A DNA stretch of 64,000 nt, taken from an uncultured Verrucomicrobiota bacterium (lineage in GTDB: Bacteria > Verrucomicrobiota > Verrucomicrobiia > Limisphaerales > UBA8199). The notes under the pieces are model-generated. The model was given only the letters and a program-made list of their open reading frames with translations, had not been told where the DNA came from and searched no databases. A program made the translations under genes and the position numbers. Where the stretch lies: positions 703-64,702 of the forward strand of contig CAZDOO010000023.1 in the NCBI GenBank assembly GCA_964507045.1, given 5' to 3'. Shown here piece by piece: positions 1-64,000 of the stretch. Numbering within the stretch: the first letter of the stretch is position 1; each line of letters opens with the position of its first letter.

Positions 1-285
1 GCCGGCGCCGTCTCACTGAAGCTTCAGCTTTCCCGCCCGCCCGGCCAGTACGTGCTGGTCTTGGGCGCCCGCCCGCAGAACCCGGGGGTTACCTATGTGG
101 ACCATTACCCGTTTCTGGGTGTGCTGCCGGCGGAAGCCGGTGAAGAGGTGGACATCACGGAGCTCTACACCGTCAAGTTTGGCGCGCCGTCCGTCGGCAA
201 ACGCGTCTTTATCCAGACGATCCAGCAGATCAACGGCTGGCAGGACCGCCCGCAGACCTTCAGCGCCCGCGTCCGCCCGGCGTAG
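1..285 (+). CDS. 3' end of a hypothetical protein gene (5' end lies outside the window)
   Basis: Frame 1 is open from base 1 to TAG 283-285; track ORF 52..285 is its GTG-initiated tail. Third codon positions are GC-rich like neighbouring genes. No motif recognised. Confidence 0.4.
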   Translation, partial: AGAVSLKLQLSRPPGQYVLVLGARPQNPGVTYVDHYPFLGVLPAEAGEEVDITELYTVKFGAPSVGKRVFIQTIQQINGWQDRPQTFSARVRPA

Positions 286-506
286 CCCGGGGCGCGGGTC
301 TGGAGGGCAGGATGCCCCCCGCTACGGCAGGCACGGATGCCTGCCGCCACATTTTCAGATAGGCTTCTCAGGCAGGCTGCTGGGATCAGGGCTCGCGGGA
401 ACGCTTGCCGCCCTTATCTTAGGGGAGCTTATTTGACTCTTTAACAGTGCTGACTTAACTTAGAACAAAGCTGTCAGGGTGTGGTTTTGCTGGCAGCGAA
501 GATACT

Positions 507-1334
507 ATGGCCAACCCGTTGCGAGTCTTGATGGTTGAGGATTCCGTGGATGACACGCTGCTGCTCGCGGCCGAGCTTGAGCGCGGGGGACTGGACCCGG
601 TGTTCAAGCACGTTGAGACGGCGGAGGACCTGCAGGCGGCACTGGACCAGCACAACTGGGATTTGATTATCTGCGACTACTCGATGCCGCGGTTGAGCGG
701 TCCGACCGCGCTGGCCATATACCGCCGGAAGGGTGTGGACATTCCGTTCATCAGTGTTTCTGGCACCGTTGGCGAGGAGACGGTCGCAGAAATGATGAAG
801 GCCGGGGCGCACGACTACGTTATGAAGGGCAACCTGAGTCGGCTGGTGCCGGCGGTGAAACGCGAGTTGCGGGCGGCCCAGGAACGGCGGGACCGGCGGC
901 ACACCGAGGCCAGGGTGGCTTACTTGGCCTCCATTGTTCAGTCGTGCGACGACGCCATCATCGGCAAGACGCTCGACGGCACGGTGGTAAGCTGGAACCG
1001 GGGCGCGGAGCGCCTGTATGGCTACGGCGCCGATGAGATGATCGGGCATTCGATTTCCATCCTTATTCCTTCGTATCGGCCGGCAGAACTGCCGGGGATT
1101 ATGGAGGCCATTAAGCGGGGGGACGGGGTGGAGGGCCTCGAAACGGTGCGGCTCCGCAAAGACGGAACCCCGGTGGAAGTTTCGCTGACCATTTCACCGA
1201 TCAAGGATTCGGACGGCCGGGTCGTCGGAGCCTCGGCGGTGGCGCGTGATATTACGCATCAGAAGCAGGAGGAAGATGAACGGCTTGGGCTGATCAAGGA
1301 TCTGACCGCAGCCTTGTCCCACGTGCATTCCTAA
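507..1334 (+). CDS. Response-regulator receiver (REC) domain fused to a PAS sensor domain, with no kinase or DNA-binding output
   Basis: ATG start. REC signatures are VLMVEDS, phospho-acceptor context DLIICDYSMPRLSG, and YVMKG. A PAS-like block follows (IVQSCDDAIIGKTLDGTVVSWNRGAERLYGYGADEMIGHSI ... VARDITHQK). Confidence 0.85.
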   Translation: MANPLRVLMVEDSVDDTLLLAAELERGGLDPVFKHVETAEDLQAALDQHNWDLIICDYSMPRLSGPTALAIYRRKGVDIPFISVSGTVGEETVAEMMKAGAHDYVMKGNLSRLVPAVKRELRAAQERRDRRHTEARVAYLASIVQSCDDAIIGKTLDGTVVSWNRGAERLYGYGADEMIGHSISILIPSYRPAELPGIMEAIKRGDGVEGLETVRLRKDGTPVEVSLTISPIKDSDGRVVGASAVARDITHQKQEEDERLGLIKDLTAALSHVHS

Positions 1335-1442
1335 CCCGCGAGAAACGCGCGGGCGTGAGCAGCGGGAGGGGTGAACTGTGCCGCGACAAGGGGGGCGATG
1401 CGAGTGCCGTTGGTGAATCTCCCCATCGTCCAGCCGAAGCCT

Positions 1443-1467
1443 GGGCGCCGAAGGCGCCTGTGTTTTG
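1443..1467 (+). terminator. Possible intrinsic terminator downstream of the REC-PAS gene
   Basis: GGCGCC-GAA-GGCGCC hairpin (1445-1458) followed by TGTGTTTTG. The stem is short and the loop small. Confidence 0.35.
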
Positions 1468-1666
1468 AGAGAGCAGTGAATGAGCTTGCCCTTCGCGCGC
1501 ATTCATGCGAATAACTTGCGCGATGGCACGTAACGAACCAAGCTCGGCACTGGCGTTTTCTGCCAGAGACATGCTGGTGCGGTCCGACTGCGTTTCCCGC
1601 AACCAGTGTCAGGTCTTCAAGCCGGGCTGGACTTTGTGCGTGTAAACCATTGAAACTGCGTTGGCC

Positions 1667-1757
1667 GGAGAGATGGCTGAGTGGCTTAAAGCACACGCCT
1701 GGAAAGCGTGAGTGGGCTTATACCCCACCCTGGGTTCGAATCCCAGTCTCTCCGCCA
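1667..1757 (+). tRNA. tRNA-Ser (anticodon GGA), CCA encoded
   Basis: Acceptor GGAGAGA pairs with TCTCTCC. Anticodon stem is CACGC/GCGTG with loop CTGGAAA. A long variable arm (GTGGG..CCCAC) is typical of class II Ser tRNA. T arm is CTGGG-TTCGAAT-CCCAG, followed by discriminator G and CCA. Confidence 0.9.
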
Positions 1758-2068
1758 GCCTATGACCGCGCGTGCCGGGCGAGGGAAACCATTTGCGCAA
1801 CTGGTCCCGAATGCTACTCTCCTCGCTGAACGAAATGGGCAGGCTGTCACAATTGCTCTTCCCGAATAACCCGAGGCACGTTCGCGCTCGGAAAATGCAG
1901 TCCCTGTACTTTGCTGTCTTTATCAGCGTGGTTGCCTGCATCGCCGTCGGGGTCGGGATTTTCCTGCTCAACCGGGCTCGCGGGCATTAGCACGCAGCAA
2001 GAACCCCCTCCCCACCATCGGGCGGAGAGGGGGTGAGAAGGGGCAGCTTGTCTTGCCGAACTGTTGGG

Positions 2069-3100
2069 CTACGCGCCCATGCCGTCTTCGAATGAGCCGG
2101 CGGCGAGCGGGAAGCACAGGTTGTCGCGCACGTATTGGATGCCGTTGGCGCTGGTGGCGTCCAGATCGCGGTAGGCGCTTTCCGCCTCAACAATCAGGGG
2201 CGCGGTCTTCGTGCCCATCACCTGGCAATAGCGCTGCGGATAGCCGGCATGGATCAGCAGTTCGGCGTACCGCATCATGTTCAGGTCGCCCGAAGGGATA
2301 TCCACAAACTGCATGGCGCGCTTCTGCCAGCCCGCCTCCATCATGCGCAGCGGCAGACCGGGGCGGATCACAAAGTTCTTCACGTGGCAGGCGTAAATGC
2401 GTGGGGCCACTTTCAGGAACCGCGTTTCCCAGCTCTCACCTTCCCAGCAGTGTGAGGGGTCAGCGTTCACCGTGAGGCATTTGTCCCCGCCGCAAATCTC
2501 GACCAGCATGTTGAAATCGTCGGCGCACATCGCCGCCGTGCCGGGATGAATTTCGTGGGCCAGGAACATGCCGAGCGACTTGGCGTGCTTGCGGATCCGG
2601 GCGGTCTTCTTGACGAACCGCTCTTGCCCCTCCTTGAGGAAGTCGTAATCGCCGCCCTTCCAGAAGCCCCACGGGTAACCGGTGGCCAGCTCCCAGCCGA
2701 ATGCGACGCCCCAGAACATCGGCACGATCTTGACGCCTAGCTCGGCGCACAAATCCAGCAGCCGCAGGATGTAGTCCTCCGCCCACGCCTCGATCTCCGC
2801 TGGTGATTTCTTCGCCACGTCACCGGGGATGAACGGCCGGATGGTTGGGCTGCCGGTCCACGCGGTGGTATGCACCCAGAACGGGCAGTGGGCGGAGATG
2901 CCGTCCAGGCTGAGCTTGGCCTTGGCAAAGGCGTCCTTGATCTCTTTGGCGCTCTTGAGGCCCTTGTCGCTATTGAGCATGAAGTTGGACGGCTGTGCGC
3001 CGGCGGCGCCGGACTTCTTCGCGTAATCCAGGAACTGCGCTAGACTCTTGGCGCCATGCTGCGCGCCTTCGACGCTGGGATGAAAACAATTTTCGGCCAT
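2069..3100 (-). CDS. Sugar phosphate isomerase/epimerase-like (xylose-isomerase-like TIM barrel) protein
   Basis: 343-aa ORF with ATG start. The overall pattern matches the AP-endonuclease-2/xylose isomerase-like TIM barrel family (HCPFW..., LAHEIHPGT, NADPSH). It is divergent from a DUF1080 gene. Confidence 0.7.
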   Translation of the reverse strand: MAENCFHPSVEGAQHGAKSLAQFLDYAKKSGAAGAQPSNFMLNSDKGLKSAKEIKDAFAKAKLSLDGISAHCPFWVHTTAWTGSPTIRPFIPGDVAKKSPAEIEAWAEDYILRLLDLCAELGVKIVPMFWGVAFGWELATGYPWGFWKGGDYDFLKEGQERFVKKTARIRKHAKSLGMFLAHEIHPGTAAMCADDFNMLVEICGGDKCLTVNADPSHCWEGESWETRFLKVAPRIYACHVKNFVIRPGLPLRMMEAGWQKRAMQFVDIPSGDLNMMRYAELLIHAGYPQRYCQVMGTKTAPLIVEAESAYRDLDATSANGIQYVRDNLCFPLAAGSFEDGMGA

Positions 3101-3301
3101 AGTATTTTGAGAAGTTAAACAGGTTTATTCATTCGTTTGCCAACCGGCTGGAGCATTACTGAGTCTGCTTGGCGAAGGCAATCCCATTCTTCGGGTTTGG
3201 TTTCCGCCAAGGATGGCAGGGCTTTGGCGGGCGGCGGGGTTCCTTCTCAGAGCGTCGCTTTTTGCTTGTTCCGCAGGCGGGCTGGTTTAGTGTTCGTGCT
3301 C

Positions 3302-3940
3302 ATGAAACGAACTCTTCTCTGCGTTCTTGCGTCTGTCACTCTATTCACGGTGAGCGCCCGGTTCGCCGCCGCTGAGGTTGAGGCAGGCTTTACTCCGCTC
3401 TGCGACGGCAAGACATTCAACGGCTGGCAAATGGCGGGGGAAAACGAGGAGACCTGGACCATCCAGGATGGTGCCTTTGTGGCGCACGGCAACCGGTGCC
3501 ACCTGTTCTATACCGGGGACCAGAAGCCCTTCAAGAATTTCGATCTCAAGGTGGATGTGATGACTGACGAGCATTCCAACGGCGGTATCTACTTCCACAC
3601 GCGTTATCAGCCGGAAGGCTGGCCCAAAGGCGGCTTCGAGTGCCAGGTCAATAACACCCACAGTGACTGGATTAAGACCGGCAGCCTTTACGGCCTGGTC
3701 AACATCGCCAACTCGCCGGCACAGGATGGCAAGTGGTGGACGCAGGAAATCATCGTGCAGGGCAACAGCGTCACGGTGCTGGTGGACGGCAAGAAGGTGC
3801 TGCAATACAACGAGCCGCCCGGCACGCAAGCTGCCAAGGATTTCGAGCGTAAGATCGCCGAGGGCACCTTTGCCTTGCAGGGCCACGATCCCAAAAGCAC
3901 TGTCCGCTACAAGAACATCCGCGTTAAGCGGCTCGACTGA
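3302..3940 (+). CDS. Secreted DUF1080 (3-keto-disaccharide hydrolase-like) protein
   Basis: Internal ATG 3302 of track ORF 3137..3940 gives signal peptide MKRTLLCVLASVTLFTVSARFAAA. DUF1080-type motifs are GFTPLCDGKTFNGWQ, WTIQDGAF, and GTFALQGHDPKSTVRYKNIRVKRL. Confidence 0.85.
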   Translation: MKRTLLCVLASVTLFTVSARFAAAEVEAGFTPLCDGKTFNGWQMAGENEETWTIQDGAFVAHGNRCHLFYTGDQKPFKNFDLKVDVMTDEHSNGGIYFHTRYQPEGWPKGGFECQVNNTHSDWIKTGSLYGLVNIANSPAQDGKWWTQEIIVQGNSVTVLVDGKKVLQYNEPPGTQAAKDFERKIAEGTFALQGHDPKSTVRYKNIRVKRLD

Positions 3941-3946
3941 ACCGGC

Positions 3947-4504
3947 TCACTTCACCAGCGCTTGGATTTGCTTGAACTCGGCGGTGCCCGCCTGTTCCAG
4001 CAGTTCAAAGAGCACCATCTCTGTGGATACGATTGCCGCCCCGGCGGCGCGCATGCGGTCCAGGCCAAACCGGTAGTTTGCGGGCGTGCGCGAGGACACC
4101 GCGTCCGCTGCCACGAAGACCCGGCAGCCCCTGTCCAGCAGGTCCAGGCAAGTCTGCATAACGCACACGTGGGACTCGACGCCGCAGAGGATGAGATCGG
4201 CAGTCTTCTTAGCCTCAAGCGCGGCCAGGAGCCCGGCAGCGCCGCAGGCGCTGAAGGCGAGCTTTTCCAAAGGCGCAAAGCCTGGGATGGCTGTGGCCAC
4301 CTCCGGCACCGTCGGCCCCAGCCCTTTGCGATATTGCTCCGTCGCGAAGACCGGCACTTGGAGAACGGCAGCGCCCTTAATCAGGCGCACGGCGTTTTCC
4401 CGCACCCGCTCCTGTTCATACATGGCCGACATGAGCCGCTCCTGGAGGTCCACGACCAGCAAGCCCGCCTGCGCTCGCATCAAACGAAGTGATTTCTTTT
4501 GCAT
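3947..4504 (-). CDS. Isochorismatase-family (cysteine hydrolase) protein
   Basis: ATG 4504 (MQKKSLRLMRAQAGLLVVDLQ). Catalytic-Cys context is LILCGVESHVCVMQT. Confidence 0.85.
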   Translation of the reverse strand: MQKKSLRLMRAQAGLLVVDLQERLMSAMYEQERVRENAVRLIKGAAVLQVPVFATEQYRKGLGPTVPEVATAIPGFAPLEKLAFSACGAAGLLAALEAKKTADLILCGVESHVCVMQTCLDLLDRGCRVFVAADAVSSRTPANYRFGLDRMRAAGAAIVSTEMVLFELLEQAGTAEFKQIQALVK

Positions 4505-4534
4505 AGGCACCAACCGTTCATGGTCCAGCTGCTG

Positions 4535-6298
4535 TCAGCAGCCCGCATTCGCCCGTTTCCGGCCCAGCTCCTTCCGGAGCGCCTTCAGCGGCAATGTGTT
4601 CACGACGTCCTCCCGCGTTAGCCAGCCTTTGCGGGCGACGCCGGCGCCCAGGCGCAAGAACCCCGCCTGTTCCGGCCGGTGCGCGTCGCAATTGATTGCG
4701 CACTTCACCCCTTTGGACTTGGCGTAAGGCCACAGGCGCCAGTCCAGGTCGAAGCGCAGCGGGTGGGCGTTGAGTTCGATCCACGTGCCCGTCTCCGCGC
4801 AGGCGTCAATTACCGCCCGCTGGTCCACCGGGTACGGCTCGCGTTCGAGCAGCAACCGCCCGGTCAGGTGGCCGAGGATATGGACGTACGGATTCTGCGC
4901 CGCGCCGATCAAACGCCGGGTTATCTCCGCCTCGGTCTGGTTGAAGCTCGAGTGCAGGCTGGCAATCACCACGTCCAGCTCCGCCAGGAGGTCATTGGGG
5001 AAATCCAGCGAGCCGTCCTTCAGGATGTCCACCTCCGCGCCGGTGAGCAGGCGGAAGTCCGTCCCCTCGTCCGCCAGCCGGGCATTGATCGTCTCGACCT
5101 CCTTGAGTTGCTGCCGCACGCGCTTCGCATCCAAGCCGTTGGCCTGAAAGGACGACTTCGAATGGTCCGTGATCCCCCAGTAAGCCAGCCCGAGTTCGCG
5201 CATCGCTTGGGCGATCTCCTCCGGGCGCTGGTGCCCGTCGCTCCAGGTCGAGTGATTGTGCAGCGAGCCCTTCAAGTCCGTCCACTCGATCAGGCGCGGC
5301 AGCGGGCCCTTCTCGGCTGCCGCAATCTCCCCCCTATCCTCGCGCAGTTCCGGCGGGATGTAGTGCAGGCCGAGCTTCTCGAAGAGCTCCTCCTCCGTGC
5401 GGCACTTCACGAGCAGCTTCGGGTCGCGGGTTTCCTCTGTCGAGCGGAACAATCCGTATTCGTTCAGGCGGAGCCCGCGATCAATCGCCCGCTGGCGCAG
5501 GACGATGTTGTGCTCCTTGTTGCCGGTGAAATACATCAGCGCCGAAGCATATTCCTGGTCACTTACCACCCGCAGGTCGCATTGAATGCCCCCCGCCAGC
5601 AGCACGCTCGCCTTGGTCTCGCCTTTCGCCAGCACCTTCTCAATGCCGGGCTGACGCGTGCAAAAGCCGATGACCTCGGCCGGCGCCTTTGACGACGCCA
5701 GCAGATCAATGTCCCCCACCGTCTCCCGATGCCGCCGCAGGCTGCCGGCCGCGCTGCAGCGGATCACGTCCGGGTGCGAGCGCAACGCCTCCAGCAGCGG
5801 CTCAGCCCGCAGGAGCGCCTCGCTGACCAGATGGCGTGAGGCGTAGGCGCGGCGGCGGTTGATGCCTTCCAGGATGTTCGCCTGCGTCTTGTCGCCGAAG
5901 CCCTTCAGCCCGGCGATGCGGCCCTCCTGGCACGCCCCTTCCAGTTGTTCCACTGACTCGATGCCCAGCTCGTCGTGCAGCGCCTTGACCTTTTTCGGGC
6001 CCAGCCCGGGGATATCCAGCATTGCCACCAACCCGGGCGGCGTCGCGGCCTTGAGCTCTTCGTAGTACCGCAGCTTCCCGGTGGTGACGAGTTCGGCAAT
6101 CTTCTGTTGGAGCGCCTCGCCGATGCCCTTCAGCTCGCCGAGCCGCCCCTCGGCGACCACCTTGTCCAGCGGCTCGCTCAAGGTCTCGATCGTGCGGGCG
6201 GCATTCAGATACGCGCGGGTCTTGAACGGGTTTTCACCCTTCAGCTCCAGCAACGTCGCAATGCCGACCAGCACTTGTGCTACCTGGTCCTTGCTCAT
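4535..6298 (-). CDS. polX: DNA polymerase X family protein with C-terminal PHP phosphoesterase domain
   Basis: 587 aa. N-terminal HhH region is ENPFKTRAYLNAARTIE, pol-beta NTase motif is GSLRRHRETVGDIDLLA, and PHP motif is LHNHSTWSDG. Confidence 0.9.
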   Translation of the reverse strand: MSKDQVAQVLVGIATLLELKGENPFKTRAYLNAARTIETLSEPLDKVVAEGRLGELKGIGEALQQKIAELVTTGKLRYYEELKAATPPGLVAMLDIPGLGPKKVKALHDELGIESVEQLEGACQEGRIAGLKGFGDKTQANILEGINRRRAYASRHLVSEALLRAEPLLEALRSHPDVIRCSAAGSLRRHRETVGDIDLLASSKAPAEVIGFCTRQPGIEKVLAKGETKASVLLAGGIQCDLRVVSDQEYASALMYFTGNKEHNIVLRQRAIDRGLRLNEYGLFRSTEETRDPKLLVKCRTEEELFEKLGLHYIPPELREDRGEIAAAEKGPLPRLIEWTDLKGSLHNHSTWSDGHQRPEEIAQAMRELGLAYWGITDHSKSSFQANGLDAKRVRQQLKEVETINARLADEGTDFRLLTGAEVDILKDGSLDFPNDLLAELDVVIASLHSSFNQTEAEITRRLIGAAQNPYVHILGHLTGRLLLEREPYPVDQRAVIDACAETGTWIELNAHPLRFDLDWRLWPYAKSKGVKCAINCDAHRPEQAGFLRLGAGVARKGWLTREDVVNTLPLKALRKELGRKRANAGC

Positions 6299-6470
6299 GT
6301 TTGAAATATGCGGCCCAACGCCTGCCGTTCAAAGTCCAAAACACACCCTTGCGTCGTCTGCTGCTCTTAATCGGCCCGCGAGAAGTCAGAGCCCACACGG
6401 ACATTCCCCATCCACGAGCGGGCTTATGTTTCGCGTTTTACGTTTCATGTCTTCCCGTTACCCTTGTCCC

Positions 6471-7268
6471 ATGTCCAAACCAACACAACTTTCGGTGGCC
6501 CTGACCATCGCCGGCTCGGACAGCGGCGGGGGAGCGGGCATCCAGGCGGACTTGAAGACCTTCGCGGCGCTCGGCGTGCATGGCACGAGCGCGATTACGT
6601 GCATCACGGCGCAGAACCCAAAGGGCGTGTATGGCATCCAGGCCTGCCGCGCGGAAATCGTGCGCGGGCAGATCGAAGCGGTGTTTGAGGTGCTGCGCCC
6701 GGCCGCCGTGAAAACCGGGATGCTTTATTCGGCCCCGCTCATCCGTGTCGTAGCCGGCTTCTTCCGGCACGGCCCGCGCGTGCCGCTGGTGGTGGACCCG
6801 GTGATGGTGTCCACCAGCGGTGCGGCTTTGCTCAAGCCGGCGGCGGTCAAGGCCCTCTGCACGGAACTGCTGCCCCTGGCCACGCTGGTGACGCCCAACC
6901 TGGACGAGGCCGAAATCCTGGTCGGCAGGAAGCTGACCTCCGTGGCCGGCCTCCGCGCCGCCGCCCGGGAGCTGCATCAGCGCTTCGGCTGCGCCGCGCT
7001 CCTCAAGGGCGGGCACCTCCGCGGGCTCAAGGAGGCGGTGGATATCTTTTATGATGGGCGGCAGGAGCTGCTGCTAAGCGCGCCGTTCATCCGGGGCGTG
7101 AGCACGCATGGGACTGGATGCACTTATTCCGCCGCGATTGCCGGGCATCTGGCGCGGAGGTGTTCCCTGCCGCGCGCGGTGCAACGGGCAAAGGATTACA
7201 TCACTCAGGCCATTGCCCAGAGCCAGACCGCGGCCGGGCATGGCGTGCTCAACTGTTTCTGGCGGTAA
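6471..7268 (+). CDS. thiD: Hydroxymethylpyrimidine/phosphomethylpyrimidine kinase
   Basis: In-frame ATG 6471 of track ORF 6081..7268. Motifs are [28 protein letters not shown] and [15 protein letters not shown]. Confidence 0.9.
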
Positions 7269-7438
7269 GCCGGATCACGCCGGTTTCAGGGGCGGCAAAG
7301 TTACCATCGAGCGCCTTCTGGATGGCCGCCGAGACGTGCGTCGTGTGATTGAGTTTCGCCGCGAAGACCCGCCCGATAGCTCGGATTAATGCCGGCCGGG
7401 CCTGTCGGTGCCTCGCGCTTCACGTTTCACGCCGCACC

Positions 7439-9496
7439 TTACCCCGGCACGTTGTCCCGCAGTTCCTTCAGCCACACTTCGGCCTCGGAATCGCTGGGGG
7501 CGCGCCAGTCGCCGCGCGGGGAGAGCGAGCCGCCGGAGCCGACCTTCGGCCCGTTCGGGATGGCCGAGCGCTTGAACTGGCTGAGCTTGAAGAAGCGGTA
7601 GAGGAATACCCCCAGCCACTTCTTGATGGTGCGTAGGTCATACTGCTGCCGCTTGGCCGCCGGCAATAACTCCGGCCAGGCGCCGCGGTGCTTGTCGCCC
7701 CACGCGTGCAGGGCCAGGAACGCGACCTTGCTGGGGCGGAATCCGTGCCGCGTGATGAAGTAGAGGTTGAAGTCTTGCAGCTCGTAAGGGCCGACTTTGT
7801 CGGAGGTTTTCTGTGCGGGCTGGGCCGAGTCGCCTTCCTGGTTGGGTACCAGCTCCGGGGAAATCTCGGTGGCCAGGATTGCTTCCAGGACGGCATTGGT
7901 TGCGGGGTCGAACTCGTTCGAGGATACCACCCAGCGGATCAGGTGCTGGATGAGTGTCTTGCTGACCGAGCAATTCACGTTGTAGTGCGACATGTGGTCG
8001 CCGACGCCGTAGGTCATCCAGCCGAGCGCCAGCTCGCTCAGGTCGCCCGTGCCCAGCACCAGCGCGTGGTGCTGGTTGGCCAGGCGGAAGAGGTGGGACG
8101 TGCGCTCGCCCGCCTGCACGTTCTCGAAGGTGACGTCATAGACCGGCATGCCGCCCGCGAAGGGATGGCCGATGTCGCGGAACATTTGCTTGCACGAGGG
8201 GCGGATATCAATCTCACTCGCCGTGACCCCCAGCGCCTTCATCAGCTTGTGGGCGTTGGTGAGAGTCAGCTTGCTCGTCGCAAACCCGGGCATGGTGTAG
8301 GCCAGGATGTTCTTCCGCGGCAGCCCCAGCCGGTCCATGGTCCGGGCGGCCACGATGAGCGCCTGCGTCGAGTCCAGGCCGCCCGAGATGCCGATGACGA
8401 CCCGTTTGGTGCCCACGCTCGACAGCCGTTTGAGCAGGCCATGCACCTGGATGTTGTAGGCCTCGAAACACCGCTGGTCGCGCTCGCGCGCGTCGCTCGG
8501 CACGTAGGGGAACCGCGGGAACTCCCGCTGCAAGGGAACCCGGCCCTCCGGCACGCGGAATTCGAACGAAATGCGCCGCATCGCTTGCAGGCGCGCGCGG
8601 TAATCGCCCACGGAATCGCTGAAGCTGCTCGTGCGCATCCGGTCGTGCATCAGGCGTTCCAAGTCAATGTCCGCCGTGATCATCTGCTCGCCGTCTGCAA
8701 ACCGTGCGGACTCTACCAGCAGGTCGGCATTCTCGTAGATCAGCGCGTGTCCGTCCCAGGCCAGGTCGGTCGTGGATTCGCCCGGCCCGGCGCAGGAATA
8801 GAGGTAGGCGGCGATGCACTTGCCCGATTGGGAGGCGCACAGGTTGCGGCGGTAGTCGGCCTTCCCGATGGTGATGTTGCTGGCGGAGAGGTTCACCAGC
8901 ACCGTCGCGCCTGCCAGCGCGGCGTAAGTGCTGGGCGGGATGGGGGTCCAGACGTCCTCGCAAATCTCGGCGTGCAGCCGGAACCCCTCGAAGTTGCCCG
9001 CCTCGAACACCAGGTCGTTGCCGAACGGCACGCGTTTGCCCAGGAATGTGACCTCGCGGCTCACCGCGTCGCGGCTGGAGGCGAACTGCCGCTTCTCGTA
9101 GTACTCGCGGTAGTTCGGCAAGTAGGTCTTGGGCACCAGCCCCAGCACCCGCCCGCGATAGATCACCACCGCGCAATTGAACAGTTTCGCCTCGAACATC
9201 AGCGGCGCTCCCACGACCAGCACGGGGGTGAGCGCTGTGCTCGCCCTGACCAACTGCGCGATCGCGGCCTTGCTCGCATCCAGCAGCGCATCCTGGTGGA
9301 ACAAGTCGTCGTTCGAGTAGGCCGACAGCCCCAGTTCCGGGAACAGCGCCACGGCAACCTTAGCCCGGGACGCCTGCCGCGCCAGGGCGAGCGTGCGCTC
9401 AAGGTTGAAGGCGGGATCGGCCACCCGCAGCGATGGCATGCACACGGCCGCCCGGATCATGCCATGCGAATAGATTGAATCAAAACGCTCACGCAT
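7439..9496 (-). CDS. nadE: Glutamine-dependent NAD+ synthetase (long form, CN-hydrolase + NAD synthase domains)
   Basis: ATG 9496 (MRERFDS...); the track start 9538 is TTG. CN-hydrolase motifs are FPELGLSAY and AEICEDVW. The PP-loop is [12 protein letters not shown]. Confidence 0.9.
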
Positions 9497-9667
9497 AACC
9501 TTCCACTTACCGCAAGGCGGGCTGATTTCCAATGACAAACTGGCCGACCAGCGAGGGACATAGCCCGAGTTCTGATGGGGTGCCCGGTCTGGAGGTGTTT
9601 GACATTGCTCTGGAGGCGGAGGTAGCTGCGGTTGAGAAGTACCTTGGCAGGTGACCTTCGTGGCCCG

Positions 9668-11074
9668 TCATTTCTGCCGGAACTGGTAAACGTGCACCTC
9701 GAACGGGCCAAACCAGTCCGCGAAGCTGCCGTGTTCCGCATCCACTTTCCGCGGCTCCTCGAAGACCACCGTTCCCGCACCTTCACCGTGGACCTTCTGG
9801 GGCAAGCCGCTGAAGCGCACGCGGATCGTGGGGCCCTCCTTCTTGCAGGCCAGCACGTAGATGTCATCCCCCGCCTCGCGCACCAGCCATTCGAGGGCGC
9901 TGGCATCTGCACTGACCGCATCCTGCACGAACTGTCCCGGGGTTGCTGCCTGGCGGTTCTGTTCCTCTTCCTTATTCGCCACCGCGCGCTTTGGAGGAGC
10001 TTCCGCCACAACCTTGAGCTTGAGGTTGGAGTTGGCCGCCAGCAGGGCCGGGAGGATCGGTGACTTCGGCCCGATCTCCTCGAAGAGCGGGCGCATCACG
10101 CGGTCGAAATATGTCCAGTTGAATCCCCGGGGCTTATCCCGCTCGTTGAGCGTCTGCGGCAGACCGCCGCCGAAATAGGTCAGCCCGCGGGCGCCGTTGA
10201 TGATCGCCTCGTAGGCCATGAAGCGCTGCTCCGGAAACGTCGGGAAGCGCAGCGTGCGCCCGGGCTTGACTACGCCCGAGAAGGCGATCTGGAGCGTCAT
10301 CCAGAACGGCTTTTCGCCCGCCACTTGCTTCATCATGCGGGTGAAGTCGCCCACCATGCTCAGCTCATTGTTCTTCTCCTCCGAATGCACTCCGGGCGGA
10401 TAGCTCACCGGATAGATGTCTATGCCGCCGACGTCCCACCCCGCGTCGTAGCGTTTCAGCGAGGCCACAGTTCCGCGCGGCGCCTGCACCAGCCAGATGG
10501 GATGGTCTGGATCGAGTTCGCGGAGGAGCTGTGCCACGTGCGCAACCTGCTGCGGCGTTGATTTCCCGGAGTTATGCGAGTTTCCCCAATCCGGTTCGTC
10601 GGCGCCTTTCCATAGGCCCATGCCGGGGGAGTCCTTGAAGGCGGCAATCACCTTCCGCAGCTTCGCCTCCTGCTTCTGGTCGCCCGGGTCGAAGTTGGAG
10701 AGGTCCCAGCCCAGCCACGGGCAGCAGCGCAGCCCGCCCGCCGCCGCCGCGGCTTGCATCGCCTTCTCCCGCTCGATCGTCTCGCCGTTCCAGGCCGGGC
10801 CGCCAGACCGCATGAACACCACGCCGCAGTCTGCGAACTCCGCGTAGGCCGGCCGGCCGTTGGGGGCCTTGGCGTCCGGCTCCGGCACAATGGTCAAGTT
10901 GAGGGGGAACTTCTTTTGCCCATCCACTACCAGCGCCCCTGCGTCGTCGAACGCGATCTTCGCCGGCTTCGTCAGCGCCTCCGCCGCCCGCGCCGGCGCG
11001 CTCAATCCCGCCGCCAATAGAGCTGCTCCCGTGCATCCGCCCGCCAGCGTTCTGAAGAACTTTGCAGCAATCAC
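9668..11074 (-). CDS. Secreted glycoside-hydrolase-like protein (family not identified)
   Basis: The first 43 codons of track ORF 9668..11203 read through the MITE terminus. In-frame GTG 11074 gives signal peptide MIAAKFFRTLAGGCTGAALLAAGLSAPARA. ADEPDWGN resembles the NEP acid/base motif of clan GH-A TIM barrels. Confidence 0.55.
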   Translation of the reverse strand: MIAAKFFRTLAGGCTGAALLAAGLSAPARAAEALTKPAKIAFDDAGALVVDGQKKFPLNLTIVPEPDAKAPNGRPAYAEFADCGVVFMRSGGPAWNGETIEREKAMQAAAAAGGLRCCPWLGWDLSNFDPGDQKQEAKLRKVIAAFKDSPGMGLWKGADEPDWGNSHNSGKSTPQQVAHVAQLLRELDPDHPIWLVQAPRGTVASLKRYDAGWDVGGIDIYPVSYPPGVHSEEKNNELSMVGDFTRMMKQVAGEKPFWMTLQIAFSGVVKPGRTLRFPTFPEQRFMAYEAIINGARGLTYFGGGLPQTLNERDKPRGFNWTYFDRVMRPLFEEIGPKSPILPALLAANSNLKLKVVAEAPPKRAVANKEEEQNRQAATPGQFVQDAVSADASALEWLVREAGDDIYVLACKKEGPTIRVRFSGLPQKVHGEGAGTVVFEEPRKVDAEHGSFADWFGPFEVHVYQFRQK

Positions 11075-11141
11075 GAGCGCTATCCTTGACGAGACAGATG
11101 CCGGTTCGTCAATGAGAATGTCGTCTGGTGCGCCACGCGAA

Positions 11142-11559
11142 GCGCATCTCACTTTCCCGCAATAAAGCGAGATGCGCCGGTCGTGCGCGGCGCAACCCGA
11201 CACCCCCCCCGGTTGGCCCGGGCTCCCTCCCCATCCTTGCGCCAGCCCCCCTCCGTCTCCTCACCGTATACACACCGTAGCACCTCTCATAATTTATGAG
11301 AGGTGCTACGGTGTGTATACGGTGTGTAGACGGTGAGATAGGCCTGGGTGGAGCGGCATAGGCCCCGGATCGGGAGGTTGCCGGCCTTTTAGGGCCGTTC
11401 GGATCGCGAGCCGACCCCGGCCGTCAAGTGGTGCGGCGCGCAGCTCGGCCTGTAACAAACGCCTATATTCCGGTCGGCCCGGCCAGGAGTTGACCCGGGG
11501 AGCCGACCAGAATGTCGGCGCCCCGACCCTCCCGTTGCAGGAAAGTGAGATGCGCCACG
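11142..11559 (-). mobile_element. MITE-like non-autonomous element, copy 1 (418 bp)
   Basis: Perfect 16-bp TIR: GCGCATCTCACTTTCC at 11142-11157 is the reverse complement of 11540-11555. It is flanked by direct CCACGCGAA at 11133-11141 and 11560-11568. It aligns over its whole length, in reverse complement, with 25295-25710. No credible ORF inside. Confidence 0.75.
11262..11324. repeat. Perfect 63-nt palindrome (31-bp arms, 1-nt centre) at the core of MITE copy 1
   Basis: I paired the arms base by base: 11262-11292 pair with 11294-11324 around T11293. The inner 15 bp (TAGCACCTCTCATAA) are identical to copy 2. Confidence 0.9.
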
Positions 11560-11702
11560 CCACGCGAACCCCTGCCTTGCCGGATAGGTGAGTGAGGCAA
11601 CCCGCGTTGAGATTGGCGGGTGCGCGCAAATGAACTTTCGGGCGGGCTGCCCGGCAGACGCGGCTTGGCAGGCGGGCGTCCTTTTTGTAGTAACCAGCAG
11701 GA

Positions 11703-12476
11703 ATGCAGCCCTATGACAGGCGATTTGGCGGCATTGGCCGCTTGTATGGCCAGGACGGACTTGACCGGCTCCGCCGCGGCCATGTCTGCGTGGTCGGTTT
11801 GGGCGGGGTCGGGTCGTGGGCGGTCGAGGCGCTGGCGCGCTCGGGGGTCGGGGAGTTGACCCTGGTGGACTTGGACGATGTCTGCATCAGCAACGTCAAC
11901 CGGCAAGTCCATGCGCTGGAGGGTGAATTAGGCAAGCCGAAAGTGGAAGTGCTGGCGCGGCGCGTGCAGGCGATTAATCCCGACTGCACAGTGCATCCGC
12001 TTCAGGCGTTCTTCCTCAAGTCTAATGCGGAGGAAGTGCTTCAGGCGCCCTATGGTTATGTGCTGGATGCCATTGACAGCCCGTCGCGGAAGTGCCTCTT
12101 GATCGCCCTGTGCCATAAGCGGGGCATCCCGGTGATTGCGACCGGCGCCGCGGGCGGTCGGCGGGACCCGACCGCGGTGGAGGTCATGGATCTGGCCTTC
12201 ACGAGCCATGACCGCCTGTTGCAGGAAGTGCGGTGGGGACTGCGGGCGCAGCACGGATTCCCGCGCGGCGCGCATCCCTTCGGCGTGGAGTGCGTCGTGT
12301 CACGGGAGCGGATGGTGTATCCCGGCAAAGACGGCTCGATCTGCGCCACGCCCGCGGCCAAGCCGGACCTGCGTCTGGACTGCAGGGGCGGCTTTGGCAC
12401 GGCGAGCTTTGTCACCGGCACGTTCGGCTTTGTGGCTGCCTCGCGCATCGTCCAGAAGATCGCCACCCGCGCTTAA
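11703..12476 (+). CDS. tcdA: tRNA threonylcarbamoyladenosine dehydratase (ThiF/MoeB-like E1 fold)
   Basis: 257 aa. RFGGIGRLYG, VCVVGLGGVGSWAVEALARSG and DLDDVCISNVNRQ align closely by eye with E. coli TcdA/CsdL. Confidence 0.85.
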   Translation: MQPYDRRFGGIGRLYGQDGLDRLRRGHVCVVGLGGVGSWAVEALARSGVGELTLVDLDDVCISNVNRQVHALEGELGKPKVEVLARRVQAINPDCTVHPLQAFFLKSNAEEVLQAPYGYVLDAIDSPSRKCLLIALCHKRGIPVIATGAAGGRRDPTAVEVMDLAFTSHDRLLQEVRWGLRAQHGFPRGAHPFGVECVVSRERMVYPGKDGSICATPAAKPDLRLDCRGGFGTASFVTGTFGFVAASRIVQKIATRA

Positions 12477-12477
12477 G

Positions 12478-13293
12478 TTATTCACGGGCCAGCGATCCAA
12501 ACAGCCGCAGGAAGTTGGCCTCCACCCGCTCCGCCAGCGCCTCCGTCGGCTCGCCGAACAATTCCGCCGCGAATTGATAAACCGCCCGAAGATTGGCCGG
12601 GTGGTTGATTGCTTTGCCGGTCTGCGCATCCGTGAGCGGATAGCGGTTAAGCTCGTCAGGCAAGAGCTGGTCCGGCGCGTCGGTCTCGATCAGCAGGCGG
12701 CTGGCCGGCACACACTTAAAGGCTTCGCGCTGGCGCGCCTTGCGCTCGTGCGCGAAGTAACCCGGCAGTGAGAAAAAGGCGCCCAACTCGGCCAGCGGTG
12801 TGATCATTTCCCGTGGACCGCCATAGGAATGGAGCACAAAACCGCAGCGTGGCCGCGGCTCCGCGCGCAGGATTTCCAGCAGCCGGCCCCAGGCCTGCAG
12901 ACAATGAATGCTGAGCGGAAGGTTGCGCTCCGCCGCCAGCCGCAGTTGCCAGATGAATGCCGGCTCCTGTTGCTCGGGGGCGCGGTCTTTGATCCAGCGA
13001 TCCAGGCCCGCCTCTCCAATCGCGGATGGGACTGCGTTCAAGTGCCGCACGAGCGCAACCTGCCAGTCCGGCGACCGCTCCTTCACATACCAGGGGTGAC
13101 AGCCGAAGGAGGGAATAACCTGGGGGCACTCGCGGGCCAGTGCCAGCACTTCCGGCCAATCAGCCTCGCAGGAACCGTTGACCACCATCCAGGCCACGCC
13201 CTCGCGCCGCACCGCCCTCAGGACGGCCTCGCGGCAGGGGGCAAGCCGTTCGTCGTGCAGATGGTTATGCGCGTCGCAGAGCCGATAGGTCAT
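12478..13293 (-). CDS. TatD-family metal-dependent hydrolase
   Basis: Only the C-terminal 271 codons of track ORF 12478..14649 look coding. ATG 13293 gives MTYRLCDAHNHL (HxH). Other motifs are SIHC, VLHSYGG and ETDAPD. Confidence 0.85.
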   Translation of the reverse strand: MTYRLCDAHNHLHDERLAPCREAVLRAVRREGVAWMVVNGSCEADWPEVLALARECPQVIPSFGCHPWYVKERSPDWQVALVRHLNAVPSAIGEAGLDRWIKDRAPEQQEPAFIWQLRLAAERNLPLSIHCLQAWGRLLEILRAEPRPRCGFVLHSYGGPREMITPLAELGAFFSLPGYFAHERKARQREAFKCVPASRLLIETDAPDQLLPDELNRYPLTDAQTGKAINHPANLRAVYQFAAELFGEPTEALAERVEANFLRLFGSLARE

Positions 13294-13479
13294 CAGGTAG
13301 TCATGGAGGTGGTTCAGTGTCTGACAGATACTACCATATTTGTCCGTTTTGCCACCCCTGAACCGCCTGGTATTCCGCGTAGCGCGATTTGGCCACGGGC
13401 GCGGCATCTGTCGGCTTTCCAAGCCCGGTTCACGCCTGTAGGTTGGGGAGCGATGGCAACACAGCCGATGAAATAACCC

Positions 13480-14997
13480 ATGCCCGCAACCACCGCTTTC
13501 AACAACGAACACTACCTCGAACAACAGAGCGCCGCGATTCTCGAGCGCGTCAACGGCGCCGATCACAAGCTCTACCTGGAGTTCGGCGGCAAATTGCTGC
13601 TCGATTATCATGCGGCGCGGGTGCTGCCCGGTTTTCAGCCCGAGGTTAAAATGCGGCTGCTGCAGCGGCTTCAAGACCGGGCAGAAGTGGTCCTGTGCAT
13701 CTTCGCGGGGGATATCGAGAAGAAGAAGATGCGCGCCGACTTCGGCATTCCTTACGACACCGACGCGCTCAAGACCATTGACGAGGTGCGCGAATGGGGC
13801 ATCACCGTGCGGGCTGTGGTTATTACGCGGTTTGACAATCAGCCCGCGGCGGTTGCTTTCAAGAACAAGCTGGAACGCCGCGGCATTCGCGTCTACACGC
13901 ACCGCGCGACCAAGGGCTACCCCACGAGTGTGGATACGATTGTCAGCGACGAGGGCTACGGCGCCAATCCCTACATCGAGACGGAACGCCCGATCGTGGT
14001 GGTCACCGGGCCGGGACCGGGCAGCGGCAAACTGGCCACCTGCCTGTCGCAGCTTTACCACGAGCATAAAAGGGGGCGCAATGCCAGCTATGCGAAGTTC
14101 GAGACTTTCCCGATCTGGAACCTGCCGTTGAAACATGAGGTAAATGTGGCCTACGAAGCCGCCACAGCCGAACTCAAGGATGTGAACCTCATTGACCATT
14201 TCCATCTGGAGGCCTACGGCCAGCCGGCTATCAACTACAACCGCGACATCGAAGCCTTCCCGCTGGTGCGCCGGATCATCGAGCGCATTACCGGCCGTTC
14301 CTCCTGCTATAAGTCTCCCACGGACATGGGAGTAAACCGCGCCGGATTCGGCATCATGGACGACGCCGCCTGCCGCGCGGCGGCGCGCCAGGAGATTATC
14401 CGGCGATATTTCAACTACGCCTGCGAGTACGCGATGGGGCTGGTGGAACGCGACGCTCTGGAGCGGGTCGAACTGATCATGCGCAACCTGGGTTTGAGCA
14501 CCACCGATCGCAGAGTGGTGGCGCCGGCCCAGGAAGCGGCGCGCCAGGCGCAGACTTGCGGCAAGGGCAGCAACGGCTTCTTCTGCGGCGCGGCCATCGA
14601 ACTGCGGGATGGGCGAATCATCACCGGCAAGAACTCGCCGCTGATGCACGCCGCCTCAAGCCTGGTGCTCAACGCCGCGAAAACCCTCGCCAACATCCCC
14701 GAGGCGATTCACCTGCTGCCGACCAATGTGACCCGGTCGCTCAGCCATTTCAAAACGGATGTGCTCAAGGGCCGGGGCACCAGCCTGGATCTGGAGGAAA
14801 CCCTCATCGCGCTGAGCATTAGCGCCCTGATGAATCCTGCCGCGGAAGCCGCCATCGAGCGCTTGAAAGAACTCAATGGCTGCGACGTTCATCTCACGCA
14901 TATCCCTTCCCCCGGCGACGCTGCCGGGCTGCGCAAGCTGGGCGCCAGCACCACCAGCGAACCGGAGTTCGCCTCGAAACACCTGTTTGCAGGCTGA
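13480..14997 (+). CDS. DUF1846 / UPF0371 family protein (function unknown)
   Basis: 505 aa. Near-collinear motif matches to UPF0371 proteins: KLYLEFGGKLL.D.HAARVLPG, VVVTGPGPGSGKLATCLSQLYHE, YAKFETFPIWNLPL, SPTDMGVN. Confidence 0.9.
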   Translation: MPATTAFNNEHYLEQQSAAILERVNGADHKLYLEFGGKLLLDYHAARVLPGFQPEVKMRLLQRLQDRAEVVLCIFAGDIEKKKMRADFGIPYDTDALKTIDEVREWGITVRAVVITRFDNQPAAVAFKNKLERRGIRVYTHRATKGYPTSVDTIVSDEGYGANPYIETERPIVVVTGPGPGSGKLATCLSQLYHEHKRGRNASYAKFETFPIWNLPLKHEVNVAYEAATAELKDVNLIDHFHLEAYGQPAINYNRDIEAFPLVRRIIERITGRSSCYKSPTDMGVNRAGFGIMDDAACRAAARQEIIRRYFNYACEYAMGLVERDALERVELIMRNLGLSTTDRRVVAPAQEAARQAQTCGKGSNGFFCGAAIELRDGRIITGKNSPLMHAASSLVLNAAKTLANIPEAIHLLPTNVTRSLSHFKTDVLKGRGTSLDLEETLIALSISALMNPAAEAAIERLKELNGCDVHLTHIPSPGDAAGLRKLGASTTSEPEFASKHLFAG

Positions 14998-15109
14998 TGC
15001 GGCAGGGCGCACGCGGGCGGTTGAAAGCTCCGGCCCGCCGGGATTCTGCTTCGCACTTGTCCCGGAGAGCGGCAAGCAGAACAGCCACAGTGTTCTTGCC
15101 GAAATAATG

Positions 15110-18100
15110 TCAGCGCGGGACCGGCCAGGTGCCGGCAAGACGATCTTGCAGCCCGCGCTTCGGCAAAGCGACGGAGGCCGCGGCCAGCAGGCCGAGCAAC
15201 GCCAAGGCCACATAGGGTTGCCAAGTCAGATGCCTTGCAATCGCGAGAACCGCCACAGCGAACAGGGGCACCACCGGGCTCCACGCCACGAGGGCTCGCC
15301 AGAACAGGCGCAACCGCGAAGCGCGCGCGCCGTCCTTCCTGACATAAGTCACGCCGGCGATGAGCAGAACCACCCCGCCGCGGAACAGCAGGGCCGCTAC
15401 CAGTGCCGGCAGGCCAACATAGACCAGCAGCGCCACGGCTAGCACCATGACCGGGAGCGCGGGGGGCGGTTTCTCGCCAAAGAACGGTTGCTTGGGGACG
15501 TGCTTGCCCACCACCGCGTCGGCCTCTTTGATCTCGGCTTCCGTGGGCGCAGGATGGTCGGTCACGCTCTGTTCGGCAAACTTCCGGCCCTCTCCCTTGA
15601 TCATGCTCACCACCATCCAGCTCGACCAGGCGGTTTCATTAGTAATGAGGCCGCGGTAATGGTGGGCGATGTAAATGGCGAACTGGCGGTCGGTGGGCAA
15701 GTGCGCGTTCTTGCCTCCCCAGAACCGCCCCGACGTTCGCATCTGCAGCAGGGAGCTCAGCTCCATCAAGCCCGGGTTCTTCCGGGTAAGTTCCTGGACG
15801 AAGGTTAGGCCGAAAACCCCGCCCACGCACGCCAGCAAGGGAACGGCAAGGCACCCCCCAACCAGCGCGGCCCGCCGCCACCGCGAGACCACCGCCACCC
15901 GATTTAACAGCGGCTTGAGGGCCGCCGCCACTGCATCGGCGCCAGCCATCTGCGACAGGTCTTTTAGGAAGGCCCGCGCGTGCAGCGGCAGCACCGCCAC
16001 ATCGCCCGCAGCCTTCCCGCTGGGTGTCCCGGTTCCTTTCAATGCCGTCATGGCCACTTCGGTGAGAAAGCCTGGGGTGGTCTGGGGTGGGGAACTCACA
16101 TTTGATTCAGCCTTCGGCCTTCCAAACTCGGATTTCCCAATCAGGCCAGGGGCGGGGAAGTCCAGCAGCTTGGCGCGGCCTTCGGCGGTGATCCAGATGC
16201 GGTTGAGGGCGAGTTCCGGCAAGGTGCCCTCCTTTTCTGCTAAGCTGATTTCGGTGGCCAAGTCATGCAGCCAGTAGCGCACCTCGCGCCAGGCTTGGGG
16301 CTGCCCAACCAACTCGAGCAGGGGTCGGCCATTGAGGGCCTCGAAGGCGTCCCAGTTTCCCTCGGGTGACCGTTTCCCGGTGAGCCAACGCAGGCGCCCC
16401 ACCCGGCCCAGATTGCGCAACCGGGCTGGCGCCGGTTCCGTGCCTGGAGCTACCACCCGGATCCAGACCTTGCGCAAGAGCTTTAGATCGTAGCCCAGAA
16501 ACCATTTCACGTCGGCGGACTCGGCCAGCGGCTGCAGCACATGATAGGGGCCGATGGTAATGGCCGACTCTGTGGCCGGCGCGGGGGCTTCAGGCGCCAC
16601 CAACGCGGGCCGCGAGCCGAGGGCGGTCCGAGAGATGACCCGGGTCCCGGTCAGCAGGTCCTGGATCGCGGCGAAGCCGTTGCGTCGGCGCGCGGTGACG
16701 AACAGCAACGCCATGACCACATAGATGGAAAGGCCCAGGAACATCTGGGTTGCCTGCGACGCGGCCACGTAAGCTCTTGGATTCATGCCGAAGGCCAGCC
16801 AATAGGGCGCGAACGGCGGCAGGATGAAAACCAGGGCGCGGAACAAGGCCCGCGCGAAGCCTGGCGGGTTCCGGTCCGGCCCGACGACACGCAACCGGCA
16901 GAGGACCTTGCCTGCCGCGGCGCCCAATCGGCCCTCGAACAGCGCAAAATAGAGGGTCACCCCGCAGACCCATGCGAACAAGCAGAGCAGCACCTTTGGC
17001 GAAAGCTGCATACTCTGCTCCATGAATGCCATCAGCCCCCCAAACGCCAACAGGTTGATTATGCATGCCACCAGGCCAAGGAGCGTCATGTCCACCATGC
17101 CCGCCAGGAAACGCAGTCCCAGCGTGGCCGGTGTCGGTGCGACCGAACTGTAAGGCCCCAGCGCCCGGGCCAGGTCGGCGTAGCTCCTGAACCGCTCGCC
17201 GGGCTGCTTTTCGAGACACCGCAGCACCACTTTGGCCAGCCCTGAGGGCACTGGGGGACGGAATTGCCGCGGCGACGGCGGGCGCTGTTCAAGCACAGTG
17301 GCAAGAAGTTGCACCATGTTCTGGGCTTCAAAGGGCGTGCGGCCGGTCAGCAGGTAGTAGAGAGTGGCGCCGACCGAATACATATCCGAGCGCACGTTCA
17401 GTTCCTCGCCGCGCAATTGCTCCGGCGAGCAGAACGCCGGGGTGCCGAGGAAAGCGCCGGTAGCGGTCAGCGCCGGCTCCGTGCGAACGGCGGTCGAAAC
17501 CGAGAGGCCAAAGTCGCCAATCTTCACGACGCCGTCCTCGCCCACATAGCAGTTCGACGGCTTTACGTCCCGGTGCAGGATGCCAACGCGCTGGGCCGCG
17601 CCCAGACCCTCAACGATCTGCAGCACACAGTCCACCGCTTCGCCGACCGGGAGCGGTCCCCGGGCACGCACACGATCCTGCAAGGTGCCGCCGGCGACCA
17701 GTTCCATCGTAATGACAGGTGTGCCGCCGATCTCCTCCGTGCCGAAGATATAGACGCTGTTGGGATGATTGATCGAGGCGGCCAGGCGCCCTTCGCGGAA
17801 GAACCGCTCGCGCGCGTCGGGCGCATCCAGCCGGTGGCTCAGGACTTTGAGCGCGACGCGGCGCCCGCTCTCCAAGTCTTGAGCTTCATACACCGCGCCC
17901 ATGCCGCCCGCGCCGAGAACGCGAAGGATAGCGTAATGGCCCAATTGCTCACCCGGTTGCGGCAGGCTGCGGGACTTCGCCCCCGCTCCCGGCAGCACAA
18001 CTGTGCCGCCGGGACCGGTGTCGGGCTGCGTCTCCAGGGCAAGCTTGAGCAGACATTTCGGGCAGAGATCCGGCGGCGCGCCGGCGGGCAGCTCAGCGCC

Positions 18101-18151
18101 GCAGCCTGCACATTTGCGCTTCGCGGAATCCGTATTCTCGAGGTTAGCCAT
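15110..18151 (-). CDS. Membrane Ser/Thr protein kinase: zinc-ribbon + kinase + RDD domain + pseudokinase-like region + C-terminal RDD-like domain
   Basis: ATG 18151 (MANLENTD...); the 224 codons upstream in the track ORF have no protein-like features. Zinc ribbon is CAGCG..CPKC. Kinase motifs are GAGGMGAVYEA, VALKVL, HRDVKPSN, DFGLS and SPE. RDD-type ends are IQDLLTGTRVISR and LQDRLAGTWPVPR. Confidence 0.85.
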   Translation of the reverse strand: MANLENTDSAKRKCAGCGAELPAGAPPDLCPKCLLKLALETQPDTGPGGTVVLPGAGAKSRSLPQPGEQLGHYAILRVLGAGGMGAVYEAQDLESGRRVALKVLSHRLDAPDARERFFREGRLAASINHPNSVYIFGTEEIGGTPVITMELVAGGTLQDRVRARGPLPVGEAVDCVLQIVEGLGAAQRVGILHRDVKPSNCYVGEDGVVKIGDFGLSVSTAVRTEPALTATGAFLGTPAFCSPEQLRGEELNVRSDMYSVGATLYYLLTGRTPFEAQNMVQLLATVLEQRPPSPRQFRPPVPSGLAKVVLRCLEKQPGERFRSYADLARALGPYSSVAPTPATLGLRFLAGMVDMTLLGLVACIINLLAFGGLMAFMEQSMQLSPKVLLCLFAWVCGVTLYFALFEGRLGAAAGKVLCRLRVVGPDRNPPGFARALFRALVFILPPFAPYWLAFGMNPRAYVAASQATQMFLGLSIYVVMALLFVTARRRNGFAAIQDLLTGTRVISRTALGSRPALVAPEAPAPATESAITIGPYHVLQPLAESADVKWFLGYDLKLLRKVWIRVVAPGTEPAPARLRNLGRVGRLRWLTGKRSPEGNWDAFEALNGRPLLELVGQPQAWREVRYWLHDLATEISLAEKEGTLPELALNRIWITAEGRAKLLDFPAPGLIGKSEFGRPKAESNVSSPPQTTPGFLTEVAMTALKGTGTPSGKAAGDVAVLPLHARAFLKDLSQMAGADAVAAALKPLLNRVAVVSRWRRAALVGGCLAVPLLACVGGVFGLTFVQELTRKNPGLMELSSLLQMRTSGRFWGGKNAHLPTDRQFAIYIAHHYRGLITNETAWSSWMVVSMIKGEGRKFAEQSVTDHPAPTEAEIKEADAVVGKHVPKQPFFGEKPPPALPVMVLAVALLVYVGLPALVAALLFRGGVVLLIAGVTYVRKDGARASRLRLFWRALVAWSPVVPLFAVAVLAIARHLTWQPYVALALLGLLAAASVALPKRGLQDRLAGTWPVPR

Positions 18152-18541
18152 ATTGTTCCGCCGGGTTCTTAAGCAGAATACGGCAAAGGTAACACGCCCG
18201 TCACGCAATCCCGGGGCGGCACGCGGGGGAAGGGGTGTGATCTCTCGGCCAGGCTTGCACCGGCTTGCCGGCTTCCGGCGTCTTGAGGCTGCGGCTGGCA
18301 AGAAGAGCGACCCGGCTTTACACCGGGTCGCCCAACCCAACCCAACTAGGAAAGACGGGCCGTGACTGTTTCCGGTCACCGCCCGAACCATGAAGGTGCA
18401 GGTAACCACCCCGCACCGCGGGCAATGATTGGCATGCGCTGTGCCAAAATGCAAGCCGGAAACGTCTCTTCGGCACACGCTCGGTCGGACTTGCCTTGGC
18501 CCACGGGGGATCTGGTAAGCTTGACCTGCAGACACATTACT

Positions 18542-19072
18542 ATGAATGCGAACAATAATGAGAACCTCAGGTTTATCTTCGGTCGCAGGAGCATCCGCGC
18601 CTACTCTGCCGCGCCGGTGAGCGAGGCGGCGGTTCAAACACTGCTGGAAGCCGCCATGGCCGCCCCTTCCGCGGCGGGGAAAGATCCCTGGCGGTTTGTC
18701 GTGATCCGCAACCGGCAGAAGCTCGGGGAGATCGCCGCCGCCCTGCCCAACGGCCCGATGATCGCCAAGGCGGCGCTGGGCATCGTCGTGTGTGGAGAAC
18801 TGCCGGCGGCGCATGACCAGCAAATCAGCTACTTGCTCCAGGATTGTGCGGCGGCGATCGAGAACCTGCTCTTATCCGCGCACATTCTGGGTTTGGGTGC
18901 CTGTTGGCTGGGAGTGCATCCCCGCGAGCAACGGATTGACTCCCTCAAGCAGATTCTCGGGCTGCCCCCCGCCATAATCCCCGTGGCCTGCATCTCGATT
19001 GGCGGCCCCGGCGAGACCAAGGAAGCGCGCACCCGGTTCAGGCGGGATTACGTCCACCTGGAGCAGTGGTGA
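18542..19072 (+). CDS. Nitroreductase-family protein
   Basis: In-frame ATG 18542 (MNANNNENLRFIFGRRSIRAYS). Motifs are DPWRFVVI and GLGACWLG. Confidence 0.85.
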   Translation: MNANNNENLRFIFGRRSIRAYSAAPVSEAAVQTLLEAAMAAPSAAGKDPWRFVVIRNRQKLGEIAAALPNGPMIAKAALGIVVCGELPAAHDQQISYLLQDCAAAIENLLLSAHILGLGACWLGVHPREQRIDSLKQILGLPPAIIPVACISIGGPGETKEARTRFRRDYVHLEQW

Positions 19073-19106
19073 GGGTTTCGGCGGTAGCGCCCCCCGCGGC
19101 TGAGCG

Positions 19107-19550
19107 CTACGCCGCCTGGCGCCGCATCCAGTTCTTTCCCAGTTCGAGGAGCGTTTCCGCCTGGAGCGACTTCTCGAGCAGCGGGAACACATTCAGCTCC
19201 TCGCCCCGAAAATGCTCGCGCGAGGCGGTGATTGCGGACTTGAGCAGGCGCCGCGCCTCGGCGCACGTTTTGGCGGTGTGCACCTTGCGCAGGCGATCGT
19301 CAATTTCGTGATGCTCCTGGTGCATACGCTTGAGCTCGCCTTTGTGTGCCAGCACATGATCCAGCGCCAGGTAGGCCAGGTTGGTTTCCGTCTTGGCGTG
19401 CCCCTCCAGCAGGCCCTCCACGAGGCGGGCCATCGTGTTGATCGCCGCCGGCGTGTCCAGGCTCGGCAAGGCTCGCTCGATCTGATCAAACACGCCCAGG
19501 AAAATGGTATGCTCGGCCACCAGGGCCTCTGTAATCTTCATGATTAGCAT
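19107..19550 (-). CDS. Hemerythrin-like (HHE cation-binding) domain protein
   Basis: ATG 19550 or 19541 (MLIMKITEALVAEHTIF...). His/Glu spacing (EH..., EGH, HQEHHEID, REHFRGEE..FP) is typical of hemerythrin-like domains. Confidence 0.7.
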   Translation of the reverse strand: MLIMKITEALVAEHTIFLGVFDQIERALPSLDTPAAINTMARLVEGLLEGHAKTETNLAYLALDHVLAHKGELKRMHQEHHEIDDRLRKVHTAKTCAEARRLLKSAITASREHFRGEELNVFPLLEKSLQAETLLELGKNWMRRQAA

Positions 19551-19749
19551 TACTCTAACTGGCCGACCTTGAAGTCGCAACCGTGGAGTTGCGTGGGCGT
19601 TGCGGTCACAAGCCCGGAGGGCGAGCGGCCTTGCCGGCCAAAGTGTTCGGGATGCCCATCCTACCCAGGGCTTGGTCGGGCGGTTGACTCCGGAAGCGCA
19701 TTTTGCAACGCTGCTGCGGCCTTGCATAACAACGAAAGGTCCTAGAGCC

Positions 19750-20589
19750 GTGGAAATCAAGAAAGCTATCATCACCGCCGCTGGGCAGACGCAGCGGACC
19801 CTTCCCCTGCAAACTCTGGTGGATCGCGACGGCGCCACCAAAACCGCGCTGCGGATTCTGATCGAGGAAGTCCTGGCGGCCGGCATCGAGGAGATCTGTG
19901 TTGTCACCTGCCCGGGTGATCAGGCGGCTTATGCTGCGGCGGCAGGAGGGCAGGGGGGGCGGCTGCGCTTCGTCGAGCAGAACGCGGTGCGGGGCTACGG
20001 CCATGCGGTGTTCTGCGCGCGCGAGTTTGCCGGCGACAGCGCATTTCTGCTGCTTGTGGGTGATCACCTGTACGTCAGCGGTGGGAAGAAGCGTGCCGCG
20101 CAGCAACTGGTCGAGATCGCGGGCGCCGAGAATTGTGCCGTCTCGGCGGTGCAGGCGACGCGCGAGAGCAAGCTGCCGTATTACGGGGCGGTGGGCGGCC
20201 GGCTGGTCGCCGGGCGCAAGGGCTTGTACGAAATTTCAGAGGTGATCGAGAAGCCGACGCCCACCGAGGCCGAGCAAAGGCTGATCGTCCCCGGGCTGCG
20301 GGCGGGTCATTACCTGTGTTTCTTCGGGATGCACGTCCTCACGCCGGCGGTCATGGCCCTGCTCGGCGAGGAATTGACGCGGACGGCCAGTCGCAATGTG
20401 CATCTCTCCACCGCGCTGGCCCAACTTGCGCGGCGCGAGCGCTACCTGGCCGGCGAACTGCAGGGGCGGCGCTACGATATCGGCGTCAAGTATGGTTTGC
20501 TGACGGCGCAACTGGCGCTGGCGCTGGATGGACAGGACCGGGACGAGGTATTGAGCGGCCTGGTCGAGCTGTTGGCGCGGCGGGGCTGA
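19750..20589 (+). CDS. GalU-like sugar-1-phosphate nucleotidyltransferase with a divergent G-loop
   Basis: GTG 19750 ([21 protein letters not shown]); the track start 19600 is TTG. Overall layout is GalU-like ([30 protein letters not shown]). The canonical GxGTRxLP is replaced by GQTQRTLP. Confidence 0.7.
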
Positions 20590-20598
20590 GGGAGTCGC

Positions 20599-23500
20599 AT
20601 GAGGCCGGATCTCATTGCCATCATCACCGCCGCCGAGGCCAGCCTGCGCGATCAATCGCTCGAAGCGGCGTGCGCCGGGTTATCGGCGGTTGAATTGCTG
20701 GAGCAGTGCGTGCAGTTGGACCGGTTCCGCCGAAACCGCGAGAACCTTTACGAGCGGGTGCGAGCCCTGTTCTTCCTCTATTCGATCCACCGGTTCCATT
20801 TGCCGCCAAAGCTTGAGACGGCAACACGCACCCCGCAATGCGCACCCCGCGCGCTCATTCCCTTCAAAGGCTACGAGCATCTGCTCCAGCGCCGGTTCGA
20901 GGAGGCGATTGACCATTTCCTGGCAGTGCAGCAGGCCGAAGGCCCCAGCGACGCTATCTCCAGCGCGCTGGCCTCGGCTTACCATCGGCTCGGGTTCCAA
21001 ACGCTGGCCGACCAGGTTCGCCGGAGCGTCCGCTCGGTGCGCGGCAACCAGTGGATGTTTCGCATGGGGCATCCGGCCGATCACCCGTTGCGCCTGCGGC
21101 CCGAACTGCTGCGGCGCAACCCGGATGGCGGCCACTACCCGATTCTGCGCGAATGCACACCCGTGCGCATGGACCTCACGCACTGTGGTTGGAGCGACAT
21201 CTTCTTCCTGGGCATGGACTTCCCCGAGGGGGCCAAGGTGCTTAATGTCTCGATTGACCTGGGAATACATGGGCGCGACGCCGCGCCGCGCCCGCCGGTC
21301 GAAGCTTACCTGCGCGTGATCGAAGAGCCGTTGCTCCGGTTGGTCAGCGTTGACCTGGGCGCGACGGCGAACATTACGAACCTGGCGGAGGTCTTTGACT
21401 TTGCGAAGGACTACCTGGGCCTGCTAAAGGCGGCGGTGATTGCCGCCGGCATTGTGCCGCCGGGTATTGAGGGTTCGGGCCAGAGCCTGGCCGAGTTGCT
21501 GGCCCGCGTGGTCGGGCCGGGGCGCGGACTGGAGATTGCCAGCAGCGTGAACAATATTCCCAAGGGCTCGCGGCTGGCGGTTTCGACGACGCTGCTGGCT
21601 GCGCTGGTCAGCGTGTGCATGCGGGCCACGGGCCAGGCGGCCTCGCTCACGGGCCAGTTGCAGGAGCACGAACGCCGGCTGGTGCTGGCGCGGGCGCTGC
21701 TCGGCGAATGGCTCGGCGGTTCGGGCGGCGGCTGGCAGGACTCGGGCGGCGTCTGGCCGGGAATGAAGCTGATTGAAGGCGTGCTGGCGGGCGAAGGCGA
21801 CCCGGAGTTCGGTGTCAGCCGGGGCCGGCTCATGCCGCAGCATCGCATTCTCGATCAGAAGGACGCTTCGCCGCAGACGCGCCGCAAACTTCAGGACAGC
21901 CTGGTGCTGGTCCACGGCGGCATGGCGCAGAATGTGGGGCCGATTCTGGAGATGGTCACGGAGAAGTATCTCCTGCGCTGCGACGCGGAATGGAAAGCGC
22001 GCCAGAGCATGTTGGGGATACTCAACGAGATACTCTCCGCCTTGCAAAGCGGCGACGTGCCCCGGATCGGCGCCGCGACCACCCGGAACTTCCAGCAGCC
22101 CATTCAAGCCATTATCCCTTGGGCTACAAATTACTTCACCGAGACCGTGATCCAGCGTGTGCGCGCAGAGTTCGGAGACGGCTTCTGGGGCTTCTGGATG
22201 CTGGGCGGCATGTCCGGGGGCGGGATGGGGTTCATCTTTGCGCCGGAGCGGAAAGCGCGCGCGCAAGAGCGCCTGCAGGAGATTATGTCCGCCACCAAGC
22301 GGGAGCTTCAGAACGCGTTGCCATTTGCCATGGAGCCCGTGGTGTATGATTTCGCCATCAACGAGCGGGGCACAGTCGCCGAGCTGCTGGCGGGCGCCGC
22401 CGCGCTGATGCCGCCGGCCTATTACGCGCTGGTTGCGCCGCCGCTGCTGCGCCAAGACCGCCAGGCACTCTCGCCGCTGCGGCGCGCGGAACTGGACCAG
22501 TTCGGCGCCGCCTGCCGCAACCGGCCGGAGTTGCGCGGGATGGTGCAGACATTGTTTGATGTCATGCTGCCGCGCGGGAAGGCGGAATCCGCGGCCGACC
22601 AATCCCTGGCGGCACTGCTCGAAGCGCACGGCTTTGACCGTGTGCAACATGAACAAATCCGCACCGATCTGAAGGAGGGCCGCATTGGCCTAGCCCAAAA
22701 CCGCCTGCCGGCCAGCGCGGTCATCGAGGACGTGCGGGAGGGCGATGTTGCCGATCTCTCGAAGCTGCCGGCTGAGGCTGCGGACCTGGCCTTGGTTGGC
22801 CGCGCCGCATTGAAGAATGGTGAGCTGGCCGTAGTGTCACTGGCCGCTGGGGCCGGCAGCCGCTGGACGCAGGGCGCTGGCGTGGTGAAGGCTCTTCATC
22901 CCTTCTGCAAAATGGCCGGGCACCACCGCACGTTCATGGAGGTGCACCTGGCCAAGAGCCGGCGCGTTTCGCGGCAGGTCGGCGCCGCTATCCCGCACAT
23001 CTTCACCACCAGTTACCTAACCCACGCGCCGACCGAGGAGTTCCTCGCGCGGCAGAACCATTACGGTTACGAAGGGCCGCTGTACCTGTCGCCCGGCAAG
23101 TCAGTTGGCCTCCGCATGATCCCGACCGTGCGGGACCTGCGCTTCGTCTGGGAGGAAATGCCACAGCAAATTCTGGACGAGCAGCAGCAGAAGGTGCGCG
23201 ACAGCCTGCGCCACGCGCTCACCAACTGGGCCCACACCACCGGTGAGGCCGGCGACTACACCGATAACCTGCCGCTGCAATGCCTGCATCCCGTCGGCCA
23301 TTGGTATGAAGTGCCGAACCTGCTTCGCAACGGTGTGCTGGCCCGGCTGCTGGCAGAGCGCCCAGGCTTGAAATACCTGCTGCTGCATAACATTGACACG
23401 CTCGGGGCGGATGCGGATCCCGCCTTGCTGGGCTGGCACATTCGCAGCGGGGCGTGCCTCACCTTCGAAGTCATTACCCGCCGGCTGGAAGACCGCGGCG

Positions 23501-23952
23501 GTGGCCTGGCGCGCGTCAACGGCCAGGTCCGCCTGGTCGAGGGACTGGCCATGCCGCGCGAAGAAGCCGAGTTCGCCCTGAGCTACTACAACTCGAACAC
23601 GTGCTGGATTCACCTCGACAAGCTGCTCGCCGCCTTCGCTCTTACCCGCGCTGATTTGACAGACGGTGAGAAAGTCACCGCCGCCATCCGCAGCCTCGGG
23701 GCGAAGATGCCCACCTACATCACGCTGAAGGACGTGAAGAAGCGCTGGGGCCACGGGCAGGAGGACATCTTCCCGGTGACCCAATTTGAGAAGCTGTGGG
23801 TGGACATGACGGCGCTGCCGGAGTTGGAGTCGCGCTTCGTGGTGGTGCCGCGCCTGCGGGGCCAGCAACTCAAGGACCAGGCGCAGCTCGATGGCTGGCT
23901 GCGCGACGGCTCGGCGGCGTATGTCGAGAGCCGGTGCGAGTTCCAGGCTTGA
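20599..23952 (+). CDS. 1117-aa multidomain protein: unknown N-terminal region + fucokinase-type GHMP-kinase-like domain + UDPGP (UDP-sugar pyrophosphorylase)-like domain
   Basis: ATG lies 10 nt after the GalU-like stop. GHMP motif II is degenerate ([16 protein letters not shown]). [18 protein letters not shown] is a fucokinase-type GGGWQDQ motif. [17 protein letters not shown] is GHMP motif III. C-terminal [15 protein letters not shown] ... [12 protein letters not shown] resembles UDPGP. Confidence 0.8.
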
Positions 23953-23973
23953 GATTGAACGCGGCCGCGCCAG

Positions 23974-25242
23974 CTATTTGGCTGTGCCCTTCGTATCCGC
24001 GAGCCGCCACTCCGAATCCTGTCGCAGGTAAACCGTCTGCGTCGGGAAGGCAAAGCTGATTCCCTCCGCGTCGAAGCGCCGTTTTAGCTCCAGGTTAAAC
24101 TGCTGGAACCCGAGCGCGTATTCATTGAAATCAGTGGACTTCCACCAATGTACGACCTGGATGTTCAGGGACGAACTCTCGAACTTGTTGAAGCAGATAA
24201 GCAGGTCGGCGGTTTTCGGGTGCGGACGGAGAATCTCGTCCAGGATTTGCACGGCGCGTTCCACACGCTCGGCTGGGGTGTCGTAGGTCAGGCCGATGTT
24301 CAACACCGTCTTGATCTTGGCACGCTTACTCACGTTCACGATGTTGGCGTTGGCGATGGTCCGGTTAGGGATTGTCACAAGGTGCCCGTCGAGGTTCCGC
24401 ACGCGGGTGCTGCGCAGGCCAATGGACTCGACTGTGCCATCCACAGTGTCCAGCTGGATGCGGTCGCCGACGCGGAATGGCTTGTCCGCGAAGATGGCCA
24501 CGGCGCCGAACAGGTTGGACAGGGTGTCCTGGGCGGCCAGGCCGACGGCCAAGCCGCCGATGGACAGGGATGCGAGCAGGCCGGTGACATTCATGCCCAG
24601 GTTCTGGGAAGTCACCAGCACCGCGACCACCAGCACGAAGATCTTCAGGGTCTTCCTGATGATGGGGAACAACTGGTGGTCCACGACGCCTTCCTGGGCC
24701 GCCGCTCGCTGTTGCCACAAGCCGGTCAGCAAGTCCACGAACTTGACCGCAATGTAGGTCAGCGAGCAGGCCACAACGATCTTGAGGCCGTTGGAGATGA
24801 AACGGGAGGTCCATTCCGGCCAGTCGAACAGCCGCAACCCGATGTGCAGAAACACCACGAAGGCGATCACCTTGACCGGTCCCCGGAGCAGTTCCAGGAG
24901 CAAGTCGTCGAGCTGGGTTTCCGTCTTGGCGGCCCAGCGCTTCAACTGTTTCTGGATGACCCAGTCCAACAGCTTCGCCACATAGAACGCCAGCACCACA
25001 TAAACAAGGAAGGACAGGTATTGCCAGACCGGGTTGCCGAACGCCTCCGTGCCCAAGCCGGGCACCCGATCCAGCCCGAAAGTCAGCCAGACGTGGTTGC
25101 CCGCTTTTTCCGCCTTCGCCGGCTCTGCGGCGCCCAGCGGCATCTGCCGCAACGCCAAAGCGGCAGCCGCCAGGCTGGCCCGCCTGCCGATCCAATACTG
25201 TGCCAATCTTATGTCCCGTTTCATGCGGCCATTACTATTCAT
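23974..25242 (-). CDS. Mechanosensitive ion channel (MscS family)
   Basis: ATG 25242 (or 25224). TM helices are followed by FADKPFRVGDRIQLDTVDGTVESIGLRSTRVRNLDGHLVTIPN. The upstream part of track ORF 23974..25491 runs into the MITE. Confidence 0.85.
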   Translation of the reverse strand: MNSNGRMKRDIRLAQYWIGRRASLAAAALALRQMPLGAAEPAKAEKAGNHVWLTFGLDRVPGLGTEAFGNPVWQYLSFLVYVVLAFYVAKLLDWVIQKQLKRWAAKTETQLDDLLLELLRGPVKVIAFVVFLHIGLRLFDWPEWTSRFISNGLKIVVACSLTYIAVKFVDLLTGLWQQRAAAQEGVVDHQLFPIIRKTLKIFVLVVAVLVTSQNLGMNVTGLLASLSIGGLAVGLAAQDTLSNLFGAVAIFADKPFRVGDRIQLDTVDGTVESIGLRSTRVRNLDGHLVTIPNRTIANANIVNVSKRAKIKTVLNIGLTYDTPAERVERAVQILDEILRPHPKTADLLICFNKFESSSLNIQVVHWWKSTDFNEYALGFQQFNLELKRRFDAEGISFAFPTQTVYLRQDSEWRLADTKGTAK

Positions 25243-25294
25243 ACCCGGGCTCGCGGGCAAGTCTCTTGAGGAGCGGGCGACTTGCCTGCTGCCG

Positions 25295-25710
25295 TCGGCG
25301 CAGCTCGCTTTCCTGCCAGGGGAGGGGTGGGGCGCCGGCATTCTGGTCGGCCACCGGGTCAACTCCTGGCCGGGCCGACCGGCATATAGGCGTTTGTTAC
25401 AGGCCGAGCCGCACGCCACACCACTCGAGGGCCGGGTTCGGCTCCCGGTCCGGATGGCCCAAAAGCCCAGTAACATCCCGATCCGGGCCATAATCCGCTC
25501 TCCCCTGGCCTAGCTCACCGTCTCCTCACCGTCACCCCTCCCTAGCACCTCTCATAATTTATGAGAGGTGCTAGGGAGGGGTGACGGTGAGGAGACGGAG
25601 GGGTGACGGTGGGGGGCTGGAGCAGGGGGTCCCGGCCGAACCGGGGGGGTGTCGGGTGGCGCCGCGCAGAAGGGGCGCAGCCCGGCTTGTTACAGGAAAG
25701 TGAGATGCGT
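25295..25710 (+). mobile_element. MITE-like non-autonomous element, copy 2 (416 bp)
   Basis: Degenerate TIRs: 25298-25313 is GCGCAGCTCGCTTTCC, and the reverse complement of 25695-25710 is ACGCATCTCACTTTCC. It is flanked by direct CCTGCTGCCG at 25285-25294 and 25711-25720. It is collinear with the reverse complement of 11142-11559. Confidence 0.75.
25518..25598. repeat. Perfect 81-nt palindrome (40-bp arms, 1-nt centre) at the core of MITE copy 2
   Basis: I paired the arms base by base: 25518-25557 pair with 25559-25598 around T25558. Confidence 0.9.
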
Positions 25711-25756
25711 CCTGCTGCCGCCTCAGCCCATCCGGACTTGAATTCTCGCGCCATCC

Positions 25757-26998
25757 GTGTGTTCTTGGCGGGTGCTCAGAACGCTGCGCAAGGCCGAGTA
25801 TGCGGAATTGGTGACGCTCTTCTTTCTCCAGGGAGCGGCGCTGGGCATGTGGCTGGTACCGCTGAGCACCGTGCTCGATGCGCACGGGTTGCACGCCATC
25901 AAGCCGCTTGCCTTTGCCGCCACGGCGGTGGCGGCGTTCATCTCACCGCTGATTTTTGGCGCCATGGCCGATCGCCATGCTTCGCCGGTGAAAGTGCTGC
26001 GCGGCCTGTCGCTGGCCACGGCCGCCGCCATGGCCCTGGCCAGCACCAGCATCAAGCTGGGGTGGAATCCCTGGCTGGTGCTGGCGCTGATTCAAGTGCA
26101 CGCGCTCTGCTCGGCGCCGACTTTCAGCATTGCCTCGGCGATCATTTTTGCGCGGCTGGCGGATGCCCAGGAGGAGTTCGGACCGATTCGCGCCATGGCA
26201 ACGCTGGGCTGGATGGCCGGGTGCTGGCTGGTCAGCGGGCTGGGCGCGGACACGTCGCCCCTGGCCGGATACAGCGGAGCGGTGATGTGGTGTGTGGGGG
26301 CCGGATTCACATTCTTCCTGCCCGAATTGGAAACGCCTCCGTCTGCCGAGCACCTGACCTGGCACGAGCGCCTGGGGCTGGACGCACTCCGGCTTCTGCG
26401 AAATCCCGACCACCGGGTCGTGTTCATCACCTGCGCCCTGCTCAGCATTCCGCTGTCGGGCTTTTATCCGTATGCGCCGCCGCACCTGCGCGCGCTGGGG
26501 CTGAAGCACACCAGCGCGTGGATGACCCTCGGGCAGGTCTCGGAGATTGTCGCCATGTTCAGCTTGGGCGCGCTGCTGCTGAAGTGGCGGCTGAAATGGA
26601 TGTTTGCCTGCGGGCTGTGCTTTGGCGTGCTACGTTTTGCGCTGAGCGCGATGAACGGCAAGTGGTGGGTGTTAAGCGGGGTGCTGCTGCACGGGTGCTC
26701 GTTTACGCTCGTTCTGGTTACGGCGCAGATTTACCTGGAGCAGCGGGTGGATGCCGCGTGGCGGGCCCGGGCGCAAGCCTTATTCACGTTGATGACGAGT
26801 GGCGTGGGCAACCTGCTGGGCTACCTCGGCACCGGCTGGTGGTTCAGTGCCAACACGCAATCGTCCACGACGCAGTGGTCTGTTTTTTGGGGCGGGCTGG
26901 CGGGCATGGCCGCCCTGGTGATGGCCTACTTTCTCGTCGCCTATCACGGAATAGGCTCGGGATTACTGCGGGCAAAGTCAGACCGGCCGGCGGTCTGA
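25757..26998 (+). CDS. MFS transporter (nucleoside:H+ symporter-like)
   Basis: 413 aa with GTG start. About 12 hydrophobic segments. GAMADR-type loop after TM2. Confidence 0.75.
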   Translation: MCSWRVLRTLRKAEYAELVTLFFLQGAALGMWLVPLSTVLDAHGLHAIKPLAFAATAVAAFISPLIFGAMADRHASPVKVLRGLSLATAAAMALASTSIKLGWNPWLVLALIQVHALCSAPTFSIASAIIFARLADAQEEFGPIRAMATLGWMAGCWLVSGLGADTSPLAGYSGAVMWCVGAGFTFFLPELETPPSAEHLTWHERLGLDALRLLRNPDHRVVFITCALLSIPLSGFYPYAPPHLRALGLKHTSAWMTLGQVSEIVAMFSLGALLLKWRLKWMFACGLCFGVLRFALSAMNGKWWVLSGVLLHGCSFTLVLVTAQIYLEQRVDAAWRARAQALFTLMTSGVGNLLGYLGTGWWFSANTQSSTTQWSVFWGGLAGMAALVMAYFLVAYHGIGSGLLRAKSDRPAV

Positions 26999-27016
26999 AT
27001 CCCGGCCCGCCGCGCC

Positions 27017-28540
27017 TTATTTCTGAATCTTCCGCAAGTCGAAGCCTGGTGGCCGTTCGTAGGCTGGTATCACGGCGGCGACCGAATCCAGGCCAAGATA
27101 ATAGCCGGCGGACTGGTCAGCCTTGCCGACGCATTCGAGGCGCAGGACGTGGGGTCCAGCGGCCAGCGGGCGCACCCCCCAATGGTCGGCCTGCCGTTTG
27201 ATGGCCGAGTCATAGAGGTTTACGACGGCCAGTTCCGCGCCATCGAGGGTCACCCGGTAGATGCCGTAATCGGGAGCGTGAATGAACTTGCCCCATAGAT
27301 GCGCAGTGGCGGCTTTGTCCACTGTGAATGGGATTTCCAACCAGCCTTTATCATCGCCGGGCGTGAAGAACAGTTGTTTGCCCTCTTTGGCCGTGCCCGG
27401 CAGCTCCTGCACCTGAATCGGGTGGTCGGAGTGTCTGGCTGTCGCCACCGCTTTCCAGCCGGTGATCAATTGCAACGTCTGCTCGGCCAGCCGCGCCGGT
27501 CCGGGTGGCAGCGCCGGCCAAGGTTTGTGCGGCTCGGTTTGGTACCAGAACGCGACCGAGGACATGAGATCGTCGCGCTCGATGAATCCGCTGCCCGACT
27601 TATCCGGAAACTCTTGGGAACCCTTGTGTTCGATCTCCACGCGCAGGGATTTCTTGAACGGCACGGGGTCGGGAAGGTGGAAGCGGTAAACCGAGCCGCG
27701 ATTGCCGGGCGCATACCCTTCCCACAGCGGCACGCCGTAGAAGGGGCCGTCATGCGGGCGGAAGCCCCAGCCATCGCAGAAATAGTCCTCCGTGCCCGTG
27801 CCGCGCAGGCGCGGCTCAACTTCGCCATCAATGAAGAAGAAGTCGTCGCCCTCGCCATACCAGCCGCCAGACATGTTCTGGACGCTCTGCACGGTGCCTA
27901 CGTAATGACCACGGCCTTCGAGGTCGGCAAGCAGGTAGTTGCGGCCCATCACGCAGGGATATTCCTGACGGTACATGGCATGGAAGTACGCGGTGCTCTT
28001 CGGCAGCGACTTATACTGCTGCCAGTCGAGGTAGTAGTAGAAGGCGTCGCACCGCTTGTCGCTGTCGTTGGTGACGGTGATGCGGGCCGACTTGCGGAAG
28101 GGCATGGGCCAATAGCAGTTCCGCCCGCGGCCATCCGAGGAGACCTTGATGGGCAGCGAGACGAAGGGTTTGTCCAGCCCGTGGCCGATGCCGAAGAAGT
28201 CGCCAATCGGGCACTCGACGCTGGGGTGCTTCTCGCCGTCCCAGTAAATCCGCAGCGTCATCAGTCGTGAGTAGAACGGCGCCGGGTGCGCGATGGTGTT
28301 CCAGAAATGGGTGATCATGCCCGGGCCTTTCAGGTCCGCCAGCACCAGCGTCGCGCCGGGCTCGATGGGACGCCAGTCATCGTTCCCGTTGCGCCAGTCG
28401 GCGGCGGACGACGAGGCCCGCATCGCCTCGAAGTCTTTCAGTTTCTCCAGCCCCGCGAGCGGGTTGCCGGGTGAGAGTTGCGCCAGTGCCTGCGCGCACA
28501 GACCGAGCGTGAGTCCGAAGGTGAGGAAACGTGTGTTCAT
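27017..28540 (-). CDS. Secreted DUF2961 / GH172-family glycoside hydrolase-like protein
   Basis: ATG 28540 gives signal peptide MNTRFLTFGLTLGLCAQALA. Motifs are GPGMITHFW, RIYWDGE, CYWPMPF and GTGTEDYF. Confidence 0.85.
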   Translation of the reverse strand: MNTRFLTFGLTLGLCAQALAQLSPGNPLAGLEKLKDFEAMRASSSAADWRNGNDDWRPIEPGATLVLADLKGPGMITHFWNTIAHPAPFYSRLMTLRIYWDGEKHPSVECPIGDFFGIGHGLDKPFVSLPIKVSSDGRGRNCYWPMPFRKSARITVTNDSDKRCDAFYYYLDWQQYKSLPKSTAYFHAMYRQEYPCVMGRNYLLADLEGRGHYVGTVQSVQNMSGGWYGEGDDFFFIDGEVEPRLRGTGTEDYFCDGWGFRPHDGPFYGVPLWEGYAPGNRGSVYRFHLPDPVPFKKSLRVEIEHKGSQEFPDKSGSGFIERDDLMSSVAFWYQTEPHKPWPALPPGPARLAEQTLQLITGWKAVATARHSDHPIQVQELPGTAKEGKQLFFTPGDDKGWLEIPFTVDKAATAHLWGKFIHAPDYGIYRVTLDGAELAVVNLYDSAIKRQADHWGVRPLAAGPHVLRLECVGKADQSAGYYLGLDSVAAVIPAYERPPGFDLRKIQK

Positions 28541-28678
28541 GGCGATGTGGTTGTGCGAGTTAACTCTGTTTGGTTTTGAGGGGCATATACAAGGTTTCGG
28601 GAGCGGATGCAACGGGCTAGTTGGATGGGAATGGAGTGACACGAGCTGCCTATCGCTTAAAACGGGATTGAACGACTT

Positions 28679-28993
28679 ATGAACGCCGTGGCCGCATCGG
28701 AGGAGCAGATCAACCGTGATCAGCGCATGACGGGCGAGCAGCGCTTGGCCGTGGCGTTGGAACTGCACGAGTTATCCTGTGACGTGGCCCGTGAAGGCCT
28801 CCGCCGCCAGCAGCCCGGCGCTGACGCCAACGAAGTCGAACGCCTGCTGACCGGCGGCATCAAACCCAAGGCGATCGGAGGATTTTGCTGGTCCGCAATA
28901 CCATCACCTCGCTACGCTGCCGGGCAGCCTTATGAATACCGAGCAACTCTACCAGCAGCGCTTCAATCGGTACATCACCGCCCTGCGCAATGA
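28679..28993 (+). pseudogene. Small ORF, probably a 3'-truncated remnant of a small helical protein
   Basis: The N-terminal 57 aa look protein-like (MTGEQRLAVALELHELSCDVAREGLRRQQPGADANEVERLL). The tail is low-complexity and overlaps the next gene's start (28932) by 62 nt. Confidence 0.3.
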
Positions 28994-30374
28994 GAAGCCG
29001 GACAGGGTCCCGCTCCGGCCTTTCGTGGCCGAGTTCACCGCCAAGTACGCCGGCTACACCTGCCAGGAAGTCGCCCACGATTATAGCAAGGCCTTCGAGG
29101 CTGCCATCAAGACCGCCAGGGACTTCGACTGGGATGCCGTGGTGCCGAGCATGGTCTATGTCTGGACCGGCCTGGCGCAAGCGGTGGGGCTGCGCTATTA
29201 TGGCATCCCCGGCATTGGTATTCCTGCCACCACGGGTTTCAACTACATCGAGCCTGCCGAAGGAGAGGCCTTCATGCGCGCCGATGAATACGACGCGCTC
29301 ATAGACGACCCCACGGCCTTCCTTTACAACGTCTGGCTTCCGCGCGCCTCGACCGAGGTCAGCCAGATCGGCCAGCCCACGACCTACCGGAACAACCTTT
29401 CCTTTGCGAAGGGCGCCATGGCGATGCTTTCCTATTTCTACGCCTTCGGGCCTCAGATTGCCCGGCTGCGTTCTGAGTGCGGCACGGCTTCCGCCATCGC
29501 GGGCATTTTCAAGGCGCCCTTCGACATCCTCGCGGACAAGCTGCGCGGCTATGTCGGCCTCACGATGGACATGCACACCCAGCCGCAGAAGGTCCTCCAG
29601 GCCTGCGAAGCGCTCATGCCCCATTTGTGCGCGGTGGGGTTGGGTACCGCCGACCCGGGCAAGCAGGTGCCCATCGGTTTCTGGATGCACCGCGGCTGCG
29701 TGCCTTTCATCAACCCGAAGACCTTCGCTTCCCACAATTGGCCCACACTCAAGCCTATCATCGAGGAGTTTTGGAAGCAGGGCCACCAGACCCTCTTCTA
29801 TGCCGAAGGCAAATGGCACCACCATTTCGACGCCTTCCGCGACCTGCCCGACCGCAGCATCGTGTTCCACTGCGACCAGGATGATATCTTCCTCGCTCAC
29901 CGCAAGCTCCATGACAAGTTCGCCCTCAGTGGCGGCATCCCCAATGTGCTGCTCAGCTACGGCAAGCCGGACGAGGTGTGCGCTTTCTGCCGGCGTGTCA
30001 TTGACGAAGTCGCCCGCGACGGCGGCTATATCATGGACGCGGGCGCCATCATGCAGGACGATACGAGTATCGAGAACCTCCGCGTGTTGACCGATACGAC
30101 GCGGCAGCATGGCGTTTATTCCGCCGGCTCTTACAAGACGCCTGCCCCCACGCCGCCGTGTGATCTGCCGTCAGCGGTCGCGGATCGTCAGAAAGTCAAC
30201 GGTATGAAAGGCCGTCCCCAGCTGCGCGTGCGGCCGGGCGTCTGCTTCCCGTGGGAGGACCGCGTCAAGGACCTGCCCGAGATCACCGGCAGCCCCGAGC
30301 TCGTTCGTAAGATCTGGGAAGACATTGACGCCTTCGGGAACATGTATATCTGGCAGCTCCTGCTGAGCTTCTAG
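28932..30374 (+). CDS. Uroporphyrinogen-decarboxylase (URO-D)-like family protein
   Basis: 480 aa with ATG start. N-terminal EKPDRVPLRPF and overall TIM-barrel-like pattern resemble the URO-D/MtaA-like superfamily. Assignment is by eye only. Confidence 0.6.
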   Translation: MNTEQLYQQRFNRYITALRNEKPDRVPLRPFVAEFTAKYAGYTCQEVAHDYSKAFEAAIKTARDFDWDAVVPSMVYVWTGLAQAVGLRYYGIPGIGIPATTGFNYIEPAEGEAFMRADEYDALIDDPTAFLYNVWLPRASTEVSQIGQPTTYRNNLSFAKGAMAMLSYFYAFGPQIARLRSECGTASAIAGIFKAPFDILADKLRGYVGLTMDMHTQPQKVLQACEALMPHLCAVGLGTADPGKQVPIGFWMHRGCVPFINPKTFASHNWPTLKPIIEEFWKQGHQTLFYAEGKWHHHFDAFRDLPDRSIVFHCDQDDIFLAHRKLHDKFALSGGIPNVLLSYGKPDEVCAFCRRVIDEVARDGGYIMDAGAIMQDDTSIENLRVLTDTTRQHGVYSAGSYKTPAPTPPCDLPSAVADRQKVNGMKGRPQLRVRPGVCFPWEDRVKDLPEITGSPELVRKIWEDIDAFGNMYIWQLLLSF

Positions 30375-30554
30375 CTGAGAAGAAGCCGTCAACGCATGGC
30401 CTGGTAACGTCAACCTCCTGGCCCTCCAACATTCGGCTCATCAAGAACTACCGCATACGTTTGTAGGGCAACTGAAGAAGCTTTCCGTTACCTGTTTCAG
30501 TAATTGCTTAAGAACGATGGGAACAATGATAGGCAATCATAGCTCCCCATTTTT

Positions 30555-30875
30555 ATGACACCAATATTCGCCACAGTTCTCGGGTTTTGGGATTTTGCCA
30601 TCATTGCTTGGCTGATGGTTGTCTTTACTGGATCAGCAGCCGTTGCCGCAAGGAGGTCGGCCTACTCACAGCGCATCGAGCGCAAGCTGGATGCTTTGCT
30701 CAAGCATCAGGGCGTTGCCTTGCCACCGCAGGCGAAGCTGTCCGAGGAGGTTCAGCGTTTGGCCCGCGACCCAGCCAAGAGAAGCAATGCCGTGATGTTG
30801 CACCGGACGGAGACTGGACTTGGTTTGGCCGAGGCGAAGGCTGACGTTGAGGATTTCATCAAAACCATTGCCTAA
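30555..30875 (+). CDS. Small membrane-anchored protein with ribosomal L7/L12 C-terminal-domain-like tail
   Basis: N-terminal TM segment is FAIIAWLMVVFTGSAAVAA. C-terminal AVMLHRTETGLGLAEAKADVEDFI resembles the AIKxxRExTGLGLKEAKDxVE motif. It lies in a locally lower-GC stretch. Confidence 0.55.
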   Translation: MTPIFATVLGFWDFAIIAWLMVVFTGSAAVAARRSAYSQRIERKLDALLKHQGVALPPQAKLSEEVQRLARDPAKRSNAVMLHRTETGLGLAEAKADVEDFIKTIA

Positions 30876-31024
30876 GCTATCCGGCCGCCAGCGCGCAAGT
30901 CCGCAGGGCGTTTGGTTTCAGACGCGCTGGGCGCAGGTCCTGACCTCCGGCCGACGCGTTAGACACTGGATTCCCCGCTCCCGATGCTGGATACTGCAGA
31001 CCGGCCCATTTGTGTGGGCCAGGC

Positions 31025-32284
31025 ATGTATCATATCACTCGACTCCCGAACGGTCTGACAGTCGCCACGGCGGAGATGCCGCAGATGACGAGCGTAAGCG
31101 TCGGCGTGTGGGTGGGCGTGGGCTCGCGCTACGAGCCGGCGCCGCTCAACGGCGTGTGCCATTTCATCGAGCATCTCCTCTTCAAAGGCACCACGAAGCG
31201 CTCTGCCCGGGAGATTTCGCAGGCGGTCGAGGGCATCGGCGGCTACTTGAATGCGTTCACGAGCGAAGAGGCCACCTGTTTTCATGCCCGCGCCGGCCAT
31301 GAGCGCTTTGACGAGTTGCTGGAGGTGCTGCTGGACATGCTGCTGGGCTCGAAGTTCGACCCGGCGGAAATCGGCAAGGAGCGCGAGGTCATCAAAGAGG
31401 AGATCGCCATGTACCTGGACGAACCGCAGCATCAGGTGCAAGAGTTGCTAAACGCCACGCTCTGGCCCGGCCAGCCCTTGGGCCGCTCCATCACCGGCAC
31501 CGATAGAACTCTGGATGCGATGGGCCGCGCTGAGTTGCGTGGTTATCTGCGGGGCAATTACGTGGCGGTGAACACTTTGATTGTGGCTGCCGGCAGGCTG
31601 AGCCACTCGCGGGTGGTGCGGGCCGTCGAGCGGTTTGCCGGGCGATTCTGGACTGCGGCCAGGCCACGTTACAGCCTGGTGTGCGACAGCCAGCGCGAAC
31701 CCCGCACCTGCCTCGTTACGAAGCAGACCGAGCAAACCCAGATGGCCCTGGGCATTCGCACCTGTTCGCGCCACGACGAACGCCGCTACGCGCTGCGCTT
31801 GCTCAACGTCATCCTGGGCGAGAACACCAGCTCGCGCCTGTTCCAGCACATACGGGAGGACCTCGGCCTGGCCTACTCGATTTACAGCACACCCAGCTTC
31901 TTCGGCGACACGGGCGACCTGGTCATCTCCGCCGGCCTGGACGCGGACAATCTGACCCAAGCCGTGCGGATTATCCTGCGCGAGCTGCGGCGCCTGCGGG
32001 AGGCGGCTCCGGGTCCGGCTGAACTGCGCCGCGCCCGGGATTACGTTATCGGCCAGATGGATCTGGGCATGGAAAGCACCGAAAACCAGATGAATTGGCT
32101 GGGCGAGCAACTGCTGGGCTACGGGCGGATCATTGCGCCGGCGTCCATCAGGCGGCGTCTGCGCAAGGTTACAGCGGGTGAGATTCGAGCCGCCGCGCGC
32201 GACTTCTTCCGGCCCGAACGCCTGAACCTGGCGCTGGTCAGCCCGCTCCGTACCGCGAGCGGGCTGGTTAAGCTGCTGAGCTAA
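31025..32284 (+). CDS. M16-family (pitrilysin/insulinase-like) zinc peptidase
   Basis: ATG 31025 (MYHITRLPNGL). Inverted zinc motif HFIEHLLFKGT (HxxEH). Confidence 0.9.
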   Translation: MYHITRLPNGLTVATAEMPQMTSVSVGVWVGVGSRYEPAPLNGVCHFIEHLLFKGTTKRSAREISQAVEGIGGYLNAFTSEEATCFHARAGHERFDELLEVLLDMLLGSKFDPAEIGKEREVIKEEIAMYLDEPQHQVQELLNATLWPGQPLGRSITGTDRTLDAMGRAELRGYLRGNYVAVNTLIVAAGRLSHSRVVRAVERFAGRFWTAARPRYSLVCDSQREPRTCLVTKQTEQTQMALGIRTCSRHDERRYALRLLNVILGENTSSRLFQHIREDLGLAYSIYSTPSFFGDTGDLVISAGLDADNLTQAVRIILRELRRLREAAPGPAELRRARDYVIGQMDLGMESTENQMNWLGEQLLGYGRIIAPASIRRRLRKVTAGEIRAAARDFFRPERLNLALVSPLRTASGLVKLLS

Positions 32285-32319
32285 GCTTGTGCCGCCGCTA
32301 AAAAACCACAAAATACCGC

Positions 32320-32348
32320 TTGATTTAGCAGGCGGCGCTTTCTATATT
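32320..32348 (+). promoter_or_regulatory. Sigma70-like promoter candidate for rpmI-rplT-pheST
   Basis: TTGATT (32320-32325), 17-nt spacer, TATATT (32343-32348), 33 nt upstream of the rpmI ATG. Confidence 0.5.
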
Positions 32349-32380
32349 GCGCGCTCTTTTTGAAAGAAAGTTAACGATTT

Positions 32381-32590
32381 ATGCGACGTCCAAAAGGCAA
32401 CCGAACCAATAAGTCCGCGGCCAAACGCTTTAAGATAACGGCCAGCGGGAAAGTGCTTCGCACCAGCGCCGGCCGGCGGCATTTGTGCCAAAGCAAGACT
32501 CCCAAGCGCCGTCGCGGTCTGCGTGGCCCCGCCGTTGTGGATCCCACCGACACGTATCGCATCACGCAGAGCCTGCCGTTCAGCCACTAG
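32381..32590 (+). CDS. rpmI: 50S ribosomal protein L35
   Basis: 69 aa, with KSAAKRFKITASGKV. Confidence 0.95.
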   Translation: MRRPKGNRTNKSAAKRFKITASGKVLRTSAGRRHLCQSKTPKRRRGLRGPAVVDPTDTYRITQSLPFSH

Positions 32591-32629
32591 GCGGCCATCA
32601 ACTTTTAACCATTAGCCATCAAGTAACTC

Positions 32630-33001
32630 ATGCGTGTAACCAACGCCCCCGCTTCTCGCAAACGCCGCACCCGGATGATCCGCGCCGCCAAAGGCTTCCG
32701 GATGCGCCGTTCCAAACTCTACCGCTATGCTTCCGACGCCGTTGACCACAGCCGCGTCTATGCCTATCGCGATCGCAAGACCAAAAAGCGCAACTATCGC
32801 GCGCTCTGGCAAGTTCGCATCAATGCCGCCGCCCGCGCGGCCGGCACGACTTACAGCCGCTTCATGGAAGGCTTGAAAGCCGCCAAGGTCGCGCTGGACC
32901 GCAAGATTCTGGCGGACCTCGCGGCGACGGATGCGGCGGCGTTTACGGAGCTGGTCAAAGTCGCCCAGAACGCGCTGAAGGCCAAAGCCGCGAAGGCTTG
33001 A
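32630..33001 (+). CDS. rplT: 50S ribosomal protein L20
   Basis: 123 aa, with RKRRTRMIRAAKGFRMRRSKLYR and WQVRINAAAR. Confidence 0.95.
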   Translation: MRVTNAPASRKRRTRMIRAAKGFRMRRSKLYRYASDAVDHSRVYAYRDRKTKKRNYRALWQVRINAAARAAGTTYSRFMEGLKAAKVALDRKILADLAATDAAAFTELVKVAQNALKAKAAKA

Positions 33002-33038
33002 CATTTTCCATTGGCGATTTGCAGTTGCCAATTGGTGC

Positions 33039-33073
33039 ACGGGCGGCCCGCGACGGCTCGCCCGTTTTTCTTT
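33039..33073 (+). terminator. Intrinsic terminator/attenuator-like hairpin between rplT and pheS
   Basis: ACGGGCGGCC (33039-33048) pairs with GGCTCGCCCGT (33055-33065) with one bulge. It is followed by TTTTTCTTTGTG. Confidence 0.55.
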
Positions 33074-33112
33074 GTGTGCTTTGGCAGTGCGGATGGCTAA
33101 TCTAAGAACGCT

Positions 33113-34132
33113 ATGGCTGGATTCCTGGACCAAATCGAACCTTTGAAACTGGCGGCGCTTGCCGAGCTGCGCGCCGCGCCCGACCTGACGGCGCTCGAAC
33201 AGGCGCGCGTCAACCATCTCGGCTCGAATGGGCACTTTACCGCGCTGCTGAAACAGCTCGGGAAGTTGTCCAAGGAGGAAAAGCCCGCCGCCGGCAAGGC
33301 CATCAACAGCGCCAAGGTCGAGCTCGAAACCGCGCTCGCCCAGCACCGCGCTGAGTTGGAGCTGAAAGCCGCACTGCCCCAGGAGCCGACGGATTTCACC
33401 CTGCCGGGACGCCGCCGCGTGGTCGGCAGACTCCACCCGCTGACGCAAGTCACGGAAGACATCGTCCGCAGCTTTCGGAAGATCGGATTTGTCGTGGCCG
33501 ATGGGCCGGAGGTCGAGGACGAGTACCATTGCTTCGACGCGCTGAATACGCCGGCGGACCACCCCGCGCGGGATACCCAGGACACGTTCTATCTCGCGGC
33601 GGAAGCGGACGGAACGCCTGCCCCGCTGTTGCGCACCCATACGTCTTCGGTGCAAATCCGGGTGATGGAGAAGCAACAGCCGCCGGTGCGCATCATTGTG
33701 CCGGGACGGGTTTATCGGCGCGATAATGCGGACGCCACACACAATCCCACCTTCCACCAGGTGGAGGGACTCTACGTGGACCGCAATGTCACGGTAGCTG
33801 ACCTGAAGGGCACGGTTGAGTTTGTCTTCAAGGAACTCATGGGGGAGGAGACCCGCATCCGCTTCCGGCCCCACTACTTCAGCTACACCGAGCCAAGCTT
33901 CGAGATAGATTTCAGCAGCGCCCTGACGCGCAAGATGGGCAAGGAATGGCTGGAAATTGCCGGCTGCGGCATGGTCCACCCGCAGGTGCTGGAGAACGTC
34001 GGCTACGATTCCGAAGTCTGGACCGGCTGGGCGTTCGGCTTCGGCATCGAGCGCATTGCCATGATCCGCTACGGCATCAATGACATCCGCCTGTTCTACG
34101 AGAACGACGTGCGGTTTCTGAAACAGTTTTAA
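33113..34132 (+). CDS. pheS: Phenylalanine--tRNA ligase alpha subunit
   Basis: 339 aa. Class II motifs are FHQVEGL and GFGIERIAMIRYGI. Confidence 0.95.
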   Translation: MAGFLDQIEPLKLAALAELRAAPDLTALEQARVNHLGSNGHFTALLKQLGKLSKEEKPAAGKAINSAKVELETALAQHRAELELKAALPQEPTDFTLPGRRRVVGRLHPLTQVTEDIVRSFRKIGFVVADGPEVEDEYHCFDALNTPADHPARDTQDTFYLAAEADGTPAPLLRTHTSSVQIRVMEKQQPPVRIIVPGRVYRRDNADATHNPTFHQVEGLYVDRNVTVADLKGTVEFVFKELMGEETRIRFRPHYFSYTEPSFEIDFSSALTRKMGKEWLEIAGCGMVHPQVLENVGYDSEVWTGWAFGFGIERIAMIRYGINDIRLFYENDVRFLKQF

Positions 34133-34168
34133 CCGGCGGCGAGCGTTCCCGCGAGCCCCGAATCAAAG

Positions 34169-36604
34169 ATGAAAGTCACGCTTAACTGGCTTAAACAATA
34201 CGTCGAGTTCGACTGGTCTTCGGCAGAACTCGCCGAGCGGCTGACCATGCTCGGCATTGAGGTCGAGAGCATTCGGAAGCTCGGCGGCGAACTCGACGGC
34301 GTCGTCGTTGCGCAGGTCATTACAAGGGACAAGCATCCCAATGCCGACAAGCTCAGCGTCTGCCGCGTCCACGATGGCAAAGGCGAGCGCCAGATCGTCT
34401 GCGGGGCGCAGAACTTCAAAGCCGGTGACAAGGTGCCCCTGATCCTGCCCGGCGCGAGCTTGCCCGCCAAACCCGGCGAGGCGCCTTTCACGATCAAAGT
34501 CGGCAAGATTCGCGGTGTCGAATCGCACGGCATGATGTGCTCGCCGCAGGAACTTGGCCTGGGCGACACGGTCCAGGGACTGCTCATCCTGCGCGAGGAT
34601 GCCCAGGTGGGGCAGCCCTTTGCCCAATACCTTGGCCAGACCGGCAGCGATGTCGTCTACGACCTGGAGATCACGCCCAACCGGCCTGACCTCAACAGCG
34701 TCATCGGTATCGCGCGCGAGATCAGCGCTTTGACCGGCAACCCTCTGAAGCTGCCCGCGGTGAAGCCGGGTGCGACAGGCGGTCGGGTGGAGGAGTCGGT
34801 GGCGGTGCGGATCGAAGATGCCGAACTGTGCCCGCGCTATACGGCCCGCATGATCCGCGGCGTCAAGATTGCCCCCAGCCCCGATTGGCTCAAGAGCGCG
34901 CTGGAAAAGGTGGGCGTCCGCAGCATCAGCAACGTGGTGGACGTGACCAACTATGTGATGCTGGAAACGGGCCAGCCGTTGCACGCGTTTGATTACCACC
35001 TGTTGGCGAAGGCGGGCGGAGACTCCTGCCCCACTATCGTCGTCCGCCGCGCCGCCGAGGGCGAGAAGTTCATGACCTTGGACGGCCAGGAGCGCAATCT
35101 GACCAACCAGATGCTGCTGATCGCCGACAAGACCAAGGCTGTGGCCCTGGCGGGCGTCATGGGCGGCCAGAACAGCGAGATCAACCTTAACACGGTGGAC
35201 GTGCTTATCGAAAGCGCCTGCTTTAAGCCGCAGAATATCCGCGCCACCTCCAAGAAGCTCGAACTGCGCACTGAATCATCCTACCGTTACGAACGGGGCG
35301 CGGACATCGAGATTTGCGACCGGGCCAGCCAGCGGGCGGCACAGTTGATTCTGGAAACGGCGGGCGGCGCTCTCGCCCAGGGCGTTGTGGATGCCTATCC
35401 CAAGCCGTTTGCGCCGAAGCAAATTACCTTGCGCCACGCCCAAACCGACGCCGTGCTCGGCATCGCGGTTCCTGTGGAGCAGCAAATCGAGTCCTTGCAG
35501 CGGCTGGGGCTGGAAGTCGAAGCGGCGTCCGGCGCCGTGCCGACGGCAACGGTGTTCCGCGTGCCTTCCTTCCGGGTGGACCTGAAGCGCGAGATTGATC
35601 TCATTGAAGAGGTCGCCCGGCTCTACGGGGTGGACAAGATTCCCGCTACGCCTCCGCGCGGGGCCGTCGGTGCCAACCCTTACGATGCGGTGCACGACCA
35701 ACTCGCCGACGCCCGCTGCCTGCTAACCGGCCTGGGCCTGTTCGAGGCGCAAGGGCAGACACTGATTTCGGACGCTGCGGCCAAGCTAATGGCCGGCGGA
35801 GCCCCAATCCCGCTGTCCAACCCCCTGAGCAGCGACATGAACGTGCTGCGCCCGAGCCTGCTGCCCGGACTGCTTGACGCCCTGCGCCACAACGTCAACC
35901 ACAAGACCTGCGACATCGCCTTATTCGAGGTCGGCCGGGTCTTCATCGGGATCGACGGCCAGCGCCGCGAAGAGCGCCGCGTAGCCATCGCCCTGACCGG
36001 CCAGCGCAACCCGCTCTTCTGGAGTGGGGGCGAGCGCGAGGCGAAGTTCGACCTCTACGATCTTAAGGGTCTGCTGGAGGAATTCCTTGAGCAGTTTGGT
36101 GTGCGCGGGATGAACTACGCACGCCGCGCTGAGCCCACCACGCTCTTCCTGGAATCCGCCGCCATTCAGCTTGGCCGATTCCAGCTTGGCGAGTTCGGTC
36201 AACTGCTGCCGCCCCTGGCCCGGCAATACGACTTGCGCGATGCCGTGCTGCTGGCCGAGCTGAATCTCGACCTGCTGCTGGCGCGCCGCAACCCGGCTAA
36301 GTCATTCCGGCCGCTGCCCGCCTTCCCGGCCATCCGCCGCGACGTGGCGATGATCCTGCCTGAGGCGGCTACCCACGAAGCGATCCTGCAGGTTGTCAAG
36401 CAGGCCAAACCGGCGAACCTGGAGATAGTGGAGCTGTTCGACGTGTTCCGCGGCAAGAATGTCCCCGCCGGCCAGAAGAGCATGGCCTACGCCTTCACCT
36501 ACCGCCACGCCGAGCGGACGCTCACCGACGTCGAAGTCAACGCCGCGCACGAAAAGCTGGTAGTCGAACTTAAGCAGAAGCTGCAGGCCACCGTGCGGGA
36601 GTAA
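34169..36604 (+). CDS. pheT: Phenylalanine--tRNA ligase beta subunit
   Basis: 811 aa. N-terminal tRNA-binding domain is VVAQVITRDKHPNADKLSVCRV. B3/4, B5 and FDX-ACB-like layout. Confidence 0.95.
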   Translation: MKVTLNWLKQYVEFDWSSAELAERLTMLGIEVESIRKLGGELDGVVVAQVITRDKHPNADKLSVCRVHDGKGERQIVCGAQNFKAGDKVPLILPGASLPAKPGEAPFTIKVGKIRGVESHGMMCSPQELGLGDTVQGLLILREDAQVGQPFAQYLGQTGSDVVYDLEITPNRPDLNSVIGIAREISALTGNPLKLPAVKPGATGGRVEESVAVRIEDAELCPRYTARMIRGVKIAPSPDWLKSALEKVGVRSISNVVDVTNYVMLETGQPLHAFDYHLLAKAGGDSCPTIVVRRAAEGEKFMTLDGQERNLTNQMLLIADKTKAVALAGVMGGQNSEINLNTVDVLIESACFKPQNIRATSKKLELRTESSYRYERGADIEICDRASQRAAQLILETAGGALAQGVVDAYPKPFAPKQITLRHAQTDAVLGIAVPVEQQIESLQRLGLEVEAASGAVPTATVFRVPSFRVDLKREIDLIEEVARLYGVDKIPATPPRGAVGANPYDAVHDQLADARCLLTGLGLFEAQGQTLISDAAAKLMAGGAPIPLSNPLSSDMNVLRPSLLPGLLDALRHNVNHKTCDIALFEVGRVFIGIDGQRREERRVAIALTGQRNPLFWSGGEREAKFDLYDLKGLLEEFLEQFGVRGMNYARRAEPTTLFLESAAIQLGRFQLGEFGQLLPPLARQYDLRDAVLLAELNLDLLLARRNPAKSFRPLPAFPAIRRDVAMILPEAATHEAILQVVKQAKPANLEIVELFDVFRGKNVPAGQKSMAYAFTYRHAERTLTDVEVNAAHEKLVVELKQKLQATVRE

Positions 36605-36619
36605 TCTCCCGGCGGCAGC

Positions 36620-39157
36620 TTAGGGCGCATCCGGCGCAATCGGCTGAGTGAAGATCGCCCGGTGAATCGGCGTCGGATACGGCGCGTCCGGCCCTTTGGC
36701 TTCGGCCCAGAGGATGCGGTTCAGAGCGTCCTCGGGCGCGCGGTCATAGTCACGGAAGTCCATCCGCGCGGATTGTTTGGCGCCGGGCGACCGGGCGGTG
36801 TTCTTGGCCTGCAGATCTACCTGGGCCGGGAGCGGGGTGAATGGTGTAGCTAGGGAGACGGTCGTAAAGGAATTGAACATCGGCGTCGCGCCGGCGTCGT
36901 ACTGGGTCAGCGGCGGCAACCCCAAGATCAGCTCCATCGTGCGGACCATGCTGGCCGTCGTGTAAAGGGTGCTATCTACGAAGCCCCGCTTGCAATAGGG
37001 ACTGATCACCATGCCCGCCGTCCGGTGCGCGTCCACGTGATCCGGGCCGTTCTGGGCGTCGTCCTCGATGACGAAGATAGCCATTTCCTTCCAGAACTTG
37101 CTGCGGGAGGCGGCTTCAACAATCCGCGCGAGGCCGATGTCATTGCTGGCGACGCAGGCGTCGGGCGTGAAGGCGCCGGGGGTGGTGCCGCGGGTGTGAT
37201 TCTCGCCAAGGGACATGATCATGAACTGCGGGAGCGAGCCGGTCTGCTCGGCTTTGTGCAGGTCTTCAATCCAGCCCTTGACCCGGTCCATATCGCGCCC
37301 GCCTGGCCAAGTGCCCCGATTGATCGTGGGCACCAGCCGTGCGCCTTCGCCGTAGCACTTGAAACTGATGCCGTGCCGCTGGCACAGGTCCCACAGATAC
37401 CCCGCTGACGGAGTATCCATCTCGGTATTGCCGGGCAGGCGGCCATGCCGGGAGTAGGACATGATCCACGAACGCTGTCTGAAATCGGTTGCCATAGCCG
37501 CATCGCACCAGCTATGGCCGTCGGCGCTGACCTCGCCATTGCAATACAGATTGTCGAGCAACACATAATCCCGCGCCAGTTGATGCTGGTTAGGTGTGAC
37601 CCTCTCCCCGTAGATTGTCAGTGTTGGGTCACCGTTGCCGATGGGCTTGCCGGCGGCGTCCTTCATGTCGCCGAAGACCTGGTCGTAGGTCCGGTTCTCC
37701 TTGATGATGTAGAGCACGTGCTTGATGGGGCAGGGTTGGCCGACCTGTTGGGGGATAACGCTTCCGGCGGGGATGGGCGCCCGGTGGAGGGCCTCAGGAG
37801 TATAGGGCGAGTTGCGGCGGACCTGCTCAGTGTAGGCGGCCATTTGCGCCGGATCGGGCCGGCCGATGAAGGACACCGACCCCTCCAGCAGGCTGGCGAT
37901 GTGGTCGTAGGCCGCAGGCCGGGAGCGCTTGCCACGCGTCTTGCCCTGGCTGGGGTAATTGGGGTGGGAAAGCAGCCCTTTGCCGTTGGCGACCCACAGC
38001 GTTTGGTTGTCCGGGCTGACGCATACCGCGCTCGGATACCATCCCACCGGGATGAAGCCGTCCACCACGGAGACCGATTCGCGGTTGTGCCGGGCTTCTT
38101 CGGATAACGCGTTTGAGATATCCACCACCATGACGCTGTTGTTGTCAGCATTGGCGACAAAGAGCGTCTTGCCGTCCGGCGACACCGCCACGCCGTCGGG
38201 CGTGCTGCCTTCCGGTGCCCCGGGATAAAGCGAAGTGGAGATAATCTCCCGCGCCGCCTCCGGCATCCGGCGTTTCAAGTTGGCTTCGGCTTCCGGCCTT
38301 TCCACCTTTTGGGTTTGGAGCACGTGCACGGTATTGTCGCCGCTGCACGCTACGAACATGCGCCCGTCCGGCGCCAGCGCTAGGTCGTTGGGCCGGAGAC
38401 CCACCGGGATGTTGCGCACGCGCCGATTCTGCAGCGTATCCACCACGCTCACGTTCCGGCTGCCCCAATTGCTCACGTAGAGATGCCGCTTGTCCGCCCC
38501 GAAGAGGCACGAATGGGGGAATTCGCCCACGCCCACTACCGTCTCCAGCGCCAGCGTTTGCGCGTTTAGCACCCAGATCTCGTCATTGGCCTCGTTGCAG
38601 ACATACACTTTGCCGGTCGCCGGATGCACCGCTATTCCGGCCAGGAACACGGTCACCGCCTTCGGCGACGGTTTGACGAACCCCGCGGGTGTGGCCTTGC
38701 CGTCGGCGTACTTGAACACCTGAATCCGGCCGGAGTCTCCGCCCGACACAAAGATGCGCTTGCCATCCAGGCTGAACGCCAGGCCATTCCAAATCTTCGC
38801 CAGCGGCAGGAACTGTGTGAGTTTCCGCGCCTTGATATCCAGCAGGCTCAGGCCGGTGTCGTTGTAGCCCGCGCTGACTGCCAGCAGCATTTTCTTGTCC
38901 GGCGACACCACTAGCTTCAGGGGCAGATCGCTGATCCGCACATGCTCGCCGGCGGGGGTGACGCCCCAGCCGTTGAACAGCAGGTTCTTGCCGGGCTGGA
39001 GCCCCGCGGCTTCGCGAATCCGTGCGTCTTTGACATCGTCGTCGGGCTTTCGCTCCGGGTGTTGCGCTTGGGCGGCTGCGGGCAGTGCGCTCAGCAGCGT
39101 TAGGGTGGTGACCATGGCGACCAGGCGCCACGCTTGGCATAACACGATATTCATCAT
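36620..39157 (-). CDS. Secreted fusion: YncE/YVTN-type beta-propeller + phosphoesterase (PLC/AcpA family) domain
   Basis: 845 aa with a signal peptide. Repeated propeller blades (e.g. KRIFVSGGDSGRIQVF, GKVYVCNEANDEIWVL). Phosphoesterase motif is YIIKENRTYDQVFGD. Confidence 0.85.
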   Translation of the reverse strand: MMNIVLCQAWRLVAMVTTLTLLSALPAAAQAQHPERKPDDDVKDARIREAAGLQPGKNLLFNGWGVTPAGEHVRISDLPLKLVVSPDKKMLLAVSAGYNDTGLSLLDIKARKLTQFLPLAKIWNGLAFSLDGKRIFVSGGDSGRIQVFKYADGKATPAGFVKPSPKAVTVFLAGIAVHPATGKVYVCNEANDEIWVLNAQTLALETVVGVGEFPHSCLFGADKRHLYVSNWGSRNVSVVDTLQNRRVRNIPVGLRPNDLALAPDGRMFVACSGDNTVHVLQTQKVERPEAEANLKRRMPEAAREIISTSLYPGAPEGSTPDGVAVSPDGKTLFVANADNNSVMVVDISNALSEEARHNRESVSVVDGFIPVGWYPSAVCVSPDNQTLWVANGKGLLSHPNYPSQGKTRGKRSRPAAYDHIASLLEGSVSFIGRPDPAQMAAYTEQVRRNSPYTPEALHRAPIPAGSVIPQQVGQPCPIKHVLYIIKENRTYDQVFGDMKDAAGKPIGNGDPTLTIYGERVTPNQHQLARDYVLLDNLYCNGEVSADGHSWCDAAMATDFRQRSWIMSYSRHGRLPGNTEMDTPSAGYLWDLCQRHGISFKCYGEGARLVPTINRGTWPGGRDMDRVKGWIEDLHKAEQTGSLPQFMIMSLGENHTRGTTPGAFTPDACVASNDIGLARIVEAASRSKFWKEMAIFVIEDDAQNGPDHVDAHRTAGMVISPYCKRGFVDSTLYTTASMVRTMELILGLPPLTQYDAGATPMFNSFTTVSLATPFTPLPAQVDLQAKNTARSPGAKQSARMDFRDYDRAPEDALNRILWAEAKGPDAPYPTPIHRAIFTQPIAPDAP

Positions 39158-39319
39158 CAGTTTCTTACGGGCAAATGTGACCCGAATGCATTCTCGGTCC
39201 GCACGGAATGCCGGGTTCAGACGTCATCGTCGGCCAGCCCATGCCTTATGCGGCAAGAAAGGCGCCGACTTCCGTTAGCGGCTACCCCGGTATAGACGGT
39301 CTGGAGCAAGCCTCGGTTA

Positions 39320-40606
39320 CTACTTAAAATGCTGGTCGGCAAAGTCCAGAAACACGCGCCAATCGGCAGCGGTCATGGAGTGCTTGCCCTCCCGGATATA
39401 GTACCCCAGGGGCGAGGCGATCAGCTTGCCCAGCGGCGGCCTTTCCCTGGTCGCCAAGCCTGGCGAGCCAAGGAAGCGATACACGGGATCGGCTGCTTTC
39501 AACACCTCGAACTGGCCGGCGGGATTCGCCCATTGGTCCCCTTCCGCCGCCGTGAAGAGCACCGGTCGCGGCGCGCACAGCGCCACCAGCGCGTTCTGGT
39601 CAAACGGCAGCCGCTCGGGCTCATCGTTGAATTCTTTGAACGTGCCGTTAAACCAGTGCGGAAACCTGGTGTTAATGGCCTTGACGGATTCGCCCGTTCT
39701 ACCACGGCTCGGGGCGGAGCCGCCGCACCCGGCCTGGTGGGGGAAGGTCATCGCGATGCGCTCATCGAAGGCCGCCGCCAGCAGCGCCGTCTTGCCGTTG
39801 CGCGAATGCCCCAGCGTCGCAATCCGTTTTGCGTCAATGCTCCGGTCGGTGACCAAATAGTCCACGCAGCGGTGGAAGGCCCAGGCCCAGGCGGCAATGG
39901 TGCCGCGGTTGGTGGGATTGTTGCGGCTGGGATCGTTTCCAGCCAGCCAGGCATACAACCCCAGGCTCGCGTCCGCACGGTCTGGGTCGGCGTCCGCGTT
40001 GCAGAAGGTTGCCAGGGCGTAGCCGCGGCCAATGATCTCCGCCAGCGGCCAGTCCGCGCTTTGAGTGCCACGCGCGGCCTCAGTTGCGGCGCCATTTGTG
40101 CATCCGCGGCAGGTATCTCGCAGCCAGTTGCGCACGAGCGGGATGCGCGGATCGGGAGAAATCGCCTGGTTCCCGCAGAAGTTCAGGGCCAGGAGCACCG
40201 GCGCGGGCCCGGGCCGCTTGTTGGGTACGACCACCATCAGGTCAATGCGGGGCGCGTTCGGCTCGCCTGGCGCCATGTCCAGCGTCACCAGCCGCAGCGT
40301 CGCCTGGCCGTTCAGGAAATCGCGATGCTCGCCGGTGACCGTGGCATTCATCCGCGCCGGCTTTGGAGGAATGGGCCCATACATGTAGTGGGTGAACAGC
40401 GCCTTCAACTCCGGCCGCCGTCGCTGGAACCACTCCTGCCGCGTTTCCACCCGCTTCCCGTCCAGCTTGATCAGCGGGTCGGGCAGCGCCACTTGCGCGG
40501 GCAGGCTGGCCGTGTCCGGAAAGGCACGCGGCGCCGGAGATTGGCTGGCACAACCACACGCCACCAGCAGCGCCAGCGCGGCGAATCGCGGAAAGATGTC
40601 TTTCAT
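39320..40606 (-). CDS. CE15-like glucuronoyl esterase lipoprotein
   Basis: Lipobox is LLVACGC. Nucleophile motif GHSRNGK matches the G-x-S-R-x-G-K of CE15 alpha/beta hydrolases. Confidence 0.75.
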   Translation of the reverse strand: MKDIFPRFAALALLVACGCASQSPAPRAFPDTASLPAQVALPDPLIKLDGKRVETRQEWFQRRRPELKALFTHYMYGPIPPKPARMNATVTGEHRDFLNGQATLRLVTLDMAPGEPNAPRIDLMVVVPNKRPGPAPVLLALNFCGNQAISPDPRIPLVRNWLRDTCRGCTNGAATEAARGTQSADWPLAEIIGRGYALATFCNADADPDRADASLGLYAWLAGNDPSRNNPTNRGTIAAWAWAFHRCVDYLVTDRSIDAKRIATLGHSRNGKTALLAAAFDERIAMTFPHQAGCGGSAPSRGRTGESVKAINTRFPHWFNGTFKEFNDEPERLPFDQNALVALCAPRPVLFTAAEGDQWANPAGQFEVLKAADPVYRFLGSPGLATRERPPLGKLIASPLGYYIREGKHSMTAADWRVFLDFADQHFK

Positions 40607-40724
40607 AAGCGGTGAAGAAACTACGCGTTGCGTTCATGCCTGTCAGGCAGATTTAAAGGACTGCGGCTTTCCGGCTTGACGAACCGCCGCGCTGGGGCTG
40701 TCTTATGGCGCAACAGTAAAGATT

Positions 40725-41738
40725 ATGATGAAGACCTTGCCAATTGCCCTCCTGTGCGCCTTGGCCCTGCCCCTGGCCGCCCAAACCTCCAAACCCGTTG
40801 TCATTGCGCATCGCGGCGCCAGCGGCTATCTGCCCGAGCACACCCTGGAGGCGAAGGTGCTGGCCCACGCCATGGGCGCGGACTTCCTGGAGCAGGATGT
40901 CGTGCTCACCAAGGATAACGTGCCCGTCATCATGCACGACATCCAGTTGGAGACGATCAGCGACGTCGCTCAGCGGTTCCCCGACCGCAAGCGGGCCAAT
41001 GGGCACTACTACGCCCTGGATTTCACCCTCGCGGAGATCAAGCAGCTCCACGCCCATGAGCGCACCAACCCGAAAACCGGCAAGGCGGTCTATCCAGACC
41101 GCTTCCCGCTGGGCCAGTCCTCCTTCCAAATCTCGACGCTGGAAGAGGAACTCCAGCTCATCCAGGGGCTTAACAAGACCTGCCATCGCGTGGCGGGCAT
41201 CTACCCCGAGATCAAGCAGCCGGCCTGGCACCGCAAGGAAGGCCATGACATCAGCCGCATCGTGCTGCCCATCCTGCGGCACTATGGCTACGCGACCAAA
41301 CAAGACCCGTGCTGGGTCCAGTGCTTCGAGCCGGACGAGGTGAAACGCATCCGGACTGAGCTGGGCTGGGAGGGGCATCTTCTCCTGCTGCTCTCGGCGA
41401 ACCGAAAACACCCCGACGGCACCAGCGCGGAAGCCTGGTTCACGCCCGCGGGCATGGTGGAACTGGCCAAGGTGGCTGACGGCATTGGCCCCGAACTCAG
41501 CGCTATCGTGTCTGGCAAGTCGAAAGCCGATCGCAAGGTTACTGACTTCGTCAAGAACGCGCACGCGGCGAAGCTGACTGTACATCCCTACACTCTGCGC
41601 GCCGACGAATTGCCGAAGTTTGCCGACTCGATGGACGACGCCATGGAAGTGCTTTATACTGAAGCCAAACTGGACGGCTTCTTCACCGACTTCCCCGACT
41701 TGCCTGTCAAATGGCTCGGCGCGCACGGCCTGCGCTAG
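40725..41738 (+). CDS. glpQ: Periplasmic glycerophosphodiester phosphodiesterase
   Basis: Signal peptide present. Motifs are VIAHRGASGYLPEHT, EQDVVLTKD and IYPEIK. Confidence 0.9.
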   Translation: MMKTLPIALLCALALPLAAQTSKPVVIAHRGASGYLPEHTLEAKVLAHAMGADFLEQDVVLTKDNVPVIMHDIQLETISDVAQRFPDRKRANGHYYALDFTLAEIKQLHAHERTNPKTGKAVYPDRFPLGQSSFQISTLEEELQLIQGLNKTCHRVAGIYPEIKQPAWHRKEGHDISRIVLPILRHYGYATKQDPCWVQCFEPDEVKRIRTELGWEGHLLLLLSANRKHPDGTSAEAWFTPAGMVELAKVADGIGPELSAIVSGKSKADRKVTDFVKNAHAAKLTVHPYTLRADELPKFADSMDDAMEVLYTEAKLDGFFTDFPDLPVKWLGAHGLR

Positions 41739-41753
41739 GGCTAAGAGCGCCGA

Positions 41754-43148
41754 GTGAGTTTATCCCGGTCATCCTCCTCTCGGAACGCTGCGGTCAACCG
41801 GCGGATATTCCTCACGCAGCTTGGCGTCATGTCTTACGGCGGGGCGGCGCTCGCCGCGGCTGCTGACCTCAAGGCTTCCCCGGCTGGTAGTAGTCGTCCC
41901 GTTGCCGCCGATGTGCTCGTTGTGGGCGGCGGCACTGCCGGAATGATTGCGGCCATCCAGGCCGCGCGGTTGGGTGCCCGCACCGTGCTCGTGGAGGCCG
42001 GCAGCCAGTTGGGCGGGACGGCGACCACTGCCGGCGTGGATTTCCCCGGCCTGTTCCATGCCTGGGGCCGGCAGATCATTGCGGGCATCGGCTGGGAATT
42101 GGTCACCGCCACAGTGCAACTCAACAGTGATCGCCTGCCGGACTTCTCCGTGCCCACGGGCCCGCAACACTGGCGCCACCAGGTCCGGCTGTCCGGTGCG
42201 CTCTACGCCGCCTTGGCGGAGGAAGCTTGTCTCCAGGCCGGTGTTCAACTGCGGTATTACGAGTTCCCCCTATCCATTACCTCGGCCCGGGATGGTTGGA
42301 AGGCGCAAGTAGCCGGCAAGGGCACCCGGGTCGAAGTCCGCGCCCGCCAGGTAGTGGACTGCACCGGCAACGCGGCGGTGGTCGGGTTGCTTGGCCTGCC
42401 ACGCCAACGCGAGGCGGCAACGCAACCGGGCACGCTGATCTACCGGCTCGCTGGCTATCGGCTGGAAGAGACTGACTTGCCGGCGCTCGACGCCAGGGCG
42501 CGCGAGGCGGTGAAACAGGCCCAATTGCTGGACACCGATTTCAACCGGAACCTGCGCCATTTCCTGGCCAAGGGCGGCGAGAGCGGGATGCATGTGCTGG
42601 AAGCCGATTCCTCCACCTCGGAGACCCACACCCGGACAAACATCCGCGGCCGGCAATCCCTGCTGCGCATGATGCGCTTTCTTAAACCGCTGCCGGGCTT
42701 TGAGAACCTCCGCATCGAGCGGCTCCAGCCCGAAACCGCCGTGCGCGAAACCTATCGAATCGTCGGGGAGACCACGGTGAGCTGCGACGATTACGTCACC
42801 GGACGCAAATTTCCCGACGCGGTCGCCTATTCGTTCTATCCGATTGATCTCCACGACGAGCGCGGGGTCCGGCCCAAGCCGCTCTCCGAAGGCGTGGTGC
42901 CCACCCTGCCGCTGGGGGCGTTGATTCCGAAGAACAGCCGCAACTTGGTTGTAGCGGGACGTTGCGTCAGCAGTGACCGGCTGGCCAACTCGGCGCTCCG
43001 CGTGCAGGCTTCGTGCATGGCGATGGGTCAGGCCGCGGGTGCCGCCGCCGCGCTCGCCGCCTTGTCCCGCAGCACTCCGGCCCGTGTGCCCCGGGAGCAA
43101 CTGCGCCGCACCCTCGTCGAGCACGGGGCAATCGTTCCACCGGCTTGA
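41754..43148 (+). CDS. TAT-exported FAD-dependent oxidoreductase
   Basis: GTG start. Twin-arginine-like NRRIFLTQLG. Dinucleotide fold VLVVGGGTAGMIAAIQAARLG. Confidence 0.8.
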   Translation: MSLSRSSSSRNAAVNRRIFLTQLGVMSYGGAALAAAADLKASPAGSSRPVAADVLVVGGGTAGMIAAIQAARLGARTVLVEAGSQLGGTATTAGVDFPGLFHAWGRQIIAGIGWELVTATVQLNSDRLPDFSVPTGPQHWRHQVRLSGALYAALAEEACLQAGVQLRYYEFPLSITSARDGWKAQVAGKGTRVEVRARQVVDCTGNAAVVGLLGLPRQREAATQPGTLIYRLAGYRLEETDLPALDARAREAVKQAQLLDTDFNRNLRHFLAKGGESGMHVLEADSSTSETHTRTNIRGRQSLLRMMRFLKPLPGFENLRIERLQPETAVRETYRIVGETTVSCDDYVTGRKFPDAVAYSFYPIDLHDERGVRPKPLSEGVVPTLPLGALIPKNSRNLVVAGRCVSSDRLANSALRVQASCMAMGQAAGAAAALAALSRSTPARVPREQLRRTLVEHGAIVPPA

Positions 43149-43230
43149 GATGCCTGCTGCCCCGCCGGGGCTCGGACCTGGTGTCCCTGCCAGACGAAGC
43201 GGCCCGCTCGCATTCCCGGTGCCCTTCGTC

Positions 43231-43280
43231 ATTCAGGTCTTCGCCCCGGCGCACTGGACTTGCGCACCCCGATCCTGACA
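43231..43280 (+). repeat. Left copy of a 50-bp imperfect direct repeat flanking the two-ORF cassette
   Basis: Ungapped alignment to 43967-44016 gives 38/50 identities by my count, including a 17-nt perfect core CCCCGGCGCACTGGACT (43244-43260). Both copies share the ends ATTCAG...CTGACA. Confidence 0.75.
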
Positions 43281-43363
43281 ACGCAGCCCTCCCAAACTCG
43301 AGCAGCCGGTTTTTTGATCGGCTTGAGAGTTGCACCGATGCCAGCCTTTGGCACAATGGGCTC

Positions 43364-43585
43364 ATGCCGAAGCAGTTGTTGGACGAAGCGTGCGTCAGCC
43401 GTCAGGCGTTTGAGGTGACATCCCTGGCCGAAGCGGAGAAGGCGGACCTGCAATACTGGCGTTCCCGCACCCCCGACGAGCGCCTCGCGGCGCTGGAACT
43501 GAGCCGGCAGATCGCTTATGGCTACGATCCGACTGCCCGCGGACTTTCGCGATTTTTTGAAGTTGCTGAATTCCCACCGCGTTGA
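43364..43585 (+). CDS. Small (73 aa) hypothetical protein, first ORF of the cassette
   Basis: In-frame ATG 43364 of track ORF 43013..43585. Charged helical sequence (EAEKADLQYWRSRTPDERLAALELSRQIAYGY). Overlaps the next ORF by 68 nt. Confidence 0.5.
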   Translation: MPKQLLDEACVSRQAFEVTSLAEAEKADLQYWRSRTPDERLAALELSRQIAYGYDPTARGLSRFFEVAEFPPR

Positions 43586-43967
43586 ATACCTCCTGGTGGG
43601 AGGCTATGCGGTGTGCTACCACGGCTACTATCGTACCACCGGGAATATGGATCTATGGGTGGCTGTCCATCCCGAAAACGCCGCCAAACTGGTTCGCCTT
43701 ATTCGTGAATTCGGCTTTAACGTGCCGGAGCTTTCCGAGACGCTTTTCCTTCAGAAAGGCCGCATCATTCGGATGGGCCTTGAGCCCGTGCGAATCGAGA
43801 TACTGACCGAGATCTCTGGTTGCGACTTCACTGGCTGTTATGCTCAAAAGGTTGAGGCAACGCTGGACGGCGTTCCTGTGAAAATCATCGGCCTCGCCGA
43901 CCTCATCAAAAACAAGCTCAAGAGCGGTCGCTTAAAGGATTTGGACGACGCGCGAAAGCTAAGCTGA
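43518..43967 (+). CDS. Minimal nucleotidyltransferase-fold-like protein (149 aa)
   Basis: ATG start. HRVEYLLVGGYAVCYHGYYRTTGNMDLWV resembles the G[GS]-x(n)-D-x-D region of pol-beta-fold NTases, but reads N-x-D here. GC content is lower than the flanks. Confidence 0.7.
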   Translation: MATIRLPADFRDFLKLLNSHRVEYLLVGGYAVCYHGYYRTTGNMDLWVAVHPENAAKLVRLIREFGFNVPELSETLFLQKGRIIRMGLEPVRIEILTEISGCDFTGCYAQKVEATLDGVPVKIIGLADLIKNKLKSGRLKDLDDARKLS

Positions 43968-44016
43968 TTCAGCCCGTCACCCCGGCGCACTGGACTCGCA
44001 CCTCCCAGCTCTGACA
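43967..44016 (+). repeat. Right copy of the 50-bp imperfect direct repeat
   Basis: It starts at the last base of the cassette stop codon (TGA 43965-43967). The perfect core is at 43980-43996. Confidence 0.75.
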
Positions 44017-44073
44017 TCCCCGTTCAACTGCGGCTTCCTTCCAGCGATGGCAGCACCGCTTGGGCCAGACGGG

Positions 44074-45207
44074 CTACACTAGCCTTTTAAGCTTCGGATC
44101 TGCCGCCAGCCGCTTGACCAGCTCCTTCACCTTCTGCGCCTGGCTCTTGTGCGCCAGCAAAACCGCGTCGTCGGTTTGCACCAGGATCGAGTCGCGCAGG
44201 CCGACCACCGCAATGGGCGTGCGCCGCTCCTTGCTGCGCGCGTCGAAAATGATGTTCCGCGCCCCATCTACGTGGATGAAGTCCGCCACGGCGCAATTGC
44301 CCTCCGGGTCAGCCTTGAGATGCCGGCCCAGCGCTGTCCACGAGCCGAGATCGTCCCACTCGAAGGCCCCGTCGGCCACGATCACGTTCTGCGCGTGCTC
44401 CATCAGCGCGTAGTCAATCGAGATCTTCTTGATCTCGGGATACTCCTTCGCGAGCACCCGGTTGAGCTGCGCGGGCTGGGCCGCCACCTTGAACCAGCGC
44501 TGGCAGGCCGCGTACATCTCCGGCTGGTGCTTCTGCAGTCCCTCGGTGATGGTTACGAAAGACCAGATGAACATGCCCGCGTTCCAGCGGTAATAGCCGC
44601 TGTTCACATATTCGAGCGCCTTCTCGAAGTAAGGCTTCTCGACAAACTTCTCGGCGCGGTAGAAGGGTGTTTTGTAGCCCTTCACCCCTTGCGGCGGCGG
44701 CAGCGTCTCGCCGACGTGTATGTAGCCGTAGCCGGTGGCTGGCTCGGTCGGCTTGATGCCAATCGTGATTATGGCCTGCCCGCGGCCGGCCAGGTCGAAG
44801 GCGTCTGACAGCACCTGTTGGAACTTCTTCTCTTCCGGAATGACATGATCGGCCGGGAGCACCGCCATGACGCCACTGGTCGAGCGCGCCCCCGCCAATG
44901 CCGCCCCGAGCGTGACCGCCGCGCAGGTGTCGCGGCCGATGGGCTCGGCGATGACATTCTCCTTCGGCAGCTTTGGCAATTGCCTGCGCACCTCGGGCGC
45001 CTGGACCGCGTTGGTGATGACGAGGATGTTCTTGATCGGCACCAGCGGGAGCACTCGGTCAACGGTCTGCTGCAGGAAAGACCGGCTGCCCAGCAGCGGG
45101 ATGAGCTGCTTGGGCATCTGCTCACGGCTGACCGGCCAGAAGCGCTCGCCCCGGCCGCCGGCCATGATGATTACGAAACGTTCGTTGGTATTAGACTTGG
45201 CTTTCAT
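44074..45207 (-). CDS. Mannose-1-phosphate guanylyltransferase-like nucleotidyltransferase
   Basis: 377 aa. G-loop IMAGGRGERFWP; also GIKPTEPATGYGYI. The ATG overlaps the trpA stop (ATGA). Confidence 0.85.
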   Translation of the reverse strand: MKAKSNTNERFVIIMAGGRGERFWPVSREQMPKQLIPLLGSRSFLQQTVDRVLPLVPIKNILVITNAVQAPEVRRQLPKLPKENVIAEPIGRDTCAAVTLGAALAGARSTSGVMAVLPADHVIPEEKKFQQVLSDAFDLAGRGQAIITIGIKPTEPATGYGYIHVGETLPPPQGVKGYKTPFYRAEKFVEKPYFEKALEYVNSGYYRWNAGMFIWSFVTITEGLQKHQPEMYAACQRWFKVAAQPAQLNRVLAKEYPEIKKISIDYALMEHAQNVIVADGAFEWDDLGSWTALGRHLKADPEGNCAVADFIHVDGARNIIFDARSKERRTPIAVVGLRDSILVQTDDAVLLAHKSQAQKVKELVKRLAADPKLKRLV

Positions 45208-46028
45208 GGTTGCTTCACTGCTTGCACCAGCGACTGCACAAACTCTCCGACCCGCGCGACCAAATCCGGAGCTTGGCCGTGCTGGGCTATCTGGTTTACG
45301 ATCGCGCTGCCAACCACCACCGCCTCGGCGCTGCGCGCCACCAGCTTCGCCTGCTCGGGCGTCGAGATGCCGAAGCCGACCGCGATCGGCAAGTCCGTGT
45401 GGGCGCGAATCCTGGCGGTCATCGGTGCAATCGTGTCGGCCACCTTCGCCTGCATGCCCGTGACGCCTTCGCGGGACACGTAATAAATGAAACCAGCGGC
45501 GTGCTTGACGATCAGCTCGATGCGGTCGTCGGGCGTTGTCGGCGCCACCAGGTAGATGTTGCAGAGCCCGGCCGCGCGCATCAGCGCCTCGTAGCCGTTG
45601 CTCTCTTCGGGCGGCAAATCGAGCACCAGCAGGCCGTCCACGCCCGCCTGGGCCGCGTCCCGAATGAAGCGCTCAAGACCGTAGCGATGGACGAGATTGA
45701 AGTAAATGTAGAGGACGATGGGGATCTGCGAATCACGGCGGATGGCGGCGACCGTCGCCAGGAGCTTGGGTGGTGTGGTGCCGGCATCCAGGCCGCGCTG
45801 GGCGGCGAGTTGATTGACCACGCCATCCGCCAGCGGATCACTGAAGGGCACGCCCAACTCCAGCACATCCACGCCCACTCGATCCAGCGCCAGCGCCAGC
45901 CGGCGCGTGGCTTCCAGGTTCGGGTCCCCCGCGCCAATATAAACAACAAATCCCTTCTGCTGTTCCCGTTTCAGGCGGGCAAATCGTTCGACTATGCGGT
46001 TCATCCGTGCCGTAGTCTCAGGGCTCAC
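45204..46028 (-). CDS. trpA: Tryptophan synthase alpha chain
   Basis: 274 aa. Motifs are LELGVPFSDPLADG and GFGIS. Confidence 0.9.
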   Translation of the reverse strand: MSPETTARMNRIVERFARLKREQQKGFVVYIGAGDPNLEATRRLALALDRVGVDVLELGVPFSDPLADGVVNQLAAQRGLDAGTTPPKLLATVAAIRRDSQIPIVLYIYFNLVHRYGLERFIRDAAQAGVDGLLVLDLPPEESNGYEALMRAAGLCNIYLVAPTTPDDRIELIVKHAAGFIYYVSREGVTGMQAKVADTIAPMTARIRAHTDLPIAVGFGISTPEQAKLVARSAEAVVVGSAIVNQIAQHGQAPDLVARVGEFVQSLVQAVKQP

Positions 46029-46101
46029 GCCACTCGTTTCAAGCTACAAGTTGCCTTCTCGCCGGACGACACAGGCGCCCGCGGTGTGGGGCCGGAGTAA
46101 T

Positions 46102-46167
46102 AGCGGAGTATCAGCGGAATATCAGCGGAATACGAGCGGAACACGAGCGGAGCATGAGCGGGACTCA
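46102..46167 (-). repeat. Six tandem 11-bp phased repeats (AGCGGAAnAnn on + strand) upstream of trpA
   Basis: Units are AGCGGAGTATC, AGCGGAATATC, AGCGGAATACG, AGCGGAACACG, AGCGGAGCATG and AGCGGGACTCA. The array ends 74 nt upstream of the trpA ATG. A homologous array lies at 55670-55724. Confidence 0.85.
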
Positions 46168-46302
46168 CCGTGCTCGCAAGCCATACGGCCAACCTTGCCC
46201 CGGGCCCTCCCGGCGCCGCGCGCGGCCCTGGGCGGGGCCAACGGCGACCCGTTCAACTCGCCACCGCCACTCCGGGCCATGGCGTCACCACGAACGGGCC
46301 GG

Positions 46303-47049
46303 CTATTGTGCCTGCCACACCAGGCGAAGTCCTTCAAGAGTCAGGAGGGGGTCCACGGCGGTGACGGCTTTCAGCTTGGACCCAATCAGCCGCGCATATC
46401 CGCCCGTGGCGACCACCGGGAGGCGGGGTGCCTTGAGTTCGCGCTTCAACGCCCGTATCAGCTCCAGCACCAGGCCGCGATAGCCCTGCACAGCGCCCAC
46501 CAGCATGGCCTGTTCGGTGCTCTTGCCAATCGCGCTGCCAACCTCCCGAATGCGGATGCGGGGCAGCAACGCGGTCTTCTCATGCAGGTAATCGGTCATG
46601 GCCGCCAGCCCGGGGGCGATGATACCGCCCGCGTAATTGCCCGCCCGATCCACCACGTCGAACGTGACCGCGGTGCCGAAATCCACCACCACCACCGGCG
46701 CGCCGAAATGATGACGCGCCGCCACGGCATTGGCGAGCCGGTCGGGACCGATCGTCCACGGCCGGGGGTAATCAATGCCCACGCCGCGCAAGGTCTTGGG
46801 CGTCAGCTCCAGGCAGCGCAAGCTCCACAGGCGGCGGACGGCCTCGCCCACCAGCGGTGTAACCGCCGGCACCACGCTGCAAACCGCGGCCCCTTCCAGC
46901 CGCGCATGGCGGGCGAACCTGGCCGCCAGCCTGGGCGCCGTGCCGTCCAGCCAGGCGGCGGTCGGCAGGTCGGCCTGTTTAACCACGCGCCGGGTGTCCG
47001 CCAGCCCCAGGTGCGTATGCGTGTTGCCGATGTCGAAGAGCAGGATCAT
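46303..47049 (-). CDS. coaX: Type III pantothenate kinase
   Basis: 248 aa, with MILLFDIGNTHTHLG. 4-nt overlap with the birA stop. Confidence 0.9.
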   Translation of the reverse strand: MILLFDIGNTHTHLGLADTRRVVKQADLPTAAWLDGTAPRLAARFARHARLEGAAVCSVVPAVTPLVGEAVRRLWSLRCLELTPKTLRGVGIDYPRPWTIGPDRLANAVAARHHFGAPVVVVDFGTAVTFDVVDRAGNYAGGIIAPGLAAMTDYLHEKTALLPRIRIREVGSAIGKSTEQAMLVGAVQGYRGLVLELIRALKRELKAPRLPVVATGGYARLIGSKLKAVTAVDPLLTLEGLRLVWQAQ

Positions 47050-48026
47050 TTCTCCAAGGCCACATCTCCGCCCACAATCCGCTCCAGGCGGCCATGTTCG
47101 GTGCGCAGCAGCAGCTCGCCGTCCTCGCCCAGCGCCTCGGCGCGGCCGCGAAGCTGCCGGTCACCCAGGCGAATCACCACGCGTTGGCCAAGGGTGGCGC
47201 AGTGCTCTTCCCATTCATCCGCCAGGGCCGCGAATTGGGCCGAGCCGATGCGCGCGTAATCGCGGTCCAGCTCACGCAGGATCACCACCGCGAGTTCGGC
47301 CCGCGAGACCGTCTGGCCCAGCTCAGCCTTCAGGGAAGTCGCCAGCTTGCGCAGCTCAGCGGGATAATCGCCCGGGCTCAGGTTCACATCCACGCCGATG
47401 CCGAGGACAACATGCTTGACGTGGTCCAGCTCCGCGCTCAGTTCCGTCAGGATGCCGGCCACCTTCCGGCCGTGAACCAGGATGTCGTTAGGCCACTTGA
47501 TCTCCGGCTCCAGGCCCGTCTGCGACCTGATAGCGCGACGCAGCGCCGTCGCCGACGCCACCGTCAGCCGGGTGGCTTCCTGCGGCCGCAGATCCGGCCG
47601 CAGCAGGACCGAGAACCATAAGCCCCGTTTCGAGGGAGACATCCATTTGCGCCCCAGCCGGCCCCGGCCCCGGGTCTGCGACTCGGCAAAGACCACGGCG
47701 CCTTCCTTGACGCCGTCGTGCGCCAGTTTCTCGATGACGTCATTGGTGGAAGTGGTCTCCTGGAACACGCGGATGTCGCGCCCAATGACCTTGGTCGGGC
47801 CCAGGCGCGAGAGTAAATCGTCGGCGTGCAGCACATCCGGGGCGCTCAGCAGCCGGTAGCCCCGGTGCGGGCTCGCCTCGATGTCGTAACCCAGCGAGCG
47901 CAAATCCTCGATGCGCGCCCAGATAGCCGCGCGGCTCACCCGAAGCCGTTGGGATAGCTCCGCGCCGGAGACCGCGCCATCGGCGGCGGTCCGCAGGGCG
48001 GTAAGGATCTGAACGTCAAGGCTCAT
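47046..48026 (-). CDS. birA: Bifunctional biotin--[acetyl-CoA-carboxylase] ligase / repressor with N-terminal HTH
   Basis: ATG 48026 (MSLDVQIL...). HTH region is VSGAELSQRLRVSRAAIWARIEDLRSLG. Ligase motif is GRGRLGRKW. Confidence 0.9.
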   Translation of the reverse strand: MSLDVQILTALRTAADGAVSGAELSQRLRVSRAAIWARIEDLRSLGYDIEASPHRGYRLLSAPDVLHADDLLSRLGPTKVIGRDIRVFQETTSTNDVIEKLAHDGVKEGAVVFAESQTRGRGRLGRKWMSPSKRGLWFSVLLRPDLRPQEATRLTVASATALRRAIRSQTGLEPEIKWPNDILVHGRKVAGILTELSAELDHVKHVVLGIGVDVNLSPGDYPAELRKLATSLKAELGQTVSRAELAVVILRELDRDYARIGSAQFAALADEWEEHCATLGQRVVIRLGDRQLRGRAEALGEDGELLLRTEHGRLERIVGGDVALEK

Positions 48027-48036
48027 AGAGAGCGAA

Positions 48037-48138
48037 GGGAAACATCCAACATCCAACATCCAACATCGAACTACCAACGGGTGGCACCGAGCCGCCCAAT
48101 GGATGTTGGGCGTCGGATGTTGGAGGTTGGATGTTCCC
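48037..48138 (-). repeat. ~100-nt imperfect inverted repeat (long stem-loop) containing CATCCAA heptamer repeats, between the nadC stop and the birA start
   Basis: The left arm begins GGGAAACATCCAACATCCAACATCCAACATCGAAC. The right arm ends GGATGTTGGGCGTCGGATGTTGGAGGTTGGATGTTCCC. About 38 of 48 arm positions pair by eye. The 3' arm on the mRNA ends 10 nt before the birA ATG. Confidence 0.8.
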
Positions 48139-48157
48139 TGAGTTCATAGGAGACGCC

Positions 48158-49012
48158 TTAAGGCTCGAAATCGAGCCCAATGTCCACCGCCCGTGCCGAA
48201 TGCGTCAGCGCGCCCACGGAAATGAAATCCACGCCCGTCTCGGCAATGGCCCGGACCCCGGCCAAAGTCACGCCGCCGCTGGCCTCCGTCAGCGCGCGGC
48301 CTTGGCACTTCTGCACCGCCAGGCGCAACTGAACCAGGTTCATATTGTCGAGCAGAACAATGTCGGCGCCCGCAGCGGCCGCCTGCTCGACTTGCTCCAG
48401 CGTGTCGGCCTCCACCTCCACCTTGAGGCCCGGGCACTTTGCGCGCGCCCGCTGGATGGCCGCGGCAATGGCATTGGGCGGCTCGTTCCTCAACGCCGCC
48501 AGGTGATTGTCCTTGATCAGCACCATGTCGTACAGGCCGAAGCGATGGTTCCGGCCCCCGCCGCACACAACCGCATACTTCTCCAACCGCCGCCAGCCCG
48601 GCGTGGTCTTGCGCGTGTCGAGAATCTGCGTGCGGGTGCCCTTGACGGCGTCCACAAACTGCGCGGTCAAAGTGGCGATGCCGCAAAGGCGTTGCAGGAA
48701 GTTAAGGGCCACCCGCTCGGCGCTGAGCAGCGCGCGGGCGGGGCCGGCAACTGCGAGCAGGGGCTGGCCCGCCGCCACGCGCTGGCCGTCCTCGGTGCAG
48801 CGAGTGATTTGAACGGCTGGGGAAAGCTCGCGCAAGGCGGCTTCGGCCAGGGCCAGTCCCGCCACCACTAGCGGCTCGCGCGCGCGCGCCTCCGCCCGGG
48901 CTTGCGCGCCTTCCGGCACGGCCGCCAATGTCGTCACATCCCCGTCGCCGATGTCCTCGGCCAGGGCGGGCACTACGGCGCCACGAATCTCTTCTGCCGA
49001 CAGCGGTTCCAC
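48158..49012 (-). CDS. nadC: Nicotinate-nucleotide pyrophosphorylase (carboxylating)
   Basis: ALAEDIGDGDVTT and IVLLDNM. The start is uncertain: GTG 49012 gives a typical ~284-aa NadC, while the track start is 49135. Confidence 0.85.
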   Translation of the reverse strand: MEPLSAEEIRGAVVPALAEDIGDGDVTTLAAVPEGAQARAEARAREPLVVAGLALAEAALRELSPAVQITRCTEDGQRVAAGQPLLAVAGPARALLSAERVALNFLQRLCGIATLTAQFVDAVKGTRTQILDTRKTTPGWRRLEKYAVVCGGGRNHRFGLYDMVLIKDNHLAALRNEPPNAIAAAIQRARAKCPGLKVEVEADTLEQVEQAAAAGADIVLLDNMNLVQLRLAVQKCQGRALTEASGGVTLAGVRAIAETGVDFISVGALTHSARAVDIGLDFEP

Positions 49013-49146
49013 GCGCGCAGCATGCACGAAGAGGGGGGAAAGCAAAAGCCTGTTGTTCAGGATCGCCACAAGTCCTTTGACGAAGCGCCCGGGGCTCCGC
49101 AATATCCAGCCATGCGCGCACAATTTGCGAACCAAGCCATCAGCCT

Positions 49147-49830
49147 ATGAGCGGGGGCGGCATGATCTTCATCTTCATCCTGTTCGTGCTGCTCATTATC
49201 GGCGGCGCCATCTATTCGGTCATGGCCGCGCGGAAACGGCGCGAGGAGCTGTCTGAATTAGCCGCCCGGCTGGGGCTGGAGTTCCGACCGGACAACCAGT
49301 ACGAGCTGGCCGGGCGTTTCGGCTTTCTCGATAAGCTCGCCCAAGGGGGCAATCGTTACGCTTTCAACGTCCTGTCCGGCGACTACCAGCAGAATTCAGT
49401 GCTGGTGTTCGATTATCACTATGAAACGCACTCCACCGACTCGAAAGGCCACCGGCAGACGCACCATCATTACTTCTCGTTCTTCATCCTGCTGCTGCCC
49501 GCCAGTTTCCCGGAGCTCAAGATCACGCGCGAGGGGTTGCTCTCCAAGTTCGCCCAGGCGCTCGGGTACGAGGACATTGACTTCGAGTCGGCGGAGTTCT
49601 CGCGCACGTTCTGTGTCCGGTCCAAGGACCGGAAGTTCGCCTACGACGTGTGCAACGGGCAGATGATGGAGTACTTGCTGGCCAACCGCGACCTGAGCAT
49701 CGAGATCGAGGGGGCGGCCCTGGCGCTGGCTTTCGACACCCGCCTGTCGGCCGCCCAGATCGAAGGCGACCTGCAGCGGCTGCTGGAGATTCGGTTGCGC
49801 TTGCCGGAGTACTTGTTTACCAAGGTTTGA
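49147..49830 (+). CDS. Hypothetical membrane protein upstream of lemA
   Basis: 227 aa. N-terminal TM is MIFIFILFVLLIIGGAIYSV, with a second hydrophobic segment YFSFFILLLPA. The stop is 2 nt before the lemA ATG. Confidence 0.6.
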   Translation: MSGGGMIFIFILFVLLIIGGAIYSVMAARKRREELSELAARLGLEFRPDNQYELAGRFGFLDKLAQGGNRYAFNVLSGDYQQNSVLVFDYHYETHSTDSKGHRQTHHHYFSFFILLLPASFPELKITREGLLSKFAQALGYEDIDFESAEFSRTFCVRSKDRKFAYDVCNGQMMEYLLANRDLSIEIEGAALALAFDTRLSAAQIEGDLQRLLEIRLRLPEYLFTKV

Positions 49831-49832
49831 CT

Positions 49833-50393
49833 ATGCCCGTGCTTATCATTCTGGCCGTGGTGGTGCTCGTGCCTGTCGTATGGGTGATTGTGCAATACAA
49901 CTGGCTCGTCAGCTTGCGCAATTACATCCGCGAATCCTGGAGCAACGTGGACACCGAGTTGAAGCGCCGCTACGACCTGATTCCCAACCTGGTCGCGACG
50001 GTCCGGGGCTATGCCGCGCACGAACGGGAGGTGCTCGAGCTTGTCACGCAACTGCGCGAGCGCTGCGTGGCGAACACCGGCTCGCCCACCGCGCAGGCCC
50101 GGGATGAAGTCCAGTTGGTGGCGGCGCTCAAGCAACTGCTCGTCGTGGTGGAGAACTATCCCCAGCTCAAGGCCGACCAGCACTTCCTCAAGCTGCAGCA
50201 GGAGTTGATCACCACCGAGAACCGGATTCAGGCGGCCCGCCGGTTCTACAACGGCAATGTGCGCGACTACCGCAACAAATGTGAGACCTTCCCCAGCAAC
50301 CTGGTCGCCCACATGTTCGGCTTTCAGCCTGAGGAGTTCTTCAGCGTCCCGCCCTCGGTCAGGGAAGTGCCGGATGTGGAGTTCGCGCAGTAG
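49833..50393 (+). CDS. lemA: LemA family protein
   Basis: In-frame ATG 49833. N-terminal TM, then VDTELKRRYDLIPNLV, ENYPQLKA and RRFYNGNVRDYRN. Confidence 0.9.
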   Translation: MPVLIILAVVVLVPVVWVIVQYNWLVSLRNYIRESWSNVDTELKRRYDLIPNLVATVRGYAAHEREVLELVTQLRERCVANTGSPTAQARDEVQLVAALKQLLVVVENYPQLKADQHFLKLQQELITTENRIQAARRFYNGNVRDYRNKCETFPSNLVAHMFGFQPEEFFSVPPSVREVPDVEFAQ

Positions 50394-50487
50394 CCCCCAC
50401 CCGCTGGAACGCCCGCCTTCCCTCCCGAACCTTGCGCGCGCCAGAATGTGCTTGTGCGCGCGCGCCACTCCGCGTAGTTAGCTGGCC

Positions 50488-51966
50488 ATGTTAAACGACC
50501 AATCGTCTCCGCTCGCCGGCATAACCCGCCGCCGGTTCCTTTACTGTTCCGCGCTCGCCGCCAGCGCCACCGCCTTCACCGGCTGCGCCGCCTCCCGGTC
50601 CCGCCGCCTGTCAGCCACTGACAAGTTGAACATCGGCGTCATCGGCGCCGGCGGCAAAGGCGCGGGCGACACGGACTGCTGCGCCGGCGAAAACATCGTC
50701 GCCCTGTGTGACGTGGATGAGAAGGTGACGGCCGCACGCCACGCGAAGTACCCCAATGCCAGGCTCTACCGGGACTGGCGGAAGATGCTTGAACAGGAGA
50801 AGTCGCTGGATGCGGTCATTGTGGCCACGCCCGATCATGTGCACGCGATCGCCGCCGCCACGGCCATGCGCATGGGCAAACACGTCTATTGCCAGAAGCC
50901 CTTGACGCAGACGGTTTACGAAGCGCGGCTGCTCCGGAAGCTCGCCAAACAGTACAAGGTTTCCACGCAGATGGGCAATCAAGGCAGCGCCGAAGACGGC
51001 TTGCGCCGCGCGGTCGAAATCATTCAGGCCGGCCTGATCGGGCCGGTGCGCGAGGTCTATGTGTGGACCAACCGTCCGATCTGGCCGCAAGGCATGGACC
51101 GGCCTTCGGACTCCGACCCGGTGCCCCCCACGCTGGATTGGGACGGCTGGCTTGGGCCGGCGCCCCTCCGGCCGTACAAGGCCCAGTGGGCTGACAAGGC
51201 GGCCAGCGGCGCCCGAAAGCGGCGCGGCGCCGTGTATCACCCCTTTGCGTGGCGTGGCTGGCAGGATTTCGGCACCGGTGCGCTGGGCGATATGGCCTGC
51301 CACACCGCCAACATGCCGTTCCGCGCCCTCAAACTGGGCTACCCGACGGAAATCGAGGCCACGTCATCGGCCATGAACCGGGAGAGCTATCCGCTCAAGT
51401 CCACCATCCGCTTTCAGTTCCCCTCTCGCGACGGCCTGCCGCCAGTCACCTTTTGGTGGCATGATGGCGGCAACCCGAAACCCGACCATCCTTACGACCA
51501 CGACGGCAGCAATAAACCCCCGATGGCTGTCCTGACCGATATCCAGGACATGATGGACAAGATCCCGGGCAGCGGGTGCCTGCTCGTCGGCGACAATGGC
51601 AAGCTCTTCTCACCCGACGACTACGGCGCCCAGTTCTTCATCAAGCTCAAAGGGGAGAAGGAACTCACGGATGGCAAGAGCCACGAAGCGGTGAAGGCTA
51701 TCCCGCAGACCATTCCGCGGAACGCGTTCCAGGGCGGCACCGACCAGCGCCACCATCTGGAATGGATTGCCGCCTGCAAGGGCGGGGCTCCCGGCTACTC
51801 GAACTTCGACATCGCGGCTTATCTCACGGAAATCATTCTGCTGGGCTGCGTGGCGCTGCGGGTGGGCCGGAAAATCGAGTGGGATGGGCCGAACATGCTC
51901 GTCAGGAACGCCCCCGAGGCGGCGCCGTTTATCCGCCGCGACTACCGGAAGGGCTGGGAGCTTTAG
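50488..51966 (+). CDS. TAT-exported Gfo/Idh/MocA-family oxidoreductase
   Basis: TAT motif TRRRFLYCSALAASA. Rossmann motif NIGVIGAGGKG. Confidence 0.85.
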   Translation: MLNDQSSPLAGITRRRFLYCSALAASATAFTGCAASRSRRLSATDKLNIGVIGAGGKGAGDTDCCAGENIVALCDVDEKVTAARHAKYPNARLYRDWRKMLEQEKSLDAVIVATPDHVHAIAAATAMRMGKHVYCQKPLTQTVYEARLLRKLAKQYKVSTQMGNQGSAEDGLRRAVEIIQAGLIGPVREVYVWTNRPIWPQGMDRPSDSDPVPPTLDWDGWLGPAPLRPYKAQWADKAASGARKRRGAVYHPFAWRGWQDFGTGALGDMACHTANMPFRALKLGYPTEIEATSSAMNRESYPLKSTIRFQFPSRDGLPPVTFWWHDGGNPKPDHPYDHDGSNKPPMAVLTDIQDMMDKIPGSGCLLVGDNGKLFSPDDYGAQFFIKLKGEKELTDGKSHEAVKAIPQTIPRNAFQGGTDQRHHLEWIAACKGGAPGYSNFDIAAYLTEIILLGCVALRVGRKIEWDGPNMLVRNAPEAAPFIRRDYRKGWEL

Positions 51967-52718
51967 GGGGCCAGCGCCGCGGTGACCGCCGGCGGGAAAA
52001 GCGCCCCCACATCGCCCTCAAGCCGGAGCGTGACCTCCGGCAAGTCATCGTGCTCGGTCGGGCCGCGATTGATGATGACGTACGGCACGCCTCGGTTCGC
52101 GGCCAGCAAGGGAATATCCGCCGCCGGATGAACCGACAACGTGGAGCCCAGCGCCACCACCAGGTCGGCGGCCTGGGCGGCGGCCTCCGCTCGCGCCAGG
52201 TCCTCGTTCCGCAGGTTCTGCCCGAAGCTGATCGTCGCCGACTTCAGAAAGCCCCCGCATTCGCATACCGGCGGACGGTGCGTCTTGCGGAAATACTCGA
52301 AGTGCGCTTCCGGGTCCGAACGCCGCCCGCAGGTTTGGCACTCGACGAGGCTGTTCGTGCCGTGCAGCTCGATCAGGCGCTCCGCGGACGTGCCGGCGCG
52401 CGCGTGCAGGCTGTCAATGTTCTGGGTCACCACCGCCTGCACTTTGCCGGCGCGCTCAAGCCGCGCAATGGCCTCGTGGGTCGCGTTGGGGCGCGCATCC
52501 CGAAACCCTTCCCAGCCTTCCAGCTTGAAGTCCCAGTGCTCGATCCGCGCCGCTTCCGACCGCATGAAATCGTGGTAATAGACCGGTTGGCGGCGCTTCC
52601 AGACGCCCTCCGGCCCGCGAAAATCGGGAATGCCGCTGCCGGTGGAGATGCCCGCGCCGGTAAAGAAGAGAATTTTTTGCGACCCGCGCAACAGTTCAAT
52701 CAGCTTCGGTGCTTGCAT
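51963..52718 (-). CDS. cobB: NAD-dependent protein deacylase (Sir2 family)
   Basis: ATG 52718 (MQAPKLIELL). Motifs are FFTGAGISTGSGIPDFRG and VTQNIDSLH. Zinc ribbon is CQTCG...CECGG. Confidence 0.85.
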   Translation of the reverse strand: MQAPKLIELLRGSQKILFFTGAGISTGSGIPDFRGPEGVWKRRQPVYYHDFMRSEAARIEHWDFKLEGWEGFRDARPNATHEAIARLERAGKVQAVVTQNIDSLHARAGTSAERLIELHGTNSLVECQTCGRRSDPEAHFEYFRKTHRPPVCECGGFLKSATISFGQNLRNEDLARAEAAAQAADLVVALGSTLSVHPAADIPLLAANRGVPYVIINRGPTEHDDLPEVTLRLEGDVGALFPPAVTAALAP

Positions 52719-52903
52719 GGGAGCATGTTCGCCCAAAAGCGGCCGCGCACCAAACAAAAACAGTCTGCGTGGGGAGGGCGGCCAAAGGGACTGCGGGCCG
52801 CCGTGAAGTTGCCGAACGCAGTGTGGGCAATCTCACCCGCTTCCCGCCGGCGCGCCGGCGGCTCCTCCGGCTGTCGCCTGCGGTTGTGGCCCCGCGGCGA
52901 GTC

Positions 52904-54109
52904 TCACTTCCGGGGCGTCCACCGGCGGAGTTGCTCGCCGTAGGTTTGGAGCGGCGGCTCGCCGTAATGCGTGACATACTCCGCGTCAATGTACACCGCG
53001 AAGGTGGTCACATGCCGGATGCCGCGGCGGCCGTAGGTGTCCAAATCGGCGGCCAAAACCCGGGGATCAAACGGGACCTTGACGGCAGGCTTCTTCCACT
53101 TGGAGAACAGGGACGCATCAAGCCAGTATTCCAGGGCTTGGGCGTTCGCGCGGCCAAAGACCTCGAGGTTCGCGTCGAGCATCTCGAACTGCTGCCGGGT
53201 CCGGGCGTCGCCGGCCCGCTCGAACGGCGCATCATAGCGCCGGTGGATGGGGGCGTATTCGAGGAAGATGCCCGGCTGGGGCTTGATCTGCCGAGGCGGG
53301 GGCAGCGTATTGTCGTAGGCCAGGTGCGCCACCTGCGCCCGGTCATCCACCTTGCGAAGCGCTTCCAGGATGCGGTTCGCGACCAGCAGCGCCTGGTCGC
53401 TGTCGCTCAGCCCGGCGCATTCCGGGCAGCGGCACCACGGACGGCCATCGTCGCCCCAGTAAAAATAACGCCCGGTTGTGGGCCGGAGCGTCTGTGCCAG
53501 GGCGACGGCGTTGTCGGCCACCATCTGCATCGCCGGGCCGGAGTGAACGCACAGGTTGCAGTCGCGGACGCGCCGGCCCTGTTCGTCCATGCGGAAAAGC
53601 TTGGGCGTGCGGTCGAAGTGCTCGCGCGGCAGCAGGTCCTGCATGGCATGCAGCTCGTATTCGACCGCCAGATCGAGCCGCCGGCAGGCGGAGAGGAACT
53701 TCTGGCCCGGCCCGGACCGGATGTAATCAGCCAGCAGGCGCGGTGACTTGGGCGCATGGAGCCCAATCGTGGTCAACCCCGCCGTCTTGGCCCGCTGCGG
53801 CCAGTCGGCAAGGGTCAGGTCATCGGTCGTCAGGACCACGCCGCGCGTCAGGAAGAAGGGGGCCTCTGTGTCCGGGCTTGCGGCGTCCGCCGCCGCGGCT
53901 GGACCCAATGCCAGCCCGCACGCCACAGCTTTCAGAAATTGCCGCCGGGTGAGGCGGGAGGGGGATTGCGCCTGGATGTCGGGCGGGGGCGGAGGGCTGC
54001 CGTTTTGACCAGCGGGCTGGGAAGAACATGTCCTGCAATCGTGGCCCAAGCCGATGGTCGGGCGATCCGGGCCTGGGCTGCACCCCGCAGGTGTCGCGGA
54101 TATGTTCAT
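52904..54109 (-). CDS. TAT-exported DUF4838-like (glycoside-hydrolase-associated) protein
   Basis: TAT motif SRLTRRQFLKAV. WCRCPECAG cysteine motif. The start is uncertain (ATG 54109 leaves an unusually long n-region). Confidence 0.65.
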   Translation of the reverse strand: MNISATPAGCSPGPDRPTIGLGHDCRTCSSQPAGQNGSPPPPPDIQAQSPSRLTRRQFLKAVACGLALGPAAAADAASPDTEAPFFLTRGVVLTTDDLTLADWPQRAKTAGLTTIGLHAPKSPRLLADYIRSGPGQKFLSACRRLDLAVEYELHAMQDLLPREHFDRTPKLFRMDEQGRRVRDCNLCVHSGPAMQMVADNAVALAQTLRPTTGRYFYWGDDGRPWCRCPECAGLSDSDQALLVANRILEALRKVDDRAQVAHLAYDNTLPPPRQIKPQPGIFLEYAPIHRRYDAPFERAGDARTRQQFEMLDANLEVFGRANAQALEYWLDASLFSKWKKPAVKVPFDPRVLAADLDTYGRRGIRHVTTFAVYIDAEYVTHYGEPPLQTYGEQLRRWTPRK

Positions 54110-54412
54110 CAGGCCCGCACCGTAGTGCGTTAGCCTGCCGACAGCAAGCAAATGGTCAGTGACCCCGTCCGTCCGGCAGGGCCAGTAACAAAGTCCCCCT
54201 AGTGCCGGCGCGGGGGCGTCCTCGCCCGCTTAAACAGTTGGGAGTCGCACACGAAGGGGCATGTTTTCGACGTTCCCAGGCCCGAAGCGGGCGAAGACGC
54301 CCGCGCGCCGCCGACTTTGTCACTGCCCGTGTCCGTCCGGCGGCAAACCCGCGATCATGGGATCCGCCGGTCCTGCCAGCTCGTCCCGGGCGCGATTCCC
54401 GGCGCCAGGCAT

Positions 54413-55312
54413 CTAGCGGCGGTTCGTGAGCGGCGTCAGTTCGATTCTCCGGAAGAAAATCTCCGCGCCTTCGGATTGGAACAGCAGCTTGCCTTTCCGC
54501 AGATGCGAGCTGCTGCCCACATTAACGACCCGCCCGTTGACGAGGTTGGTGATCGTGCCGCCGGCGCAGATCACCTCCAGCCGAGTCCACCGGCCGGCCG
54601 GGCTTTCAACATCGCGCCGGCCCCGGAACCCTTCCACATCCCGCCACTGCGGATCCCGCTCATACCAGTTGAAACGGCCGCTGGTGCGGGTAAGCGGCGG
54701 CGCGCCGGGATGGTAGTAGCATTCCGCGCCGCGCTGCTCGCACTCGACCGTCAGCGCTGATTCAATCACCTGGCCGGCGGCGTCCTTGCCGCACAGGACC
54801 AGCAGGTCGCCGCAGCCGCCCTGGATGATCTGGCATTCCACCGACGCCATCCAGTATCCCGCGTAGTTTCCGTCCGGCCCGGTGCAATGCAGGAGAATGC
54901 CCGAGTCCATGGCCTTGTTAAGCCGTGAGGCCCAGGTTTGCGTGCCCCACTTGAACTCAACCACCAGCCGGTAGTTCTCATATTCTTCGCGCGTAATGAA
55001 ACCGCCGAACTCCTCGCCTGAAACCCGGATTGCGGGCGCGCCGTCCACTGCCACCACGCTGAAAACCTGGAGCGGGTCCTCGTATCGGTGCTTCTGCAGG
55101 AACGTGTAGAAGTTGCCAAGGTCTTTGCCGTTGAAGAGATGGATGGTTGCGGCATTGGCCTTGGCGCCGGCGGCGTCTCGGGAATCAGGGGCGGCGCAGC
55201 CAACCAGGCCGGCCGCCAGCGCCGCCACCACCACGAGCCATTCGCGTTTCGTATTCAGTTTGCTGCAGAGAATGCCGCATTCTCGGGCATCGCATCGGCT
55301 TCCGGCCAGCAA
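54413..55312 (-). CDS. DUF1080 (3-keto-disaccharide hydrolase-like) lipoprotein
   Basis: Lipobox is LAAGLVGC. Motifs are HLFNGKDLGNFY and GKLLFQSEGAEIFFRRIEL. There is no in-frame ATG; the track start is TTG 55312, so the start is uncertain. Confidence 0.75.
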   Translation of the reverse strand: MLAGSRCDARECGILCSKLNTKREWLVVVAALAAGLVGCAAPDSRDAAGAKANAATIHLFNGKDLGNFYTFLQKHRYEDPLQVFSVVAVDGAPAIRVSGEEFGGFITREEYENYRLVVEFKWGTQTWASRLNKAMDSGILLHCTGPDGNYAGYWMASVECQIIQGGCGDLLVLCGKDAAGQVIESALTVECEQRGAECYYHPGAPPLTRTSGRFNWYERDPQWRDVEGFRGRRDVESPAGRWTRLEVICAGGTITNLVNGRVVNVGSSSHLRKGKLLFQSEGAEIFFRRIELTPLTNRR

Positions 55313-55325
55313 AAACGTCCGCCGG

Positions 55326-55586
55326 GACCCCGCCGCCGGTCACCACGAGGTCAAACTGGCCCGCCTCTTCCTGCGGGTCCGGCTGCCCCAGCGCCCGATG
55401 CCGGAACGCAGCCATCTCCGGATCGCGGTTGGGCGGCACGAGCGCGGCATCGGCGGCAAACACCAGGGCGTCGCAGCGTCCCTCAAAACCAGTGAGGTCG
55501 TGCAGGGCCAGGCGCATCACCGGCGGCTGGAGTTCCACCACGCCGCCATCCTGCCAAGGCCAGTCCGCCTCCCGGTTGCCGAGCAC
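55326..55586 (-). pseudogene. Probable N-terminal fragment of an FAD-dependent oxidoreductase gene
   Basis: ...FEGRCDALVFAADAALVPPN ... EAGQFDLVVTGGGV ends exactly where a dinucleotide-binding GGGxAG helix should continue. It then decays and runs into the DUF1080 gene start in another frame. Confidence 0.3.
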
Positions 55587-55669
55587 TGTGTCCAGCGGCT
55601 TGCCCGCTTGCTTGGTGGGGCTTATCTCGATACCCCCGCCCCAAGTTCGGCCGGACTTCCTCTCCCCCT

Positions 55670-55724
55670 GGTGTTCCGCTCGTCTTTCGCTCGTATTCCG
55701 CTGATATTCCGCTCGTACTGCTGC
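55670..55724 (+). repeat. Array of 11-bp phased repeats (nnTnTTCCGCT) upstream of the metallophosphoesterase gene
   Basis: Units are GGTGTTCCGCT, CGTCTTTCGCT, CGTATTCCGCT, GATATTCCGCT and the degenerate CGTACTGCTGC. It aligns with the reverse complement of 46102-46167. Confidence 0.8.
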
Positions 55725-55833
55725 TTATTGCTTTCCACTCTCCATGCGCGGTTAAGCAACGATGGAACTGCCGCCGCCGCCGATCTTCGTATCTTGACTT
55801 GAATTCAACCTCGCGGCGGACGATGATTCACCG

Positions 55834-57723
55834 ATGTCACAACGTTCCTTGGCCCGAGTTTCGCGCCGCCTGCGGCGTGCGGCTTGGTTTGCCGCCCTGC
55901 TCTGCCTGCTGCCGCTGTTGGTTCTGGCCGAAAGCGGCCCGTTGCGTTTCGCTTGGCTCACGGACACTCATGTCGGCTCCGGCACCGGCGAACAGGATTT
56001 GCGCGCGGCGGTGCGCGACATCAATTCGCTGACGGGGCTGAGCTTTGTTGTCCTGTCCGGCGATGTCACCGAGTATGGCTCGCGCGAGCAGTTCCGACTG
56101 GCCAAGGAAATTCTCGACGAGCTGAAGCTTCCATGCCACATCCTGCCCGGCAATCACGACACCAAGTGGTCGGAGTCCGGCGCGACGGATTTCGCGCGGT
56201 TCTGGCAGGCAGACCGCTTCGTTTTCGAGCAGGGCGGGTTCCGCTTCGTGGGTTTGCACCAGGGGCCGTTGATGAAAATGGGCGACGGCCACTGGGCGCC
56301 CCAGGACGTGCGCTGGCTCAAGGAAACCTTGAAGCAGCTGCCCGACCCGAAGCAGCCCCTCATCTTCATCACGCATTACCCCATAGATGAGGGCATCGCC
56401 AACTGGTATGTCGTGCTGGACCTGCTCAAGGGGTGCAACACGCAGGTTGTTCTGTGCGGCCACGGCCACGCCAACCAGCCTTACCTCTTCGAGGGCGTGC
56501 CGGGCATCATGGGCCGTTCCAACCTGCGCGGGCACGCGCCGGTGGGCGGGTTTAACCTCGTCGAGATCAAAGACGGCACCTTGATTTGCTCCGAGCGCGT
56601 CATTGGCCAGCAAACCCTGCCCCCGTGGCATTCCGTCAAGCTGCAGCGGCACGATTACGCCAGCGACACCAACCGCTACCCCCGCCCGGACTTCGCCGTC
56701 AACGCCCGCTATCCCAGGGTCAAGCCGCGCTGGACTTACAACACCGGCTATACCATCGCCAGCACCCCGGCGGTTTGGAAAGACCTTGTCATCGTCGGCG
56801 ACGCCTCCGGAAGGGTTTACGCGCTGTCGCTCAAGTCCGGCACGGTGCAATGGGAAGCCAAGACCCAAAATGCCGTCTATGCGACGCCGGAGGCAAGCGG
56901 CAACCTGGTTGTCCTGGCCTCGACGGACGGGAGCATCTACGCGCTGAAAGCCGCAAACGGCAAGGAGGTCTGGCGTTACGCGACCGACCGGCCCATCGTC
57001 GCCTCCCCGCGCATTGCCGAAGAGATGGTGTACGTCGGTTCGAGCGACGGCAGCTTCCGCGCCCTCAACCTGGCTTCCGGCAAGCTGGTCTGGCAGTTCG
57101 ACGGCCTGGCCGGGTTTGTCGAGACCAAACCGCTGGTCTATGACGGCAAAGTTATCTTCGGGGCCTGGGACGAGCACCTGTATGCGCTCGACATGAAGAC
57201 CGGAAAGCTCGCCTGGAAATGGAAGGGGGACAAGCCCGGCACGCTGCTCTCGCCCGCCGCCTGCTGGCCGGTGGCCGCCAACAGCAAGGTGTTTATTGTG
57301 GCCCCCGACCGCAAGATGACCGCGCTGGATGCCCGGACCGGGGAACAAGTCTGGCGCACGGGCGCGTATGTCGCGCGTGAATCCATCGGCCTCTCCGCGG
57401 ACCAGACCCACTTCTACATCCGCACGATGAATGATTTCTTCTATGCCTTCTCCACGACGGCGGCCGGCCCGGAAAAGGTCTGGGAGCGCAATGCCGGTTT
57501 CGGCTATGACATCAACTCGGCCATGCTCGCCGAGAAGGATGGCGTCCTGTTCTACGGCACCAAGAACGATCTGCTCTTTGCGCTCGACGCCCGGACGGGC
57601 GCCATCAAGTGGGAGCACAAGCTGGGCAACGGCGTGATGAACACAGTCGTGCCGCTCAGCGCGACTCAGGTCCTCGTCACGGACTTTGACGGCCAGGTCG
57701 CGCTGATCGAAGCCCTGCCCTGA
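55834..57723 (+). CDS. Secreted fusion: calcineurin-like metallophosphoesterase + PQQ-like beta-propeller repeats
   Basis: Signal peptide present. Metallophosphoesterase motifs are LTDTHVG, GDVTEYG, GNHD and GHGH. These are followed by repeated xxGxVYALxxxxGxxxW propeller blades. Confidence 0.85.
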   Translation: MSQRSLARVSRRLRRAAWFAALLCLLPLLVLAESGPLRFAWLTDTHVGSGTGEQDLRAAVRDINSLTGLSFVVLSGDVTEYGSREQFRLAKEILDELKLPCHILPGNHDTKWSESGATDFARFWQADRFVFEQGGFRFVGLHQGPLMKMGDGHWAPQDVRWLKETLKQLPDPKQPLIFITHYPIDEGIANWYVVLDLLKGCNTQVVLCGHGHANQPYLFEGVPGIMGRSNLRGHAPVGGFNLVEIKDGTLICSERVIGQQTLPPWHSVKLQRHDYASDTNRYPRPDFAVNARYPRVKPRWTYNTGYTIASTPAVWKDLVIVGDASGRVYALSLKSGTVQWEAKTQNAVYATPEASGNLVVLASTDGSIYALKAANGKEVWRYATDRPIVASPRIAEEMVYVGSSDGSFRALNLASGKLVWQFDGLAGFVETKPLVYDGKVIFGAWDEHLYALDMKTGKLAWKWKGDKPGTLLSPAACWPVAANSKVFIVAPDRKMTALDARTGEQVWRTGAYVARESIGLSADQTHFYIRTMNDFFYAFSTTAAGPEKVWERNAGFGYDINSAMLAEKDGVLFYGTKNDLLFALDARTGAIKWEHKLGNGVMNTVVPLSATQVLVTDFDGQVALIEALP

Positions 57724-57761
57724 GGGCCCGGCGTCGCCCCAGCAGGCCCCGGCCAGATTCG

Positions 57762-58427
57762 ATGAATTACCTTGTGCAAGCCGCCACGGCTGCCCCCGCC
57801 CTCGATGCAGCATGGTCTGACACGGTCTGGGCGCGTGCCGACACGTTGAAGATTCGGCAATTCCGCCCCGAGAGCAGCAATCACCGCCCCCAGACCTCAG
57901 CCCGGCTGCTTTATGACGCCGCTGGCATTCACGGCATCTTTCGCGTCGAGGACCGCTACGTGCGGTGCGTACGCACCCAATACCTGGACGAGGTCTGGAA
58001 AGACAGTTGCGTCGAGTTTTTCGCCCGGCCCAAGCCGGAACGGGGCTACCTCAATTTCGAGTTCAACTGCGGCGGCGCATTCCTGTGCAGCTACATCACC
58101 AATTGCGAGCGCACGCCGGACGGGTTCAAAGAATTCACCCGCGTGCCGGGCAAGCTCGGGCAGACTATCCGTGCCTGGTCATCTTTGCCGCCGCGGGTTG
58201 ACCCCGAAATTGCGGCGCCGGTCGAGTGGACACTGCGGTTCTTTATTCCCTTCGCTCTCTTCGAGCACTACGTCGGCCCGCTGGGCGCGATGCCCGGACA
58301 GGCATGGCGCGGGAACTTCTTCAAGTGCGGCGATGAGACTTCCCATCCGCATTGGGCCGCCTGGTCGCCGGTGGACGAACTCAACTTCCACCGCCCGGAC
58401 TGCTTCGGAAACCTCCGCTTCGCGTAA
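57762..58427 (+). CDS. Carbohydrate-binding family 9-like (DOMON-like) protein
   Basis: 221 aa. LDAAWSDTVWARAD, DSCVEFF and NFEFN match the CBM9-like pattern by eye. Confidence 0.65.
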   Translation: MNYLVQAATAAPALDAAWSDTVWARADTLKIRQFRPESSNHRPQTSARLLYDAAGIHGIFRVEDRYVRCVRTQYLDEVWKDSCVEFFARPKPERGYLNFEFNCGGAFLCSYITNCERTPDGFKEFTRVPGKLGQTIRAWSSLPPRVDPEIAAPVEWTLRFFIPFALFEHYVGPLGAMPGQAWRGNFFKCGDETSHPHWAAWSPVDELNFHRPDCFGNLRFA

Positions 58428-58507
58428 CCTCACGCGAGGCGATTCCGAAGTCGCTCAGCCGCGGCACGCCGCGCCAAATCCACTTCAACCTGGAAGCGCT
58501 TGTCGCT

Positions 58508-59185
58508 CTACGGGGTTCCGGCAGCAGCGGCCTTCCGCTGCCCGAGCACCCACTTGAAGATCAGTTTGACCTCGTCGCCGGTCTTGATGAGGCCCAGCGC
58601 GATCTTCGGGGCGGGCGGATCCACCTTGAACTGCGTCATCTTGAACGTGACGGTGCCAGTGATCTCCAGCTTCTTGTCCGCCTGCGGCAGGACGTTCACG
58701 ACCATGGGAATGTTATTGGTCACTCCGGCCACGGCCAGATCGCCCTTCGCGTCGAACACGTAGGGGGCGTCCTTGGCTTTCGGCGCTTCCTTGAGCGTCA
58801 GCTCCGTCAGTCGATAGACGATCCGCTTGTAATCCGCCTCCTTAAGATGCTCCCACATAATCTCATCCATCTTGTCGCTGTAGGGCTTGCCATCCTTCTC
58901 GACGCTCTTGAGGGAACGCACCTGGATAAACACGTCCGCCTTGGCCTCCACTTTGCCCGGCGTCACCGCCTGGCCGGGTTCCATCGGGAAGCCCGGACCG
59001 ACCTCCATCATGCCCCCGATGAAGGGGCTCTCCACCTGCCAGTCATGGATGTTGGAGGTGCCTTCGATTCTCATTTTGCTGCCCGACCTGGCAGCGTAGG
59101 TTGTCATCTGGCCGGCCGCCGGCAAGGACGCCGCTGCCAGCAATAAAAGGGTGATAGTGCTTGTGATCAGTGTGTATCGCTTCAT
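58508..59185 (-). CDS. YceI-like periplasmic protein
   Basis: Signal peptide present. GTSNIHDW, and a VTFKMTQFKV..P-type C-terminus. Confidence 0.8.
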   Translation of the reverse strand: MKRYTLITSTITLLLLAAASLPAAGQMTTYAARSGSKMRIEGTSNIHDWQVESPFIGGMMEVGPGFPMEPGQAVTPGKVEAKADVFIQVRSLKSVEKDGKPYSDKMDEIMWEHLKEADYKRIVYRLTELTLKEAPKAKDAPYVFDAKGDLAVAGVTNNIPMVVNVLPQADKKLEITGTVTFKMTQFKVDPPAPKIALGLIKTGDEVKLIFKWVLGQRKAAAAGTP

Positions 59186-59242
59186 GTTTGCTCTATTGGT
59201 TTAACGCATCAGGTTACTGTGTTTGTTTTGACGTTGGGCCGC

Positions 59243-60616
59243 TCAACCCAATTCATACCATTCGGGCTTTAGTTCGATCCGTTTGGCGCCCAGGATGGCC
59301 TCGTTGGCCTTCACGGCAGTGACCACCGCCTGGAAGCCCTCCAGGCAGCCTGCCGCCGCGCGCAGCGGCACTTTGGACAGGTGCTCCATCAGGCCGTCCA
59401 CATCGTCCGCGCCGTAGCTGGCCTTGTAATCTTCCGCCGCTGCCTCCAGGTCCACCGCATTGCGAAGGAAGTTGCCCAACGCGTAGGAAAGCGGCGTGTT
59501 GGTGAACGGCTCTTCCTGTGATGGCTTGGCCTGGTCATTTGCCGGCACGGCTTTGCTCTTGCCGGCGACCAGCGCGATGCCGGTCTCCTTATAGAAGGTT
59601 AACTTGTCCGCATACACTTCCCAGCCCAGCAGGGGCGAATCCACTTCCTTGAACATCCAGGCCTTGCTCTCGCGCATCATGATTGCCGCGTCGCTGCCAT
59701 ACAGCATCTCGTATTCGCCGTCAAACGAGTTGGCCAACGTGGCGTCGTAGATCATCCGCACGTCGCCGGGAAACTCCAGCACCGCCTGAATGGTGTCCGG
59801 CACATCCCGGTCATCCTTCCAGAAGTTGATGGAGCCGAAGCCGGTGACCGCGGTCGGCAGCGCATTGAGGAACCAGCCAGCCTGGTCAATCTGGTGGCTG
59901 CCGATCTCGCCGATCAGGCCGAGGGAGGTCGCCTTGCTCAGGCGCCAATTGAGCGCCTTCTCCCGTTCCGGGTTGGGCGACGCGGCGCGCCAATTCGTCT
60001 TCTTGTGCCATTGCGCGCGGGCCAGGACAGGTTTGCCCAGCGCCCCCGAGCGAATGAACGGCAGCAGGAAATGCCGCTGGGGGTCGGAGCGCATCTGGAG
60101 GCCGCATTGGAAGACCAGTTGTTTGGCCGCCTTGGCCGCCCGCGCAATCTCTCGCGCGTCCTCGATGGTGTTGGCCAAGGGGGCTTCGCAATAGACGTGC
60201 TTGCCGGCCTTGAGCGCCGCCAGCACCAACTCCTTATGCTGGTGCGACGGGGTGGCAATGATGACGACCCTGATGTCCTTGTTGTCCAGGACGGCTTTGT
60301 AATCGGGGGTCTGCGCAGCGGCGGGCGCGGCGCTGGCAATGCGTTTCAGCGACGCCGGGTAGGTGTCGCAAATGGCGGCGACATCCGCTTGCGGCAGCCG
60401 AGCCAGGGTGTTGAGAATCTCGCGGCCCCAGGCGCCCAAGCCAATGACCCCGATTTTGATCTTCACCACCGGGGCCTTGCTCTCGCCGGCGGGCGCGGCG
60501 TTGGTTTGGGCGAACAGCTCCACCCCACCCAGCATCGTCATCAGCGTCGCGACCGATCCGCCTCTCAGGAAATCCCGCCGGTTATATCCCAGCGCCTCGC
60601 TCTCGTTCTCGTTCAT
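59243..60616 (-). CDS. TAT-exported Gfo/Idh/MocA-family oxidoreductase
   Basis: ATG 60616 (MNENESEALGYNRRDFLRGG); the track start 60634 is TTG. Rossmann motif IGVIGLGAWG. Confidence 0.85.
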   Translation of the reverse strand: MNENESEALGYNRRDFLRGGSVATLMTMLGGVELFAQTNAAPAGESKAPVVKIKIGVIGLGAWGREILNTLARLPQADVAAICDTYPASLKRIASAAPAAAQTPDYKAVLDNKDIRVVIIATPSHQHKELVLAALKAGKHVYCEAPLANTIEDAREIARAAKAAKQLVFQCGLQMRSDPQRHFLLPFIRSGALGKPVLARAQWHKKTNWRAASPNPEREKALNWRLSKATSLGLIGEIGSHQIDQAGWFLNALPTAVTGFGSINFWKDDRDVPDTIQAVLEFPGDVRMIYDATLANSFDGEYEMLYGSDAAIMMRESKAWMFKEVDSPLLGWEVYADKLTFYKETGIALVAGKSKAVPANDQAKPSQEEPFTNTPLSYALGNFLRNAVDLEAAAEDYKASYGADDVDGLMEHLSKVPLRAAAGCLEGFQAVVTAVKANEAILGAKRIELKPEWYELG

Positions 60617-60650
60617 ATCAGACTTTGGACTCAAGACTTTAGACTTCAGC

Positions 60651-61616
60651 TTATTCCCCTGCCGGCTTCTGCGGCCGGGCGTTCATTTTCTCCAGGCCCA
60701 ACGCCCACTTGATCCCGCCCAGAATATGCTTCTGGTAGGCTTGGGCCACTTCCCGGGGATTCTTGCGGTCCGGCCAGGTCGGGTCCCACACGTCCTCGCG
60801 GTGCCCCAGCGAGGTGTAAAACACGCGCCCGGCATTCTTGTGCCAGTCTCTTTGGACCAACAAGGCGGCACCGTTTGCCGGAACCGCCGCTGTTTTCTCG
60901 CCATATTCCTTGCACCAGGCGACCGGGTAATCGCCGGGCGTCTTATCGTTGGGGTGCTTGTCCAGCGTCAGCAGGCCGTGCACTTTAGCCCGGTCGAAGT
61001 TCTTGAACTGGTAGATCTCATCGAACACCTTCCAGTTCGCCGGCAGGTGACGGCAGGCCGGGCATTCGCGGTCCTGATTGATCGCGTCCACCTCCACCTG
61101 CGCGCCGTGGGTCTTGAACTCGCCCCCGAGCATGTCCAAATACCCCGCGAACCCGTGGAAGGTATCCGCGGCTGAGTGCATCCCCACAAACCCCTTGCCG
61201 GATTTAATCCAGTCCAGGAAAGCCTGCTTGTCTGGCAGCGGCAAATCGCCCGTCGTGTTGGCAAAGATCACCGCGTCGTAGTGCTTCAGCGCGGCGGGAT
61301 TCATCTTCTCGGCCAGAACCTTTGCGATGGCCGCATTGACCTTCTCCTTGTCGGGTTTGCCGTCGGCGCCCTTGAATTGCGGGTCACTGGGCTCGACCCG
61401 CGCGTATTCCACCTTGAAGGCGGCGCTTTCCTTGCCCAGTTCCGCCAGCACCTTCTCAGCGGTGGGAATCGAGCTGTGACGGTACCCGGTGGTTACAGTG
61501 ACCACCAGCACCCGCTTGGGCGCAGCCGACGCCGAGGCAGCCAGCCCGAACGAGCCGCTCACCAGTAATCCGGCCAACAATGGCCCGTGCAGCAAGGCAA
61601 TCTGTAATGTCTTCAT
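60651..61616 (-). CDS. ThuA-domain protein (secreted)
   Basis: Signal peptide present. Motifs are VLVVTVTTGYRHSSI, GFVGMHSAADTF and FYTSLGH. It lies 17 nt upstream of the Gfo/Idh/MocA gene. Confidence 0.85.
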   Translation of the reverse strand: MKTLQIALLHGPLLAGLLVSGSFGLAASASAAPKRVLVVTVTTGYRHSSIPTAEKVLAELGKESAAFKVEYARVEPSDPQFKGADGKPDKEKVNAAIAKVLAEKMNPAALKHYDAVIFANTTGDLPLPDKQAFLDWIKSGKGFVGMHSAADTFHGFAGYLDMLGGEFKTHGAQVEVDAINQDRECPACRHLPANWKVFDEIYQFKNFDRAKVHGLLTLDKHPNDKTPGDYPVAWCKEYGEKTAAVPANGAALLVQRDWHKNAGRVFYTSLGHREDVWDPTWPDRKNPREVAQAYQKHILGGIKWALGLEKMNARPQKPAGE

Positions 61617-61829
61617 ATATATAGCCCGGCACCCGCGGACGCATCCGCGAAGCTTCAGACTCGCTTGCCCAGCATAGAATTCATTTTTCGCTCCCTAGTC
61701 AAGGTTTCTGTCTTCGCATTTCCTTGACGCGGCGGGCCGGCCATGTTGTATATGATCCCCAATTGACGCCGGCGCCGCACGCCCACCTGGCGGTGGCGGA
61801 TTCCGGCCCGGCGGCAACAGACGAAAACT

Positions 61830-62894
61830 ATGGCTGATTTGAAGTTTACCTGTACCCATTGCGGGCAGGAGATTGAATGCGACGAACTCTGGAGCGGTCA
61901 CGAGATCCAGTGTCCCACCTGCAAGAAGGAGCTGATGGTGCCGCCCAAGCCCGACGCCCCCCCGCACGCAACTTTCGCCGCTGCCAAGCCGGGGCAGGCA
62001 CGGCTCTCGATCGGCGCATCCCGGGATCAACACGCCACCTCTGAACGAGCGGTAGCCCCGCAGGCCGCAGCGCTGGAACAGAAGCTGGTCCAGGCGAAGT
62101 CCGGGCGGGGGGGGGGCGCCAAGAAATGGATCGTGGCTGGAGTCGTGGTGATTGTCCTGGGAGTGGGCGCCTACCTGGGCTATCCCTACCTGCAGCAGTG
62201 GCAGGCCAAGCGCGGCGAAGCGGCCAAAGCCGCGAGCACCAAGGCCGCGCAACCAGAAGTCGCCGCCTCAGCTGAGGCAGCCCCCGCTCCAGCCCCCAAG
62301 AAGCAGAAAAAGGAGCTGCCCATGCTCCCAGCCGTCTGGACCCTGGACACGGACAAGGCCAGGATTCCGGAAGGCAAGGCTAATGGCATGATCGCCGGCA
62401 CCAATTTCGTCGTCGAAACGGCCCGCCTGGACATGGCCGGCAACATCTGCCTGCTGCGGTTGCTGCAGGGCTCCACGGCCTCACCAAGCATGGGCTTCAT
62501 GATTTACCTGCCCTGGAATGCCAAGGAAGGCGTTACCGGCCGCACCTGGACGGTCTCGCAGGAGATGAAAGGCCGGACCGTGCCCCAGATAGTCAAACTG
62601 TGGAAGAGCAACCCGCGCTACCCGGCTCAGCAAAAGCGCATATCCTCCGGCTACGCCATGAAGCTGGAACTGGGTGCCGTCAACAACGGCACCATTTCGG
62701 GCCGGATCTTCCTGGCCGTGCCGCCGGATACCGAGCAGAGCGTCGTGGCCGGCGTGTTCAAAGCCGCCACCAGCCTTGCGGATGCCGCTGGCGCGACGGC
62801 GGCAAGCCCGGCGCCGGATGCGGGCGCAGCGCCCGCCGCGCCGCCCGCCGCCGAGCCAGCCAATTTCGAGCAGCGCTACGGCATCAAACGCTAG
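61830..62894 (+). CDS. Zinc-ribbon, single-pass membrane protein of unknown function
   Basis: N-terminal CTHCG...CPTCK, TM segment WIVAGVVVIVLGVGAYLGY, and Ala/Pro-rich linkers. Confidence 0.7.
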   Translation: MADLKFTCTHCGQEIECDELWSGHEIQCPTCKKELMVPPKPDAPPHATFAAAKPGQARLSIGASRDQHATSERAVAPQAAALEQKLVQAKSGRGGGAKKWIVAGVVVIVLGVGAYLGYPYLQQWQAKRGEAAKAASTKAAQPEVAASAEAAPAPAPKKQKKELPMLPAVWTLDTDKARIPEGKANGMIAGTNFVVETARLDMAGNICLLRLLQGSTASPSMGFMIYLPWNAKEGVTGRTWTVSQEMKGRTVPQIVKLWKSNPRYPAQQKRISSGYAMKLELGAVNNGTISGRIFLAVPPDTEQSVVAGVFKAATSLADAAGATAASPAPDAGAAPAAPPAAEPANFEQRYGIKR

Positions 62895-63042
62895 ACCGGC
62901 GCGTTGGCCGCCAGCGGCGTGGCGCGGGTGAAACACGAGCCCTGAGCACCGGCGGCCGGCCAGCCTGAACCCGCTTGCTTTATGCGCGCGGGAGCCTACC
63001 ATACCGGCCAGTCTTGTCCTTCGCCGGGACACGCATGGTCGC

Positions 63043-64000
63043 ATGATTCGCTCGCTAGTATTTACAACTCAAGGCCGACTGCACAGCAAAGACATCGAGA
63101 TGTTCTTGATGCCGACCCTGCTCCACGACACCAACCTGTTCCTGTGGGTGGATCTGGAAAGCCCCACGCCCGAAGAAACCAAGTATGTGCTGGGGGACGT
63201 GTTCCACTTCCACCCGCTGTCCATCGAGGATTGTGTGACCGCCAGTCCTTCGCCGAAGGTGGACGAGTACTCGCCCAAGGAGGGAGACTGGTTTACGCCT
63301 TATCTTTTCATGGTCATCCACGCGGTGGACTACAGCCGGAAGGACGGCGTGTTCGCCACCGGCGAGCTGAATTTCTTCCTGGGCAAGAACTTTCTGGTCA
63401 CCTACCATCAGGGGCCCTTGCGCAGCGTGTCGCATACCGAAGAGTGCGCCGTCAATGCCACCACGAATATTGCCCGCGCGCCTGATCGCGTGGCGCATAC
63501 CCTCCTGGACTCGATTGTTGACAACTACAAGCCGGCCCTGGATGAGCTGGCCCTCGAAATCGCCGAGCTGGAGCAGCAGGCCCTCCGGCACCCGACTCAG
63601 CAGACCCTCAACAAGATTTTGCAGGTCAAGAAGGAGGTGCTCCACCTTCGCCAGATCATCGGGCCGCAGCGGGAGGTGCTGGCCCGGTTTGCGCGCGGCG
63701 AGTTCAAGCTCATTCGCGCTCATCTCGTCCCGTATTACCGCAACGTTTACGACGGTCTCTTCCACATTTCCGAGCTGGCGCAGCGTTACACCGATACGCT
63801 TACCGGCATTCTCCAGGTCTATCTGAACATGTCCTCCAACCGCACGAGCGAGGTAGTCAAGCTGCTAACGCTGATCACCGTCATCACCACCCCGCTCATG
63901 ATGATCGGCACCTGGTATGGCATGAACTTCAAACACATGCCCGAGCTGGATTGGAAGTACGGCTATTCCGCCGCTCTTGTCATCACGGCATTGTCCACCC
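63043..64000 (+). CDS. corA: CorA-family magnesium/cobalt transporter (3' end outside window)
   Basis: The frame is open from ATG 63043 to the window end; it is absent from the track because there is no stop. YGMNF signature near the end. Confidence 0.85.
   Translation, partial: MIRSLVFTTQGRLHSKDIEMFLMPTLLHDTNLFLWVDLESPTPEETKYVLGDVFHFHPLSIEDCVTASPSPKVDEYSPKEGDWFTPYLFMVIHAVDYSRKDGVFATGELNFFLGKNFLVTYHQGPLRSVSHTEECAVNATTNIARAPDRVAHTLLDSIVDNYKPALDELALEIAELEQQALRHPTQQTLNKILQVKKEVLHLRQIIGPQREVLARFARGEFKLIRAHLVPYYRNVYDGLFHISELAQRYTDTLTGILQVYLNMSSNRTSEVVKLLTLITVITTPLMMIGTWYGMNFKHMPELDWKYGYSAALVITALST

Follow-up and report, generated by a model that had tools for sequence, protein, structure and literature searches.

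The segment at 11142-11557 of the window (the whole 64,000-nt stretch of DNA analyzed here) is very likely a member of a non-autonomous DNA transposon family (MITEs) residing in the host chromosome. The MITE-like reading proposed in the first-pass annotation was supported by terminal inverted repeats, copy-specific flanking duplications of 9-11 nt, the non-coding nature of the sequence, and the presence of many copies. We infer mobility from these insertion scars and not from observed movement. The family has no sequence match to the known MITEs with which it was compared; the kind of element itself is well known. Its unusual points are limited to a compensated, helically phased palindrome and a lone relative in a MAG of another phylum, and it is otherwise a MITE of the ordinary kind.

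Boundaries, copies and insertion scars

The copy under study, hereafter referred to as copy 1, comprises the following features:

11142-11557, + strand: copy 1 of the putative MITE, whole element, ~416 bp, delimited by copy comparison and metagenome depth
11142-11162, + strand: left terminal inverted repeat, perfect over 16 nt (11142-11157) and extending to 21 nt when one mismatch is allowed
11535-11555, - strand: right terminal inverted repeat, perfect over 16 nt (11540-11555) and extending to 21 nt when one mismatch is allowed
11131-11141, no strand: left copy of the flanking direct repeat (putative target-site duplication) CGCCACGCGAA, exact 11-nt repeat
11558-11568, no strand: right copy of the flanking direct repeat CGCCACGCGAA, exact 11-nt repeat
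11164-11177, - strand: internal inverted copy of the terminal repeat (16-mer match at 11162-11177), 6 nt inside the left terminus
11253-11333, no strand: central palindrome, 81 nt, with 40-nt arms (95% complementary) and a single central base
11427-11500, + strand: most conserved segment of the family (GGCCTGTAACAAACGCCTATAT...GGAGTTGACCCGG), near-invariant in three copies

Perfect 16-nt terminal inverted repeats had been claimed for this element, and GCGCATCTCACTTTCC at 11142-11157 is indeed the exact reverse complement of 11540-11555. The terminal repeat is given as GGGCGCATCTCACTTTCC, and the repeats are kept in copy 2, L010, L021, and L027 (listed below). With up to three mismatches allowed, the left terminal 16-mer matched the window five times against 0.77 expected, a count reached in none of 100 shuffles, and the extra matches corresponded to the internal inverted copy (11162-11177) and to both ends of copy 2 (~25.3-25.7 kb). 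Among the other retrieved loci, beyond the copies named, the terminal repeat was absent. The fold-back described for the left terminus was confirmed as well, with 11142-11155 pairing with 11164-11177 (14 nt, 93% complementary). Compared with the right end, the internal copy shows an 85% match, and the fold-back is partly kept elsewhere (11/14 in L010 and 9/14 in copy 2, by alignment count).

The proposed size of ~418 bp was borne out by the family boundaries, which give 416-418 bp, and metagenome depth over copy 1 rises at ~11140-11142 and falls exactly after 11557. A length of ~416 bp, together with ~410-416 bp in the other full copies, lies at the large end for bacterial MITEs, which measure tens to a few hundred bp and thus stay well below the size of an IS. 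Judging from the letters at the termini, the left end of copy 1 may start at 11140: most copies carry GG before GCGCATC (three of the four left ends read GG before (G/A)CGCATC), and copy 1 carries AA. The 9-bp direct repeat reported earlier, CCACGCGAA, was present at both sites, but it forms only the inner 9 nt of an 11-nt repeat, CGCCACGCGAA. The left CGCCACGCGAA abuts the terminal repeat, and the right one is separated from it by CA (11556-11557).

Further copies were recovered both inside and outside the window:

25285-25720, - strand: copy 2, inverted, including its flanking repeats (element 25295-25710), 82% identical to copy 1 over 415 nt (blastn, match ~25297-25709)
25711-25720 and 25285-25294: flanking direct repeat of copy 2, CGGCAGCAGG (element strand), 10 nt
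L010:989-1396: third copy, full, on a JGI metagenome contig, 83-85% identical to both window copies, with the 9-nt repeat CGACCGCAC
L027:6141-6170: fourth copy, start only, ~1.4 kb beyond the right end of the window, where the public contig ends 29 nt into the element
L021:157-472: left-truncated copy, reached via a spurious ORF in the protein collection
L020:1-155: partial copy, reached via a spurious ORF in the protein collection

The third copy was found with a degenerate 21-mer from the best-conserved segment, which led to five JGI metagenome loci, only L010 being a true copy. Copy 1 is 82-85% identical to copy 2 and L010 over the full length. This likeness ends at the terminal repeats, beyond which each full copy carries its own direct repeat, and the duplications differ from copy to copy (CGCCACGCGAA, 11 nt, in copy 1; CGGCAGCAGG, 10 nt, in copy 2; CGACCGCAC, 9 nt, in L010). 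The chance of a flanking repeat of at least 9 nt was estimated from 200,000 random site pairs in the window, matched to the real copies in spacing and offset tolerance (p = 5.6e-4 per site). Given that such repeats occur at all three full copies, each at this probability, they are therefore not due to chance.

The flanking repeat is separated from the GCGC...GCGC core by 0-2 bases at the left end and by 2-3 bases at the right end. A 9-bp duplication with two variable terminal bases per end fits the three full copies at 9/9, 8/9, and 9/9, and no single duplication length was found that fits all three without mismatch; the duplication is therefore stated as 9-11 nt. Read from the sequence, the duplication can be delimited only to within this range, and the outermost 1-3 bases of the element are likewise ambiguous. 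Moreover, metagenome contigs contained internal-replacement variants, in which 11389-11522 was replaced by 25 nt or 11446-11502 by 14 nt.

Genomic setting, copy number and coding capacity

The copies with known neighbors are placed as follows:

Copy 1: between the 468-aa gene (- strand, start GTG 11074, without a Pfam family) and tcdA (+ strand, ThiF family)
Copy 2: between an MscS-type channel gene (- strand) and a nucleoside:H+ symporter gene (+ strand)
L010 copy: 3' of a LuxR-type response-regulator gene, at a distance of 44 bp
Fourth copy (L027): immediately 3' of a histidine-kinase gene, starting right behind its stop codon

The placement of copy 1 in the divergent gap upstream of tcdA agreed with the first-pass annotation, but the label "glycosidase-like" given there to the 468-aa gene was unsupported, as the protein has no Pfam family; read from GTG 11074, it looks secreted, its N-terminus being hydrophobic and, by eye, signal-peptide-like. 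An insertion at this point would push apart whatever promoters stood in the gap between the two genes. The genes flanking the different copies are unrelated to each other, and copies occur in divergent gaps and also 3' of genes. The insertions are therefore intergenic and not restricted to promoter gaps. A Pfam survey of the ~46 ORFs of the window identified ordinary chromosomal genes, including pheS/pheT, rplL20, trpA, coaX, birA, nadC, nadE, and a PolX. The nearest named homologues of tcdA belong to Verrucomicrobiota MAGs, and metagenomes holding k-mers of the element came from wastewater, activated sludge, sediment, freshwater, wetland, and soil. The host is an uncultured bacterium, abundant in runs from wastewater, sludge, and sediment, and probably a member of Verrucomicrobiota.

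We further compared the tcdA loci of relatives (L022-L026, 81-85% protein identity), which showed no similarity to the element; L023 was uninformative, with only 17 nt of upstream sequence, leaving four of four informative loci without it. DNA similarity upstream of tcdA in these relatives starts only at window position 11651. In L024 and L025, the upstream neighbor is nadE at a distance of 103 bp, and the 468-aa gene and the element are both missing, which shows that the control region of tcdA does not include the element as a conserved component. The closest tcdA relative stands at 93%, and one at 87% has a different upstream gene. As the neighboring gene differs, the site in the relatives is not strictly orthologous and is not a true empty site. 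The first-pass annotation had set against the insertion an ancient conserved region, to be recognized by the lack of further copies and by relatives carrying the sequence without duplications; neither pattern was found, as further copies exist and the informative relatives do not carry the sequence.

The search for empty sites within the population yielded no contig joining the flanks of copy 1 (eight DNA runs) or copy 2 (four DNA runs), and a record look-up for the symporter adjoining copy 2 returned no match. A strain variant ~3% different still carries copy 2, and both window insertions were present in all metagenomes examined. The copies diverge from each other by 15-18%. This divergence, together with the insertions in every examined metagenome, suggests that the family is old and that the window copies are probably immobile now; both insertions look fixed.

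Copy number was assessed by aligning Logan contigs of eleven runs, eight of which are DNA metagenomes, to the copy 1 locus. Relative to the flanks (depth ~15 in X6, ~20-25 in X1, and ~5 in X9), depth over the ends of the element was ~10-20-fold in X6 and X1 and up to ~30-fold in X9, and depth over the most conserved 16 nt (11446-11461) was ~90-fold in each of the three. Contigs of X6 leave the element at the left end (at least 11) and at the right end (at least 10), running into mutually unlike sequence, and the flank-bearing contigs among those listed have a depth of ~10-16, similar to the copy 1 flanks and equal to single-genome depth. We read these values as ~10-20 copies per genome with at least 80% similarity to copy 1, and up to ~90 elements with the conserved segment, in depths that may include other organisms of the sample. 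The multi-copy nature of the element is thus seen in the two copies of the window, the one ~1.4 kb outside it, and the raised metagenome depth. All seven public contigs encoding the identical tcdA protein (7/7) are 100% identical to the window, and all begin at 11469, inside the element. Contig breaks are the normal behavior of assemblers at repeats, and tens to ~90 copies explain why public short-read assemblies break at the element sites.

The element had been described as devoid of credible coding sequence, and six-frame translation of three copies accordingly revealed no frame that was both open and conserved. Stops and indels differ between the copies, and the open stretches shift frame, as expected of G+C-rich sequence. 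When two frames of the element were translated and compared with 5.8 billion proteins, only three matches were obtained, all partial to the query and without family annotation; one was a protein-only record (P0121), and the other two led to the copies in L021 and L020. Rfam at curated thresholds detected only one tRNA in the whole window, and at permissive thresholds the element gave just generic matches of the central hairpin to microRNA precursor models, far below the cut-offs. Scans for sigma-70-type promoters and intrinsic terminators found none inside copy 1 or copy 2, and no sigma-54 site was seen by eye at the right end of the element. In a wastewater metatranscriptome, we detected low-depth fragments of the hairpin core and the conserved right segment, on contigs that are strandless and may include DNA carry-over.

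No transposase domain was found among the window ORFs (Pfam), in agreement with the statement that the window lacks a transposase. Searches for an autonomous parent, with the same ends and a transposase, found none in the window, the plasmid collection, two genome scans, or one metagenome scan. Blastn of the element against 72,556 plasmids gave no match, an exact 20-mer of the conserved segment was found in none of 185,579 species genomes, and two scans of viral contigs gave none. The two whole-collection genome scans and the metagenome scan gave only L010 and the hairpin-only locus L017. A full-text literature search with strings of the terminal repeat and the hairpin returned one irrelevant primer match.

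The central palindrome and rival explanations

The most distinctive part of the element, not remarked on in the first-pass annotation, is its central palindrome. The core of the palindrome, TAGCACCTCTCATAA-W-TTATGAGAGGTGCTA, is invariant in five sequences, and the consensus fold places a 39-bp stem here; the whole element, folded as single-stranded DNA, reaches -132 kcal/mol (z = -11.5 vs shuffles). The arms vary between copies yet stay complementary. In an alignment of five sequences with 46 symmetric pairs, 88% of cells pair and 11/46 pairs have changed on both sides, values matched or exceeded by 0-1 of 500 shuffles, and sliding the partner by 1-3 columns lowers pairing to 39-54%. At the loose ends, the consensus of the other copies reads CCGTTACCCCTCCC on the left, matched by GGGAGGGGTAACGG on the right, and CCGTCACCCCTCCC on the left, matched by GGGAGGGGTGACGG on the right. 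The arms consist of 11-nt phased units (e.g., CTCCGTCTCCT / CACCGTATACA / CACCGTAGCAC), in which CCGT (left arm) or ACGG (right arm) returns with an 11-nt period, and the palindrome of L021 has one extra 11-nt unit.

L017, a contig from a MAG labelled Candidatus Acidoferrum (Acidobacteriota), contains a 37-nt stretch identical to the copy 1 core. There, the core lies within a palindrome with 54-nt arms, also built of 11-nt tandem units, between an unassigned gene and recF; the rest of the element is absent. Two further species-genome matches to the hairpin core (L018 and L019) were rejected as plain low-GC terminators matching by chance. The palindrome is most likely either a single-stranded nucleic-acid hairpin or a symmetric array of phased protein-binding sites, and its upkeep could alternatively be due to template switching from arm to arm.

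A composite origin would have a MITE backbone carrying the 81-nt palindrome as a separately evolving module with its own function or spread, so that the element would transport a protein-binding or hairpin signal instead of being inert selfish DNA. The isolated core in L017 is consistent with this, as are the pairing kept by double changes, the phased units of the arms, and an excess of depth over the core, which reached 1206 in X10 vs ~60-110 over the rest of the element and was several-fold in some runs. However, L017 is the single hairpin-only relative found, and MAG binning can err; the palindrome aligns on both strands, which inflates its depth; and template switching between the arms in replication or repair can keep the symmetry without any function, while no binding protein or transcript is known. 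We consider a composite element rather unlikely. The palindrome may further be taken as the functional module itself, with a 31-37-nt invariant core and mirror-image 11-nt arrays (one helical turn) acting as a phased protein-binding array or single-strand hairpin signal, kept paired by selection, common to Verrucomicrobiota and the Acidobacteriota MAG, and spread by the carrier MITE; we regard this more specific proposal as improbable.

Two readings without a MITE appear far less probable still. A palindromic repeat of the REP/REPIN type, mobilized by a tyrosine transposase (RAYT) in place of a DDE enzyme, is suggested by GTAG, which stands at the base of the central hairpin both in copy 1 and in L017, and GTAG-tagged palindromes have been reported in the PVC superphylum, including Opitutus terrae (PMC3733652). 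Against it, CTAG stands in place of GTAG in copy 2, L010, and L021, no RAYT gene occurs in the window, and what repeats is the entire 416-bp element, bounded by terminal inverted repeats and flanked by duplications. REPs and REPINs have a conserved GTAG or CGTC tag at the base of a 20-40-nt palindrome, are much shorter than this element, and are not accompanied by a duplication; this origin is highly implausible. Equally hard to credit is a conserved regulatory region or a family of non-coding RNA genes duplicated together with its loci and not inserted by transposition. The folding far above that of shuffles (as DNA), the location of both window copies in divergent promoter gaps, and the low-depth fragments in the metatranscriptome would fit such a region, but it is largely refuted by the duplication specific to each copy. 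Moreover, the neighbors of the copies are unrelated, two copies (L010 and the one outside the window) are located 3' of a gene, the tcdA loci of four relatives with upstream sequence lack the element, no Rfam family was assigned, and neither window copy contains a sigma-70-like promoter or terminator. An IS200/IS605-derived palindrome (PATE) or a guide-RNA relic does not agree with the element, given the terminal inverted repeats and duplications and the lack of an Rfam family at threshold. Such relics have subterminal hairpins without terminal inverted repeats or duplication, and the described RNA families are in Rfam.

Mechanism and relation to known elements

For the MITE that we favor, several IS families are known to give duplications of 8-12 bp. 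The terminal repeats would be recognized in trans by a transposase whose gene lies elsewhere in the genome, most likely the DDE enzyme of an IS with matching ends (PMC6382973, PMC10969869). The element would have inserted at staggered cuts ~9-11 nt apart, the repair of which would make the duplication. The third terminal-repeat sequence, located internally next to the left end, may serve as an additional binding site.

The closest parallel in form is MITEAba12 of Acinetobacter baumannii, a non-coding element with 16-nt terminal inverted repeats, a 9-bp target-site duplication, and multiple copies per genome (PMC6382973). MITEAba12 is 113 bp long with 78% A+T, has ISAba12 as its parent, is presumed to be moved in trans by a co-resident IS, and has been seen to transpose (PMC6382973). 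The present element resembles it in being non-coding and multi-copy, with 16-nt terminal repeats and a duplication of 9-11 nt. In contrast, it shares no sequence similarity with MITEAba12, and it is longer (~416 bp) and G+C-rich, has more copies, and contains a long palindrome in its interior.

Correia (NEMIS) elements of Neisseria are an abundant intergenic MITE with >120 copies in N. gonorrhoeae; their transcript hairpins are cut by RNase III, and they can carry promoters and an IHF site (PMC10969869). They are similar to the present element in being abundant and intergenic, and they may offer a plausible model for the 39-bp stem if it were transcribed. However, the sequences are unrelated, Correia elements are shorter, and their hairpin arises from the terminal repeats and not from a separate central palindrome. 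The present element yielded no promoter-like site. Correia elements are known to duplicate only TA. REP and REPIN sequences are likewise multi-copy extragenic palindromes, and the GTAG of their tagged class also opens the central hairpin in copy 1; however, GTAG is not conserved among the copies, and the present unit, with terminal repeats and duplications, is about ten times longer than a REP.

MITEs are the least studied prokaryotic mobile elements. A 2024 review of MITEs does not mention Verrucomicrobia (PMC10969869). The understanding of transposition itself is unchanged by the present element. The family provides a ready marker for strain typing and for tracing the responsible transposase, and its compensated, 11-nt-phased palindrome offers a clean, small case for weighing function against arm-to-arm repair as the keeper of long palindromes in mobile DNA. 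In addition, the copies explain the false N-terminal extensions that gene callers produce beside them; as the first-pass annotation had pointed out, the ORF at 9668..11203 runs into the element.

Additional copies and sub-types of the MITE family

A further copy of the MITE starts ~1.4 kb past the right end of the window, at 6141-6170 of the public contig L027, where a PAS/HisKA histidine-kinase gene ends in a TAG codon and the element follows directly; the contig reaches its end 29 nt inside this copy. Together with the two window copies, this gives three copies in ~65.5 kb of chromosome. Among contigs from the public sequencing runs X6, X1, X2, X9 and X30 (both variants taken together), family members were seen in which 132 nt (window 11389-11522) are exchanged for a 25-nt stretch or 55 nt (window 11446-11502) for a 14-nt stretch, and these internal replacements indicate that the family has internally rearranged sub-types. 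At locus L021, the absent left part of a truncated copy is replaced by a palindromic repeat unlike the MITE (1-130; CTGAACCC...CACGTAGCGGCGTC ... GACGCCGCTACG...GAGTTCAGGGGTTCA), which looks like a GTAG-tagged REP-like element that entered the MITE by insertion or recombined with it.

The hairpin core in a contig labelled Candidatus Acidoferrum

A related palindrome was observed on L017, a contig binned into a MAG that bears the label Candidatus Acidoferrum (Acidobacteriota):

L017 3166-3274, palindrome with 54-nt arms, flanked by a 745-aa ORF and recF

Over its middle 37 nt this palindrome matches the hairpin core of copy 1 exactly, and 11-nt tandem units likewise occur in its arms; the MITE parts other than this core are absent from L017. 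Either the module has been shared horizontally or the contig was mis-binned.

Gene models and the flanks of the two copies

Several ORFs begin within or cross copy 2, with start codons such as ATG 25491 and GTG 25603 lying inside the element:

23974-25491, minus strand, ORF
25034-25513, plus strand, ORF
25603-27201, plus strand, ORF
25757-26998, true extent of the symporter gene adjoining copy 2

These three ORFs are artefactual extensions or spurious ORFs, and they parallel ORF 9668..11203 at copy 1, whose false extension by the MITE was noted in the first-pass annotation. The 723-aa ORF at 12478-14649 (minus strand) was also rejected as an artefact; its remainder overlaps a DUF1846 gene on the plus strand, and its sole genuine portion is the 3' part:

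12478-13296, minus strand, TatD-family gene

The 468-aa gene left of copy 1 (9668-11074, minus strand) had been labelled glycosidase-like, a description not borne out by Pfam, in which it matched no family. By eye, the N-terminus of its product resembles a signal peptide. The gene is absent from the tcdA loci of two relatives (L024 and L025), where nadE and tcdA are 103 bp apart, and it may therefore be a lineage-specific acquisition adjoining the MITE. To the right of copy 1, DNA conservation with relatives whose tcdA is 81-85% identical covers ~50 bp just upstream of tcdA (11651-11702; GCGGCTTGGCAGGCGGGCGTCCTTTTTGTAGTAACCAGCAGGAATGCAGCC), and nothing further upstream is conserved in them. 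This stretch probably serves as tcdA's own promoter or leader. Within it, a small stem is followed by a T-run (11663-11677).

A tRNA gene in the window

Rfam at the curated threshold matched a single family in the window:

1667-1754, plus strand, tRNA gene (88 nt)

Its length is sufficient for a long variable arm.

Follow-up and report, generated by a model that had tools for sequence, protein, structure and literature searches.

How a long DNA palindrome can stay symmetric while its sequence changes is a question raised by two sites in the window, by which we mean the whole 64-kb stretch of DNA analyzed here. An inverted-repeat search and DNA folding place the palindrome of copy 2 at 25518-25598, with arms of 40 nt each (25518-25557 / 25559-25598) that are 100% complementary around a central T at 25558, and that of copy 1 at 11253-11333, with arms of the same length (11253-11292 / 11294-11333), 38/40 of whose positions are paired (95%) and whose perfect pairing covers 31 nt per arm (11262-11292 / 11294-11324). 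The inner 31 bp, TAGCACCTCTCATAA-T-TTATGAGAGGTGCTA, are the same in both copies (11278-11308 in copy 1, 25543-25573 in copy 2), as seen from half-site matches and from the 24-locus alignment described below; the half-sites of this core gave four exact matches, against 0.53 expected by chance. Outside the core, a block reads ATACACACCG/CGGTGTGTAT in copy 1 and CACCCCTCCC/GGGAGGGGTG in copy 2, such that 7/10 positions of this adjacent 10-bp block differ, each one mirrored on the opposite arm. Folded as DNA, the 81-mers reach -52.7 kcal/mol (z = -19.6) for copy 2 and -42.3 kcal/mol (z = -16.0) for copy 1. An earlier note on this DNA had reported the palindromes (25518-25598 and 11262-11324), their arm lengths, shared inner sequence and mirrored block, and had taken the two sites for copies of one element; we recover the same sequences and coordinates, and the two sites are indeed such copies. 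That note overlooked the MITE ends with their target-site duplications, an 11-bp periodicity and a GTAG tag, all of which bear on what the palindrome may be.

The palindrome is the middle of a MITE

Inverted repeats and alignment show that each palindrome forms the middle of a MITE of approximately 418 bp, with the palindromic module in the centre, between a short and a long arm. Copy 1 occupies 11142-11559 (~418 bp, forward strand), and copy 2 occupies 25294-25710 (~417 bp, reverse strand) in the opposite orientation. The terminal inverted repeats of copy 1 read N-CGCATCTCACTTTCC... / ...GGAAAGTGAGATGCG-NNNNN, and the same CGCATCTCACTTTCC / GGAAAGTGAGATGCG ends, as expected of MITE terminal repeats, occur in copy 2 and at L021, one of the additional loci introduced below. 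Each element is bounded by target-site duplications as well: CCACGCGAA at 11133-11141 and 11560-11568 around copy 1 (9/9 identical), and CCTGCTGCC at 25285-25293 (long-arm end) and 25711-25719 (short-arm end) around copy 2 (9/9 identical). In the third copy the duplication reads ACCGCAC(GG/AA), again as expected of a MITE, so that a single register gives 9/9, 9/9 and 7/9 in the three copies (9/9 for the last in the (3,3) register), with the qualification that the register slides by 1-2 nt and the direct repeat is therefore 9-11 bp long.

The MITE copies measure 403-412 bp between the cores of their terminal repeats and ~418 bp end to end, and are 82-85% identical, copy 1 being 82-83% identical to copy 2 and to L021. 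Overlapping open reading frames are limited to one GC3-poor chance ORF and upstream extensions of the frames of flanking genes; the element is thus small, non-coding and present in several diverged copies, as is usual for MITEs. We considered whether GGAAAGTGAGATG at the element ends provides a ribosome-binding site and ATG leader to the divergent genes, and rejected this, given that it is out of frame and belongs to the terminal repeat. Copy 1 lies between a leftward gene for a secreted protein and a rightward tcdA, and copy 2 nearly fills the intergenic gap between a leftward mscS-like gene (start at 25242) and a rightward nucleoside:H+ symporter gene (from ~25757), a region that would be ~90 bp long without it. 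Logan contigs from the same strain, which is present in SRR10083292-96, ERR12717847 and ERR14847237, break within both elements, at 11469 in copy 1 and at ~25374 in copy 2. Target duplications of 9 bp suggest that a DDE-type transposase may have moved the MITE, and the hairpin module may have no part in that mobility.

Subrepeats and a replaced patch

The core has 11-bp tandem subrepeats arrayed on either side of it (self-match at lag 11 of 55% vs 32%, z = 26), with CGG.G.GG conserved within every unit. On the forward strand, the right-arm units of copy 1 (TACGGTGTGTA x2.6) were located at 11307-11335 by Tandem Repeats Finder and periodicity and have left-arm mirror units at ~11251-11277, and the right-arm array of copy 2 (GGGAGGGGTGA CGGTGAGGAGA CGGAGGGGTGA CGGTGGGGGGC) was located at 25574-25620 by direct-repeat search and periodicity and is mirrored at ~25496-25542; for the latter, Tandem Repeats Finder reports 25578-25614, with period 11 and 3.4 copies. 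Similar repeats occur elsewhere in the window, as direct 11-bp arrays in intergenic DNA (46093-46161 and 55674-55717) and as further hairpins built of tandem subrepeats, such as the 7-mer arrays at 48041-48135.

The variable 10-bp block is the variable portion of the innermost 11-bp unit. It had been supposed that the rest of the element diverged freely around a preserved stem, but the opposite pattern is seen: copies 1 and 2 are 83% identical overall and 30% identical in the block. At 17% divergence this excess has a binomial P of ~3e-4 by our own arithmetic, and a block so much more diverged than its surroundings favors a replaced patch over gradual compensation. Units of a novel TGTGTA type occur in copy 1 once on the left arm and twice on the right, and its CGGTGTGT unit type recurs at locus L044. 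From its sequence, then, the difference between the copies looks like one contiguous replaced patch, running from about -26 to +37 in copy 1; seven separate compensatory changes are not supported, the TGTGTA-type units on both arms of copy 1 resembling one patch.

A family of loci sharing the core

A scan of sequence collections added 23 independent loci that contain this core, for a total of 25, apparently all from Limisphaerales-like Verrucomicrobiota of soil and peat. Its consensus is GTAG-CACCTCTCATAA-N-TTATGAGAGGTG-CTAC, that is, GTAG followed by a 12-bp stem, a single base, the other strand of the stem and CTAC; in copy 1 the central base is T, and the G just before the 31-bp core completes the tag. 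Positions ±1 to ±15 are invariant across 24 loci with a single exception (position 15 in L028), and the search pattern fixed only ±1 to ±10, leaving 10 of the invariant positions outside it. In the columns of the tag (30-33), G is found in 18/24 loci, T in 23/24, A in 24/24 and G in 24/24. Perfect arms are 14-44 nt long, and past about ±50 nt the loci differ in their flanks. All copies are intergenic. The 64-kb window holds two of them, and six contigs from one peat metagenome bear the core. Their gene contexts are mixed (divergent, convergent and tandem), with divergent promoter regions making up 6/12 of those that could be classified, and several modules lie 86-240 bp past stop codons.

Some of the loci are orthologous (L015, L019, L029, L024, L010, L025 and L031), and among these the stem has undergone double-sided changes from CCGTAG..CTACGG to CCATAG..CTATGG, with L025 a hybrid. 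At the single central base only T and A occur, and it flips from one to the other between near-identical orthologs, although these flips, and in principle some of the symmetry too, could reflect de Bruijn assembly of perfect palindromes. Arms are also reassorted between loci: L023 combines the long arm of the MITE with a different left arm, and L011, L012, L020 and L030 share one arm only. The orthologous region upstream of recF in L044 and L046 is too rearranged for an empty-site comparison, and it is L044 that keeps a solo half-array there. The sole match in the genome collection is labeled Ca. Acidoferrum, but we rejected a spread across phyla, as its RecF shares 81-83% identity with proteins of Verrucomicrobiae/Limisphaerales; that contig is probably mis-binned.

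Searches of viral contigs and plasmids returned no matches to the core, a literature search for the core sequence returned unrelated primer sequences only, and a covariance-model search of the window and the loci returned no degenerate extra copies. The genes of the window that were scanned or inspected, and the neighbors of the module in 20 loci, include no Y1/HUH or other transposase or recombinase, and those neighbors showed no shared function. A long ORF that adjoins the module in L015, L024, L025 and L029 has no Pfam match and is part of an orthologous flanking gene, not of the element. An IS21 element, unrelated to the module and inserted next to it in L026, is the only transposon nearby; a reading of the module as abutted IS21 ends was rejected, the IS having TG...CA repeats of its own (176-204 / 2702-2730) and stopping before the module.

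The arms covary, probably as DNA

Across the 24-copy alignment, 86.7% of stem cells are paired, as compared to 81.8% after shuffling (0/500 shuffles) and to 41-52% in controls with slid partners. Double-sided changes number 59 where 28 are expected (0/500 shuffles), keeping in mind that the loci are related, so that fewer of these events are independent than the counts suggest. Pair 30/62, for example, is GC in 18 copies, AU in 3 and CG in 3, and is unpaired in 0. That both arms change together is thus borne out for copies 1 and 2, and in the family as a whole the inner stem stays paired far more than chance would allow.

This symmetry is strongest near the core. In the first 11-bp unit, the two arms of one element are 95% identical, against 74% when arms of different elements are compared (0/5000 permutations); unit 2 is weakly symmetric (69% within vs 63% between, 38/5000), and past position 37, in the outer 11-bp-phased units, arm symmetry gave no signal. 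The share of G·T wobbles among mismatches is about that expected by chance in both the inner (3/14) and the outer stem (25/158), and the lack of a G·T excess points to a constraint that acts on the stem as DNA, not as RNA. Selection or hairpin-templated correction had been suggested to act on either a DNA cruciform or an RNA hairpin; the cruciform fits these data, and the RNA hairpin is not supported by them, there being no excess of wobble pairs.

What keeps the arms complementary

The feature is real but not without precedent, its arms changing together much as they do in REP/REPIN repeats. The reading that we prefer, and to which we give roughly even chances, is that the palindrome is a REP/REPIN-like single-stranded-DNA hairpin module on a non-autonomous MITE, with arms kept complementary by element-level selection and/or templated conversion; of the roles suggested in the earlier note, a transposition-related hairpin is the best. 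The MITE inserted twice in the window, making a 9-bp target duplication each time. Its module consists of an invariant core, a shell (the innermost 11-bp subrepeat and part of the second) that is free in sequence yet complementary, and outer, decaying 11-bp-phased units, and would work as a single-stranded DNA hairpin or an extruded cruciform. A sequence-specific enzyme that recognizes the core would read this hairpin, most likely an HUH/Y1 transposase (RAYT- or IS200-like) whose gene would lie elsewhere in the genome. Two processes could keep the shell complementary: copies with a well-paired stem may be the ones that spread, and, in addition, templated repair or gene conversion across the tip may rewrite an arm with the other arm, or another module, as its source, in which case the 10-bp difference between copies 1 and 2, with TGTGTA-type units on both arms of copy 1, would be one such rewritten patch. 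We infer the single-stranded intermediate, the class of the enzyme and the relative weight of selection and conversion from these patterns. Several observations sit uneasily with the REP/REPIN-like reading, among them that no transposase turned up among the window genes and module neighbors covered here, that a conserved centre within a variable shell is the reverse of described REPINs, and that 11-bp phasing suggests protein binding to duplex DNA.

It is tempting to go further and propose a new kind of hairpin element, in which an enzyme would read the GTAG-tagged tip and oligomerize on the 11-bp iterons, and in which the inner arms would be re-templated from each other in a flip-flop/rolling-hairpin-like manner or by strand switching. 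Repeated re-templating of this kind, were it to occur, would explain the covariation of the arms, the flips of the centre base and the reassortment of flanks at the core, but we regard it as quite unlikely.

Strict conservation of the core sequence, beyond what pairing alone requires, together with the strong 11-bp periodicity and the CGG.G.GG of each unit, could also reflect a protein platform on duplex DNA, with a dimer on the symmetric 31-bp core and more protomers on the 11-bp-phased units along one helix face. Proteins of this sort are well known to bind arrays of 11-bp iterons or direct repeats, the window holds the other intergenic 11-bp direct arrays noted above, and half of the classifiable contexts are divergent promoter regions. 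Such a platform would, however, conserve its half-sites and not covary its arms, and unit 1 is almost perfectly symmetric within elements that differ from one another; moreover, neighboring genes share no common function, convergent and tandem contexts occur, and the module travels with the MITE. We therefore hold the platform to be unlikely, as we do its candidate proteins (a winged-helix response regulator, a ParR/RHH-type centromere binder or a nucleoid protein), with which the module would be an operator, centromere or insulator borne by a mobile element. A hairpin maintained by selection at the RNA level, whether as a bidirectional terminator, an mRNA stabilizer, an RNase III site or a small-RNA precursor, seems very unlikely to us in spite of the great stability of the stem, the existence of covariation and the position of several modules downstream of stop codons; one study reports that REPs, too, are found mostly downstream of genes and function as RNA elements (PMC3733652). 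The mismatches show no tolerance of G·U, the T/U tract of an intrinsic (Rho-independent) terminator is absent 3' of both stems, and a terminator scan of 10900-11800 does not report the stem. Both window copies lie between divergent gene starts, where no crossing transcript is needed. The earlier suggestion of a terminator or insulator between divergent genes in particular finds no support in the convergent and tandem contexts of other loci. The proposal of a small-RNA precursor fares no better: searched with Rfam 15, the window has tRNA-Ser as its sole match at the gathering score, and the surroundings of the element give sub-threshold, generic miRNA-hairpin matches only. An invariant 31-nt core, in any case, needs a reader of sequence, for which a stem alone is insufficient.

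Reassortment of the arms between loci (L023; L011, L012, L020 and L030; the hybrid L025; the half-array of L044) and an asymmetric centre that is only T or A, flipping between near-identical orthologs, might instead mark a site of site-specific or homologous recombination, the core being either a crossover (e.g. one at which a tyrosine recombinase would act on a 7-bp overlap, TAATTTA) or a hot spot of exchange, and recombination homogenizing the arms. The inner CATAA/TTATG motif is similar to the sequence found in the inner part of dif sites. Yet a dif/Xer-type core has two ~11-bp arms and a spacer of 6-8 bp, as do lox and att cores in their spacers, which the single-base centre does not resemble; dif occurs once per replicon, and here two copies lie 14 kb apart among 25 loci, with many more copies per metagenome. 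No recombinase gene was found near the modules examined, the centre flips may be assembly ambiguity, and both window copies retain matched target duplications, which implies no recombination between them since insertion. We doubt this reading strongly. Equally improbable, in our estimation, is that the palindrome has no function, being a neutral passenger of the MITE whose symmetry is a by-product of replication template-switching that perfects any quasi-palindrome. The spread of perfect-arm lengths, the smooth fading of symmetry away from the tip, the patch-like difference between the window copies and the presence of other tandem-subrepeat hairpins in the window would all agree with it, but 31 bp do not vary across 24 loci whose flanks are unrelated, and against a background flank divergence of 17-20% this requires either that the sequence is under purifying selection or that it spread very recently.

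Significance

About two dozen diverged copies, some of them orthologous, constitute a natural data set of a long DNA palindrome staying symmetric while its sequence changes. Combined with complete genomes and reads, this data set could separate selection on a hairpin from templated conversion between arms, a question that for REP/REPIN-type repeats is still argued mostly from Proteobacteria. It also extends REP-like hairpin repeats to uncultured Verrucomicrobiota of soil and peat, in one case nested in a MITE with terminal inverted repeats and target-site duplications. The modules break short-read assemblies and occupy promoter regions; this location, and the fact that copy 2 fills what would otherwise be a short gap between genes, suggest from sequence that they probably affect the expression of neighboring genes. 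If the inner arms are re-templated from each other, which we think quite unlikely, the modules would be portable hot spots of recombination and rearrangement in Limisphaerales genomes, hitch-hiking on DDE-type MITEs.

Comparison with known systems

Bacterial MITEs include the Correia elements of Neisseria, ERIC, RUP and Nezha. The element described here is like them in being ~400 bp long and non-coding, with terminal inverted repeats and target-site duplications, in lying between genes near gene starts, and in having several diverged copies. Most of these elements fold via their terminal repeats, however, whereas ours has a separate, perfect and far better conserved palindrome in its middle, one that is also found with unrelated flanks and so behaves as an independent module. 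Correction of quasipalindromes by template switching (the Ripley model, with the thyA hotspots of E. coli) produces templated, two-arm compensation near a tip without selection, but it covers short stems and single mutations, and leaves the invariant core and the dispersal of the module unexplained. Origins used by HUH enzymes (the pMV158 dso with its 11-bp direct repeats, the stem-loop origins of CRESS-DNA viruses) and the flip-flop hairpins at parvovirus and poxvirus termini resemble the module in their AT-rich conserved tip, in pairing that matters over stem sequence, in phased iterons and in flipping of the tip; unlike them, the module lies in the chromosome in multiple copies and has symmetry on both sides, and no Rep gene accompanies it.

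Another close parallel is with the GTAG REP/REPIN-RAYT system. The module differs from it in having a conserved centre and a variable, paired outside, REPINs having conserved ends and a variable spacer; in the much greater length (26-44 bp) and perfection of its stem, a very stable perfect stem being said to be a poor substrate for the E. coli RAYT (PMC8266576); in arms that are arrays of 11-bp subrepeats; in a tag that is symmetric and present on both strands; and in that no RAYT gene was found in the window or beside the modules. On the other hand, a REP is a palindrome of 20-50 nt preceded by GTAG, and those of Group 3 are perfect palindromes with GTAG directly before them, the last two positions of the tag being essential (PMC8266576); the module is likewise extragenic and dispersed, with GTAG directly before the palindrome and no variation in the last positions of the tag. 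The verrucomicrobium Opitutus terrae is rich in GTAG REPs, and dimers of REPs often lie within longer palindromes (PMC3733652). Finally, compensatory changes across REPIN hairpins are reported to be common (PMC3116915), and in the module, too, the long hairpin is the evolving unit, with compensatory changes on both of its sides.

Two palindromes within a transposed repeat

The palindrome at 25518-25598 (copy 2) and its counterpart at 11253-11333 (copy 1) form the hairpin core of a family of small mobile repeats that here rides on a MITE. Copy 2 has two 40-nt arms, 100% complementary, around a single central T; the 40-nt arms of copy 1 are 95% complementary overall and perfect over 11262-11324. 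Both copies have the same sequence over the innermost 15 nt of each arm, a half-site with exactly four occurrences in the window and no others even at ≤3 mismatches. In the adjoining 10-nt block, 7/10 positions differ between copies and 7/7 differences are mirrored on the opposite arm. Arm lengths, shared inner 15 nt and a block differing on both arms are as first noted, with coordinates rechecked. Folded as single-stranded DNA, the 81-mers reach -52.7 kcal/mol for copy 2 (z = -19.6) and -42.3 for copy 1 (z = -16.0), and the paired palindromes with their mirrored block difference cannot be chance. Because perfect arms range from 14 to 44 nt across complete copies, those of copy 2 lie near the upper limit.

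Each palindrome sits at the middle of a ~418-bp repeat (11142-11559, plus strand; 25294-25710, minus strand), the two being opposite in orientation, 14 kb apart and 83% identical. The repeat ends are inverted repeats, N-CGCATCTCACTTTCC... and ...GGAAAGTGAGATGCG-NNNNN, flanked in fixed register by direct repeats: CCACGCGAA at 11133-11141 and 11560-11568 for copy 1, and CCTGCTGCC at 25285-25293 and 25711-25719 for copy 2. A metagenome contig (L021) holds a third copy with the identical end type and flanks ACCGCAC(GG/AA). Given such ends and fixed-register direct repeats in three copies, the repeat is a MITE, transposed as a unit with target duplications of 9 bp (possibly up to 11 bp). No transposase was found among the genes scanned or inspected in the 64-kb window of this member of the Verrucomicrobiota, where the genes are housekeeping; the 9-bp duplications point to a separate, DDE-type transposase for the carrier MITE itself. 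Same-strain short-read assemblies all break within the element's most conserved 29-mer.

Copy 1 is inserted between a divergently transcribed secreted protein gene and tcdA, and copy 2 between a divergently transcribed mscS-like gene and a nucleoside:H+ symporter gene. Since the intergenic region filled by copy 2 would otherwise span only about 90 bp, the element may supply promoters or leaders for mscS and the symporter gene. The MITE ends carry outward-facing AGGAAAGTGAG-ATG sequences, resembling a Shine-Dalgarno site plus start codon (11143-11159, 11538-11554, 25299-25315 and 25693-25709), none of them in frame with the adjacent genes in the window. At the short-arm end of copy 1 there is a small separate hairpin (11143-11180, GCGCATCTCACTTT / AAAGCGAGATGCGC); a related motif, CCTGTAACAA, recurs in the long arm at about 11450-11465, a recurrence that suggests the MITE is itself composite.

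Module anatomy and complementarity of the arms

When 24 copies were aligned outward from the dyad, positions ±1 to ±15 were invariant but for one substitution, 10 of these 30 core positions having been left free by the search pattern. Extended to position 16, the core is GTAG-CACCTCTCATAA-N-TTATGAGAGGTG-CTAC. It is flanked by three to five tandem 11-bp units that decay outward (right-arm consensus CGGAGGGGCTA, with G conserved at positions 2, 3, 5 and 7), core and units together forming what we call the module; self-match at lag 11 is 55% vs 32% in shuffles (z = 26), and z = 18 at lag 22. The block singled out in the earlier note corresponds to the variable portion of the first unit. Elsewhere in the window, seven direct tandem units of AGCGGAATATC type lie between trpA and coaX (46093-46161), and four of the same array family lie on the opposite strand upstream of a metallophosphoesterase/PQQ gene (55674-55717); both arrays resemble the module subrepeats in their CGGA skeleton and 11-bp phase, without the palindromic core. 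Another tandem-subrepeat hairpin, (AACATCC) x4-5 / (GGATGTT) x5 inverted around a 24-nt spacer, occupies 48041-48135, between the birA start and nadC end.

Over the 45-pair hairpin of these 24 copies, 86.7% of cells are paired vs 81.8% with shuffled partners (0/500), and double-sided changes number 59 vs 28 expected (0/500); pairing falls to 41-52% once partners are offset by 1-3 columns. At pair 30/62, 18 copies have G-C, three have A-T and three have C-G, with none unpaired, while pairs 21/71, 22/70, 23/69, 25/67 and 27/65 show three to seven double-sided changes apiece. As a number of independent events these counts are inflated, the copies being related, with at least two or three independent events visible at pair 30/62. 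Arm identity within vs between elements is 95% vs 74% in unit 1 (positions 16-26 from the dyad; 0/5000 permutations reach the observed value) and 69% vs 63% in unit 2 (positions 27-37; 38/5000), and positions 38-45 show no signal (60% vs 63%). Pairing is maintained in the inner stem, where it exceeds shuffled controls across the other copies as well, and the central claim that the arms are kept complementary is borne out.

Origin of the difference between the copies

The same-MITE relatives of copy 1, namely copy 2, L021 and a second metagenome locus (L023), all read xxCCCCTCCC/GGGAGGGGxx, so copy 1 has the derived state. In copy 1, TGTGTA-type units fill unit 1 of each arm and, on the side of the long arm, unit 2 as well. 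Farther out the family sequence resumes on both arms; divergence is 70% in the block vs about 17% elsewhere in the element (P about 3e-4). The CTACGGTGTGT unit has an identical instance in another locus (L044, upstream of recF). The difference looks like one patch (about -26 to +37) that spans the dyad, and not seven separate compensations; the patch might have been copied from another module or have spread from arm to arm and to adjacent units.

An orthologous locus in related strains holds an in-place two-sided change, CCGTAG..CTACGG to CCATAG..CTATGG, and also a hybrid module. Its single asymmetric base flips T/A, never G or C, among sequences 96-99% identical; within the MITE family, oriented alike, the centre is T in copy 1 and A in copy 2, L021 and L023. 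Such flips would fit physical exchange between arms, a reading that calls for caution, since the centre of a perfect palindrome can be mis-oriented by de Bruijn assemblers.

Distribution of the module

Searching 24 nt of the core against one genome per species returned a single contig (L007, DATKNZ010000252.1), labelled as a Candidatus Acidoferrum (Acidobacteriota) MAG; its RecF (3350-4501) is 81-83% identical to proteins named Verrucomicrobiae/Limisphaerales. L007 is probably a mis-binned verrucomicrobial contig, and so gives no evidence for cross-phylum spread. The innermost 20 nt retrieved 25 metagenome loci, chiefly from peat, soil and digesters; among them, L018 is AT-rich and was rejected as a chance match.

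In all-against-all BLAST the loci have only about 65-100 bp around the dyad in common, longer similarities being orthologous flanks of related strains or a few element subfamilies. Arms are reassorted: L023 has the long arm of the MITE but a left arm unrelated to it; L011, L012, L020 and L030 have one arm only in common; and L025 is hybrid, its left arm being of L031 type and its right arm of L024 type. The recF upstream region of L044 and L046, orthologous to that of L007, lacks the core palindrome and carries a solo direct array, TCTACGGTGTG x4.3 (L044 2240-2286). Modules lie between divergent (6), convergent (2) and tandem (3-4) genes, and no common function was found among the neighbours. 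A complete IS21-family element (L026 176-2730; IstA 266-1765, IstB 1762-2526; TG...CA terminal repeats, internal 23-bp repeats) is inserted exactly at one module's outer edge, the uninterrupted counterpart being L022; the palindrome as an IS21 junction was tested and rejected. A 10-kb locus on a module-bearing contig (L030) contains two copies of a second, partly palindromic, ~150-bp repeat type (4085-4232, 9695-9845).

Level of constraint and alternative explanations

The earlier note had placed the constraint on either a DNA cruciform or an RNA hairpin; complementarity at the DNA level stands, and the RNA hairpin is disfavoured. G·T makes up 3/14 of non-Watson-Crick cells in the inner stem, a small sample, and 25/158 in the outer stem, about equal to the 1/6 expected by chance, so nothing in the mismatches hints at the wobble tolerance that an RNA stem should show. 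The stem lacks a following T-tract, terminator and promoter scans were negative, and around the element Rfam returned only generic miRNA hairpins, all below threshold. Since, in addition, both window copies lie between gene starts, we favour a DNA-level constraint on the arms. The sole Rfam gathering-score match in the window is a tRNA-Ser (GGA) at 1667-1757; just downstream, a hairpin at 1990-2047 has a weak score under the module model and is probably a terminator of the usual kind.

An array of duplex-binding proteins on the core and phased units would explain the invariant core and helical phasing, and further direct 11-bp arrays are present in the window, but it gives no reason for the variable unit to co-vary between arms. 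Arm reassortment and centre flips could be accounted for by a recombination site, which nevertheless does not fit a single-base centre, a neighbourhood in which no recombinase gene was found, or the matched target duplications kept by both window copies. Nor does purely neutral template-switching explain 31 invariant base pairs despite 17-20% flank divergence.

Relationship to REP and REPIN elements

The closest known system is the GTAG REP/REPIN class. REPs are defined as 20-50-nt palindromes after a conserved tetranucleotide, usually GTAG, which in Group 3 directly precedes a perfect palindrome; the RAYT/TnpA-REP enzyme acts on single-stranded DNA, and the last two tag positions are critical for cleavage (PMC8266576). 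In the module's tag, likewise, T, A and G are essentially invariant and the first G alone varies. The verrucomicrobium Opitutus terrae is rich in GTAG REPs, some of them dimers only 1-2 bp apart, and REP dimers are frequent inside longer palindromes (PMC3733652). The solo array of L044 and L046 amounts to half a module and can be compared with REP singlets. Neither the 64-kb window nor the surroundings of any module yielded a RAYT, and the core sequence was absent from the literature searched. By analogy, the module works like this class and may belong to it. Compensatory arm changes are already described for REP/REPIN elements; unlike described REPINs, the module combines a conserved centre with a variable shell and has 11-bp arrays. 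The unusual features are the nested architecture, the 11-bp phasing of the arrays and a dyad base that possibly flips.
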